A stretch of 63,993 nucleotides of DNA, the filler included, from Vicugna vicugna (lineage: Eukaryota): assembly GCA_013265495.1 (NCBI GenBank). It is 73 parts of 72 records of this genome, joined end to end, with 100 filler letters (N's around TTAATTAATTAA, not from the genome) between each part and the next. Parts side by side here need not be neighbours in the genome. Positions count along the whole stretch, not along the records: positions 47,457 to 48,134 come from PNXW01025967.1; 72 more parts are not named here. The stretch is one strand, 5' to 3'. The notes beneath the pieces were generated by a model. It was not told where the DNA came from and did no database searches. It was given only the letters and a program-made list of their open reading frames with translations. Positions 1 to 63,993 of this stretch are shown piece after piece. The translations under genes were made by a program, and so were the position numbers. Each line of letters begins with the position of its first letter. The first letter of the stretch is position 1.

Positions 1-949
1 TTACATAACCATGGAATTCCGTATTCCAAACATGTTTCATACAACGCCGATTCCTGAAACAAGCATTTCTGAGTTGTGAACATGTGCATGACTGATGTTT
101 CAACCATAACATGGTACATATGCACTTTGAAATATTTACTTTGACTTCATAGCTTCTCCCTGTCACCAGTTTCAAGAATCAGACTTTGACCCCAGAAAAA
201 CCCTCTTGGAGCGATTTCTACCCAGAGATATGTAATTTGAATAGATTTCATCAACATGATATTCCGTGTTCTGTACATGCTTCATGAATGACGGATTGGA
301 CAAACAAGCATTCCCGAGTTGAGAACATGTGGATTACTGATCGTTCATCCTCTATAAAAGGAATGTTTTCATTTAGACACGTATACTCATTTTCACAAGC
401 TTTCCCTAATACCAGTTTCGAATTCTTGCATTTTTCACAGAAAAATACTTCTGGAGCGATTTATACCTAACAGATATGTAATTTACATGAATTCCATCAA
501 CATGGNNNNNNNNNNNNNNNNNNNNNNNNNNNNNNNNNNNNNNNNNNNNNNNNNNNNNNNNNNNNNNNNNNNNNNNNNNNNNNNNNNNNNNNNNNNNNNN
601 NNNNNNNNNNNNNNNNNNNNNNNNNNNNNNNNNNNNNNNNNNNNNNNNNNNNNNNNNNNNNNNNNNNNNNNNNNNNNNNNNNNNNNNNNNNNNNNNNNNN
701 NNNNNNNNNNNNNNNNNNNNNNNNNNNNNNNNNNNNNNNNNNNNNNNNNNNNNNNNNNNNNNNNNNNNNNNNNNNNNNNNNNNNNNNNNNNNNNNNNNNN
801 NNNNNNNNNNNNNNNNNNNNNNNNNNNNNNNNNNNNNNNNNNNNNNNNNNNNNNNNNNNACCAAACAAGTTACAGATGCACATTGAAATATTTAATTTGA
901 CTTGGTAGCTTCTTCCTAACACCAGTTTCAAGAATCACATTTTGATACC
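1..949. repeat. Satellite family A (AT-rich, ~247-bp subunits, ~742-bp trimer), reverse orientation; gap 506-859
   Basis: Same motifs as the 60593-61354 scaffold (accagtttcaagaatca, ctcttggagcga, gagttgtgaacatg). Confidence 0.93.
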
Positions 950-1049
950 NNNNNNNNNNNNNNNNNNNNNNNNNNNNNNNNNNNNNNNNNNNNTTAATTA
1001 ATTAANNNNNNNNNNNNNNNNNNNNNNNNNNNNNNNNNNNNNNNNNNNN
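950..1049. other. Artificial 100-bp scaffold linker (N44-TTAATTAATTAA-N44); first of ~72 identical copies, the last with its core at 63663
   Basis: N at 950-993, TTAATTAATTAA at 994-1005, N at 1006-1049. The palindromic core puts TAA in all six frames, and the flanking sequences are unrelated across each copy. Confidence 0.97.
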
Positions 1050-2236
1050 TCTAAATCCAAGTATTAGCGAGTGCGTCTCCATGGGATTTGGAGGATACCA
1101 ACCAAAAACCCACAACATGGGAATACCTGTGCTCCTTGAAATAAGCGTGGACTCTGTATCCCCACCACCAGAACACACATGAAGAAGTTTTCTGCTATCC
1201 TGAGTGTGGGCTGGCAATTTCAGGTGACAGAAGCGGCTGGGTTCTAATAGAATCCCTTAGCTTGTAATCCCTGAGTGTTTCCCTAGGACTGACTCTGAGA
1301 GAACCCTGGGGGTTTGGCTTTGATTCCAAATAGTAGCGAGTGTCCCCGAAGGCCTGAGGAAGTATTTAGATGAATTCTCCTTAAAGGGAAACACCTGAGC
1401 ACCCATTCATCTGCGTGGAGTGGGGCTTCAAATCTCCCCAGCACACAAGGTTGGGTTCCAGTATCCTGAGGGTGGGGTAGTTCCTCCAACTGACATCAGC
1501 GTCTTGGTTTTAATAGAATCNNNNNNNNNNNNNNNNNNNNNNNNNNNNNNNNNNNNNNNNNNNNNNNNNNNNNNNNNNNNNNNNNNNNNNNNNNNNNNNN
1601 NNNNNNNNNNNNNNNNNNNNNNNNNNNNNNNNNNNNNNNNNNNNNNNNNNNNNNNNNNNNNNNNNNNNNNNNNNNNNNNNNNNNNNNNNNNNNNNNNNNN
1701 NNNNNNNNNNNNNNNNNNNNNNNNNNNNNNNNNNNNNNNNNNNNNNNNNNNNNNNNNNNNNNNNNNNNNNNNNNNNNNNNNNNNNNNNNNNNNNNNNNNN
1801 NNNNNNNNNNNNNNNNNNNNNNNNNNNNNNNNNNNNNNNNNNNNNNNNNNNNNNNNNNNNNNNNNNNNNNNNNNNNNNNNNNNNNNNNNNNNNNNNNNNN
1901 NNNNNNNNNNNNNNNNNNNNNNNNNNNNNNNNNNNNNNNNNNNNNNNNNNNNNNNNNNNNNNNNNNNNNNNNNNNNNNNNNNNNNNNNNNNNNNNNNNNN
2001 NNNNNNNNNNNNNNNNNNNNNNNNNNNNNNNNNNNNNNNNNNNNGGCATGCCTAGGCTGGAGAGTGGGGGAAAGTGGGGGTTGGGCTCTAAACCAAGTAT
2101 TAACGAGAGCCTATCCTTGGGATGTGGGTTTTCAACCTACAACACACAACTATGGAATAAATGTCCCCCCTGAATGATGCTTTGACAGTTTCCCTACTTC
2201 CAGCACACACGCGAAGAAATGTTCTGGTATTCTGAG
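1050..2236. repeat. Satellite family D (~263 bp, diverged relative of B); gap 1521-2044
   Basis: Recurring tatcctgag..tggg..cctccaactgaca..gc..gggttctaatagaatcc motifs, shared with 39249-40024. Confidence 0.85.
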
Positions 2237-2336
2237 NNNNNNNNNNNNNNNNNNNNNNNNNNNNNNNNNNNNNNNNNNNNTTAATTAATTAANNNNNNNN
2301 NNNNNNNNNNNNNNNNNNNNNNNNNNNNNNNNNNNN

Positions 2337-3217
2337 AGTCCACGCAGCTCTCTTCAGTCACAGGTGTTCCCTGTTCGCGGATTCCAAGAAATAACTTCCC
2401 TGACTTTGGTGAGGCAGCCTCTGATGCTGGGATATCCTGCAATTAACCCTAGAATTCCCTGGCACAGTGACATTAGGAAAACCCTCCGGGGACACGAGCT
2501 TAGGCATTCCCTTAGAACCTACGTACTGCCTACCGTTGTTAGAACCTCCCCACGCTCAGGATTCCGGAATCATTGTCAGTGCGTGGGGAACTCGAGAGAC
2601 AAATCCCCGCAGTTCTCTTCAGTCACAGGTGTTCCCTGTTCGCGGAATTCCGAGAAATAACTTCCCTGTCCTTGGGGAGCCAGCCTCTGACACTGGGATA
2701 TCCTGCAATCACCCCTAGCATTCCCTGGCACAGGACATTAGGAAAAACCTCAGGGGAGACGAGCTTAGGCATTCCGATAGAACCCACGCGCTGCCGACTG
2801 TTGGTGGAACCTCCGAACGCTCAGGATTCCGGAAATTCAGTGCGGGGGAGCTCGAGAGACATCTCCACGCAGCTCTCTTCAGTCACAGGTGTTCCCTGTT
2901 CGCCAAAGTCCGAGAAATACATTCCCTGACCTTTGGGAGGCAGCCTCTGACACTCGGATATCCTGCAATCAACCCTAGCATTCCCTGGCACAGAGACATT
3001 AGGAAAACCCTCAGGGGAGACGAGCTTAGGCATTCCGATAGAACCCACGCGCTGCCGACTGTTGGTGGAACCTCCGAACGCTCAGGATTCCGGAACCATT
3101 TTCAGTGCGTGGGGGAGCTCGAGAGACAATTCCACGCAGCTCTCCTCAGTCACAGGTGTTCCCTGTTCGCCAAAGTCCGAGAAATACATTCCCTGACCTT
3201 TGGGAGGCAGCCTCTGA
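2337..3217. repeat. Satellite family B (GC-rich, ~267-bp monomer), ~3.3 copies
   Basis: agtcacaggtgttccc starts at 2356, 2621, 2881 and 3148 (spacings 265, 260, 267). A CTCGAG (XhoI) site occurs once per monomer. Confidence 0.95.
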
Positions 3218-3317
3218 NNNNNNNNNNNNNNNNNNNNNNNNNNNNNNNNNNNNNNNNNNNNTTAATTAATTAANNNNNNNNNNNNNNNNNNNNNNNNNNN
3301 NNNNNNNNNNNNNNNNN

Positions 3318-4076
3318 TTCTGGGCTCTCTATTCTGTTCCTTTGGTCTATATGTCTGTTTTTCTACCAATACTATGCTGTCTTGTTGACTGTAGCTCTAT
3401 AGTATTGTCTGAAGTCTGGGAGAGTTATTCCTCCAGCCTCTTTCTTTCTCTTCAGTAATGCTTTGGCAATTCTAGGTCTTTGATGGTTCCATATAAATTT
3501 TATTATGNNNNNNNNNNNNNNNNNNNNNNNNNNNNNNNNNNNNNNNNNNNNNNNNNNNNNNNNNNNNNNNNNNNNNNNNNNNNNNNNNNNNNNNNNNNNN
3601 NNNNNNNNNNNNNNNNNNNNNNNNNNNNNNNNNNNNNNNNNNNNNNNNNNNNNNNNNNNNNNNNNNNNNNNNNNNNNNNNNNNNNNNNNNNNNNNNNNNN
3701 NNNNNNNNNNNNNNNNNNNNNNNNNNNNNNNNNNNNNNNNNNNNNNNNNNNNNNNNNNNNNNNNNNNNNNNNNNNNNNNNNNNNNNNNNNNNNNNNNNNN
3801 NNNNNNNNNNNNNNNNNNNNNNNNNNNNNNNNNNNNNNNNNNNNNNNNNNNNNNNNNNNNNNNNNNNNNNNNNNNNNNNNNNNNNNNNNNNNNNNNNNNN
3901 NNNNNNNNNNNNNNNNNNNNNNNNNNNNNNNNNNNNNNNNNNNNNNNNNNNNNNNNNNNNNNNNNNNNNNNNNNNNNNNNNNNNNNNNNNNNNNNNNNNN
4001 NNNNNNNNNNNNNNNNNNNNNNNGAGTATGCTGAATAGGAATGGTGATAGTGGGCAGCCTTGTCTTGTCCCAGATT
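3318..4076 (-). mobile_element. LINE-1 ORF2 fragment (relatively young); gap 3508-4023
   Basis: Typical L1 ORF2 antisense text (ttctgggctctctattctgttcc...tttggcaattctaggtcttt; gggcagccttgtcttgtcccagatt). Confidence 0.9.
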
Positions 4077-4799
4077 NNNNNNNNNNNNNNNNNNNNNNNN
4101 NNNNNNNNNNNNNNNNNNNNTTAATTAATTAANNNNNNNNNNNNNNNNNNNNNNNNNNNNNNNNNNNNNNNNNNNNTTTTAAACTATCTTTCAGTGTTTT
4201 TAAAGTTATTCAGCAATGTTCCACCTTTAGAATTCTAAGAAAATCACCCCCGTATCTAGTGCAGTTTGTACTGTGTATCCTCTTATTCATGGAATCCCAC
4301 TGTCCGCTCAGTGAGGAATTTCCTCTCCTACTGAGGTAGTAGCAGCGCTACAGGGACATGGATTTCTAGGCCTTTGCTCTCCATGTGTTTGCAGTTGGCT
4401 GTCAGTCACGAATTTCCCTTTCTAGGGTTTTCTTTGTTCAATTACAATTTTTGAAAATAACTATTAATATGTTGCATTGGTCTCCCTAGAAACTTGATGT
4501 GTTTGTGCTTTCCAGTTTTCAATTTATGAAAAATGTAAATGCACTCTTGTTTTTAAGTAGTCATTTTTCACTAGATATTTATTTACCTCTTAATTGTTAA
4601 TTTTTTTCCCAATGAATGAATCGGTGTGCATGTTTTAAAAGATACATTACTTTTTATTTTCTTATTGTAACAGTTATTTTCATTGTAGAGAATTTACAAA
4701 ATAAGGATAAACACAGTAAATAAGTTTAAAATGGCCTGTAATCTCCTCACCTGGAGATACAGGTGTAAGTTTTGAAATTGAGAATAACAAGTCCTCTCA

Positions 4800-5060
4800 C
4801 ATTGTTCTACTTACTCAAGATCGCTTTGATTACTCAGAACCTCGAATTCCACGAATTCCCATATGACTCGTAGCAGGAGCTAGTCAGTTATTGCAGAGGA
4901 GCCAGATGGGATTGTGATCGAGACCACATTGAATGCACGGATCACTCTGGGGAGCACTGCCATCACAAGAGCATTGTCTTCTGACCCAGGAATGAGCATG
5001 GTGTGTCTGTCCAGGTGTTTAGGTCTACTTTAATTTTTTTCAACAATGCTTTGAGTTTAC
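4800..5060 (-). mobile_element. Old L1M ORF2 fragment
   Basis: Degenerate match to L1 antisense motifs (ttgttcta..ctcaagat..ctttg; gggattgtgat...cattgaat..acggatcactctgggga). Confidence 0.55.
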
Positions 5061-5248
5061 AGAGTATTTTTTACTTTTTTTTTGCCTTTATACTGAGGAA
5101 AATTTTGTAAGGCACCGGGATCAGAAGTGTATTTGAGCCCCGCCCTTTNNNNNNNNNNNNNNNNNNNNNNNNNNNNNNNNNNNNNNNNNNNNTTAATTAA
5201 TTAANNNNNNNNNNNNNNNNNNNNNNNNNNNNNNNNNNNNNNNNNNNN

Positions 5249-5680
5249 CTACCTGGGAATAACTGTACCCCCATAAAGATGCATGAACTCAGTATCCCCA
5301 CTTCAAACACACACGAAGACGTGTTCAGGTATCCTGAGTTTGGGCCGGCAATTTCAAGTGACAGCACCGCCTGGGTTCTAATAATATCCGATAGCTTGTA
5401 ATCCCTGAGTGTTTCCCTAGGCCTGGCTCTGANNNNNNNNNNNNNNNNNNNNNNNNNNNNNNNNNNNNNNNNNNNNNNNNNNNNNNNNNNNNNNNNNNNN
5501 NNNNNNNNNNNNNNNNNNNNNNNNNNNNNNNNNNNNNNNNNNGGAGTGGGGATACAGAAATCCCCCTCCCACAAGACTGGCTTCTGGAATCCTGAATTGG
5601 GAAAGATCCTCCAACTGACATCAGTGCCAGAGTAATAGAGAATCCTTAACATCTCTTCCCTGATGGATTGCGTAAGCTGG
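5249..5680. repeat. Satellite family D
   Basis: caggtatcctgag...gcctgggttctaataatatcc and cctccaactgacatcag, as in 1050-2236. Confidence 0.82.
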
Positions 5681-5780
5681 NNNNNNNNNNNNNNNNNNNN
5701 NNNNNNNNNNNNNNNNNNNNNNNNTTAATTAATTAANNNNNNNNNNNNNNNNNNNNNNNNNNNNNNNNNNNNNNNNNNNN

Positions 5781-6270
5781 CTGAGGACGTGCCAGGCTGT
5801 TTTCCAAAGTGGCCACGCTGTGTTAACGTCCTCACAAGCAAGGGCTGCGCGCTCCGCTTCCTCTGTGTCCTCGTTAGTGCTTGTTACACTTATTTTGATT
5901 ATAACCTATTGTAGTGAGTGTGAAGCGGTTTCTCCTAGTGGTTTTGACTTGATTTCCCTTACAGCTAATGATATTGAACATCGTTTCATTGTGCTTATTG
6001 GCCATTNNNNNNNNNNNNNNNNNNNNNNNNNNNNNNNNNNNNNNNNNNNNNNNNNNNNNNNNNNNNNNNNNNNNNNNNNNNNNNNNNNNNNNNNNNNNNN
6101 NNNNNNNNNNNNNNNNNNNNNNNNNNNNNNNNNNNNNNNNNNNNNNNNNNNNNNNNNNNNNNNNNNNNNNNNNNNNNNNNNNNNNGATGGTGCCCAGAAA
6201 AGTTTTAAATTTTAATGAACTCCAATTTATCTCTGTCTTCTTTGTTCCTTGTGTTTTTGGGGTATTACTT
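5781..6270 (-). mobile_element. Old L1M 3' ORF2 fragment
   Basis: tgccaggctgttttccaaagtgg...gtggttttga...tttccct...gctaatgat.ttgaacat..tttcat.gtgcttattggccatt is the L1M antisense signature. Confidence 0.72.
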
Positions 6271-6334
6271 AAAATCTGAGGTATTTTATTTAAACTTGTA
6301 TATATAAAATAACTTAATTCATAGGACCGTTCTA

Positions 6335-6420
6335 GGAGATGGGTGCTGTTGCTGTCCTCAGTCTATGGATAGGAGACTGAGATGCAGAAAATTTCATTGT
6401 AATATCAGTGTCACAGCTAC
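6335..6420 (-). mobile_element. MIR SINE fragment
   Basis: Degenerate MIR core (gtcctcagtctatggataggagactgagatgcaga...gtcacagcta). Confidence 0.45.
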
Positions 6421-7645
6421 NNNNNNNNNNNNNNNNNNNNNNNNNNNNNNNNNNNNNNNNNNNNTTAATTAATTAANNNNNNNNNNNNNNNNNNNNNNNN
6501 NNNNNNNNNNNNNNNNNNNNCCCGGGGGCATTCACAGAAGATGCAACAAAGGCAAAGTGAGGCTACATAATTTGCCCAAGAAATCATCTTCAACCCCCAA
6601 CAGAGTGTGTCATGTCCCTCTGTTTAACTCTTATTCTAACAAGTTAACTTTTTGTAGATTATGTTTATAAACAGATGAGAAATCAAAATACATACAAGGA
6701 CACATATCAACTCTAAGATATTCATTAACTCCACTATTTTGTTTCTATTTATTTTATTTCTATTAAAAAATTTAAGAAACCCTGCAATCAATATAGCAAA
6801 ATGTTACTGGGTTTTAAATCCAGAATATAGAGGGGTTAAGTGTGTCATTACTCATCCTTATATGTATGTTCACAAGATAAAATTATTTGAAAGTCTCTCT
6901 CCCCTCTCCCTACTCACTACTGGCTCTCACCTGAGCTCCCAGACCACACATCTAACAACTTTTAACTTTACCCACAGCTGAACACATCAGTTTTCCCCCN
7001 NNNNNNNNNNNNNNNNNNNNNNNNNNNNNNNNNNNNNNNNNNNNNNNNNNNNNNNNNNNNNNNNNNNNNNNNNNNNNNNNNNNNNNNNNNNNNNNNNNNN
7101 NNNNNNNNNNNNNNNNNNNNNNNNNNNNNNNNNNNNNNNNNNNNNNNNNNNNNNNNNNNNNNNNNNNNNNNNNNNNNNNNNNNNNNNNNNNNNNNNNNNN
7201 NNNNNNNNNNNNNNNNNNNNNNNNNCCCTACTTGAGACAAATGGGATTGTGTCACTCCCACGCTTTTTGGACTCTTTTCAGACCCACTGTTCATAGAAGA
7301 AACTCCAATTTCTTCACCTGGTGAAGGTGTTTGCCATGAAACTGTCAGCTCATGGAGGGCAGGGCACGCCCTCTCCCCTCAGCCCCACTCTTTGGCAGAG
7401 CATCAGCTTGGGAGGACCTGCTGAGCTACATCAGCCTGTAGCCTAAACCTGGTCTTGAGTTCTTAGCAAACTGCTTCACTTATCCATAAATATTCAAGGA
7501 AGATAAGAAAGATTTTAGATGTTGAGCTAGACTATTCATTTGGGGNNNNNNNNNNNNNNNNNNNNNNNNNNNNNNNNNNNNNNNNNNNNTTAATTAATTA
7601 ANNNNNNNNNNNNNNNNNNNNNNNNNNNNNNNNNNNNNNNNNNNN

Positions 7646-8475
7646 TTTCCTTTTACTGTATTTCTTCATCTCTACTGGTCAGGTTATTTCTGGTATCTAA
7701 AGTAGACTTCTAGGGCTTGGTTATGTGAAAACTTTAGACTCTTGGCTCTGCACAATTGCATGGGATTTCTGTGCGGACAAGTTTTCCTACACATTGATGC
7801 CATGTCCTGTTCCTGTGTGTGATGTCTGGTATATCTCCAATTGCTGGTGTTGCCTTTGTTGTGATGAACCCCCCATACTATTTCGATAAGGATAACCTCA
7901 TTTTGATTACGCTTATCTCACAAATCTGAAAGAGCACAGGACACTTCCTCTTTTGGAAATGGAGCTTCTAAAATTTCTCAGATCTGCATTGCACTCTATT
8001 TTATTTTGGAGTGTTTCCAGAAGAGCAGAGTGTGAGTGCGCTTGTGCTTTGTAGTGCCACGGGAATGTCCCACTGAAACCAGTTCTTCCAAGAGCTTCTC
8101 TGTCTACAGAAACACCAGTGGAAGCATATCTATGGATGTCACACATCAGGGCCTGCTGGAATGATCCCGCAGCCCGAACTTGGTGTCCTCGCTGCCGAAC
8201 CGTGCCGGTGCCATCCAAAATGTAGCATCCGCTTTTGAGAGATAAACTGAAGGAAATCCTTCCTCTNNNNNNNNNNNNNNNNNNNNNNNNNCTTGTGGCA
8301 CCACGAAGGCAACCACAGAGCTGTTGCACAACCTGTGCCTCAAACCAAACCATAATCACAGCCCAGGTTATGAATGTAGCAGATCGTAAGGCTTTTCATT
8401 CTGAATTCAAACCCAAGGCCCCCTGGATCAATCAGACCCGATGCACAATATCTCTGATTCAGCCCCACACATGCT
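7646..8475. repeat. Unclassified multicopy sequence F, copy 1
   Basis: About 7990-8475 aligns co-linearly with 19871-20373 (e.g. atctatggatgtcacacatcagggcctgctggaatg is identical). Confidence 0.85.
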
Positions 8476-8575
8476 NNNNNNNNNNNNNNNNNNNNNNNNN
8501 NNNNNNNNNNNNNNNNNNNTTAATTAATTAANNNNNNNNNNNNNNNNNNNNNNNNNNNNNNNNNNNNNNNNNNNN

Positions 8576-8760
8576 GAGCGTGTGCTTAGCGTGCACGGGG
8601 TCCTGGGATTAAGCCCCAGGTACTCCACTAACAGATAAATACACCTAATTACCTACACCCCCAAAAGAGCCCCAAAGAAAAGAATAAGAGAAATTCTTTT
8701 CCAAAAAACCTTGATATTAAATTTGGATTAAATACTTACCAAAAAAAAAGAAAAATAGAA
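8576..8760 (+). mobile_element. Camelid Vic-1-type tRNA-derived SINE, cut at the 5' end by the scaffold edge
   Basis: gagcgtgtgcttagcgtgcacggggtcctgggattaagcccc...acctaattacc...cccc followed by an A-rich tail; homologous to 49877-50035. Confidence 0.75.
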
Positions 8761-8774
8761 AAGATAAGTGACAC

Positions 8775-9188
8775 TGCGAGCGAAGGAAAAGCCCAGCTGG
8801 GCTAACAATCTAAGTCACAAATCTAAGTGTGATAAGTGTTGGTTTACTGATCTAAGTTTTTCTGGGCTAACTCGTAAATCTGAAGTTTATTGTCAGTTTA
8901 CTGGGCTAACAAGCTAACTCGTAAATCCAAGGTCAACAATTGTCAGTAACGTGATCTGTTCCAAATTGATAAACCTCAGTGTACTGATTTCTTGCTTTTT
9001 CTTGTTTGAGCCTTATTAGACAATAGCCAAATACTTTTAATTACCCCTATAAAACCTCATGTGCAGGTCTTGGAGGTGCTCAGAGCTTCGGAGCAGAAAA
9101 CCCTCTTAGCCCGCCTGCGTAATAAATCTCAGTACTCCTACCCTCCGGGTGGTGCTTTTTTCTTGGCTGACCTGTTGTTTCCGTAACA
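8775..9188 (+). mobile_element. Solo ERV LTR (414 bp) with 4-bp target-site duplication ACAC, probably ERV1 class
   Basis: TG at 8775 and CA at 9187-9188; ACAC at 8771-8774 and 9189-9192; TATAAAA at 9048; AATAAA at 9121; ctgggctaac direct repeats at 8797, 8862 and 8901. Confidence 0.75.
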
Positions 9189-9527
9189 ACACAAGCAATA
9201 ATGCCCGTGAGATAAATCTGTAGTGGCTGCTGGCAGGTCCCCATGTCTCTCGTGGGAAAATCTGAAACATCCTTCTCACCAATCAGAGTCATCATAAGCC
9301 CACCCCACACCTCCCGCTGTTAAATGCAGGAGCACAGGCCGGGCTGGCCTTTGCTCTCTCTGTGTCAAAACAGTGAGACAGTATGGAAAGGGGCAAAGCA
9401 CAGCCATTCAAGTAAGGCCACATCAATNNNNNNNNNNNNNNNNNNNNNNNNNNNNNNNNNNNNNNNNNNNNTTAATTAATTAANNNNNNNNNNNNNNNNN
9501 NNNNNNNNNNNNNNNNNNNNNNNNNNN

Positions 9528-10709
9528 ATTTGAATAGATTCCATCTACATGATATTCCGTGTTCATTACATATTACATACGTAACTGATTTGACACACAT
9601 GCATTCCTGAGTTGAGGGCATCTGGATTACTAATCTTTCATCCTCTATAAAAGGACTATTTTCATCTAGACACGTGTACACATTTTCACAAGCTTTCACT
9701 AACACCAGGTTTGAATTCGTGCATTTTTCACTGAAAAATACTTCAGGAGCGATTTCAACCTAAGAGATATGTAATTTCCATGAATTCCATCAACATGGCA
9801 TTCCGGGTTCCGTACTTGCTACATGCATGATGGATTCGGGATACATGTGTTTCTGAGTTGTGAGCATATGGATTACTGAACTTTCATCCACGAAACAAGT
9901 CATATAAATCCACGAAACATATATACCCTTAGAAATATTTACTCTGACTTCATATGTTTTTTTCTATTACCAGGTTTTAATCAGAGGATTGGCACCAGAA
10001 AACACTCTTTGAGCGAATATTCACAAACTAAGATGAATTTAAATTTTTTACATAACCATGGCATTCCGTATTCTGAACATCTTTCTTGCATCACGGATTC
10101 CTCAAACATGCATTTCTGAGTTGTGAACATTCGCATGACTGATGTTACAACCACGAAAAAAGTACCTATGCACTTTGAAATATATACTATGACTTGGTTG
10201 TTTCTTCCTATCACCAGTGTCAAGAATCACACTTTGATCCCCGAAAAACCCTCTTGGAGCGAATTCTAACCTAGAGATATGTAATTTGAATAGACTCCAT
10301 CTACATGATATTCCGTGTTCATTACATGNNNNNNNNNNNNNNNNNNNNNNNNNNNNNNNNNNNNNNNNNNNNNNNNNNNNNNNNNNNNNNNNNNNNNNNN
10401 NNNNNNNNNNNNNNNNNNNNNNNNNNNNNNNNNNNNNNNNNNNNNNNNNNNNNNNNNNNNNNNNNNNNNNNNNNNNNNNNNNNNNNNNNNNNNNNNNNNN
10501 NNNNNNNNNNNNNNNNNNNCAGATATGTAATTTACATGAATTCCAACAACATGGCATTCCGGGTTCCGTACATGCTACATGCATGACAGATATGAAAACA
10601 TGAGTCTCTGAGTTGTGAGCATGTGGATTTATGAACTTTCATTCACCATACAAGGAATATATAAACTTAGAAAGATTTACTCAGACTTCATAGGTTTTTT
10701 CTATCACCA
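9528..10709. repeat. Satellite family A, more than one full trimer
   Basis: atttgaataga recurs at 9528 and 10284 (756 bp, including a local duplication near 9886-9919). Confidence 0.94.
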
Positions 10710-12019
10710 NNNNNNNNNNNNNNNNNNNNNNNNNNNNNNNNNNNNNNNNNNNNTTAATTAATTAANNNNNNNNNNNNNNNNNNNNNNNNNNNNNNNNNNN
10801 NNNNNNNNNCTTCAAAGTCAGCACTCTGATGGGTTCAGCAGCAGTGTGATTTTGCAGATTTCCCAGCTTCTTCTTATGGTCTGATAAGTATGACACTCTT
10901 TCCATGTGTCTATCCTTAGATGGAACCAGGTTTCGGTAATACATGTGATTAAATCACTAATTATTCATGGTTACCAAGATTCCAGGTAATTTTGGTTATT
11001 AAGTTATTAATATTTCATGATGAAACCAAAATAAAGATGTGTTCTCCNNNNNNNNNNNNNNNNNNNNNNNNNNNNNNNNNNNNNNNNNNNNTTAATTAAT
11101 TAANNNNNNNNNNNNNNNNNNNNNNNNNNNNNNNNNNNNNNNNNNNNCACTTGGGAGGCATGGATGTGAATGCAACACGCAAGTAGTGCGGCAGACTGGT
11201 ACCAGACACGGGGCCTGGCTAGTTTCCCACCGCTGCCCTTCTCCCCCTTTAAACTTGCACTGTTCCCCCTGGTAAGGGTGAAGCCCCCGGAACAGACTGC
11301 CCGATTTTTCTGTGTATCCCCGGATACATACCTTACCCTTAGGAGGCCAGAAAAACAACTGCGTCCTCCACAGTCACTATCAATGTTCTTAAGAGTCTGG
11401 NNNNNNNNNNNNNNNNNNNNNNNNNNNNNNNNNNNNNNNNNNNNCACCTTTCTCTGGCTCCTCTCCCAGTGCCCATTCTTTCTCACCTCAAATCTTCTGT
11501 CTGATCGCCTTTTGTTCATGGGAAAGAGAGTCCGCTAGGGTGCGGACTCCCTAGGCTTCTGTCCCTTCCTCACAGGAGAGTGTGACTACATTCTCTCAAC
11601 TCCCCACTCCGACTCCAGCTTCTGAGGAGGTTCCCCTCCTGNNNNNNNNNNNNNNNNNNNNNNNNNNNNNNNNNNNNNNNNNNNNTTAATTAATTAANNN
11701 NNNNNNNNNNNNNNNNNNNNNNNNNNNNNNNNNNNNNNNNNTATTTTGGTTGTGTCTCAAAATATTCTTATGATAGTAAATGTCTTGGGTTTTATCTTTG
11801 ACATTATTCTTAGAAATACTTTCTTAAAATGGAATAATTCTCTTCTGTAGGTTTTTTTAAATCTCTTAGATGGAGATGATATTAGTACTTGTTAATGTAG
11901 GGGTAAGTTGAGTTAATAAGAATAAAGTATTTTGTTTGCTCTTATTAGTACTTTTTTAACATTTACATCACTGTCTGTAATTTATCTTGTGGTCCTTATG
12001 AGGGGAATAGAACTTATAC

Positions 12020-12592
12020 TTTCCAGGTGATTCTCTGATTGTCCCAGGACAGTTATTTAATTCATACATTTCTCTTTGATTTGAAATCCCACCTGTACAA
12101 AATACTTATGTACACTAGAGCCTATTTTTGAGCTCATGGTTCCCTTCTGTCAATCTGCCTTTCTTACTCCAGCACCATATCTTACATATTGTAAAAATTT
12201 ATTTAATAAATGTCAGTCTGAAATTTTTTTGATTCTTTTCTTCCATCCCAAATTTTCTTGTCTAGTATTATGACTTTATTATTCCTGAAGAATTCCAAAA
12301 TATTTTGTTAAAGTTAACAAAAATCAGATTGGAGTTCTCATGGGAATTTTTAGTAAGTTTTGAATTATTCTAATGAGAACATACATCTTTAAAAAACTGC
12401 TTTCCTCCATGCAATTTGTTGATGTCTCTACATTCACACCTCTTACTTTACCCCTCAGTAATTTGAATTTATTCCAGATTATTTATGTTTTTGTCAATTT
12501 TGTAAGTGAGAATTTTTTGCTATTGTATTTGTACATGCTTAAAACTTACTTTTAGAAAGGAAGATTCGGTTTGTAAATACTCACTTTGTAAC
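12020..12592 (-). mobile_element. Highly degenerate L1M (L1ME-like) ORF2 fragment
   Basis: Remnant antisense L1 motifs (gattgtcccaggacagttattt; ctccagcaccata; gattggagttctcatgggaatt). Confidence 0.45.
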
Positions 12593-13207
12593 NNNNNNNN
12601 NNNNNNNNNNNNNNNNNNNNNNNNNNNNNNNNNNNNTTAATTAATTAANNNNNNNNNNNNNNNNNNNNNNNNNNNNNNNNNNNNNNNNNNNNTTTTTCAA
12701 GACAGTCTAGGTAAATATTAGAGGTCAGATAGTGAACTGAACTGTAAATGTCGCCAATGACATGAAAGACACAGCTAATGTGGACCGTCTTTCAATTGAG
12801 TCAAGCTCCCGGGGGCAATCTATCATAGGTGTGCAGACTTGGTTGCATTCAAGTGCTTTACCCAACATGATAGGATGATTAAGCGTTCTCATCACTGATA
12901 GAAGAACACCTGGTTCTCAGTAGCCTAGCATAGCTTCAGCAGGATTCTCATAGCTATAATGCCTCTAGGTTCTTTGGATTCAAAGCTAAATATTCGTATC
13001 CTCTTGTATTTACCTTGAGAGGGATGTTACATTTTGAAATGCCAACATTGACCTGTAGCTGTCATCGGGAATAAAGGGCACCTCATGCACAAGTGAATCC
13101 AAGCTTGNNNNNNNNNNNNNNNNNNNNNNNNNNNNNNNNNNNNNNNNNNNNTTAATTAATTAANNNNNNNNNNNNNNNNNNNNNNNNNNNNNNNNNNNNN
13201 NNNNNNN

Positions 13208-13847
13208 AGGCTGTGGATCAACTATTAAATAACCTAATACATAGGTTAAAATGTTTAAAGACAAAAAGTGTAAAATCAAAATATAACTACAATAAATAAT
13301 TAAGTGATAGACATGATGATTTTAAATATGACATGAAAAACACAAATTTTAGGAGGCGGACTACAAAACGTAGAGCTTTTAGACTGTGTTTGATTTTAAG
13401 TGACTCTCAGTTTAAAATAAGTAGATGTAGTTTACAGGTCAATAAAAATGAACTCCATGGTAACCACAAATCAAAACCTACAATAGAAACACAAACAGAG
13501 AGGAAAGAATAGAAACTTAACTAATGAAAGTTATCAAAATACAACGTAAGAGACTAAGAGAAGACGAAAAAAGAGAAGAACTACAGAAACATCAGAAGAC
13601 GATTAACAAAATGGGAATAAGTACATAATTATCAATAATCACTTGGACTAAATGATCCAATCCAAGTACATAGGATGGTTGATTGAATAAAAAACAAGAC
13701 CTTTATATGATGCCTACAAGAAACTCGCTTCAGAGCTAAAGACACATGCAGAGTGAAAGACAGAGGATGAAAGAAGATATTCCATGCAAATGGAAACAAA
13801 AAAAAGCTGTGCAGCAATACTCATATCAGACAAAGGAGACTTTAAAA
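13208..13847 (+). mobile_element. LINE-1 inter-ORF region and start of ORF2 (endonuclease domain), degenerate
   Basis: ATG at 13611 followed by tgcctacaagaaact (CLQET) and aagaagatattccatgcaaatgga (KKIFHANG), motifs of the L1 APE endonuclease. Contains stops and frameshifts. Confidence 0.9.
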
Positions 13848-13947
13848 NNNNNNNNNNNNNNNNNNNNNNNNNNNNNNNNNNNNNNNNNNNNTTAATTAAT
13901 TAANNNNNNNNNNNNNNNNNNNNNNNNNNNNNNNNNNNNNNNNNNNN

Positions 13948-15430
13948 TTTATTCTCTAATCTATATTCTATAATTTGTGTTCATCATTCTAATTACTATA
14001 TCCTATATTCAGTACTACGTAGTCTATATTATATATTCTGTGTTCCACAATATATATTCTAAATTCTATATAAAGTATTCTGTATTCTATATTCTAATTT
14101 CTGTGTTCTGCGTTCCATGTTCTAAATTCTGGTTTCTATATTCTCTAATCTTTATTTTATATACTGTGTTCCAAATTGTATATTCTGTATTCAATATTCT
14201 GCATTCCGTATTCTACATTCCATATTCTGTGTTATACATTCTATATTCTAAATTCGAAATTCACTATTCTGTATTCTATATTCTAAATTCTGTGTTCTAC
14301 ATTCCATGTTCTTAATTCTGGGTTCTATATTCTCTATTCTATATTCTATATTTTGTGTTCATCATTCTATACTGTATATAATATATTCGGCATTCTGTAA
14401 TCTATATTCTATGTTCTGTGTTCTACATTCTATATTCTAAATTCTATATTCAGTTTTCTGTATTCTATATTCTAAATTCTGTGTTCTGCATTCCAAGTTC
14501 TAAATTCTCGGTTCTATATTCTCTAATCTATATTCTATATTCTGTGTTCTACATTGTANNNNNNNNNNNNNNNNNNNNNNNNNNNNNNNNNNNNNNNNNN
14601 NNNNNNNNNNNNNNNNNNNNNNNNNNNNNNNNNNNNNNNNNNNNNNNNNNNNNNNNNNNNNNNNNNNNNNNNNNNNNNNNNNNNNNNNNNNNNNNNNNNN
14701 NNNNNNNNNNNNNNNNNNNNNNNNNNNNNNNNNNNNNNNNNNNNNNNNNNNNNNNNNNNNNNNNNNNNNNNNNNNNNNNNNNNNNNNNNNNNNNNNNNNN
14801 NNNNNNNNNNNNNNNNNNNNNNNNNNNNNNNNNNNNNNNNNNNNNNNNNNNNNNNNNNNNNNNNNNNNNNNNNNNNNNNNNNNNNNNNNNNNNNNNNNNN
14901 NNNNNNNNNNNNNNNNNNNNNNNNNNNNNNNNNNNNNNNNNNNNNNNNNNNNNNNNNNNNNNNNNNNNNNNNNNNNNNNNNNNNNNNNNNNNNNNNNNNN
15001 NNNNNNNNNNNNNNNNNNNNNNNNNNNNNNNNNNNNNNNNNNNNNNNNNNNNNNNNNNNNNNNNNNNNNNNNNNNNNNNNNNNNNNNNNNNNNNNNNNNN
15101 NNNNNNNNNNNNNNNNNNNNNNNNNNNNNNNNNNNNNNNNNNNNNNNNNNNNNNNNNNNNNNNNNNNNNNNNNNNNNNNNNNNNNNNNNNNNNNNNNNNN
15201 NNNNNNNNNNNNNNNNNNNNNNNNNNNNNNNNNNNNNNNNNNNNNNNNNNNNNNNNNNNNNNNNNNNNNNNNNNNNNNNNNNNNNNNNNNNNNNNNNNNN
15301 NNNNNNNNNNNNNNNNNNNNNNTACATTCTATGTGTTCTATATTGTATATTCTATATTATATATAATGTATTCCGTATTCTATAATCTATACTCTGTGTT
15401 ATATATTCTATATCCTATATTCTATATTCA
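13948..15430. repeat. Satellite family C: degenerate (TATATTC)n with a 189-bp (27x7) superunit
   Basis: ttcca(t/a)g landmark at 14113, 14302 and 14491, exactly 189 apart. Confidence 0.95.
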
Positions 15431-16145
15431 NNNNNNNNNNNNNNNNNNNNNNNNNNNNNNNNNNNNNNNNNNNNTTAATTAATTAANNNNNNNNNNNNNN
15501 NNNNNNNNNNNNNNNNNNNNNNNNNNNNNNAGCTGTTTTAAATTTCCTCTCACCAAGAAAGCAATCTTTATCAAGGATAAAAACCCATATGGAAATCGAA
15601 ATGACAGGACGTTTCTAGCTAAGTGAACATCCAGATCTGAACACAAACCTAAATCCAATCAGATCTCACTCGAACGAGCTCAACAAAGTCCTGGGCAACC
15701 CTGGAAATTAGCTCTTTTGTTCCAAATGTTGGCTGAGCTAAGATCATCAAACAAGGAAGGGAAAGAGAGAAGACGAAAGTCCACCTGGCAGCCTCCATCA
15801 GTTTTCTTACAGCCACAAGGTGCCACTCTAGGGCGGCCCCGCTAACAAGCCCCCCATAAAGAAAGCCGGCATCCACACTGCCCCTGCCGTCCCCAAGTAG
15901 CCCCGATGCCCATATTCCAGCCTGTGAATGGTCTTCTAATGATCCCCCAGTTGGTGGCACCCACCCCCTCATCCCTGCCACACACACAGAGCCACGGCAA
16001 CCTTCCCAAATCACACATTTGATTACATCAACCCCACTTCAAATGNNNNNNNNNNNNNNNNNNNNNNNNNNNNNNNNNNNNNNNNNNNNTTAATTAATTA
16101 ANNNNNNNNNNNNNNNNNNNNNNNNNNNNNNNNNNNNNNNNNNNN

Positions 16146-16502
16146 TCAAATTACATATCTCTAGTGTAGATTTCGCTCCAAGAGGTTTTTTGTGGGACCA
16201 AAGTGTGATTCTTGAATCTGGTGATAGGAAAAGCTACGAAGTCTAAGTAAATATTTCAGGGTGCATAGGTAACTTGTTTCGTGTTTGAAACATCAGTCAT
16301 GCGCATGTTCACAACTGAGAAACTCATGTTTAAGGAAACCCTGTTGCATAAAACATGTTCGTAATTCGAAATGTCATGTTTATGTAAGCAATGTAAATTA
16401 CATGTATATTGGTTAGAATTCGCTCAAAGAGAGTTTTCCGCTGCCAAATGTCCGATTTTAGAACCTGGTGATAGGAAAAACCTATGAAGTCAGAGTAAAT
16501 AT
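16146..16502. repeat. Satellite family A
   Basis: A1 (ttcgctccaagagg...aagtgtgattcttga) followed by A2 (ttcgctcaaaga...aaatgtccgattttagaacc). Confidence 0.93.
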
Positions 16503-16602
16503 NNNNNNNNNNNNNNNNNNNNNNNNNNNNNNNNNNNNNNNNNNNNTTAATTAATTAANNNNNNNNNNNNNNNNNNNNNNNNNNNNNNNNNNNNNNNNNN
16601 NN

Positions 16603-16930
16603 TGCACATGTTCACAACTCAGAAATGCATGTTTGAGGAATCTGTTTTGCATGAAACATGTTCAGAATACGGACTGCCACGGTTATATAAAAAATGTAAT
16701 TTACAAGTGTATTGGTGAGAATTCGCTCAAAGAGGGTTTTCTGGTGCCAAATGTCCGATTTTAGTACCTGGTGAAAGAAAAAATCTATGAAGTCACAGTA
16801 AATATTTCTAAGTCTATATACGCCTGTTTCGGTGGATGAAAGTTCACTAATCCACATGCTCACAAGTCAGAAACGCATGACTGCTGAATCCTTCATACAT
16901 GTAGCATGTACGGAACCCGGGAATGCCATG
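16603..16930. repeat. Satellite family A
   Basis: catgttcacaactcagaaatgcatgtttgagg...gaattcgctcaaaag...catgtacggaaccc. Confidence 0.93.
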
Positions 16931-17030
16931 NNNNNNNNNNNNNNNNNNNNNNNNNNNNNNNNNNNNNNNNNNNNTTAATTAATTAANNNNNNNNNNNNNN
17001 NNNNNNNNNNNNNNNNNNNNNNNNNNNNNN

Positions 17031-17483
17031 CTGAGAAACCCGAGTAAGTGTTTCTCCTGCAACACGTTCCCTTTGAGCTGGATGAATGAACGTCTCTCCA
17101 TATGCTCAATTCTGAGAGATAAGTGTGTGTGAAAGCCGTCCTTCACCTAGCTTGAAGGGAACACAAAGTTTCTTTTCAGTTGCAAACACCACTCCATACA
17201 TATATATGGGGAGGTACNNNNNNNNNNNNNNNNNNNNNNNNNNNNNNNNNNNNNNNNNNNNNNNNNNNNNNNNNNNNNNNNNNNNNNNNNNNNNNNNNNN
17301 NNNNNNNNNNNNNNNNNNNNNNNNNNNNNNNNNNNNNNNNNNNNNNNNNNNNNNNNNNNNNNNNNNNNNNNNNNNNNNNNNNNNNNNNNNNNNNNNNNNN
17401 NNNNNNNNNNNNGAGTTTATCTTCAGTTGCAAACCCCATCCATACATATATATGGTGAGGTAGAAGCTCCAACTCGGTTTTAC
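17031..17483. repeat. Satellite family E (~245-248 bp), opposite orientation to 20474-20929
   Basis: Reverse complement of the 20474 scaffold (gtgtgtgtgaaagccgtccttcacctagcttgaagggaacacaaag). Confidence 0.88.
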
Positions 17484-17583
17484 NNNNNNNNNNNNNNNNN
17501 NNNNNNNNNNNNNNNNNNNNNNNNNNNTTAATTAATTAANNNNNNNNNNNNNNNNNNNNNNNNNNNNNNNNNNNNNNNNNNNN

Positions 17584-18655
17584 CCTTGGGGAGGCAGCGT
17601 ATGTCATTGGGATATCCTGAAAACCCCCGTACCATTCCCTGGCACAGAGATATTAGGAAAAATCTCAGGGGAGGCGAGTTTAGGCATTCCGTTAGAACCG
17701 ACGCGCTGCCGACCGTTGGTGGAACCTCCCCACGCTCAGGATTCCGGAACCATTGTCAGTGCGNNNNNNNNNNNNNNNNNNNNNNNNNNNNNNNNNNNNN
17801 NNNNNNNNNNNNNNNNNNNNNNNNNNNNNNNNNNNNNNNNNNNNNNNNNNNNNNNNNNNNNNNNNNNNNNNNNNNNNNNNNNNNNNNNNNNNNNNNNNNN
17901 NNNNNNNNNNNNNNNNNNNNNNNNNNNNNNNNNNNNNNNNNNNNNNNNNNNNNNNNNNNNNNNNNNNNNNNNGTGGGACCTAGCTCAGTATACCAGAACT
18001 ATTGTCAGTGCGAGGGGAGCTCGAGAGATAACTCCACGCAGCTCTCTTCATTCACAGGAGTTCCCTGTTCCGGGAAGTCCGGGAAATACCTTCCCTGGCC
18101 TTGGGGAAGAAGCGTATGTCACTGGGAAATCCTGCAAACACCCCTACCATTCCCTGGCATAGAGAATTTAGGAAAACCCTCAGGGGAGGAGAGCAAAGGC
18201 ATTCCGTTAGATCCCACGCGCTGCCGACCGTTGGTGGGACCTACCCACGCTCAGTATACCAGAACTATTGTCAGTGCGAGGGGAGCTCGAGAGATAACTC
18301 CACGCAGCTCTCTTCATTCACAGGAGTTCCCTGTTCCGGGAAGTCCGGGAAATACCTTCCCTGACCTTGGGGTGGCAGCCTCGGTCACTGGGATATCCTG
18401 CAATCACCCCTAGCATTCCCTGGCACAGAGATATTAGGAAAACCCTCAGGGGAGGAGAGCAAAGGCATTCCGTTAGATCCCACGCGCTGCCGACCGTTGG
18501 TGGGATCTCCCCACACTCAGGATTCCGGAACCATTGTCAGTGCGTGGGGGAGCTCGAGAGACATCTCCATGCAGCTCTCTTCAGTCAAGGTGTTCCCTGT
18601 TTGGGGAAGCCCGGGAAATAACTTCCCTGAACTTGGGGAGGCAGTGTATGTCACT
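17584..18655. repeat. Satellite family B
   Basis: CTCGAG at 18020, 18286 and 18553 (spacings 266, 267). Confidence 0.95.
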
Positions 18656-18755
18656 NNNNNNNNNNNNNNNNNNNNNNNNNNNNNNNNNNNNNNNNNNNNT
18701 TAATTAATTAANNNNNNNNNNNNNNNNNNNNNNNNNNNNNNNNNNNNNNNNNNNN

Positions 18756-20373
18756 TAGCTCTGCTGTTATTAGAAATTGTGGTCATGTGGCATAGGCTAC
18801 AGAAATGGCAGTACTTTGCCATTCAGGATTGGTCTATGTCCTGACACTCCTCCCTGTTTTCCAGTATTGCTGCCGAGATATCAGCTGAAACCACTCTGGA
18901 GGTTCTCTTGTGAACATGTTGCTTTCCTCCAGGTGCATTTTAAATCACTGGGATGCTCATGAACTTTGTTGATTTGAATCATACAGCTGCTGGTAGATCT
19001 ATTGGGATTCCACCTCCTTTGGACGCTNNNNNNNNNNNNNNNNNNNNNNNNNNNNNNNNNNNNNNNNNNNNNNNNNNNNNNNNNNNNNNNNNNNNNNNNN
19101 NNNNNNNNNNNNNNNNNNNNNNNNNNNNNNNNNNNNNNNNNNNNNNNNNNNNNNNNNNNNNNNNNNNNNNNNNNNNNNNNNNNNNNNNNNNNNNNNNNNN
19201 NNNNNNNNNNNNNNNNNNNNNNNNNNNNNNNNNNNNNNNNNNNNNNNNNNNNNNNNNNNNNNNNNNNNNNNNNNNNNNNNNNNNNNNNNNNNNNNNNNNN
19301 NNNNNNNNNNNNNNNNNNNNNNNNNNNNNNNNNNNNNNNNNNNNNNNNNNNNNNNNNNNNNNNNNNNNNNNNNNNNNNNNNNNNNNNNNNNNNNNNNNNN
19401 NNNNNNNNNNNNNNNNNNNNNNNNNNNNNNNNNNNNNNNNNNNNNNNNNNNNNNNNNNNNNNNNNNNNNNNNNNNNNNNNNNNNNNNNNNNNNNNNNNNN
19501 NNNNNNNNNNNNNNNNNNNNNNNNNNNNNNNNNNNNNNNNNNNNNNNNNNNNNNNNNNNNNNNNNNNNNNNNNNNNNNNNNNNNNNNNNNNNNNNNNNNN
19601 NNNNNNNNNNNNNNNNNNNNNNNNNNNNNNNNNNNNNNNNNNNNNNNNNNNNNNNNNNNNNNNNNNNNNNNNNNNNNNNNNNNNNNNNNNNNNNNNNNNN
19701 NNNNNNNNNNNNNNNNNNNNNNNNNNNNNNNNNNNNNNNNNNNNNNNNNNNNNNNNNNNNNNNNNNNNNNNNNNNNNNNNNNNNNNNNNNNNNNNNNNNN
19801 NNNNNNNNNNNNNNNNNNNNNNNNNNNNNNNNNNNNNNNNNNNNNNNNNNNNNNNNNNNNNNNNNNNNNNTGCTCTATGTCCTTTTGGAGTGTTTCCAAA
19901 ACAGCCAAATGAGAGTTCACTTGTGCTTTGTAGTGCCACGGCTATGTCCCAATGAAACCAGGTCTTCCCATGGCTTCTCTGTCTACAGAAACCCCAGTGG
20001 AAGCAGATCTATGGATGTCACACATCAGGGCCTGCTGGAATGTTCCCGCAGACCGACCTTGGTGTCCTCGGTGCTGTACCGTTCCGGTGCCATCCAAAAT
20101 GCAGCATCTTCTTCTGGGAGATAATGCTTAAAGATATGCTTCCTCTTCTCACGCTGTGGACTTGGACCACTCTTCCTTGTCCTCTCATCCTTGTGGCACA
20201 GCTGCACGAAGGCAACCGCAGAGCTGTTGTGATCCTGTGCCTCAAACCAAACAGTAATCCCAGCCCAGGTTATGAATGTAGGCGATCCTAAGGCTTTTCA
20301 TTCTTATATCAAACCCAAGGCCCCCTGCATCCCTCAGACCAGAGGCACGATATCTCAGATTCAGCCTCACACG
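18756..20373. repeat. Scaffold carrying unclassified multicopy sequence F, copy 2 (19871-20373); gap 19028-19870
   Basis: Co-linear homology with 7990-8475. Confidence 0.8.
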
Positions 20374-20473
20374 NNNNNNNNNNNNNNNNNNNNNNNNNNN
20401 NNNNNNNNNNNNNNNNNTTAATTAATTAANNNNNNNNNNNNNNNNNNNNNNNNNNNNNNNNNNNNNNNNNNNN

Positions 20474-20929
20474 CATGTGGAGAGACGTTCGTTCATCCAG
20501 CACAAAAGGAACGGTTGGTAGGAGAAACAGTACTCCGTGTTCTCAGTCTGTTTCCTAGTGCCGGTTTGAAGTGCCTGCCGTTTTCACTGTAAAACCGAGT
20601 TGGGCCTTGTACATCCCCATATATATGTATGGAGTGGAGTTGGCAACTGAAAAGAAACTTTGTGTTCCCTTCAAGCTAGGTGAAGGACGGCTTTCACACA
20701 CACTTATCTCTCAGAACTGAGCATAGAGACGTTCGTTCATCCAGCACAAAGGGAAAGGGTTGCAACAGAAACACTTACTCTGTGTTCTCAGTCTGTTCCC
20801 TAGTGACGGTTTGAAGTGCCTGCCGTTTTCACTGTAAAACCGAGTTGGGGCTTGTACCACCCCATATATATGTATGGATTGGTATTTGAAACTGAAAAGA
20901 AGCTTTGTGTTCCCTTCAAGCTAGGTGAA
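20474..20929. repeat. Satellite family E, ~1.9 monomers
   Basis: gttcgttcatccagcac at 20487 and 20731; tcaagctaggtgaa at 20671 and 20916. Confidence 0.92.
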
Positions 20930-21814
20930 NNNNNNNNNNNNNNNNNNNNNNNNNNNNNNNNNNNNNNNNNNNNTTAATTAATTAANNNNNNNNNNNNNNN
21001 NNNNNNNNNNNNNNNNNNNNNNNNNNNNNGTCACCCCGGGTCAAGGCCTAGCCGAAGGCAGTGTTTATACCCGGAGCCTGTGAGACCAGGGGTGTTGGCA
21101 TGGGGGTTGCAAGGCGACATGGAAGATCTTGCTTCTGATGTACCTGTCTCCCTTTCTCTCATCTTGCCTTGATATGGTTTCAACAAATAATTTGAAAAGT
21201 ATACAAAAGAAAGAGAATTTAAATGCAATGAAGATAAGACCAAAACAAAAACCACCAAAAAACAAAAACAAGACTGAGTGTAAGGAACAAGTTCTTTGCT
21301 CTGAGACAGTTCAGACAGTGAGAACAAAATGATGGTTCTGGCTTCACTGTGAGGGGAGGGCTCCCTGCAGGAAGCTCAGAAGTGAGCGCTTCGGAAAAGT
21401 AAAGATGCCTGTTGGGACATGATTCCAGGCACATAATGCTTCACTTCCCAGTGCCCAGTCTTCTCTTAAAAGCCGTCTCTTACACTGGGAGAGTGCTGAT
21501 TCACTAACTGGCAGGTTACTTTTATTTTGGCTGATTGGGTAGTTTAATAAATATTATTTTGGTCAAAGAATGCATCTGTCAGNNNNNNNNNNNNNNNNNN
21601 NNNNNNNNNNNNNNNNNNNNNNNNNNNNNNNNNGCTGCTGTTGGACGTTCATTGGCTAATTTCTGTTATTTCTTCCTAACTTCTAGCATAATAAATGCCA
21701 TTTGTAAGTTCTAANNNNNNNNNNNNNNNNNNNNNNNNNNNNNNNNNNNNNNNNNNNNTTAATTAATTAANNNNNNNNNNNNNNNNNNNNNNNNNNNNNN
21801 NNNNNNNNNNNNNN

Positions 21815-22284
21815 ATATAGACTTGCAAGTCTTCCAACAGGAAGAATGAATGCCATATAATACCCTACGTAGAGAAGAAATGGCATAAGCCTTTAACAAA
21901 GACAAGTAGCTCTGCAAAAGTGTACTAAGAGCAAAAGAGACAGACAGTAAAGTGCACATTGCGGTTGGTTTCATTTCTAGGAATTTCAGCCCCCATGAAA
22001 CCAATGGATCCATGTCCTGAGACTGCGGGTGTTTCAGCAGAAGTCAACCGACGGATATGTATTTCGGGTGTACGGATATTACAGGAACATAAGTTTCCTT
22101 TAGAGGGTCTCTGTGTACTGTGAACTTTAGAAAATTTAAAGACGTGTGAAACCATCAACTGAAAATGGACACACTTGCCTCCGTTGGTACTGTGCATACA
22201 GATCTGAAGAAAAGGAAAGAGGGAAGAACAAAGGATCCTTGGGACGCTAGTGGGTAGAATCACATTTAGCTTAGGAACCTCTCG
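21815..22284. repeat. Unclassified multicopy sequence G, copy 1
   Basis: 21815-~22008 is a diverged reverse-complement homologue of 37604-~37795 (aagtgtactaagagcaaaagag; gaatttcagcccccatgaa). Confidence 0.85.
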
Positions 22285-22384
22285 NNNNNNNNNNNNNNNN
22301 NNNNNNNNNNNNNNNNNNNNNNNNNNNNTTAATTAATTAANNNNNNNNNNNNNNNNNNNNNNNNNNNNNNNNNNNNNNNNNNNN

Positions 22385-22437
22385 CCAGGTTCGAATTCGT
22401 GCATTTTTCACAGAAAAAAAGTTCTGGAGTAGATTTC
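22385..22437. repeat. Satellite A (A3 subunit) stub directly abutting an L1
   Basis: ccaggttcgaattcgtgcatttttcacagaaaaa..ttctggag matches the A3 subunit. Confidence 0.85.
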
Positions 22438-22442
22438 CTTTT

Positions 22443-22865
22443 GTGTACCCAGAAGGAAATCTACTTCAGGATGACACCTGCACCCCAATGTTCATAGCAG
22501 CACTATTTACAATAGCCAAAACATGGAAACAACCTAAATGTCCATCTACATGTGACTGGATAAAGAAGATGTGGTATATTTATACAATGGAATACTACTC
22601 AGCCATAAAAACCGACAACATAATGCCATTTGCAGCAACATGGATGCTCCTAGGGAATGTCATTCTAAGTGAAGTAAGCCAGAAAGAGAAAGAAAAATAC
22701 CATATGAGACGCTCATATGTGGAATCTAAAAAACAAAAACAAACAAACAAAAAAAACAAAGCATAATTACGGGACAGAAATGGACTCATGGACAGGAAAT
22801 ACAGACTTGTGTTTACAAGTGGGGGCTGGGTAGAGGGTGGGAAGGGATAGACTGGGATTTCAAAA
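22443..22865 (+). mobile_element. LINE-1 ORF2 C-terminus and start of 3' UTR
   Basis: Translates to TCTPMFIAALFTIAKTWKQPKCPS...WIKKMWYIYTMEYYSAIK...PFAATWM, the conserved end of L1 ORF2p. Confidence 0.95.
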
Positions 22866-23875
22866 NNNNNNNNNNNNNNNNNNNNNNNNNNNNNNNNNNN
22901 NNNNNNNNNTTAATTAATTAANNNNNNNNNNNNNNNNNNNNNNNNNNNNNNNNNNNNNNNNNNNNTAAATGGCATAAGTTTTAGTGGAATGTGGAGGTCA
23001 CAATACAAATATTTAGTTGATATAGATCTTTACTCTAAATAATGATGACATTTTTTGATGTTAAGTTGCCTTCCTGCTTTCCTTCCCTCTTCTTTTCTTT
23101 CTTTTTGATTGGTATTTTTGGCTCTAAAATTTATTTTTTTGGCAAAATCTTATTTGAATTGATACAGAGATGAAGGATACACACACACANNNNNNNNNNN
23201 NNNNNNNNNNNNNNNNNNNNNNNNNNNNNNNNNNNTTTCTCGAATCAATTCAAAATATTTTAAGAATGCTGCTTTCCTTGAATTAAACTTAATTCTTCTC
23301 ACTTATTTATTAAGCAGCATTCCTTTGTCATGCACTGACTACAGCCTTGTTCTTCCACTAAGTAATTGTGTTTTATAAATTTGCAAGCAACCAGAGTGAT
23401 TTCAGAATTTGTTAAAGATTTACAAAAAATTGACATGATCTTAACCACATGCTGCTATTGCCAATATGCCCGTTAGAGTGATGATTTTACTAAAAGCAAT
23501 GTCAAACTCCTTCACATTCCTACAATAATGGCCTTACTATTATACTACAAAAGATGACATCTTCAAATAAAAATGTCTAACTCTATAACAATATTCCATG
23601 AATTCACTTATTACACAATATTAACAAACTACTTAAAGAATGACTCAAAACCATATAAGATATTATTTCACATGTATTGAAAAAATAATACGATGAAGTA
23701 AATTAAATCTAATGGTGTTAAATTATTCACAGCCTTTCTAATGATAAAAACTTTAAATATAAAATATTCTGCTTCNNNNNNNNNNNNNNNNNNNNNNNNN
23801 NNNNNNNNNNNNNNNNNNNTTAATTAATTAANNNNNNNNNNNNNNNNNNNNNNNNNNNNNNNNNNNNNNNNNNNN

Positions 23876-24218
23876 TGACCTTTAAAGAACAACTTCCCTC
23901 TCATGTAAAGAAAAAAAACTGCAAAAGAGAGAATAACATTTGTCTTGTGGAGATGTATAGGAATATTGTGATCAGATCTACAGCAACGAGCAAAGGATTC
24001 AGGCACCAGGAGGTTTGCCCCAACCAACCACAACCCCTCCCCTTTCAGTATAAAAGAAACCTGAATTCAAACTTCGGTAAGAAGATTTTTTGGGACACCA
24101 GTCTGCTATTATCTCCATCTGCTGGCTTTCTGAATAAAGTCACTATTCCTTGTCCCAGCAACTCCTCTCTTGATTTATTGGCCTGTTATGTGGCAACAGT
24201 ACCAGCTTGGACTCTTCA
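23876..24218 (+). mobile_element. ERV LTR (ERV1-like), 3' part
   Basis: TATAAAA at 24049, AATAAA at 24133, and U5-like text (cttgatttattggcctg...gcttggactc). Confidence 0.65.
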
Positions 24219-24219
24219 A

Positions 24220-24328
24220 CTGACTTGTTGTGGTGATTATTTCACAGTATGTACAAGTATGGAATCATTATGGTGCACATTTGAAACTAACCTAATGTTG
24301 TGTGCCAAGTATACCTCAAAAAAAAAAA
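24220..24328 (+). mobile_element. L1 3' terminus with poly(A)
   Basis: tgtggtgattatttcacagtat...gaatcattatg.tgcacatttgaaactaa...tatacctcaaaaaaaaaaa. Confidence 0.8.
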
Positions 24329-24705
24329 GCTGCAGTATCCTAAGATAAATATAATATAGATGTAGCTGTGACTTCTGAAAAGTTAAAACTTTATCACATA
24401 TCAGTTCTCTCCTCCCCCTTCCCCCTGTTTTGTTTGTACCATTTCTACATTCTGAGAACATAAAGCCATTAGGAGACAGGCTGGGACCTGGGACCCTTTA
24501 CCCAAGTGCTCATGTTGATTTTGTGGGAGAAAAGCCCAGTGACTCCATGTCTGGTGCAGGGCCAGGTACTGTCTGTGCTCTGTCTAGGATACATATTTCT
24601 GTATTTCAACTATTCTTTATGATTTTTAGTTTTTAAAATGAGGTAATTTCATATGGAAAATGGAAGCAAGTAAGGTGTAAACAGTTGATCTTCTCATTTC
24701 TCCAG

Positions 24706-24801
24706 TCTCCTGCAAACGCTGTATATAATGCCAGACGTTGGAACCATCCAGACTCAGAACTACCTGGGCCACTGGGAATAAAACCTCAGAGTGTCACAGT
24801 A
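24706..24801 (+). CDS. Candidate internal coding exon (96 bp, phase 0-0): [32 protein letters not shown]; gene not recognised
   Basis: Pyrimidine-rich acceptor tcttctcatttctccAG ending at 24705, open frame, donor GTGAGC at 24802, and a length divisible by 3. Confidence 0.45.
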
Positions 24802-24918
24802 GTGAGCTGTACTTTACANNNNNNNNNNNNNNNNNNNNNNNNNNNNNNNNNNNNNNNNNNNNTTAATTAATTAANNNNNNNNNNNNNNNNNNNNNNNNNN
24901 NNNNNNNNNNNNNNNNNN

Positions 24919-26621
24919 GAAGTATTTTTCTGTGAAAAAAGCAAGAGTTCGAAACTGGTGTTATTGAAAGTTTGTGAAAATGAGTACACGTGTCTAGATG
25001 AAAACATTCCATTTATAGAGAATGTAAGATCACTAATCCACATGGTCTCAACTCAGGAATGCATGTTTGTCGAAACCATCATGCCTGTAGCATGTACGGA
25101 AATATGAATATCATGTTGATGTAATCTATTCAAATTATATATCTCTTGGGTAGAATTCGCTCAAGAGGGTTTTTCTGGGGTCAAAGTGTCATTCTTGAAA
25201 CTGGTGATAGGAAGAAANNNNNNNNNNNNNNNNNNNNNNNNNNNNNNNNNNNNNNNNNNNNNNNNNNNNNNNNNNNNNNNNNNNNNNNNNNNNNNNNNNN
25301 NNNNNNNNNNNNNNNNNNNNNNNNNNNNNNNNNNNNNNNNNNNNNNNNNNNNNNNNNNNNNNNNNNNNNNNNNNNNNNNNNNNNNNNNNNNNNNNNNNNN
25401 NNNNNNNNNNNNNNNNNNNNNNNNNNNNNNNNNNNNNNNNNNNNNNNNNNNNNNNNNNNNNNNNNNNNNNNNNNNNNNNNNNNNNNNNNNNNNNNNNNNN
25501 AAGTCAAAGTAAATAATTCAAAGTGCATAGGTAACTTGTTTGGTGGTTGAAACATCAGTCATGCGCATGTTCACAACTCAGAAATGCATGTTTGAGGAAT
25601 CCATGATGCATGAATCATGTTCGGAATACGGAATGCCATGGATATGTAGACAATGTAAATTACATGTGTATTCTTGAGAATTCGCTCAAAGAGTTTTTCT
25701 GGTACCTAATGTCCTATTTTAGGACCTGGTTATAGGTAAAACGTATGAAGTCTGAGTAAATATTTCTAAGTGTATATATGCCTTGTTTGGTGGATGAAAC
25801 ATATGTAATCCACATGCTCACAAGTCAGGAACGCATGTTTTCCGGATCCGTCATGCCTGAAGCATGTACGGAACCCGGAATGCCATGTTGATGGAATTCA
25901 TGTAAATTACATATCTATTAGGTTGAAATGGCTTCAGAAGTATTTTTCTATGAAAAATGCATGAATCGAAACTGGTGTTAGGGAAAGCTTTTGAAAATGA
26001 GTACACGTGTCTAGATAAAAATTTTCCTTTTATACAGGATGGAAGATTAGTAATCCAGATGCTCTCAATTCAGGAATGCATGTTTGTCGTATCCGTCATA
26101 TATGTAGCATGTACGAAACNNNNNNNNNNNNNNNNNNNNNNNNNNNNNNNNNNNNNNNNNNNNNNNNNNNNNNNNNNNNNNNNNNNNNNNNNNNNNNNNN
26201 NNNNNNNNNNNNNNNNNNNNNNNNNNNNNNNNNNNNNNNNNNNNNNNNNNNNNNNNNNNNNNNNNNNNNNNNNNNNNNNNNNNNNNNNNNNNNNNNNNNN
26301 NNNNNNNNNNNNNNNNNNNNNNNNNNNNNNNNNNNNNNNNNNNNNNNNNNNNNNNNNNNNNNNNNNNNNNNNNNNNNNNNNNNNNNNNNNNNNNNNNNNN
26401 NNNNNNNNNNNNNNNNNNNNNNNNNNNNNNNNNNNNNNNNNNNNNNNNNNNNNNNNNNNNNNNNNNNNNNNNNNNNNNNNNNNNNNNNNNNNNNNNNNNN
26501 NNNNNNNNNNNNNNNNNNNNNNNNNNNNNNNNNNNNNNNNNNNNNNNNNNNNNNNNNNNNNNNNNATCCCGACTCAATCATGCATGTATCAAGTACGGAA
26601 CCCGGAATGCCATGTTGATGG
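24919..26621. repeat. Satellite family A (two internal gaps)
   Basis: Subunit order A3, A1, then A2, A3. Confidence 0.94.
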
Positions 26622-26721
26622 NNNNNNNNNNNNNNNNNNNNNNNNNNNNNNNNNNNNNNNNNNNNTTAATTAATTAANNNNNNNNNNNNNNNNNNNNNNN
26701 NNNNNNNNNNNNNNNNNNNNN

Positions 26722-27618
26722 CTAGGAAAACACTTAGGGAAGTCAAGCTAAGGCATTCTATTAAAAGCCAGGTGCTGCTTTCTGTTGGAAGAACCTCCCC
26801 ACACTCAGAACCCCAGAACACTTCTTCCTGTGTGTGCTGGAGGTGGGGAAACATAGCACACGCATTTTTCAGGGGGAACTGTGATTCCACGGTTGTGGTT
26901 TGTAGGTCAAACACCCACATCCCATGGATAGGCTCTCGCTAATACTTGGTTTAGAGCCAAATCCCATTCCATCATGGAAGACAAGTCAAGGTATTGTATT
27001 AGAACCCAGGCGCTGCTGTTAGTGAGAAGAACCTCCCCACACTCAAGACATCTGAACCCAATGCCGTGTGTGTGCTGGAAGAGGGTAACAGAGTCCGCGT
27101 ATATTTCTGGGGGCACTGGTGTTCCCAGGTTGGGGATGTAGTTAAACACTTCCACTGCTCATAGAGAGGCACTCGCTATTACTTTGTTTCATTGTCCACC
27201 ACACCTTCGCTCACAGCCCGGCTTATGGAAACACTCAGGGAAGTCAAGCCAAGTGATTCTATTAGATCCCAGGTGCTGCCGTCAGATTGAGGAGCCTCCC
27301 CACACTTAAGATAGCCGAAGAGTTCTTCGTGTGTGTGCTGGAAGAGGGTAACAGAGTCCGCGTATATTTCTGGGGGCACTGGTGTTCCCAGGTTGGGGAT
27401 GTTGGTAAACACTTCCACTGCTCATAGAGAAGCACTAGCTATTACTTTGGTTTTGTGCCCAACCCCACCTTAACTCACATCCTGGCCAAAGGAAACAATC
27501 AGGGATGTCAATCCAAGAGATTCTATTAGATCCCAGGTGCTGCCGTCAGATTGAGGAGCCTCCCCACACTTAAGATAGCCGAAGAGTTCTTCGTGTGTGT
27601 GCTGGATTTGGGGAAACA
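26722..27618. repeat. Satellite family D, ~3.4 monomers
   Basis: gagggtaacagagtccg at 27081 and 27344 (263); attagatcccaggtgc at 27261 and 27525 (264). Confidence 0.92.
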
Positions 27619-27727
27619 NNNNNNNNNNNNNNNNNNNNNNNNNNNNNNNNNNNNNNNNNNNNTTAATTAATTAANNNNNNNNNNNNNNNNNNNNNNNNNN
27701 NNNNNNNNNNNNNNNNNNTGGCCCAGA

Positions 27728-27822
27728 GTGTGTGTGTGTGTATTACATATATACACACACATATATATATATGTATTGAAGACTGTATAATGCACAGACA
27801 TACACACATATATATATATATA
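27728..27822. repeat. Compound (GT)/(CA)/(TA) microsatellite
   Basis: Visible dinucleotide runs leading into a gap. Confidence 0.85.
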
Positions 27823-28189
27823 NNNNNNNNNNNNNNNNNNNNNNNNNNNNNNNNNNNNNNNNNNNNNNNNNNNNNNNNNNNNNNNNNNNNNNNNNNNNNN
27901 NNNNNNNNNNNNNNNNNNNNNNNNNNNNNNNNNNNNNNNNNNNNNNNNNNNNNNNNNNNNNNNNNNNNNNNNNNNNNNNNNNNNNNNGGGCTTATAAATT
28001 AAAATCCTTTGACTCTCAACTGTGTCCCTTTCTGTTCTTCTAATCTGGAATTATCTCTTTTGCTTTAGTTATTATATTGAATCTGACTCAGATTTTCTAT
28101 CAATTTAAATTTGTAAGTTAAAAAAATAGTGAAATTTTGTTAGAATTAATATATAGTTAATATATAGGGTTTAATTTTTTTTTTTAGGC

Positions 28190-28370
28190 TGTAAATCTTG
28201 ACCCTGACACTTTCTGCCTGTAGTCTCTCATTTCTGATGTACATTCTCTAAGTCTTGATCTATCCTCATTTGTTGGGCATAGTAACAGTGGTAAACTCAT
28301 TGAGTTGCTTTGAGGATTATATAAGAAACGCAAATTATTAGCTTAAATCTCAGCCCATATTTAGCTTTCA
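28190..28370 (+). mobile_element. MIR fragment
   Basis: tcctcatttg...gggcatagtaacagt...ctcattgagttgctttgaggatta resembles the MIR core and 3' part. Confidence 0.45.
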
Positions 28371-28921
28371 ATTAAAGGTAATAATAATTACTTAGCTTTC
28401 AAAACTCATTTCATTTTAAAAAGTCATAATTTTAACATATGGATTTTTATTTATAGGGAGGCAGTTTTTAATGTTTAATAAAAGAAAAAGAATTACAAAA
28501 ATATGTTTGAAATGATTGAATATTATAATAAAAGAATAAGTAGATTGGGTTGACAATAAAAGAAAATTCCACACTTTATTAATCATAGTGCTATTAACTT
28601 AATTATAATGTGTAGGAAATGTAATGTATGTTCTCAATTGTCTTTAGGTTAATGGTAAAACAAGCAACAGACAATAAACTAACATGCATTGAGATCATGG
28701 GGTGATAATTAAACATGGAACAATTTAAAATACTAACATAATGTACTTATTTTGATCTTGGATAGAATTGTTGTACGACTAACTGAAAGTATGAATGTGG
28801 TATTGTCTTTGAAAGGTTAACNNNNNNNNNNNNNNNNNNNNNNNNNNNNNNNNNNNNNNNNNNNNTTAATTAATTAANNNNNNNNNNNNNNNNNNNNNNN
28901 NNNNNNNNNNNNNNNNNNNNN

Positions 28922-29561
28922 GAGAATTCGCTCAAAGAGTGTTTTCTGGTGTCAAATGTCCGATTTCAGAACCTGGTGATAGAAAAAATCTATGAAGTCA
29001 GATTAAATTTTTCTAAGAGTATATATTCCTTTTATGGTGGATGAAAGTTCAATAATCCACATGCTCACAACTCAGAGACTCATGTTTTCGTATCTGTCAT
29101 GCATGTAGCATGTACGGGACCCGGAATGCCATGTTGATGGAATTCATGTAAATTACATATCTGTTAGGTGGAAATCGCTCCAGAAGTATTTTTCTGTGAA
29201 AAATGCACGAATTCCAAACTGGTGCTAGGGAAAGCTTGTGAAAATGTGTACACGGGTCTAGATGAAAATATTCCTTTTATAGAGGGTGAAAGATTATTAA
29301 TCCAGATGCCCTCAACTCAGGAATGCATGTTTGTCGAATCCGTCATTTATGTAGCATGTAAGGAACACGGAATATCATCTAGATGGAATCTATTCAAATT
29401 ACATAAGGGTAGGATTCGCTCCAAGAGGGTTTTTCTGGGGTCAAAGTGTGATTCTTGAAACTGGTGATAGGAATGAGCTATGAAGTCACAGTAAATATTT
29501 CAGAGTGCTTAGGTATCTTGTTTGGTGGTTGAAAAATCAGTCATACGCATGTTCACAACTG
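28922..29561. repeat. Satellite family A
   Basis: tcgctc landmarks at about 28927 (A2), 29174 (A3) and 29415 (A1). Confidence 0.95.
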
Positions 29562-29661
29562 NNNNNNNNNNNNNNNNNNNNNNNNNNNNNNNNNNNNNNN
29601 NNNNNTTAATTAATTAANNNNNNNNNNNNNNNNNNNNNNNNNNNNNNNNNNNNNNNNNNNN

Positions 29662-30110
29662 TCTTTTTCTTGTCTGATTGCTGTGGCTAAGACTTCCTAT
29701 ACTATGCTAAATAGAAGTTACAGGAGTGGACATCCTTGTCTTGTTCCTTATTTCAGAAAAACATCTTGCAGCTTTTCACCATTATGATGTTAGTTGTGAG
29801 TTTATCATAAATGACCTTTATAATGCTGAGCTATTTCCATTTATAAAGACTTTGATTAGAGTCTTTATAATGAATAGATACTGAATTTTGTCAAATGCTT
29901 TTCTCTGTGTTTAGAAAGATGATTATGTGATTATTATCCCTCCTGCTGTTAAAGTGGTGTATCACATTCATTGGTTTGTGAATGTTGAAATATCTCTGTG
30001 ACACTGGAATTAATCCAACTTATTTATAGTTTATTATTCTTGTTATGTATTGTTGGATTCAATTTGCTAATAAATTCTTTCATGATGTTAATCAGAGACA
30101 TTGGCTTGTA
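29662..30110 (-). mobile_element. L1 ORF2 (RT region) fragment, degenerate
   Basis: tgattgctgtggctaagacttcc..tactatg...ggacatccttgtcttgttcct...gaattttgtcaaatgcttttt. Confidence 0.88.
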
Positions 30111-30112
30111 AT

Positions 30113-30289
30113 TCCTTCCCTCCTTCCTTCCTTTCCTTTCCTTTTCCTTCCTTCCCTCCCTTCTTCCTTCCTTCCCTCTTTCCTTCCTTCCTTCCTTTCT
30201 CTTTCTTCCTTCCTTTCTTCCTTCCTTTCTTCCTTCCTTTCTCTCTTTCTTTCCTTTCTTCCTTCCTTTCTTCCTTCCTTTCTTCCTTC
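30113..30289. repeat. (TTCC)n/(TTTC)n polypyrimidine microsatellite
   Basis: Direct reading of the sequence. Confidence 0.95.
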
Positions 30290-30389
30290 NNNNNNNNNNN
30301 NNNNNNNNNNNNNNNNNNNNNNNNNNNNNNNNNTTAATTAATTAANNNNNNNNNNNNNNNNNNNNNNNNNNNNNNNNNNNNNNNNNNNN

Positions 30390-30502
30390 AGCGTCTGGGA
30401 TCCTGACGACATCACCGAACCTTCTAACCAATCCCAACTCTGTTGCTGTAGCCACTGTTACTTCGGGCTCCTATTATTATTTGCAGCTAAAAGCATTCTG
30501 AC
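30390..30502 (+). mobile_element. Possible old MLT1 (MaLR) LTR 3' remnant
   Basis: ctgggatcctga.gacatca...gccactgttac..gggctcct.ttatt..ttgcagctaaaagcattctgac resembles old MLT1 ends. Confidence 0.4.
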
Positions 30503-30949
30503 AAATTTCCCAAGGCCTACAGCAGACCTCCTCCTTTCTGTAGTACTAGAAAGGCTTTCAGAAGCGTGCCTGAGCTAGGTAGTCACCTCATTCCCAACCA
30601 TTCCTACAGCATCCTTCCTGCACCAACAAAATGAAACTCAGATTCTGCAAAGTTCACTGGCACAACTTAGCCTCTGCACTGCTGTCCTTTCTGCCAAATG
30701 TAATCTTCAAAGATGTTCCACTCACCCAACACTGCCCTTCTGTCTCCTTCCTTGGCAAACTTCTACTCGCTCTGCATGGCTTACCTGCCATCCTATCCAC
30801 TTTTAAAAAACTTCTTTCCTCACCATGGACTTAATTTGGCACATATTAAATACCAGTAAAAGTATATATAAAGACAGTTACAAAGTCCTAGTGGGCTCTG
30901 GGACACAGCAAGCACAGAATAAACTAAAGCAAATCATAAAACTGGCGAT

Positions 30950-31070
30950 GACAGTAACAAGCTCCCGGAGGCCAGGAACTGTGCTTTTGACCTGTTTGCA
31001 TTCTGTAACGTCAGAGTGCTGCTTAGTACCTAAGCGACACTTGAGAGTCATCTGTTAAGTGGATGAATTA
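30950..31070 (+). mobile_element. L2 3' end fragment
   Basis: aagctcc.ggaggccaggaactgtg...agtgct...gtacctaagcgacactt...atctgttaagtggatgaat. Confidence 0.5.
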
Positions 31071-31458
31071 ANNNNNNNNNNNNNNNNNNNNNNNNNNNNN
31101 NNNNNNNNNNNNNNNNNNNNNNNNNNNNNNNNNNNNNNNNNNNNNNNNNNNNNNNNNNNNNNNNNNNNNNNNNNNNNNNNNNNNNNNNNNNNAATCTTAG
31201 TATACAACAGAAGTTCTTTGCTTGATCCAGGTCTACCAAGTTAAAGGTGCCCTCATACAGTTCAGACCGAACAGCACGCTAAGGGTCACATCTAGGCAAC
31301 ACAGTCTTTTTTTTTTTTTTTAATGTGAAGCACCTCTGTGCTTTTATTACAATTTGTTNNNNNNNNNNNNNNNNNNNNNNNNNNNNNNNNNNNNNNNNNN
31401 NNTTAATTAATTAANNNNNNNNNNNNNNNNNNNNNNNNNNNNNNNNNNNNNNNNNNNN

Positions 31459-32220
31459 GAGGCTGCTTCCCCAAGTTCAGGGAAGATATTTCTCGAACTT
31501 CCCTTTTCAGGGAACACCTGTGACTGAAGAGAGCTGCATGTAGTTGTCTCTCGAGCCCCCCACGTACTGACTATGGTTCCGGAATCCTGAGCGTGGGGAG
31601 GTTCCACCAAATGTCGGCAGCGCGTGGGTTCTAACGTAATGCCTAAGCTCGACTCCCCCGGGTATGTTCCTTATGTCTCTTTGCCAGGGAATTCTAGGGG
31701 GGTTTGCAGGCAATTCCAATGACAGAGACTGCCTCCCCAACCTCAGGGAAGGTATTTCCAAGAATTCCCCCTAACAGGGAACACCTGTGACTGAAGAGAG
31801 CTGCGTGGAGTTGTCTCTCGTGCTCCCCCACGCACTGACAATGGTTCCGGAATCCTGAGCGAGGGGAGGTTCCACCAACGGTCGGCAGCGCGTGGGTTCT
31901 AACGGAATGCCTAAGCTCGTCTCCCCTGGGTTTTTTCCTAATATCTCTGTGCCAGGGAATGCTAGGGGGGGTTTCAGGCAATCCCAGGGGCAGAGGCTGC
32001 CTCCCCAAGGTCAGGGAAGTTATTTCTCGGACTTCCCCGTTCAAGGAACACCTGTGACTGAAGAGAGCTGCGTGGAGTTGTCCCTCGAGCTCCCCACGCA
32101 CTAACAAAACAAAGGTTCCGGAATCCTGAGCGTGGTGAGGTTCCACCAGAGGTCAGCAGAGCGTGGGTTCTAACGTAATGCCTAAGCTCGTCTCCCCTGG
32201 GTTTTTTACTAATGTCTCTG
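31459..32220. repeat. Satellite family B, reverse orientation
   Basis: gaacacctgtgactgaagagagctgc occurs three times about 267-275 apart. Confidence 0.95.
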
Positions 32221-32320
32221 NNNNNNNNNNNNNNNNNNNNNNNNNNNNNNNNNNNNNNNNNNNNTTAATTAATTAANNNNNNNNNNNNNNNNNNNNNNNN
32301 NNNNNNNNNNNNNNNNNNNN

Positions 32321-33444
32321 AGTACGGAATGCCATGGTTATGTAAACAATGCAAATTAAATGTGTTTTGGTGAGATTTCCCTCAAAGAGTGTTTTCTGTT
32401 GCCAAAAGTCCGATTTTAGATCTTGGTGATAGAAAAAACTATGAAGTCCGAGTAAATATTTCTAAGCCTATATACGCCTTGTTTGGTGGATGAAAGGTCA
32501 GTAATCCACATGCTCACAATCCAGAAACGNNNNNNNNNNNNNNNNNNNNNNNNNNNNNNNNNNNNNNNNNNNNNNNNNNNNNNNNNNNNNNNNNNNNNNN
32601 NNNNNNNNNNNNNNNNNNNNNNNNNNNNNNNNNNNNNNNNNNNNNNNNNNNNNNNNNNNNNNNNNNNNNNNNNNNNNNNNNNNNNNNNNNNNNNNNNNNN
32701 NNNNNNNNNNNNNNNNNNNNNNNNNNNNNNNNNNNNNNNNNNNNNNNNNNNNNNNNNNNNNNNNNNNNNNNNNNNNNNNNNNNNNNNNNNNNNNNNNNNN
32801 NNNNNNNNNNNNNNNNNNNNNNNNNNNNNNNNNNNNNNNNNNNNNNAATTACATATCTCTAAGGAATAATTCGCTCCAAGAGGGTTTTTGTGGGATCAAA
32901 GTGTGATTCTTGTAACTGGTGATAGGAAGAAGCTACAAAGTCAAAGTAAATATTTCAGAGAGAATAAGTAACTTGTTTGGTAGTTGTAACTTCAGTCCTG
33001 CGCATGTTCACAACTCAGAAATTCATGTTTGAGGTATCCATGATGCATGGACATGTTTGTAATACGGAATGCCATGTTTATGTAAACAATGTAAATTACA
33101 TGTGCATTGGTGAGAATTCGCTCAAAGTGTGTTTTCTGGAGGAAATTTGTCCGATTTTAGAACCTGGTAATAGGAAAACCTATGAAGTCAGAGTAAATAT
33201 GTCTAAGTAAATATTCGCCTTGTCGGAGGATGAAAGGTCAGTAATCCACATGCTCACAAGTCAGTAACGCATGATTGTCAAATCCGTCATACATGTAGCA
33301 TGTACCGAACCCGGAATGCCATGTTGTTGGAATTCATGTAAATTAAATATCTGTTAGTTTGAATTCGCTCCAGAACTATAACTCCAGAACTATTTTTCGG
33401 TGAAAAATGCACGAATTCGGACCTGGTGTTAGGGAAAGCTTGTG
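32321..33444. repeat. Satellite family A
   Basis: Subunits A2, gap, then A1, A2, A3. Confidence 0.94.
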
Positions 33445-33837
33445 NNNNNNNNNNNNNNNNNNNNNNNNNNNNNNNNNNNNNNNNNNNNTTAATTAATTAA
33501 NNNNNNNNNNNNNNNNNNNNNNNNNNNNNNNNNNNNNNNNNNNNTTTGTTTAAACCTTCTATTACAAATAGGTAAATTAAGACTGTAAGTAGGTGCAACA
33601 TCGTCACCTATGGCTACAACGACCTTCCAGGTTGCCGGGAAAGATGCAACACAAAAATTGCCTGTAGGATCAGAAACGAGAATCAGATAACTAAAAGCTT
33701 ATGTAGCACATACTGCACTTTGCTTCGGGGAAGGATGTTCAGTATTTAATCTCATATTGCTAATACTCCTGAATATAAACAGAAGACATAGGCTCATAGA
33801 AACTCATCTTAGAAGAGGAAAGAATACAGTCCAGCCA

Positions 33838-33925
33838 CTTTATTTTACAGGAGGGGAAACTGAGACATGGAATCTGTCCTCCTGGCAATCGGCAGCAAAG
33901 CTCTCCTAGGCTTCATGTCTTGCAC
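33838..33925 (-). mobile_element. MIR fragment
   Basis: tattttacaggaggggaaactgagacatgg is the antisense MIR core. Confidence 0.55.
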
Positions 33926-35545
33926 TGTAGCAATAACCAACAGACTTGTACTAGACCTATATACATAAAAGTCACGTCTGTATTTTTCCAACAGTAGGTT
34001 ATCTAAGTATCTTGCAAAATAGTTCTCAAAGAGCCAGGATATCATAAAAGTTTGTTGAAATACAAAAACATTTATTTACATAATAAAACAGCNNNNNNNN
34101 NNNNNNNNNNNNNNNNNNNNNNNNNNNNNNNNNNNNTTAATTAATTAANNNNNNNNNNNNNNNNNNNNNNNNNNNNNNNNNNNNNNNNNNNNGGAGAAAT
34201 CAGTGAGAAAGGCGTACATACCCCAGTCATGTCTGCACGACTAGAAGTGCCACAACGTGCTAAAAATGTATACCGTCATAACCCCTGGGCTCCCATGGAC
34301 TGGTTTCACATTAACCAAACTCATGAGAGACTGATGCAAGAAAACCAGAAATTTAACTTATTAATGTAACAGAAGATGTGAAACTATGAACCAGACTGCA
34401 ATATCAGAGTTCAACCATGAGTATATGTTCTCCTCCACGGCCCAAACACGGGCAGGCAGTCACATGGCAAGTGTGGACAGAAGCAGAGCAGGAAGGATTT
34501 CTAGATGAATTCAATGGACTAAATTTCNNNNNNNNNNNNNNNNNNNNNNNNNNNNNNNNNNNNNNNNNNNNNNNNNNNNNNNNNNNNNNNNNNNNNNNNN
34601 NNNNNNNNNNNNNNNNNNNNNNNNNNNNNNNNNNNNNNNNNNNNNNNNNNNNNNNNNNNNNNNNNNNNNNNNNNNNNNNNNNNNNNNNNNNNNNNNNNNN
34701 NNNNNNNNNNNNNNNNNNNNNNNNNNNNNNNNNNNNNNNNNNNNNNNNNNNNNNNNNNNNNNNNNNNNNNNNNNNNNNNNNNNNNNNNNNNNNNNNNNNN
34801 NNNNNNNNNNNNNNNNNNNNNNNNNNNNNNNNNNNNNNNNNNNNNNNNNNNNNNNNNNNNNNNNNNNNNNNNNNNNNNNNNNNNNNNNNNNNNNNNNNNN
34901 NNNNNNNNNNNNNNNNNNNNNNNNNNNNNNNNNNNNNNNNNNNNNNNNNNNNNNAGTCTCCTTCCTAATCATCTTCTGTGTTTCCTGGCTAGACTAATAC
35001 CCAAAGGAAATTCTTATTTCTCCTTTTATAAACTCATGGGATGAACCCTTCTGTTCCATCCCACCACCTGTTTAAACTGATGGAAGGGATACCTCCTCCC
35101 CACTCCTCTGGGCCATGCAGAGTGCTACTCCCTTCACAGCCCTGACCCCTGGCCCACAGCTAGCCCTCCTCACATTAACAGATTGAGTTGTGATTCCGGG
35201 GAGACAAGCAGGGCATGTGAAACCCTTCCTTTCCCTCCAGTGTTTACTACCCTAGGGAAGAACCCTGGATGCTCAGCTCCATGGCAGAACAGCCACGTGC
35301 ATGATGGGGCACATTCTCTCAAGGGAAGGCTTGCTGTGGCCCAGAGATACCTGGGACAGGGTGAGTCTCTACTTCTGTCATGATACTGTATCATGACACA
35401 GGGACACAGTATCATGACACTCATTTACCCACAGCCCTGAAGTTCNNNNNNNNNNNNNNNNNNNNNNNNNNNNNNNNNNNNNNNNNNNNTTAATTAATTA
35501 ANNNNNNNNNNNNNNNNNNNNNNNNNNNNNNNNNNNNNNNNNNNN

Positions 35546-36054
35546 CTCAGGGAAGACTGAGGAACAGCACTGTCCCTGGTCTGGCCCAAATCCAGCTCCT
35601 TGTTGGTCTTGGTGAAGCAAGTTCTCTGAGGAACCAGGACAGAATGATCCTATCTGTCTCAGCCTGTAGAGAAGACTGCGTCTGTCCCTTAAGGCTGCTA
35701 AGTCCTTAGACGTGGATGCCGATATTGCCCCTGCTGCTGCCTGGGTGCAAAACACCAGAGTGTATGGTGTCTGTGTCTGAGCCCCAGCTCTCTTCACCGA
35801 GAAACTTTTGTGAATTTTCAGACATGGTTATATTGCACCCTTCCACCCACAGGGCACATCTGCCCTGTTGTTTTATGAAGGGCCCAGGTTGTTCTGCCCT
35901 GTACACCCACAGCAATGACACAAGACCCCTCCATTCCCCCAGACTGCCTCAGTGCAGCCATCCACATCTTCCACCTAGCTCATGCAGCATGGCCCTGACC
36001 CCAGCTTCTGGGCTGCACCTTGGGCTGGGTGTCTGTGCCTGTTTAACTTAGTTC
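35546..36054. repeat. Unclassified multicopy sequence H, copy 1
   Basis: 35639-36054 aligns co-linearly with 59645-60058 (cacagggcacatctgccct.ttgttttatg; tgtttaacttagttc). Confidence 0.88.
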
Positions 36055-36681
36055 NNNNNNNNNNNNNNNNNNNNNNNNNNNNNNNNNNNNNNNNNNNNTT
36101 AATTAATTAANNNNNNNNNNNNNNNNNNNNNNNNNNNNNNNNNNNNNNNNNNNNTGATGTGTCAAGTTGGGGTGATAATATTTTAGGGCTTTCGTGAAAT
36201 ATTATACACATAATTCATTTGTGTCTCGGTAGAAACAAGATCTGCTAGGGATTCAGGGATTTGTTTAAAAAAAATTCTTGTCCATAGCACTCTGTCTGTG
36301 TGTATTTAGATGTTCCTGGAGGGTGAGGGTGAGTCTAAAGTCCATTGTGACATCGTGGGGCAGGTGGCCCATAGTTCTCTGTGCCCCAGATTGCCCCCTC
36401 CTCCCCAGTCCTCTTCCTCAGTCCAGGATGAATTTCCCTAGTAAATTTACACAGAAGTCTTGTGGAAATGGCTTTTCATTTCATTATTTCACCTAGAAGG
36501 GCTGCCTTAATGACCTGTGTTGTCAGGTATTGAAGAACTGCCATCATGATGTCTGGTCAGGTTAAGGCTATGCAATTGGGANNNNNNNNNNNNNNNNNNN
36601 NNNNNNNNNNNNNNNNNNNNNNNNNTTAATTAATTAANNNNNNNNNNNNNNNNNNNNNNNNNNNNNNNNNNNNNNNNNNNN

Positions 36682-37503
36682 CTATATTCGAAATTCCCTG
36701 TTCTGCATTCCGTTTCTAAATTCTGGATTCTATATTATCCATTCTATACTCTATATTTGTGTTCTTCATTCTATATTCTACATACTATATTCTGCCTTCC
36801 GTATTCTATATTCTTTATTCTGTGTTTTACATCCTATATTCTAAATTTTATATTCAGTATTCTGTCTTCTATATTCTAGATTCTGTGTTCTGCATTCCAT
36901 GTTCTATTCCATGTTCTAAATTCTGAGTTATGTATTCTGTTTCCCATATTCTATATTTTGTGTTCTATATTCTATATTCTGTATTCTCTATTCTACATTT
37001 CGTATCCTATATTCTATATTCTGTGTTCTACATTCTATAATATAAAATCTATATTCAGTATTCTGTATTCTATATTCGAAATTCCCTGTTCTGCATTCCG
37101 TTTCTAAATTCTCCATTCTATATTCTATATTCTGTGTTCTAAATTCTATCTTCTGTATTCTACATTCTGCATTCCGTATTCAATATTCTATATTCTGTGT
37201 TCTACATTGTATATTCTAAATTCTATATTCAGTATTCTGTATTCTATATTCTAATTTCTCTGTTCTCCATTCCATGCTCTAAATTGTGGGTTCTATATTC
37301 TGTATTCTATATTCTATTTTCTTTGTTCTACATTCTATATTCTAAATTCTATATTCAGTGTTATACATACTATATCCTAAATTCTGTGTTCTACTTTCTA
37401 TATTCTTTTTTCTATATTCTACATTCCGTATTCTATATTCTATATTCTGAGTTCTGATTTCTATATTCGAAGTTCGATACTCAGTATTCTGTATTCTATA
37501 TTC
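36682..37503. repeat. Satellite family C
   Basis: Heptamer phasing; ctatattcgaaattccctgttctgcattccgtttctaaattct recurs at 36682 and 37070 (about two superunits). Confidence 0.95.
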
Positions 37504-37603
37504 NNNNNNNNNNNNNNNNNNNNNNNNNNNNNNNNNNNNNNNNNNNNTTAATTAATTAANNNNNNNNNNNNNNNNNNNNNNNNNNNNNNNNNNNNNNNNN
37601 NNN

Positions 37604-38112
37604 ATTGGATTCATGGGGGCTGAAATTCCAAGAAATGAAACCAACCACTATGTGCATTTTACTGTCGGACTCTTTTGCTCTTAGTACACTTTGGCAGAGC
37701 TACTTGCCTTTGTTATAGGCTTCTTATATTTCTTCTCTACGTAGCCTAAAATATGGCATTCCTTCATCTTGTTGGAAGACATACAAGTCTACATCACGGA
37801 CTAGGAAACCATTTGATTCCAAATCGGCATTAGTGTTAGGTCACGATATGCTCTTATGAATCAAAATTTACGAATATGAATGCACGCTTCTGATTTCCAA
37901 ATTTCCGAATACAGGTGTGCTGAGTACATGGAAACCACGATACTGGGTCGATGCGTTCTGAATGACCCTTGACCTCACCTTGAGAATTTTCTTTTGAATA
38001 ATCAAGGTTCCCTTTGTATATGTCAGCCAACCATACCATTTTGGTGCTTGTTTGTTGGTATGATTGCTTGTTGGTCGGCTTCTCGCTTGTTTTGCAAACA
38101 CGTCAGGCCATG
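37604..38112. repeat. Unclassified multicopy sequence G, copy 2 (opposite orientation)
   Basis: Homology to 21815-22008. Confidence 0.83.
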
Positions 38113-38212
38113 NNNNNNNNNNNNNNNNNNNNNNNNNNNNNNNNNNNNNNNNNNNNTTAATTAATTAANNNNNNNNNNNNNNNNNNNNNNNNNNNNNNNN
38201 NNNNNNNNNNNN

Positions 38213-39148
38213 AGGGAATGCTGGGGTGGTTTGCAGGAATTCCCGGGGACAGAGGCTGCCTCCCCAAATTAAGGGAAGGTATTTTTCGGACTTCCCCGGA
38301 CAGGGAACACCTGTGACTTAAGAGAGCTGCATGGAGTTGTCTCTCGAGCTCCCCCTCGCACTGACAATGGTTCCGGAACCCTGAGCGTGGGGTGGTTCCA
38401 ACAACGGTCGGCAGCACGTGGGTTCAAACGGAATGCCTGAGCTGGTCTCCCCTGAGGGTTTTCCTAATATTTCTGAGAAAGGGAATGCTAGGGGTGTTTG
38501 CAGGAAATCTCAGTGACAGAGGCTGCCTCCCGAAGGTCAGGGAAGGTATTTCTCGGACTTCCCCGAACAGGGAACACATGTGAATGAAGAGACCTGGGTG
38601 GAGTTTTCTCTCGAGCTCCCCCAATCACTGAAAATGTTACCGGATCCCTGAGCGTGGGGAGGTTACACCAACGGTCGGCAGCTCGTGGGTTCAAACGGAA
38701 TGTCTGAGCTGGTCTCCCTGAGGGTTTTCCTAATTTCTCTGTGCCAGGGAATGCTAGGGTGGTTTGCAGGATATCCCAGTGACAGAGGCTGCCTCCCCTA
38801 GGTCAGGGATGTTATTTCCCGGAATTCCCCGAACAGGGAACACCTGTGAATGAAGAGAGCTGCGTGGAGTTGTCTCTCGAGCTCCCCCACGCACTGACAA
38901 TTGTTCCGGAATCCTGAGCGTTTGGAGGTTCCACCAACGGTCGTCAGTGCGTGGGTTTTAACGGGATGCCTAACCTCGTCTTCCCTGAAGGTTTTTCTAA
39001 GTTCTCTGTGCCAGGGAATGCTAGTGGTGATTGCAGGATATACCAGTGACAGAGGATGCCTCCCCAAGGTCAAGGAAGGTATTTCTCACACTTCCCCAAA
39101 CATGGAACACCTGTGACTGAAGAGACCTGCGTGGAATTGTCTCTCGAG
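38213..39148. repeat. Satellite family B, reverse orientation, ~3.5 monomers
   Basis: Repeated gacagaggctgcctccc and ctctcgagctcccc motifs. Confidence 0.95.
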
Positions 39149-39248
39149 NNNNNNNNNNNNNNNNNNNNNNNNNNNNNNNNNNNNNNNNNNNNTTAATTAA
39201 TTAANNNNNNNNNNNNNNNNNNNNNNNNNNNNNNNNNNNNNNNNNNNN

Positions 39249-40024
39249 CTTCAATGATGGCTTGCCAAGGGTGGTGTGCGGGAGAAATTGGGGTTTGGGC
39301 TGTAAATCCAGATATTAGCGAGTGCTTCTCCATGGGAAGAGGAAATTATTAACCAAAATCCCACAACCTGGGAATATCTTTGCTCCTTGAAAAATGCGTG
39401 GACTCTGTTTCCCCACCTCCAGCACACACATGAATATTTGATCTGGTATCCTGAGTGTGGGGAGGCACCTCCCACTGACAGCAGCATCTGGGATCAAATA
39501 GGATCACTTAGGTTATCTTCCCTGAGTGTATTCCAAGGACGGGATGGGAGCGAAGGTGGGGGTTAGGCTCTAAAGCCAAGTAAATAGCGAGGGCTATGGG
39601 CAGTGGAGGTGTTTAAAGTACATTCCCTCCCTGGGAACACCTGTGCCCCCATAAAGTTGGGTGGACTATGTATCTCCAACAAAAGCACACACAAAGACTT
39701 GTTCAGGTATCTTGAGTGTCGGGAGTCTCCTCCAACTGACAGCAGCGAATGGGTTCTATTAGAATCCCTTAGCTTGCCTTCCCTGATGGCATGCCTAGGC
39801 TGGAGAGTGGGTGAAAGTGGGGGTTGGGTTTGATGTCCAAGTAGCAACGAGTGCCAATTTACTGAGGAAGTACTTAGAGGATTTCACGCTAATGTGGAAC
39901 ACCTGTGCCCCCATTCATCTGTGTGGACTGGGTATCCACACCTCCCCCACACACAAGGTTGGGATCCGGAATCCTGAGGGTTTGGAAGATCCTCCAACTG
40001 ACAGCAGCGCCTGCGTTCTAATAG
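39249..40024. repeat. Satellite family D, three diverged monomers
   Basis: ctgacagcagc at 39475, 39736 and 39998 (spacings 261, 262). Confidence 0.9.
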
Positions 40025-40124
40025 NNNNNNNNNNNNNNNNNNNNNNNNNNNNNNNNNNNNNNNNNNNNTTAATTAATTAANNNNNNNNNNNNNNNNNNNN
40101 NNNNNNNNNNNNNNNNNNNNNNNN

Positions 40125-40909
40125 ACAGAATTTAGAATATAGAGTATAGAATACTGAATAGAGAATTTACAATATAGAATGTAGACCACAGAATATAGAA
40201 TACAGAATACAGAATATAGAAACCAAAATTTAGAACATGGAATGCAGAATGGAGAATTTAGAATATAGAATACCGAATACAAATATAGAATATGAATATA
40301 CAATATAGAACACAGAATTTAGAATATAGAATACAGAATACTGAATATAGAATTTNNNNNNNNNNNNNNNNNNNNNNNNNNNNNNNNNNNNNNNNNNNNN
40401 NNNNNNNNNNNNNNNNNNNNNNNNNNNNNNNNNNNNNNNNNNNNNNNNNNNNNNNNNNNNNNNNNNNNNNNNNNNNNNNNNNNNNNNNNNNNNNNNNNNN
40501 NNNNNNNNNNNNNNNNNNNNNNNNNNNNNNNNNNNNNNNNNNNNNNNNNNNNNNNNNNNNNNNNNNNNNNNNNNNNNNNNNNNNNNNNNNNNNNNNNNNN
40601 NNNNNNNNNNNNNNNNNNNNNNNNNNNNNNNNNNNNNNNNNNNNNNNNNNNNNNNNNNNNNNNNNNNNNNNNNNNNNNNNNNNNNNNNNNNNNNNNNNNN
40701 NNNNNNNNNNNNNNNNNNNNNNNNNNNNNNNNNNNNNNNNNNNNNNNNNNNNNNNNNNNNNNNNNNNNNNNNNNNNNNNNNNNNNNNNNNNNNNNNNNNN
40801 NNNNNNNNNNNNNNNNNNNNNNNNNNNNNNNNNNNNNNNNNNNNNNNNNNNNNNNNNNCAAAAAGGAATGCAGAATATAGAATACAGAATATAGAATATT
40901 GAACACAGA
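40125..40909. repeat. Satellite family C, (GAATATA)n orientation; gap 40356-40858
   Basis: agaatatagaatacagaatac; catggaatgcag. Confidence 0.93.
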
Positions 40910-41009
40910 NNNNNNNNNNNNNNNNNNNNNNNNNNNNNNNNNNNNNNNNNNNNTTAATTAATTAANNNNNNNNNNNNNNNNNNNNNNNNNNNNNNNNNNN
41001 NNNNNNNNN

Positions 41010-41120
41010 TACGACTGAAACATTATGCTGTACACCAGAAATGGACACAACATTATAAACTGACCAAACTTCAATAAAAAAAGAATGCAAAGTAAAAAAT
41101 TCTATTATTAAAAAAAAAAA
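41010..41120 (+). mobile_element. L1 3' terminus with A-rich tail
   Basis: gactgaaacattatgctgtacaccagaaat.gacacaacatt.taaactgac...acttcaataaaaaa. Confidence 0.8.
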
Positions 41121-41294
41121 GGGNNNNNNNNNNNNNNNNNNNNNNNNNNNNNNNNNNNNNNNNNNNNNNNNNNNNNNNNNNNNNNNNNNNNNNNNNNNNN
41201 NNNNNNNNNNNNNNNNNNNNNNNNNNNNNNNNNNNNNNNAAAAAAAAAAAGGGAGGATGGGAAAGCGTGGGGAGGGTAAGGGAGAATATACACT

Positions 41295-41951
41295 TAACCT
41301 TCATTTCTCAAGGATCTTCCTATTGGATACAGAATTCTGGGTTGAGAGCGCCTTCCTTTTGGCCCTTTAAACATGTTGTGTTACCCCTCACTGGGTTCTG
41401 TAGTTTCTGGCCAGCAGTGTGCAGTAAATTGAGTCAGTGTTCCCCCAAAAGTAACACATCGTTTCCCCTGGGTACTTTCGTATCTTTCTTGGTCTTCAGC
41501 ATTCAGCAGTAGTATCCTGACATGTCTGGGCATGTTATTTATTTGGATTTATCTTTTGAGGGAGGGTTGCTGAAATTATTACATCTGTAGGTTTTTATCT
41601 TTCACCAAATTTGGGGAGTTTCCAGCCATAATGGAAGAAATAATTTCTTCAACAATGTTTTCAGTATGTTCTCTTTCTCCTCTCCTTCTGGGACAACAAT
41701 GACATAAATATTAGACTTTTTTTGTTCTCGCCCCGTATAGGTCCCTGAAGAGCTGCTCGCTCTTTCATTTTGTGGAAGGGGTTATCTTTTTTTCGCTCTG
41801 TTGTTCAGACTGAGTAATTTCTATTTATCCATGTTCCCTGTTTCCTCTGTCACCTCCTTTGCGCTATTGAGCTCAGTCAGTGAGGTGTTTGTTCCTGTAT
41901 TTGGCGGTTGTATTTTTCAGTTCTAAAATGTCCACTTTGTTCTTCATGTCT
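41295..41951 (-). mobile_element. Old L1M ORF1-region fragment
   Basis: ggatacagaattctgggttga; tctttcaccaaatttggggagtttccagccataat; ctctccttctgggac..caatgaca..aatattagac. Confidence 0.68.
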
Positions 41952-43199
41952 NNNNNNNNNNNNNNNNNNNNNNNNNNNNNNNNNNNNNNNNNNNNTTAAT
42001 TAATTAANNNNNNNNNNNNNNNNNNNNNNNNNNNNNNNNNNNNNNNNNNNNTCCCCATGAAGCGGCAGCTCTCACGGGCACTTACCTAGTAAACAGTTGT
42101 CGGCCGTAAACATCATGCACTTTCCTTGGTAGTTTTACTGGCCCCACCTTTGAGATGAGGTCATTGAAGCTGCGGAGTTTGCTGCATACCCGTTTATACC
42201 TTGGAAATATCCCCACTGGATTTTCAACCTACACTGGTGTGGCTGTCATGTCCCAGCCCTGTGAATGTCATCCTGTAGCTTCTCCCAAGCGGCCCAAATG
42301 ACTGACATTGATATGCTTAATTCGTAGGAAATGATATGTGACAATAAGAGAAAAAGGTAGTAAGAAATTGTTTGGAAAACTAGAAAAGAATCCAGTTCTT
42401 CCCCAGCTGGGGGAGCGTACCCTGTGTCACTCACCCCACTCACTGCCTGTCACCTCCTCCCTGCCGACTCTGCATTCAGAAGCCACCCTGAGCCTTTGAG
42501 GAACATTTTGCCTCATGACACTTTTGACTAGGACCTGCAACATNNNNNNNNNNNNNNNNNNNNNNNNNNNNNNNNNNNNNNNNNNNNNNNNNNNNNNNNN
42601 NNNNNNNNNNNNNNNNNNNNNNNNNNNNNNNNNNNNNNNNNNNNNNNNNNNNNNNNNNNNNNNNNNNNNNNNNNNNNNNNNNNNNNNNNNNNNNNNNNNN
42701 NNNNNNNNNNNNNNNNNNNNNNNNNNNNNNNNNNNNNNNNNNNNNNNNNNNNNNNNNNNNNNNNNNNNNNNNNNNNNNNNNNNNNNNNNNNNNNNNNNNN
42801 NNNNNNNNNNNNNNNNNNNNNNNNNNNNNNNNNNNNNNNNNNNNNNNNNNNNNNNNNNNNNNNNNNNNNNNNNNNNNNNNNNNNNNNNNNNNNNNNNNNN
42901 NNNNNNNNNNNNNNNNNNNNNNNNNNNNNNNNNNNNNNNNNNNNNNNNNNNNNNNNNNNNNNNNNNNNNNNNNNNNNNNNNNNNNNNNNNNNNNNNNNNN
43001 NNNNNNNNNNNNNNNNNNNNNNNNNNNNNNNNNNNNNNNNNNNNNNNNNNNNNNNNNNNNNNNNNNNNNNNNNNNNNNNNNNNNNNNNNNNNNNNNNNNN
43101 NNNNNNNNNNNNNNNNNNNNNNNNNNNNNNNNNNNNNNNNNNNNNNNNNNNNNNNNNNNNNNNNNNNNNNNNNNNNNNAAAAAAAAAATGTGGGGCATG

Positions 43200-43585
43200 A
43201 GAAGGGCTGTGTCCCAGGCTTTGATTGAGCCCCTGGGATATGCCCCACCAGATTTTGTTTCTTGGCTTCATGCATTAAAGAATTCAAGAGCAAGCCAGTG
43301 TTGAGTAAAGGTAGATTTATTCAGAGAGATACAATGAAAGGCAAGAGAAACGTCACGAGATTTGGGGGTTTGATGCTCAGATTAAAAGTAGGTACACATT
43401 CCACAGACAGAGTGTGGGACTTCTCCGAAGAGGGAGAGAGAGGTGTGCCCGCGAGGTGGCGCTGTGTTGCTGATTTTCTTGGGCTTGGTGGCTTCATATG
43501 CTAATAAGTAGAAGGACAGGCCTAAGGGCAAGGGGCTGGCATTCCCAGGGAGTTGGCCATTTCCCACCCTGTGATATATTGTGGC
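43200..43585 (-). mobile_element. ERV LTR (ERV1-like), antisense
   Basis: ttcttggcttc.tgca..aaagaattcaagagcaagcca...tttatt (poly(A) signal on the minus strand near 43316), typical of antisense ERV1 LTR R/U5. Confidence 0.6.
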
Positions 43586-43807
43586 NNNNNNNNNNNNNNN
43601 NNNNNNNNNNNNNNNNNNNNNNNNNNNNNTTAATTAATTAANNNNNNNNNNNNNNNNNNNNNNNNNNNNNNNNNNNNNNNNNNNNTTATTGCAGTTATTT
43701 CAAGTGATACTGTTTCTTTATGAATCACTAATGAGCTGCTAAGAAGGTTGCACAGTTCACCATTGTCTCTCATAAAACAGGCTCCTTGTTCCTATTTTGC
43801 TCCGTAG

Positions 43808-43964
43808 GGACTCATTACACCATGACCAACGGAGGCAGCATCAGTGGCTCCACGCACTTGCTGGACCTCTTGGATGAGCCGATCCCGGGTGTCTGCACGT
43901 ATCATGACTTCCACACCATCGACTGGGTGTGGGAGAAGTGTAAGGGCCGAGAGAGGCACAGCAG
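43808..43964 (+). pseudogene. CLCN3: Intron-flanked CLCN3-like exon (ClC-3 Cl-/H+ exchanger N-terminal region), probably from a degenerate duplicate
   Basis: Acceptor ...ttttgctccgtAG at 43806-43807 and donor GTGAG at 43965. Translates to [52 protein letters not shown], compared with ClC-3 as I recall it, [53 protein letters not shown]. The CLCN3 identity is secure; pseudogene status is inferred. Confidence 0.8.
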
Positions 43965-46900
43965 GTGAGCGTTTCCAGGAGCTTTTAAAGTACAGTGCAT
44001 AATTAGATCATTTCATAATGACTTTCTGCCAGTGACCTCAGCTTGCCAAAATTTGTTACACATTATAAGTAGATGTAAGTAAATTTCTTTGTTTTATAAA
44101 TAATACTTTTTTTCTCTATGTGACTTTTTTTTAGAAGTTTTTTTTTTAATATCCCCTGTCTTTCTGGAAAGGATTTGAAGTAGCTTAGAATTGAAGTGTC
44201 ATGAGACAAAATAGGGAGGGAGGGGAACCATGGCATGTGAGCTGGGGGAGGATCAGGCCAAGGTCCAACCTGGAGGTCAGCATAGTGCTTGGCTTGGAGC
44301 AGCGCGGAGGCTGCGGCCGTGGTTCCAGCTGTTAGAGAAGGAGGCTTTTGTGGCGTGGGGTTTNNNNNNNNNNNNNNNNNNNNNNNNNNNNNNNNNNNNN
44401 NNNNNNNTTAATTAATTAANNNNNNNNNNNNNNNNNNNNNNNNNNNNNNNNNNNNNNNNNNNNTCAGCCAAGCATCTGCTGTGCACTCTTCTAACACTCA
44501 GCACATCATCTTCAAACCCATGTCTCCCGTCCGCTTGAGAGTGTGCGTCGAAGTTAAAGAGAGTTTCACCTTTACTGCTCCATCAACAGGGCTCACTGGT
44601 ATCCATTACCTGCTTTTCCTTCTCCTGCTTCCAGGTGTTCTGAGGCCTCATCCTGCTTTGGAAGTAACAGACCTCTCTTCGGCAAGTGTCCTGTGCCAAG
44701 GGCTGAGTGAGTGGATGTTTCCATGGCTGTGTTCATGGGAGCGAGTGAGCGCAGGTTGCATTGCTTCTCTATCAATTGCTTCTCTATCAACTGGGCATCG
44801 ATGAATCAACAATTTCCAGATACATTTCACAGAAATGTGATTTTTTTTTATCTCTTGGTTTCTATACAGCCGTGGTGGGAGGGATTGTCCGAAGACTCCA
44901 ATTTTGACATTGTGTTGATATCTCATTTGCAGTCTTTAAAAATTTAATAGAATTGATATAAATGTTTTGGGAGTTATACGAAAATGAAGTTAGTTTCTGA
45001 AACATACTAAATCGACCTAGAAGCCAGACTTGTCAATTTCGGTAACATTTTGTCAGCTCTAAAGAAAACATTGACAGATAGAATGCAAACTAGCAGTACG
45101 AACTTTTAAAGGGGTCATGTCAACTCTTTACTGTTGAAGCCTCNNNNNNNNNNNNNNNNNNNNNNNNNNNNNNNNNNNNNNNNNNNNTTAATTAATTAAN
45201 NNNNNNNNNNNNNNNNNNNNNNNNNNNNNNNNNNNNNNNNNNNCGGCTGGTTATTCACAGGCGCTGAAACTGTGGACTCTCGATCTCAGCAATTTAAAGG
45301 GCATCATCTTTAATTACAAAAGCAATCACTTTTTCAGTAGAAAAAGGAGAAAAGATTTTGTGCCCCCCACCTCCAACTTTCTTCCTCCGCCTTCAGAGGT
45401 GTTTCTCACTCTCTGGGCAAAGGTAGAAAGCAACACACAAAATATTATTTTTCAATGTATTTTTTCCCACTCTGAAGATTGCTTTCCCAGAACCGATGAA
45501 GGCTAGGATGATTTGGCTTCCCTGGACTGAGGATTCAGAGGCGTGGGGTGGAGGGTGGTGGGGAGATAATTCAGCGTTATTGAACCAAAGAGAAACATTA
45601 AAAGCTTCTACTATAAACAGAAAGGAAGCAGGATGCTATAGAAATGGGAANNNNNNNNNNNNNNNNNNNNNNNNNNNNNNNNNNNNNNNNNNNNTTAATT
45701 AATTAANNNNNNNNNNNNNNNNNNNNNNNNNNNNNNNNNNNNNNNNNNNNGTAAATATGTCTTATTGGGGCTATTATCAGCATTAATAATAACAAGAACA
45801 ATCTGGGGGCAGCACGTCATTTGGTATTTTAACACACACGAAAAAATCCTTGGAAAAAAGTTATTGTTCTAATTAAGTAAAATAAAGTTCATTGAAAGGA
45901 AAAGTTGTACGCATTTGGAGAAGTTGATAGGACATTTAGAACTTTATAGTCTCATTAAAATACCATTTAAATAATTCAGCCTCCCCCTACCCTGGAAAAC
46001 GGGATGGAGTAACCGCTACTCTAGTGAGATTTTTCAGATTTATTCATTTTCCTATTATCTAAATAATCCCTAATGAATTAGAAAATTCAATCCATTTCTG
46101 AGAGTAGGCAGTCTGTTTTTCTGTATTCAACGCTGGAGTGAAACTTATTTATGTGTTCTTTTCGAAAGAGATAGAATTTCCAAGTGTTTTTTGAATTCTT
46201 TTTGTTCCTCTANNNNNNNNNNNNNNNNNNNNNNNNNNNNNNNNNNNNNNNNNNNNTTAATTAATTAANNNNNNNNNNNNNNNNNNNNNNNNNNNNNNNN
46301 NNNNNNNNNNNNATAAAAAATAGTTTTAGATAAAATTATAGGACCCAGAACAATTAACATATTGGTTGATTCACTGAACCCTCCATTTTTCTGCTCTTAA
46401 AAGAAATTCAAACTATATGGCTTTGTAGACATTTGTTTGCTTTAATGCAATGTTTGGTTTGCTCTTAAACACTCGAGTGCTAGTGGTCTTTAACTCTAAG
46501 ACAGCGTAGACAGTATTTGCAACCTTGCACAGCCTCTGAGAATAATTGTCGCATTTAAGTTGGACCGATAGAAGATATTGACCTATAGTATTTGTATACG
46601 TACATACACATGTAAGGGGAGGAGGGAGGTTTCCATCAGGCTAATGCTTTGCAGCTAATCAAACTCATAGTGTTTTTAGAGCACTTTCAGGAGTCACAGT
46701 CTATGAAAGAGATGGATATTCTTTATTCTGAGTCCCTTGTAACTAACTTTGCCTACATTGGTGTTAAGTTTTTCTTGTTTAAGAACTTTAAATGAAAATA
46801 AGTTATATAATAAAAATATAAATTTCTTNNNNNNNNNNNNNNNNNNNNNNNNNNNNNNNNNNNNNNNNNNNNNNNNNNNNNNNNNNNNNNNNNNNNNNNN

Positions 46901-47456
46901 NNNNNNNNNNNNNNNNNNNNNNNNNNNNNNNNNNNNNNNNNNNNNNNNNNNNNNNNNNNNNNNNNNNNNNNNNNNNNNNNNNNNNNNNNNNNNNNNNNNN
47001 NNNNNNNNNNNNNNNNNNNNNNNNNNNNNNNNNNNNNNNNNNNNNNNNNNNNNNNNNNNNNNNNNNNNNNNNNNNNNNNNNNNNNNNNNNNNNNNNNNNN
47101 NNNNNNNNNNNNNNNNNNNNNNNNNNNNNNNNNNNNNNNNNNNNNNNNNNNNNNNNNNNNNNNNNNNNNNNNNNNNNNNNNNNNNNNNNNNNNNNNNNNN
47201 NNNNNNNNNNNNNNNNNNNNNNNNNNNNNTGAATTAATACTATTTTTACAATGAGTATGGTATGTAAATATATTATATATCCAAATTCCCTTGGATTAAT
47301 GCCTTTGAAATCTGCCAGTGAAACTTTGCCTTTAAGCCAAATTAATAATTACAAATNNNNNNNNNNNNNNNNNNNNNNNNNNNNNNNNNNNNNNNNNNNN
47401 TTAATTAATTAANNNNNNNNNNNNNNNNNNNNNNNNNNNNNNNNNNNNNNNNNNNN

Positions 47457-47861
47457 GGAACTTCCCCACGCTCAGGATTCCGAAACCATTGTCAGTGAGT
47501 GCGGGATCTCGAGAGAAATATCCACGCAGCTCTCTTCAGTCACAGGTGTTCCTTGTTAGCGGAAGTCCGATAAATACCTTCCCTGACCTTGGGGAGGCAG
47601 CATCGGTCACTGGGATATCCTGCAATCACCCCTAGCATTCCCTGGCACAGAGATATTAGGAAATCCCTCAGGGGAGACGAGCTTAGGCATTCCGTTAGAA
47701 CCCACGTGCTGCCGTCCGTTGGTGGAACTTCCCCACGCTCAGGATTCCGGAACCATTGTCAGTGCGTGGGGGATCTCGAGAGACAACTCCACGCAGCTCT
47801 CTTCAGTCACAGGTGTTCCTTGTTAGCGGAAGTCCGATAAATACCTTCCCTGACCTTGGGG
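47457..47861. repeat. Satellite family B, 1.5 near-identical monomers ending at a telomeric junction
   Basis: agtcacaggtgttccttgttagcggaagtccgataa at 47538 and 47805 (267). Confidence 0.95.
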
Positions 47862-48134
47862 TTAGGGTCTAGGGTCAGGGTCAGGGTCAGGGTTAGGGTT
47901 AGGGTCAGGGTTAGGGTCAGGGTCAGGGTCAGGGTCAGGGTCAGGGTTAGGGTCAGGGTCAGGGTCAGGGTGAGGGTCAGAAGTCACAGGTGTTCCTTGT
48001 TAGCGGAAGTCCGATAAATACCTTCCCTGACCTTGGGGTTAGGGTCTAGGGTCAGGGTCAGGGTCAGGTTTAGGGTTAGGGTTAGGGTCAGGGTCAGGGT
48101 CAGGGTTAGGGTTTAGGGTTACGGTTAGGGTTAG
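47862..48134 (+). repeat. Telomeric/variant repeat array (TCAGGG, TTAGGG, TGAGGG) interrupted by a 57-bp satellite-B piece (47982-48038)
   Basis: Direct reading; the G-rich strand runs away from the satellite to the scaffold end. Confidence 0.96.
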
Positions 48135-48235
48135 NNNNNNNNNNNNNNNNNNNNNNNNNNNNNNNNNNNNNNNNNNNNTTAATTAATTAANNNNNNNNNN
48201 NNNNNNNNNNNNNNNNNNNNNNNNNNNNNNNNNNT

Positions 48236-48390
48236 AATAGTGTATAATAAAAAATAATATTAAAAGAAATGTATATATATATACATTTATATGTATATAG
48301 GTATATATTTATATATAACTGAATCACTATACTGTACATCAGAAATTAACACAACATTGTAATCTGACTATAATTCAATTAAAAAAAGAA
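48236..48390 (+). mobile_element. L1 3' terminus
   Basis: ataactgaatcactatactgtacatcagaaattaacacaacattgtaatc.gactata.ttcaattaaaaaaa. Confidence 0.8.
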
Positions 48391-48399
48391 AGAGAAAAC

Positions 48400-48530
48400 A
48401 ATTAAATTCTTCAGGCAATTAGGAGGAAATTCAGTTTCTTCCTTAATCTTTTCAGCCTTGATTGTTTTCAGCTTTAAATAATCTGCATGTCAAAGAGACA
48501 TTTTGTGGTGGTAAATTTTGCTTCCCTATA
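48400..48530 (-). mobile_element. MER34/MER39-like ERV1 LTR 5' end
   Basis: Reverse complement begins tatagggaagcaaaatttaccaccacaaaatgtctctttgacatgcagattattt..agctg. Confidence 0.55.
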
Positions 48531-49214
48531 TTTGGAAGAACAAGAGAATTATAAATAGGATGCAATATGATGCAAACAAAATCATTAATAATTTTTCCTA
48601 TCTGAGCTATTATCTTATCATTTTGTCTTGATAGTTGATTAATACAGCATGCTACAAGTGTAAGAAGGGTGGCAAGAATAATGAGTTGAATTTTGCCATC
48701 AGGGAGTCTAGCCAAGAAACCACCTATTCATGACATGTTTCCAGGTTCAGAATTGAATGGACAAAAGTGGGCTGAATCAAGATCAAATGAGCATAAATAC
48801 TGGCTGAATGTGTAGACTGAAATCATATAGCATAGCTGAGTGGAGTCAGAGCTTAAGGTCAGGAGCGAGGCTAATAAGGAAAGGAGATGCACCTATCCAG
48901 AGTAGTGAAATTGAAACAGGTGAATGAGAACTCTGAGTAGCAATCTAAGTTTGAGAAACAGATCATTTGAAATGGGCTGAAGTTGAAGAGAGCATCTATA
49001 AGTGGAGCAAATGGAATCCTGTAGTATAAGGAGTATATTCCTATGGTTCTTTTGATCCCACATTTCCATCCTTAGTTTTAACATTTACAGANNNNNNNNN
49101 NNNNNNNNNNNNNNNNNNNNNNNNNNNNNNNNNNNTTAATTAATTAANNNNNNNNNNNNNNNNNNNNNNNNNNNNNNNNNNNNNNNNNNNNATTATTTGC
49201 AATAAGTTAGAAGC

Positions 49215-49460
49215 CAGCACTGTCAATAGAAACATAATGCAAGTCACAATTTTCCTGTAATCACATTTAGAAAATAAAAAGTAACAAGTGAAATTAATTC
49301 CAGTAATAATTACATTTATCCCAAAATATCCAATACACTATCATTTCAAAAGTGTGATTAACACTTTTAAAACTTATTAATAATATTTTACATTATTTTT
49401 GTTGTACGAAGTCTTGAAAATCTATTATGTATTTTCCACTTATAGAACATCTCAATTCAC
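49215..49460. mobile_element. MER33/MER3-like hAT-Charlie non-autonomous DNA transposon
   Basis: cagcactgtc.aatagaaa.ataatgcaagtcaca...aagtgaaattaatt...cccaaaatatccaa...cacttatag.acatctcaattc. Confidence 0.75.
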
Positions 49461-49876
49461 NNNNNNNNNNNNNNNNNNNNNNNNNNNNNNNNNNNNNNNN
49501 NNNNNNNNNNNNNNNNNNNNNNNNNNNNNNNNNNNNNNNNNNNNNNNNNNNNNNNNNNNNNNNNNNNNNNNNNNNNNNNNNNNNNNNNNNNNNNNNNNNN
49601 NNNNNNNNNNNNNNNNNNNNNNNNNNNNNNNNNNNNNNNNNNNNNNNNNNNNNNNNNNNNNNNNNNNNNNNNNNNNNNNNNNNNNNNNNNNNNNNNNNNN
49701 NNNNNNNNNNNNNNNNNNNNNNNNNNNNNNNNNNNNNNNNNNNNNNNNNNNNNNNNNNNNNNNNNNNNNNNNNNNNNNNNNNNNNNNNNNNNNNNNNNNN
49801 NNNNNNNNNNNNNNNNNNNNNNNNNNNNNNNNNNNNNNNNGTAACAAAACAAAAGACCTTACTAAAGATAATTTAA

Positions 49877-50035
49877 GGGGGAGGATATAGCTCAAGTGGA
49901 AGATCATGTTCTTAGCATGCACAAGGGCCTGGGTTCAATCCCCACTATTTCTTCTAAAAATAAAATAAATAAATAAAAACCTAATTACCACCCCACAGCA
50001 AACAATTAATTTATTACTTTAATTAAAAGTTAGAA
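49877..50035 (+). mobile_element. Full-length camelid Vic-1-type tRNA-derived SINE with target-site duplication
   Basis: GGGGGAGG start, A-box TAGCTCAAGTGG at 49888-49899, B-box GGTTCAATCC at 49932-49941, A-rich tail, and TSD aaagataatt(t)aa at 49864-49876 and 50036-50047. Confidence 0.88.
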
Positions 50036-51109
50036 AAAGATAATTAAGTGCAGGCTTATGAGGCTACAAGAGCTACAATGAATGCCCCCACCCATTAATT
50101 TAGAANNNNNNNNNNNNNNNNNNNNNNNNNNNNNNNNNNNNNNNNNNNNTTAATTAATTAANNNNNNNNNNNNNNNNNNNNNNNNNNNNNNNNNNNNNNN
50201 NNNNNTTTAATTTTGGGGTCTATTAAATAAAACCAATCTCTATACTTTTGCACACAAATTTATATCAGATCTGTGAACAGAGTATAAATAATGCACAAAA
50301 TATATAAAATAATTTTAAAGTTATGGAATTTAAAGTGAAATTTGTGTAAAACCTGTACAGAAAATGTATATCTATTTCATTATAATTTNNNNNNNNNNNN
50401 NNNNNNNNNNNNNNNNNNNNNNNNNNNNNNNNNNNNNNNNNNNNNNNNNNNNNNNNNNNNNNNNNNNNNNNNNNNNNNNNNNNNNNNNNNNNNNNNNNNN
50501 NNNNNNNNNNNNNNNNNNNNNNNNNNNNNNNNNNNNNNNNNNNNNNNNNNNNNNNNNNNNNNNNNNNNNNNNNNNNNNNNNNNNNNNNNNNNNNNNNNNN
50601 NNNNNNNNNNNNNNNNNNNNNNNNNNNNNNNNNNNNNNNNNNNNNNNNNNNNNNNNNNNNNNNNNNNNNNNNNNNNNNNNNNNNNNNNNNNNNNNNNNNN
50701 NNNNNNNNNNNNNNNNNNNNNNNNNNNNNNNNNNNNNNNNNNNNNNNNNNNNNNNNNNNNNNNNNNNNNNNNNNNNNNNNNNNNNNNNNNNNNNNNNNNN
50801 NNNNNNNNNNNNNNNNNNNNNNNNNNNNNNNNNNNNNNNNNNNNNNTGGGTTCTATGTGACACCATTAAAGGGCAAACAAAGAATCAAAGAACAAAGAAA
50901 TAACAGTATATGTTGCTTGAGTTGGAAAAGACCAGGTAATGCATTTTAGGAAGCAATATGTTTTCCAGTCCTGAAACAGTTGGCATTGTAAGTATTATAC
51001 AGCAATTTANNNNNNNNNNNNNNNNNNNNNNNNNNNNNNNNNNNNNNNNNNNNTTAATTAATTAANNNNNNNNNNNNNNNNNNNNNNNNNNNNNNNNNNN
51101 NNNNNNNNN

Positions 51110-51987
51110 TCCTCAGAGCTGGCGCCCTGGCTGCATCCAGGCCTCCGCAGGGTCTTGGGCAGGGGGGCCGAGTTGCTGTCACTGTGTGCGGACACGGCAT
51201 GGGCTGGGAGCTGAGCAGTCAGCAGCCCAGAGAGGCCCTTGGGGAGCTCTGTGGAACGAGGAAGCTTGGGGAAGGGGACCCCAGGAAGTGACCTCACTTC
51301 CCTGGCAACCGAACCCAACACAACTTAGAACCCAGGTCACCGGGCACCCACTCTGTCGAGAAGCCCCTACTCAGCTCACCCGGTTGGGCAACTCAGTTCA
51401 ACTCAGTCACACATGTTCTGCTGCGTCCCATCACCCCGAGGAAAACCCGAGGCCGCGGTCCCAGGAAGGCCCGCAGCGAGGGCCTGGGCCAGCGGTGCCG
51501 GCAATGGCTCGGCTCTCACCCCAGGCGCCCCTGGACTTTTGGACACAGGGACCCAAAGGTAACCCAGGGAGGCCCGGGGCAGGCCCGCCCAGGCCGGGCC
51601 ACCACTCAGACCCCACCCGGGTATAGCCCCACATCCCCTTCCCTTTGCTGGTGGAGGTGGGCAGTCATGTTGGGCTGGGGTGGGGGGGCCTGCCTCAAGC
51701 ACGAGCAGGTCAGAGGCCTGGGGGGCCTGTCACGTCCGCACCCCGGGTCCCAGCTGGCGGGCTGGGCTGTGGCCAGCCGGGCAGGGCCCTGCCGCCAGAG
51801 TCGAAGCCCGTGCCCTCTGGCAGTGTCTCTTCCCTCCCGGGTGGCCGGCTCAGCTGACCGAGACCCCAGTCTAAGGTCGAGCGGGCAGAAGCGGGAGCGG
51901 TCCTGGCCGGGCTGGGCTCTGAGACCTCTGGGCTGGGCCGGTTGCCGCTCACTGTCATTGCAGAGCCGGACACTGCAGGAGCCGCTG
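51110..51987. other. GC-rich, CpG-containing unique sequence (possible CpG-island edge or GC-rich intron)
   Basis: High G+C and many CpGs; the overlapping ORFs on both strands show no recognisable protein. Confidence 0.5.
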
Positions 51988-52087
51988 NNNNNNNNNNNNN
52001 NNNNNNNNNNNNNNNNNNNNNNNNNNNNNNNTTAATTAATTAANNNNNNNNNNNNNNNNNNNNNNNNNNNNNNNNNNNNNNNNNNNN

Positions 52088-52194
52088 GAATATGAAAATG
52101 AACAATATGTATGTATATGCATGACTGAAATATTATGCCATACACCAGAAATTAACACATTGTAACTGACTATACTTCAGTTAAAAAAAAAAAA
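52088..52194 (+). mobile_element. L1 3' terminus with poly(A)
   Basis: gaatatgaaaa.gaa..atatgtatgtatatgcatgactgaaa.attatgc..tacaccagaaattaacacattgtaactgactatacttca followed by an A run. Confidence 0.85.
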
Positions 52195-52345
52195 GATACC
52201 AATTATATTGGATGAGGGCCAACCCTTATGACCTCCCTGAAGTTAGTTACCTCTGTGAAGACCACATCTCCAGTCACACTCTGAGGTCCTGGGGGTTAGG
52301 GCTTCAACAGGTGAATTTGGGGAGGACATAGCTCGGCCCATAACA
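52195..52345 (-). mobile_element. MLT1 (MaLR) LTR 5' portion
   Basis: attggat.agggcc.acccttatgacctc...agtcaca.tctgaggt.ctgggggttagg.cttcaaca..tgaattt..gga.gaca...cccataaca. Confidence 0.85.
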
Positions 52346-52671
52346 GCCGTTTATCAGCTGACAAATCCTCAGGAGCCCCTCTTCAAGTGGTGGGTTCTGG
52401 GGGTCAGTGGGGTCCTGGGAAAAGACTCCTACAGGCTTTGTAGATAAAGAGGCCACAGGTCCTGCTCGGCTCCATTGTTACAGACAAGTTGACGACCCCA
52501 GGCAGGTCATCCTCCCCTCAGTAGACCCCACAGCTATGTGAAGACTGGACATGAATGCGCACACAGCTGCCNNNNNNNNNNNNNNNNNNNNNNNNNNNNN
52601 NNNNNNNNNNNNNNNTTAATTAATTAANNNNNNNNNNNNNNNNNNNNNNNNNNNNNNNNNNNNNNNNNNNN

Positions 52672-53511
52672 CAAATTAAATATCTCTTGGGTAGAATTCG
52701 CTCCAAGAGTGTTTTTGAGGGATCACAGTGTGATTCTTGAATCTGGTGATAGGAAGAATCTGCGATGTCAAAATAAATATTTCAAAGTGCATAGGTAACT
52801 TGTTTGGTGGTTGAAACATCAGTCATGCGCATGTTCACAACTCAGAAATGCATGTTTGAGGAATCTGTGATGCATGAAACATGTTCGTAATACGGAATGC
52901 CATCTTTATGTAAACAATGCAAATTACATGTGTATTAGTGAGATTTCGCTCAAAGTGCGTTTTCTGGTGCCAAATGTCCGATTTTAGAACCTGGTGATAG
53001 AAAAATCTTTGAAGTCAGAGTAAATATTTCTTAGTGGATATACGCCTTGTTTGGTGGATGAAAGGTCAGTAATCCACATGCTCACAAGTCAAAAGCGCAT
53101 GATTGTCGAATCCGTCATGCATGTAACATGTACGGAACCCGGAATGCCCAGTTGATGGAATTCATGTAAATTACATACCTATTACGTGAAAATCGCTCCA
53201 GAACACATTTTCTGTGAAAAATGTACGATTTCGAACCTGGTGTTAGGGAAAGCTTGTTAAAATGTGTACACGTGTCTAGATGATTGTTAAAATCACGTGT
53301 CTAGATGAAAATATTCCTGTTATAGAGGATGAAAGATTAGTAATACATATGCCCTCAACTCAGTAATTCAAGTTTGTCAAATCCGTCATGTATGTAGCAT
53401 GTAATGAACACGGAATATTATGTAGATGGAAACAATTCAAATTACATATCTCTAAGGAAGAATTCACTCCATGAATTTTTTTGTGGGATCAAAGTGTGAT
53501 TCTTGAAACTG
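52672..53511. repeat. Satellite family A, complete A1-A2-A3-A1 cycle
   Basis: tc(g/a)ctc landmarks at about 52697, 52945, 53192 and 53463 (248, 247, and 271 including a 25-bp duplication). Confidence 0.96.
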
Positions 53512-53611
53512 NNNNNNNNNNNNNNNNNNNNNNNNNNNNNNNNNNNNNNNNNNNNTTAATTAATTAANNNNNNNNNNNNNNNNNNNNNNNNNNNNNNNNN
53601 NNNNNNNNNNN

Positions 53612-53842
53612 TATCTGCAAATCTCAAACTCCCAATTTATGCCTTCCTCCCTTCCCACCCCCTTCCCCAAGTCATAACCATAAGTTTGTTTTCTGTCTGT
53701 GGGTCTGTTTCTGTTTTGTAAATAAATTCATTTGCCTTTTTTTTTTTTTTTAGATTCTACATATAAGTGATATCATACGTTATCTTCTCTTTCTGGCTTA
53801 CTTCATTTAGAATGACATTCTCCAGGGACATCCATGTTGCTT
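53612..53842 (-). mobile_element. L1 3' UTR / ORF2 end, antisense
   Basis: aaccataagtttgttttct.tctgtg.gtctgtttctgttttgtaaataa...tttagattc.acatataagtgatatcata...tggcttacttca.ttagaatgaca. Confidence 0.88.
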
Positions 53843-54571
53843 CTCTGCAGCAAACGTCAGCATCTCAGCATTTTGCTTGCTGCCCATGAGGGAAATGAGC
53901 TTGGTTCTGAAGTCCTTCTGAGCAGACCCTGAGCTCCATTTTTTACCATGTCACCCATCTGAGACTGCCCTAAACTCCTTTTTTNNNNNNNNNNNNNNNN
54001 NNNNNNNNNNNNNNNNNNNNNNNNNNNNNNNNNNNNNNNNNNNNNNNNNNNNNNNNNNNNNNNNNNNTACACTTCTCATCTCAGAGGTCTTAGCCTCAGG
54101 TCCTGTCTTCCCAGGCAGTCCTGAACTCCAATTTTTGAGTCCCTAAATGTGTGAGATACTGAAAGCTGTGATGGATTCATGCCTCTTAGAATCCACTTTC
54201 TGCCCAATGCCCAGCCTTTCCTCCTATGCCAAAATTTGGCAGTTACCCTGAATGTGGCACAGAGAATATTCAATTTACATGAGTTTCTCTTCTCCTGTGA
54301 TCTTAACCATTCAAGTCCTGGGTATCTTGGCTGCTCTTTAATAGCTTAGCAAAATGTGTATTTTGTGTTTTATGTGGATTCTGTAGGGGTTTCAGCAGGA
54401 GACTTGATCTGCTGTGAGAGACTCCATTATTGCTGGAAGTAGGATAAGCTTCCTACAGCAGAAACACGCACNNNNNNNNNNNNNNNNNNNNNNNNNNNNN
54501 NNNNNNNNNNNNNNNTTAATTAATTAANNNNNNNNNNNNNNNNNNNNNNNNNNNNNNNNNNNNNNNNNNNN

Positions 54572-55720
54572 CTATATTCTGTATTCAATATTCTGCATTC
54601 CGTAGTCTATATTCTACATTCTGTGTCCTATATTGTACATTCTAAATTCTATATTCAGTATTTTGTTTTCTATATTCTATATTCTGTGTTCTGCATTCCA
54701 TGGTCTCAATTCGGGTTTTTTATTCTGTTTTCCATATTCTATTTTCTGTGTTCTACATTCTATATTCGGCATTCCGTATTCTATATTCTGTGTTCTAAAT
54801 TGTATATTCTTTATTCTATATTCAGTATTCTGTATTCTATATTCTAAATTCTGTGCTCTATATTGTATATTCATATTCTATATTCAGAATTCGGTATTCT
54901 ATATTCTTAATTCTCTGTTCTGCATTCCATGTTCTNNNNNNNNNNNNNNNNNNNNNNNNNNNNNNNNNNNNNNNNNNNNNNNNNNNNNNNNNNNNNNNNN
55001 NNNNNNNNNNNNNNNNNNNNNNNNNNNNNNNNNNNNNNNNNNNNNNNNNNNNNNNNNNNNNNNNNNNNNNNNNNNNNNNNNNNNNNNNNNNNNNNNNNNN
55101 NNNNNNNNNNNNNNNNNNNNNNNNNNNNNNNNNNNNNNNNNNNNNNNNNNNNNNNNNNNNNNNNNNNNNNNNNNNNNNNATAAATTCTGTACATTCTATA
55201 TTTGAAATTCTATATTCAGTATAATCTTTTCTGTATTCTAAATACAGTTTTCTGCATTCCATGTTCTCAATTCTGAGTTTTGTATTATGTTTTCCATATT
55301 CTATATTCTGTGTTGTACATTATATATTCTGTATTCTATATTCTGCATTCCGTATTCTATATTCTATATTCTGTGTTCTACATTGTATATTCTAAATTCT
55401 ATATTCAGTATACTGTATTCTGTATTCTAAATTCTGTGCTCTGCCTTCCATGTTCTCAATACTGTGTTTTTTATTATGTTTTCAATATTCTATATTCTGT
55501 GTTCCTCATTCTAATTTCTATATTGTATATTTTGCATTCCTTAGTCTATATACTATATTCTGTGTTCTACATTGTATATTCAAATTCTATATTCAGTATT
55601 CTGTTCTCTATATTCTAAATTCTGTGTTCTGATCTCAATTCTGGGTTTTGTATCCTGTTTTCCATATCTATATGATGTGTTCTACATTCTAAATTCTAAA
55701 TTCTATATTCAGTATTCTGT
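54572..55720. repeat. Satellite family C
   Basis: ttccatg at 55257 and 55446 (189). Confidence 0.95.
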
Positions 55721-55820
55721 NNNNNNNNNNNNNNNNNNNNNNNNNNNNNNNNNNNNNNNNNNNNTTAATTAATTAANNNNNNNNNNNNNNNNNNNNNNNN
55801 NNNNNNNNNNNNNNNNNNNN

Positions 55821-56586
55821 GTTTCATGCATCACGGATTCCTCAACTTGAATTTCTGAGTTGTGATCATGCGCATGACAGATTTTTCAAACATGAAACAA
55901 GTTACCTATGCACTATGAAATATTTATTTTGACTTCGTAGCTGCTGCCTATCACCAGTATCAAGAATCACTCTTTGATCCCAGTAAAACCCTCTTGGAGC
56001 GAATTCTACCCTAGAGATATTTAATTTGAATAAATGCCATTTACATGATATTCCGTGTTCCGTACATGCTACATACATGACGGATTTGACAAACATGCAT
56101 TCCTGTGTTGAGAGCATGTGGATTACTAATCTTTCCTCCTCTATAAAAGNNNNNNNNNNNNNNNNNNNNNNNNNNNNNNNNNNNNNNNNNNNNNNNNNNN
56201 NNNNNNNNNNNNNNNNNNNNNNNNNNNNNNNNNNNNNNNNNNNNNNNNNNNNNNNNNNNNNNNNNNNNNNNNNNNNNNNNNNNNNNNNNNNNNNNNNNNN
56301 NNNNNNNNNNNNNNNNNNNNNNNNNNNNNNNNNNNNNNNNNNNNNNNNNNNNNNNNNNNNNNNNNNNNNNNNNNNNNNNNNNNNNNNNNNNNNNNNNNNN
56401 NNNNNNNNNNNNNNNNTTATTTACTCTGACTTCATAGATTTTTCTATCACCAGGTTCTAAAATCGGACATCTGGCACCAGAAACACTCTTTGAGCGAATT
56501 CTCACCAATACTCATGTAATTTACATTGTTTACATAAAAAAGGCATTCCTTATTACGAGCATGTTTCATGCATCACGGATTCTTCA
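55821..56586. repeat. Satellite family A, reverse orientation
   Basis: ctcttggagcgaattctacc; ctctttgagcgaattctcacc. Confidence 0.94.
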
Positions 56587-56686
56587 NNNNNNNNNNNNNN
56601 NNNNNNNNNNNNNNNNNNNNNNNNNNNNNNTTAATTAATTAANNNNNNNNNNNNNNNNNNNNNNNNNNNNNNNNNNNNNNNNNNNN

Positions 56687-57112
56687 TCATTGATTTACAT
56701 GCTGCTGTCCAGTTTTCCCAAAACCACTTGCCAAAGAGGCTGTCTTTTCTCCATTGTATATTCTTTCCTCCTTTGTTGAAGACTAACTGAATGTAGGTAT
56801 GTGTGTTTATTTCTGGGCTCTCTATTCTGTTCCATTGATCCATTTGTCTGTTTTTGTGCCAATACCATGCTGTTTTGATTTCTGTAGCTCTGTGGTATTC
56901 TCTGTAGTNNNNNNNNNNGAGGGTTATTCCTCCAGTGTCATTCTTTTTCTTCAGTATTGTTGTGGCAATTCTGGGTCTTTTGGGATTCTATATAAATTTT
57001 AGGATTGTCTATTCTTGTTCTGTGAGAAAAGTTGTGATTAATTTCATAGGGACTGCATTAAATGTGTAGATTGCCTTGGCCAGTATGACCATTTTAACAA
57101 TATTGATTCTTA
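56687..57112 (-). mobile_element. LINE-1 ORF2 fragment
   Basis: Translates to [12 protein letters not shown]...[27 protein letters not shown], as in L1 ORF2p. Confidence 0.93.
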
Positions 57113-57212
57113 NNNNNNNNNNNNNNNNNNNNNNNNNNNNNNNNNNNNNNNNNNNNTTAATTAATTAANNNNNNNNNNNNNNNNNNNNNNNNNNNNNNNN
57201 NNNNNNNNNNNN

Positions 57213-58207
57213 AACACAGTATATAGAATATAGAATACTGTATGCAGAATATGGGATCTCGAAAATAGAATTAATAACACAGAATATAGAATATATAATA
57301 GAGAATATACAACTCAGAATTTAGAATTTGGAAAGCCGAACACAGAATTTAGAATATAAAATATAGAATACTAAATATAGAATTTAGAGAAGAGAATGCG
57401 GAACACAGAATATAGAATATATAATACAGAATACTGAATATAGAATTTAGAACATAGAATGCGGAACATAGAATTTACAATATAAAATACAGAATACTGA
57501 ATATAGAATTTAGAACATGGAATGCANNNNNNNNNNNNNNNNNNNNNNNNNNNNNNNNNNNNNNNNNNNNNNNNNNNNNNNNNNNNNNNNNNNNNNNNNN
57601 NNNNNNNNNNNNNNNNNNNNNNNNNNNNNNNNNNNNNNNNNNNNNNNNNNNNNNNNNNNNNNNNNNNGAATAGAGAAAATACTAAATAGAGAATTTAGAA
57701 TATAGAATGTAGAACACAGAGTACAGAATACAGAATACGAAGTACTGAATATAGAATTTAGAATAAAGAATGTAGAACACAGAATATAAAATGTAGAATA
57801 CGGAATGCAAAATATAGAATACAGAATATAGAATGTAGACCACAGAATGTAGAATATGGAAAACAGAATACAGAACCGAGGATTAAAAACATGGAATGCA
57901 GAACACAGGGTTTAGAATAAAGAATACAGAATACTGAATATAGAATTTAGAATATAGAATGTAGAACTCAGAATATACAATATAGAATACGGAATGCAGA
58001 ATATAGAATATAGAATATAGAATTATGAACACAAAATATATAATATAGAATAGAGTATATAGAACCCAGCATTTAGAACATGGAATGAAGAACACAGACT
58101 TTAGAATATAGAATACAGAATACTGAATATATAATTTAGAATATAGAATGTAGAACCCATATTATACAATATAAATACGGAATGCAGAATATAGAATGTA
58201 GTTTAAA
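57213..58207. repeat. Satellite family C, (GAATATA)n orientation
   Basis: atggaatg at 57891 and 58080 (189). Confidence 0.95.
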
Positions 58208-58307
58208 NNNNNNNNNNNNNNNNNNNNNNNNNNNNNNNNNNNNNNNNNNNNTTAATTAATTAANNNNNNNNNNNNNNNNNNNNNNNNNNNNNNNNNNNNN
58301 NNNNNNN

Positions 58308-58790
58308 CCCTGTCCGGGGAAGTCCGAGAAATAAATTCCCTGACCATGGGGAAGTAGCCTCTGACTCTGGGATTTCCTACAAAACCCCCTAGAATTCCCT
58401 GGCACAGAGACATTAGGAAAACACTCAGGGTATACCAGCTCAGGCATTCCGTTGGAACCCACGCGCTGCCGACCGTTGGTGGAACCTCCCCACGCTCAGA
58501 GTTCCGGAACCATTGTAAGTGCGTGGGGGAGCACGAGAGACAGCTCCACGCAGATATCTTCAGTCACAGGTGTTCCCTGCCTGGGAAGTCCGAGAATTAA
58601 CTTCCCTGAACTTGGGGAGGCAGCCTCTTTCACTGGGATTTCTTGCAGACCCCCGTTGCAATCCCTGGCACAGACACATTAGGAAAACCCTCAGGGGAGA
58701 CCAGCTCAGGCATTCCGTTGGAACCCACGCGCTGCCGACCGTTGGTGGAACCTCCCCACGCTCAGGGTTCCGGAACCATTGTCAGTGCGT
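58308..58790. repeat. Satellite family B
   Basis: ggcattccgttggaacccacgcgctgccgaccgttggtggaacc occurs twice about 269 apart. Confidence 0.95.
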
Positions 58791-58890
58791 NNNNNNNNNN
58801 NNNNNNNNNNNNNNNNNNNNNNNNNNNNNNNNNNTTAATTAATTAANNNNNNNNNNNNNNNNNNNNNNNNNNNNNNNNNNNNNNNNNNNN

Positions 58891-59420
58891 AAATCAATTT
58901 CATTTCTAGATTCCAGCCAAAAGCATTAGAAAAAGGAATTAAAATGTCATTTATCAAAAAATTAAATACGGAATTAAAATGTCATTTATCAAATACTGTG
59001 AACTAATTTAATACAAGGTATGCAAGTAATCTACAAAAATTTTTTGACATTAAGAAAAGAAATTAGAGAAGGCCTGCATAAAGAGAATATCATATGAATC
59101 TAAAGACTCCATATATTAAGATGGCAGTTGTCCCAGATGAATCCATAAATTCAACACAATCTCAATCAAATGACTACTAAGCTTTTGTGGTAGAAGCTCA
59201 TTCTGTAATTTAACAAAGACCTAGAATAAATCTTGAATAAGAAAAAGGAAGTTTGACTTGCATTTCCAGATTTCAAAACATACATGAAGTCCCAGTAATT
59301 GAGACAGAATGTTCTGTTGGCATGAGGATAAAATAAAGCCACTAGTAAACAGAAGCAAAATCAAAAACAGGCAATTCTATCAATTGCTGTTCTCCAAAGA
59401 TGCGTATGCAATTCCATGGG
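58891..59420 (+). mobile_element. Degenerate L1M ORF2 fragment
   Basis: aaaatcaatt.catttcta; atattaagatggcagtt.tccc...atccataaattcaacacaatctcaatcaaa; ccagatttcaaaac.tac. Confidence 0.75.
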
Positions 59421-59644
59421 GAGAAAGGTCTTTCTAGATTAACGGCTAGCGCAAATTGGTGCTTGTGGGTTTTTAAGTACCGTGTTTGTAGGCGTCTTTA
59501 CATTTACTTGCTTCATTGCACTGGCTACAATGTCTAGCAGGACGNNNNNNNNNNNNNNNNNNNNNNNNNNNNNNNNNNNNNNNNNNNNTTAATTAATTAA
59601 NNNNNNNNNNNNNNNNNNNNNNNNNNNNNNNNNNNNNNNNNNNN

Positions 59645-60157
59645 ACAGAAGTGTCCTATCTGCCTCAGGCTGTAAAGAAGTCTCCGTCTAGCCCTTAAGG
59701 TTGCTATGTACTCAGAGGTGCATGCAGATTTTTCCCCCACTGTTGCCTGGGTGCAGAGTACCAGAGGGTATGGTGGCTGTATCTGATCCCCAGTTATCTT
59801 CACCTAGAAACTTTTGTGGGTTTTCAGACATGGTTATGCACCCTTCCCCACACAGGGCACATCTGCCCTATTGTTTTATGGAGGGCCCAGATTTTTCTGC
59901 CCTGTGCACCCACAGCCATGGCACACAGCCCCCTCCATTTCCCCTGGCTGCCACAGTGCAGCCATTCCCATCTACCACCCAGCTTGTGCAGCATGGACCT
60001 GCCCGCAGCTTCCGGGCTGCATTTAGATCTGGGTGTCTCTGCTTGTTTAACTTAGTTCTGTCAGCCTACTTATACTCTGTACAGACCCAAGCCTTGGAGG
60101 CTCACCCTCCATCCTTCCGAATTCTCAGTTGGAGAGGGGAGACCCAGTGAATGAGCA
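59645..60157. repeat. Unclassified multicopy sequence H, copy 2
   Basis: Co-linear homology with 35639-36054. Confidence 0.86.
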
Positions 60158-60592
60158 NNNNNNNNNNNNNNNNNNNNNNNNNNNNNNNNNNNNNNNNNNN
60201 NNNNNNNNNNNNNNNNNNNNNNNNNNNNNNNNNNNNNNNNNNNNNNNNNNNNNNNNNNNNNNNNNNNNNNNNNNNNNNNNNNNNNNNNNNNNNNNNNNNN
60301 NNNNNNNNNNNNNNNNNNNNNNNNNNNNNCTGTGTGTGTGTGGTGCATTTGTGGGAAATGGTGAGTAACGAGCATCCTTCTAATCCACTATCTTGGCCTC
60401 TGCCCCCAAAAATTTTCACTTTATGGTGGAAGATAAACACAGCCTGGAATAGATGGAAGAGATATTTCATGGAAATTACAAGAAAGTGCATANNNNNNNN
60501 NNNNNNNNNNNNNNNNNNNNNNNNNNNNNNNNNNNNTTAATTAATTAANNNNNNNNNNNNNNNNNNNNNNNNNNNNNNNNNNNNNNNNNNNN

Positions 60593-61354
60593 AATTTACA
60601 ATGTTTACATAACCATGGCATTCCGTATTCTGATCATATTTCATGCACAAGAATTCCTCCAATATGAATTTCTGAGTTGTGAACATGCGCATGACTGATT
60701 TTTCAACCACCAAACAAGTTACCTATGCACTTTGAAATATTTACTGTGACTTCGTATCTTCTTCCTCTCACCAGTTTCAAGAATCACATTTGAATGACCC
60801 AGGAAAAACCCTCTTGGAATGAATTCTACCCTAGATATATAATTTGAATAGATTCCATCAACATGATATTCCCTGTTATGTACATGCTACATTCATAATG
60901 GATTCGACAAACATGCATTCCTGAGTTGTGAGCATGTAGATTACTGATCTTTCATTCTCTATAAAAAGAATATTTTCAGCTGGACTTTTGTCCACATTTT
61001 CACAAGCTTTCCCTAACACATGTTACGAATTCATGCATTTTTCACAGAAAAATAATTCTGGAGTGATTTCCACGTAACAGATATGTAATTTATATGAACT
61101 CCATCAACATGGCATTCCGGGTTCCGTACATGCTACATGTATGACTGTTTCGGCAAACATGCTTTTCTGTGTTGTGAGCATGTGGATTACAGATCTTTCA
61201 TCCACCAAACAAGGCTTATATACACTTAGAAATATTTACTTTGACTTCATAGGTTTTTTCTATCACCAGGTTCAAAACCCGGGCATTAGGCGCCAGAAAA
61301 CACTGTTTCAGCGAATTCTCACGAATACACATGTAATTTACATTGTTTACATAA
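60593..61354. repeat. Satellite family A, one complete ungapped trimer
   Basis: aatttaca.tgtttacataa at 60593 and 61335, a 742-bp period. Confidence 0.96.
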
Positions 61355-61454
61355 NNNNNNNNNNNNNNNNNNNNNNNNNNNNNNNNNNNNNNNNNNNNTT
61401 AATTAATTAANNNNNNNNNNNNNNNNNNNNNNNNNNNNNNNNNNNNNNNNNNNN

Positions 61455-62159
61455 GCTATATTCTGTGTTCTATATTCTGCACCCCGTATTCTCTATTCTG
61501 TATTCTGTGTTCTTCATTGTATATTCTAAATTTTATATTAAGAATACTGTATTCTGTATTCTAAATTCTGTGTTCTACATTCCATGTTCTAAATTCTGGG
61601 ATCTACATTCTCTATTCTATATTCTATATTTTGTGTTCATCATTCTATATTCTATATTCTATATACTATATACTGCATTCCGTATTCTATATTCTATATT
61701 CTGTGTTCTACATTCTATATTCTAAATTCCATATTCAGTATTTTTTAANNNNNNNNNNNNNNNNNNNNNNNNNNNNNNNNNNNNNNNNNNNNNNNNNNNN
61801 NNNNNNNNNNNNNNNNNNNNNNNNNNNNNNNNNNNNNNNNNNNNNNNNNNNNNNNNNNNNNNNNNNNNNNNNTTTTGTATTGTGTTTTCCATATTCTATA
61901 TTCTGTGTTCTACATTCTCTGTTCTGTATTCTATATTCTGCATTCCGTATTCTATATTCTATATTCTGTGTTATTCATTGTATATTCTAAGTACTATATA
62001 CAGTTTTCTGCATTCAATATTCTAAATACTGTGTTCTGTATTCAATGTTCTAAATTGTATATTCTTTATTCTGGATTTTATATTCTAAATACTGTGTTCT
62101 TCATTCCAGTTCTTAATTCTGAGTTCTCTTTTCTGTTTTCCTCATTCTATATTCTGTGT
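61455..62159. repeat. Satellite family C
   Basis: Heptamer phasing; tgcattccgtattctatattc. Confidence 0.94.
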
Positions 62160-62704
62160 NNNNNNNNNNNNNNNNNNNNNNNNNNNNNNNNNNNNNNNNN
62201 NNNTTAATTAATTAANNNNNNNNNNNNNNNNNNNNNNNNNNNNNNNNNNNNNNNNNNNNATTCTCCATTTGCAGGTTTCACCCAGATGTTCCCCGGCTGT
62301 CGTGGAAAATCTCCGCGGCAGGCAGAGAGTAGGACTTGGAGGCCGTAGCTCACTCAGAGGGAAACCCAAGACAGGCAGTGTCAGTGACATACTCCCACCT
62401 CTAGGGGGAGCTAGAGGGCACTCCCTGTTTACCCCTCTAGGAAGAGGAGCACAGATAAGGGCTGACGAGTGGGTGAGTTGGCCAGGTTCTAAGGGAATCG
62501 TGTTTTCAGTGGGAGGAGCAAAGAGGAAAGACTCCTGCCGATGCATATGGTGGCATCTTAGAGTGACATAGAATTAGAGCTTTTCCTCTTATAATTATAA
62601 GAGGCTGCTGCAGAAAGCAAGTGGGCAATAGGAGTAGCCGCAGTAGTAGAGGCAGCATCTAACACACCCTGAATACAACGTTTTTCATGAATTGAAAGGA
62701 TGGG

Positions 62705-62809
62705 CCCTAGAATCAGGTAGCCCTGAGATTCAATCCCACCTTCTCTCCTAGCTTCGCTATAACTTTGGCCAAAGGCTTAATTTCTGAGCCTCAGTCTCTT
62801 CAAATATGA
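62705..62809 (+). mobile_element. MIR fragment
   Basis: ctagaatcag...cctgag.ttcaatccc...ctagct...aactttggccaa...cttaa.ttctgagcctcagt.tcttca. Confidence 0.7.
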
Positions 62810-62909
62810 NNNNNNNNNNNNNNNNNNNNNNNNNNNNNNNNNNNNNNNNNNNNTTAATTAATTAANNNNNNNNNNNNNNNNNNNNNNNNNNNNNNNNNNN
62901 NNNNNNNNN

Positions 62910-63618
62910 CTGACAATGGTTCCAGAATCCTGAGCATGGCGAGGATCCACCAACTGTCGGTAGCCCGTGGGTTCTAACGGAAAGCATAAGCTCGACTCCC
63001 CTGAGGGTTTTCCAAATGTCTCTGTGCCAGGGAATGCTAGGGGTGTTTGCAGGATATCCCAGTGACAGAGGCTGCCTCCCCAAGGTCAGTGAAGGTATTT
63101 CTCGGACTTCCCCGAACAGGGAACACCTGTGACTGAAGAGAGCTGCGTGGAGTTGTCTCTCGAGCTCCACCACGCACTGACAATGGTTCCGGAATCTTGA
63201 GCTTGGGAAGGTTCGACCAACGGTCGACAGCACGTGAGTTCTAACTGAAAGCCTAAGCTCGTCTCCCCTGAGGGTTTTCCTAATGTCTCTGTGCCAGGGA
63301 ATGCTAGGGGTGTTTGCAGGATATCCCAGTGACAGAGGCTGCCTCCCCAAGGTCAGTGAAGGTATTTCAAGGGAACACCTGTGAATGAAGAGAGCTGCGT
63401 GGAGTTGTCTCTCGAGCTCCCCCACGCACTGACAAAGTTTCCAGAATCCTGAGCGTGGGGAGGTTCCACCAACGGTCGGCAGCCCGTGGGTTCTAACGGA
63501 AAGCCTAAGCTCGACTCCCCTGAGGGTTTTCCTAATATCTGTGTGCCAGGGAATGCTAGGGGGTTTTGCAGTGTATCTCAGTGACAGAGGCTGCCTCCCC
63601 AAGTTCAGGGAAGCTATT
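62910..63618. repeat. Satellite family B, reverse orientation
   Basis: Repeated tgtgccagggaatgctagggg and gacagaggctgcctccccaag motifs. Confidence 0.95.
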
Positions 63619-63993
63619 NNNNNNNNNNNNNNNNNNNNNNNNNNNNNNNNNNNNNNNNNNNNTTAATTAATTAANNNNNNNNNNNNNNNNNNNNNNNNNN
63701 NNNNNNNNNNNNNNNNNNCTGGGGGAGCACTGCCTGGCCACAAGCCAGCCGCCACACCTCCCTGAAACACTCCAGAAGCTAGATCAGGTGAGGCAGGTGA
63801 AGCTGGGCACGTGGTCTGAGGCAGTGATGGCGGGGCAGGAGCACTCCTCCCCCAGGGAGCCCAGCAGCATCGGCCGGAAGTGCAGGCCACAGGTGCCTCC
63901 TTTGGAAGGGAAGGTAGAGCAGGAAGAGCTGAGGTGCGAGCTGTGCTTGACACTTAGACAGACGTGAGCATCCCTTACAACTGACCCACGAAA

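Follow-up and report, generated by a model that had tools for sequence, protein, structure and literature searches.

Two questions are raised by a small scaffold of the vicuña assembly GCA_013265495.1: does a satellite array that runs directly into telomere-type repeats mark a real chromosome end, and is the second copy of this junction, found 177 bp further on, a genomic duplication or a product of the assembly? The window, that is the whole stretch of 63,993 nucleotides that was analysed, consists of 73 small scaffolds (238–1703 bp, median 766) joined by spacers of the form N44-TTAATTAATTAA-N44, and the feature under study occupies one stand-alone, gap-free and unplaced scaffold of 678 bp (47457–48134). 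As the window is made of separate scaffolds joined together, its neighbours there are unlinked to it. A preceding sequence-only reading had proposed a satellite capped directly by telomere and a junction that is being amplified into a composite subtelomeric repeat. Searches against Rfam gave no match in the whole window, and a coding or RNA-gene reading of the feature was rejected; a head-to-head fusion scar was also rejected, with no C-rich arm present on the shown strand.

Results

The positions of all elements are outlined in Table 1. The satellite family to which the left part of the scaffold belongs connects 11 of the 73 scaffolds and makes up 5178 of about 47,200 window bases (11%). In sequencing run X22, 142,989 of 12,836,656 reads (1.1%) were placed on the satellite at a likeness of at least 92%, many of them partially, and the peak depth of 86,067 corresponds to about 0.9–1.2 × 10^5 satellite copies if a genome of 2.0–2.6 Gb is assumed, subject to any Hi-C bias. 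Within the truncated monomer the final 74 bp match 47521–47594 exactly. Furthermore, the satellite copies of the scaffold exhibit a rare haplotype (47820T/47825A/47827C/47838T), which was complete in none of the 13 other monomers of the window; at each of the four sites 91–97% of the placed X22 reads carry another letter, leaving 3–9% with the non-consensus one.

Table 1. Positions of the junction elements and of further repeats along the window, strand relative to the sequence as presented.
Feature	Position	Strand	Remark
Full 267-bp monomer of an abundant camelid satellite ('satellite B')	47457–47723	+	other window monomers 84–89% identical
Last monomer, truncated at CCCTGACCTTGGGG after its first 138 bp	47724–47861	+	132/138 identical to preceding monomer (95.7%)
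CAAGGTCA, overlapping CCCTGACC (reverse complement of the TCAGGG variant; both within 47848–47858)	47851–47858	-	one per monomer
Seed TTGGGG, phased with the telomeric repeats	47856–47861	+	3-nt exact microhomology GGG; 5/6 match to TTAGGG
Tract 1	47862–47980	+	19 units (5 TTAGGG, 1 TCTAGGG, 12 TCAGGG, 1 TGAGGG) + TCAG
Single A at the telomere-to-satellite back-join	47981	+	in neither telomeric phase nor satellite
Satellite end (final 57 bp), second copy	47982–48038	+	57/57 identical, rare four-letter haplotype included
Exact copy of 47805–47891 (87 bp)	47982–48068	+	whole demonstrable duplication
Tract 2	48039–48134	+	15 units + TTAG, to contig end; odd units TCAGGT, TTTAGGG, TTACGG
AT-rich satellite scaffolds	13948–15430, 36682–37503, 40125–40909, 54572–55720, 57213–58207, 61455–62159		
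Third repeat family	1–949, 9528–10709, 16146–16930, 24919–26621, 28922–29561, 32321–33444, 52672–53511, 55821–56586, 60593–61354		

The name and the position of this satellite may be informed by SAC-SAT, whose unit is said to measure 267 bp. SAC-SAT, a satellite of South American camelids, is NOR-associated (Genomics 2026;118:111212, as cited in the accessible part of PMC13751797). Judged by eye, the monomer appears homologous to the published camelid consensus VpaSat16: about 72 of 91 positions matched in a by-eye alignment with the first 400 printed letters of the alpaca consensus, and three common short motifs recur at monomer spacing. For six short motifs no match was obtained in the supplement of PMC13751797, of which the first 400 characters per cell were available. 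The published sequence (VpaSat16-1836, QB059680, same supplement) has a length of 1863 bp, about 7 × 266, and may possibly represent a higher-order unit of ~264/267-bp monomers. In the accessible part of PMC13751797 no telomere junction was seen for any alpaca satellite, and for VpaSat16 it mentions neither such a junction nor primers or FISH. A diverged relative of about 264 bp, 68–89% identical in short local matches, is present at 26722–27618 and 39249–40024 (also at 1050–2236 and 5249–5680).

The break of the 267-bp satellite at 47861 was found where the sequence-only reading had placed it, and all of its coordinates hold: directly after CCCTGACCTTGGGG the sequence continues with TTAGGG TCTAGGG TCAGGG. 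All 15 window matches of TTAGGGTTAGGG (at most one mismatch) fall within 47856–48130, compared to a mean of 0.26 in shuffled sequences, and 0 of 100 shuffles reached 15. Read 5' to 3', the G-rich strand leads away from the satellite, which is the orientation expected of a chromosome end. On this strand three exact bases occur in 19 and a 5/6 match in phase in 12 of 1212 cut/phase combinations (1.0–1.6%). Chance would thus place such a phased seed at the cut in only about 1–2% of cases, so that the forward join is probably real, and weighing everything we judge this to be very likely. A library or assembly chimera of two abundant repeats would account for the whole satellite-telomere join if both high-copy partners had met by accident, for which the fragmentary assembly and a read placement covering the satellite only leave room. 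Against this stand the rarity of an in-phase seed among random joins and the length of the microhomology, 3 nt being too short for an assembler overlap, and we regard such a chimera as very improbable.

Fresh addition by telomerase yields pure TTAGGG. In tract 1, only 5 of the 19 units have this canonical form and already the second unit is TCTAGGG, indicating that the telomere addition is old or that a telomere was captured. Recent healing by telomerase fails on this tract; old healing and telomere capture are both possible. The seed itself, with GGG exact and TTGGGG matching at five of six positions in phase, lies within the 1–5 nt of microhomology that was reported for 14 of 19 breakpoints of healed human terminal deletions (PMC3136441, as far as accessible), and telomerase is able to extend a broken end with repeats (10.1101/2022.10.31.514589, accessible part). 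The human ends resemble the present one in the short in-phase seed and differ from it in that their telomeric repeats are de novo, whereas here they are variant from the second unit on. The proposal of a satellite capped directly by telomere is plausible in the light of the orientation, the in-phase seed and a TCAGGG-rich start resembling proximal telomere variants; these parts are supported, while we infer the terminal position itself.

The scaffold might instead stem from the inside of a satellite array, where a double-strand break would have been patched with variant telomeric repeats and a piece of the flank duplicated, perhaps steered by nuclear receptors. The motif CAAGGTCA, which we take to be a putative nuclear-receptor-type half-site, lies 3 bp before the cut, the tract next to it is TCAGGG-rich, and tract 1 (about 20 units) formally has satellite on both sides; short interstitial telomeric sequences are known to form where breaks are repaired, and often have satellite beside them (PMC6410037, accessible part). 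However, satellite does not reappear before the contig ends within tract 2, each monomer has the half-site, whose proximity to the cut was noted post hoc, and the targeted insertion of telomeric repeats has, in the part of PMC6410037 that is accessible, been described for human ALT cells. An interstitial origin is therefore considered improbable. A fold-back of the CCCTGACC region to the tract was also obtained (z = -3.17) and was set aside as evidence because any tract of the common variant TCAGGG would pair with CCCTGACC.

Behind the forward junction, the recurrence after 177 bp described in the sequence-only reading was confirmed: 47805–47861 equals 47982–48038 at 57 of 57 positions, and the sequence is telomeric again from 48039. 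The two telomeric tracts differ, again in agreement with that reading. Tract 2 continues for 96 bp and is still telomeric when the contig ends. Canonical-type units make up 5 of 18 in tract 1 and 9 of 15 in tract 2, a difference that is not significant (Fisher P = 0.085) and is based on our own classes of units, in which TCTAGGG is not counted. Among the other 72 scaffolds, of which 10 contain related satellite, no other telomere-like tract was found. Tandem Repeats Finder describes the feature as 177 bp × 1.8 at 94%. Past the 87-bp block, the tracts share the hexamer phase only: without gaps, 5 of the 11 units agree (P = 0.43), and the longest common subsequence is 7 (P = 0.71). Consequently, true homology extends over 87 bp only, and the 177-bp unit of this call is overstated. 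Fast turnover of telomeric tracts could have erased any homology beyond the block.

At the back-join (47981/47982) no flanking homology was detected, the left extension of the repeat being zero. The same 57 bp are identical also in the preceding full monomer (47538–47594). As all three copies carry the rare haplotype, the duplicate must derive from the local monomer, either by a biological process or by an assembler reusing local sequence. A period of 177 bp breaks the 267-bp register, and together with the overlap-free back-join this means that a simple overlap-driven stutter would not produce the duplicate. Most assemblers would take an overlap-free join from a read. Such a read would be either genomic or a library chimera, and the extra A fits either, given that A-tailing during library preparation could leave an additional A at a join. 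Taken together, the chance that the back-join is real appears somewhat better than even.

As a control for the assembly, exact repeats were measured in all 73 scaffolds. Repeats of at least 50 bp were present in six of them, every one of this satellite family. The ten within-scaffold blocks of at least 60 bp measure 115, 88, 87, 87, 87, 75, 74, 72, 72 and 66 bp. Outside the scaffold under study, blocks of 87–88 bp occur in 2337–3217 (87), 62910–63618 (87) and 26722–27618 (88), and a second cluster of 72–75 bp extends over four scaffolds including this one. The two clusters, formed by blocks shared between adjacent monomers, involve 2337–3217, 17584–18655, 26722–27618, 47457–48134, 58308–58790 and 62910–63618. 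In a post hoc test under smooth length models, the accumulation of 4 of 10 blocks at 87–88 bp gave P = 0.011–0.040; after removal of the two blocks of the scaffold under study, 3 of 8 remained (P = 0.09–0.17). Long exact runs exceed the shuffle expectation in four of the six other 267-bp scaffolds and in the 264-bp relative. Of the three other 87–88-bp blocks, two end at an indel of 6 or 15 bp; among 319 difference events, only 27 are indels. Elsewhere, long exact blocks stay in the satellite register, with periods of 261–267. The recurrence of 87–88-bp blocks in three other satellite scaffolds suggests a signature of the assembler, which is the likely origin of both clusters; patchy gene conversion is possible.

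These block lengths bear directly on the idea that the forward junction is real and single, and that its second copy arose in short-read assembly or from a chimeric molecule of the library. In that case, a stretch of 87 bp would have been reused and joined to leftover telomeric reads, in line with the blocks of 87, 87 and 88 bp elsewhere, the 72–75-bp cluster, the excess of long exact runs, the two blocks that end at indels, and the unrelated tracts beyond the block. The odd units near the contig end would resemble errors at read ends, and the extra A is also what such a join could leave. On the other hand, the clustering is weak once the blocks of the scaffold under study are removed, patchy identity between adjacent monomers can be the result of real gene conversion, and a join that is overlap-free and breaks the register, unlike the other blocks, was probably contained in some read. 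We consider this origin a substantial possibility, less likely than not. As far as the second copy alone is concerned, an assembly artefact is about as likely as a real duplication.

The sequencing reads were also examined. Part of the contig is contained in 21 of 22 sequencing runs, the best share being 0.51; since words from the satellite alone can explain these shares, they do not count as support for the junction. Reads from four of the 22 runs (X1, X5, X12 and X22) were placed, with depth reported over the satellite part only, and for X12 no read was placed, possibly a false zero. The junction motif had 0 matches in metagenome contigs. As a control motif from the satellite was equally absent from metagenome, viral and GTDB contigs, this zero is uninformative. 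In the literature, covered without the SAC-SAT paper and the bulk of subscription journals, no account of a satellite-telomere junction in camelids was found, and the accessible part of a cattle T2T preprint (10.64898/2026.10.10.758172) holds nothing specific to such a junction.

Discussion

On balance, we tentatively favour, at a little less than an even chance, a genuine boundary at which an array of the camelid 267-bp satellite meets the telomere and which was duplicated once by slippage or template switching. Most likely, this boundary marks where a short arm rich in satellite ends. Initially, the array would have been broken inside a monomer and the end capped at TTGGGG, either through telomerase or with another telomere serving as template. 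The proximal tract may then have aged into a TCAGGG-rich variant zone. Least certain is the following step, presumably a single local event of replication slippage or template switching, in which a strand that had reached about 120 bp of the tract would have returned into the last monomer, 57 bp from its end, with a 1-nt insertion and a tandem duplication of 177 bp as the result. The adjacent monomer is indicated as template by the local rare haplotype of the duplicated 57 bp. Afterwards, the distal tract would have turned over by slippage of units and re-extension. The outcome would be a passive scar, for which no function is claimed. Several observations weigh against this course of events: the placed reads lie on the satellite part and none across either junction, exact sharing stops at 87 bp, which is the length of blocks in three other scaffolds, and a recent tandem duplication predicts some tract homology past the block, where both comparisons gave none beyond chance. 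Moreover, the scaffold is short and unplaced, and the variant-rich start requires age or capture of a telomere. The likelihoods given here in words, for the readings as for the two joins, are judgements and were not computed.

The direct contact of a satellite with telomeric repeats has parallels, which are cited here from the accessible parts of the respective papers. In the horse, satellites of acrocentric short arms lie directly against (TTAGGG)n (PMC13477059). As in the vicuña scaffold, a major satellite adjoins telomeric repeats without spacer; the satellite is a different one, the terminal position is demonstrated in the horse and deduced here, and no duplicate of the junction is described in the accessible text. 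At mouse telocentric ends (PMC10880262) the order is TLC satellite, TATACTCA repeat, truncated L1 and telomere, thus a satellite likewise near the telomere on a very short arm, but with L1 and a simple repeat in between instead of a direct join. Sultan arrays of Chlamydomonas (PMC8287924) contain in every monomer a seed in phase with the telomere, as does TTGGGG here; Sultan elements are specific to subtelomeres, whereas the camelid satellite makes up about 1% of reads.

Parallels for the duplication come from human telomeres. Internal duplications of variant repeats were found in 50 of 2,408 human telomere arrays (PMC13174434), with blocks of 56–1132 bp and a mean midpoint 1340 bp from the boundary (PMC13174434; 10.64898/2026.08.19.745664), and TCAGGG/TGAGGG are enriched at human acrocentric p-arm ends (10.64898/2026.08.19.745664), according to the accessible parts of these sources. 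These are likewise short tandem duplications in a variant-rich proximal telomere and of overlapping size range. They lie inside the telomere array and are supported by long reads, whereas the camelid one includes 57 bp of satellite and is known from the contig alone.

The amplification of the junction into a composite repeat, as put forward in the sequence-only reading, is not supported: only two copies are seen, their homology is confined to 87 bp and blocks of 87–88 bp recur in three other scaffolds. The idea can be kept in the form of a real tandem array of 177-bp satellite-plus-telomere units which the assembler collapsed and unrolled once. A cycle that is entered and left a single time would presumably look like the feature, and a mammalian precedent exists in the donkey, where 2PI-telo comprises monomers of about 1.2 kb with about 220 bp of telomere-like repeats, constitutes over half of 2PI and is found at terminal loci (PMC13477059, accessible part); its authors also cite similar satellites in whales and carnivores. 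Both systems combine telomere-like repeats and satellite in one unit, the donkey one as a heterochromatic interstitial telomeric sequence. Yet 2PI-telo forms a large array visible by FISH, while here two copies at 177-bp spacing have 87 bp in common. The differing tracts of these two copies and the 72 other scaffolds without any telomere-like tract also speak against a collapsed array, and the haplotype is rare in the reads (3–9% per site in X22), which caps the size of such an array while allowing a modest one. We regard this explanation as unlikely. Going one step further, the contig might capture the birth of a composite satellite, with a healed telomere and a 177-bp unit that is now amplifying at camelid short-arm ends; it would then represent an early stage of which donkey 2PI-telo is the end product. 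This joint reading is a rather unlikely one, and so, within it, is the route by which a TCAGGG-rich strand would pair with CCCTGACC of the satellite and repeatedly invade the last monomer.

The arrangement of satellite directly against telomere is in itself already known from horse and donkey ends. If the favoured reading of a boundary duplicated once is correct, the scaffold would anchor an as yet unassembled chromosome end of a camelid at base-pair level; such regions are, according to the 2026 alpaca satellite survey, still unresolved (PMC13751797, accessible part). Furthermore, it would document a variant-repeat duplication that extends beyond the telomere into the satellite, plausibly an initial step towards composites of the 2PI-telo type. 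If the second copy is an artefact, the recurring blocks of 87–88 and 72–75 bp imply that short tandem duplicates in the small satellite scaffolds of this assembly are untrustworthy without reads. The likely assembly signature may also affect other features on the small scaffolds of this assembly.

Other repeats of the window are noted for completeness. An AT-rich satellite with nested periods of 7, 63 and 189 bp (TATTCTA-type) occupies six scaffolds, and a third repeat family with an apparent period of about 740–756 bp was found in ten. A tandem repeat of about 245 bp is common to the scaffolds 20474–20929 and 17031–17483. The scaffold at 51110–51987 (878 bp) has a G+C content of 68%, far above the rest, and no Rfam match. 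A SINE-like element with an A-rich tail is located at 49877–49975 and is presumably a camelid tRNA-derived SINE.
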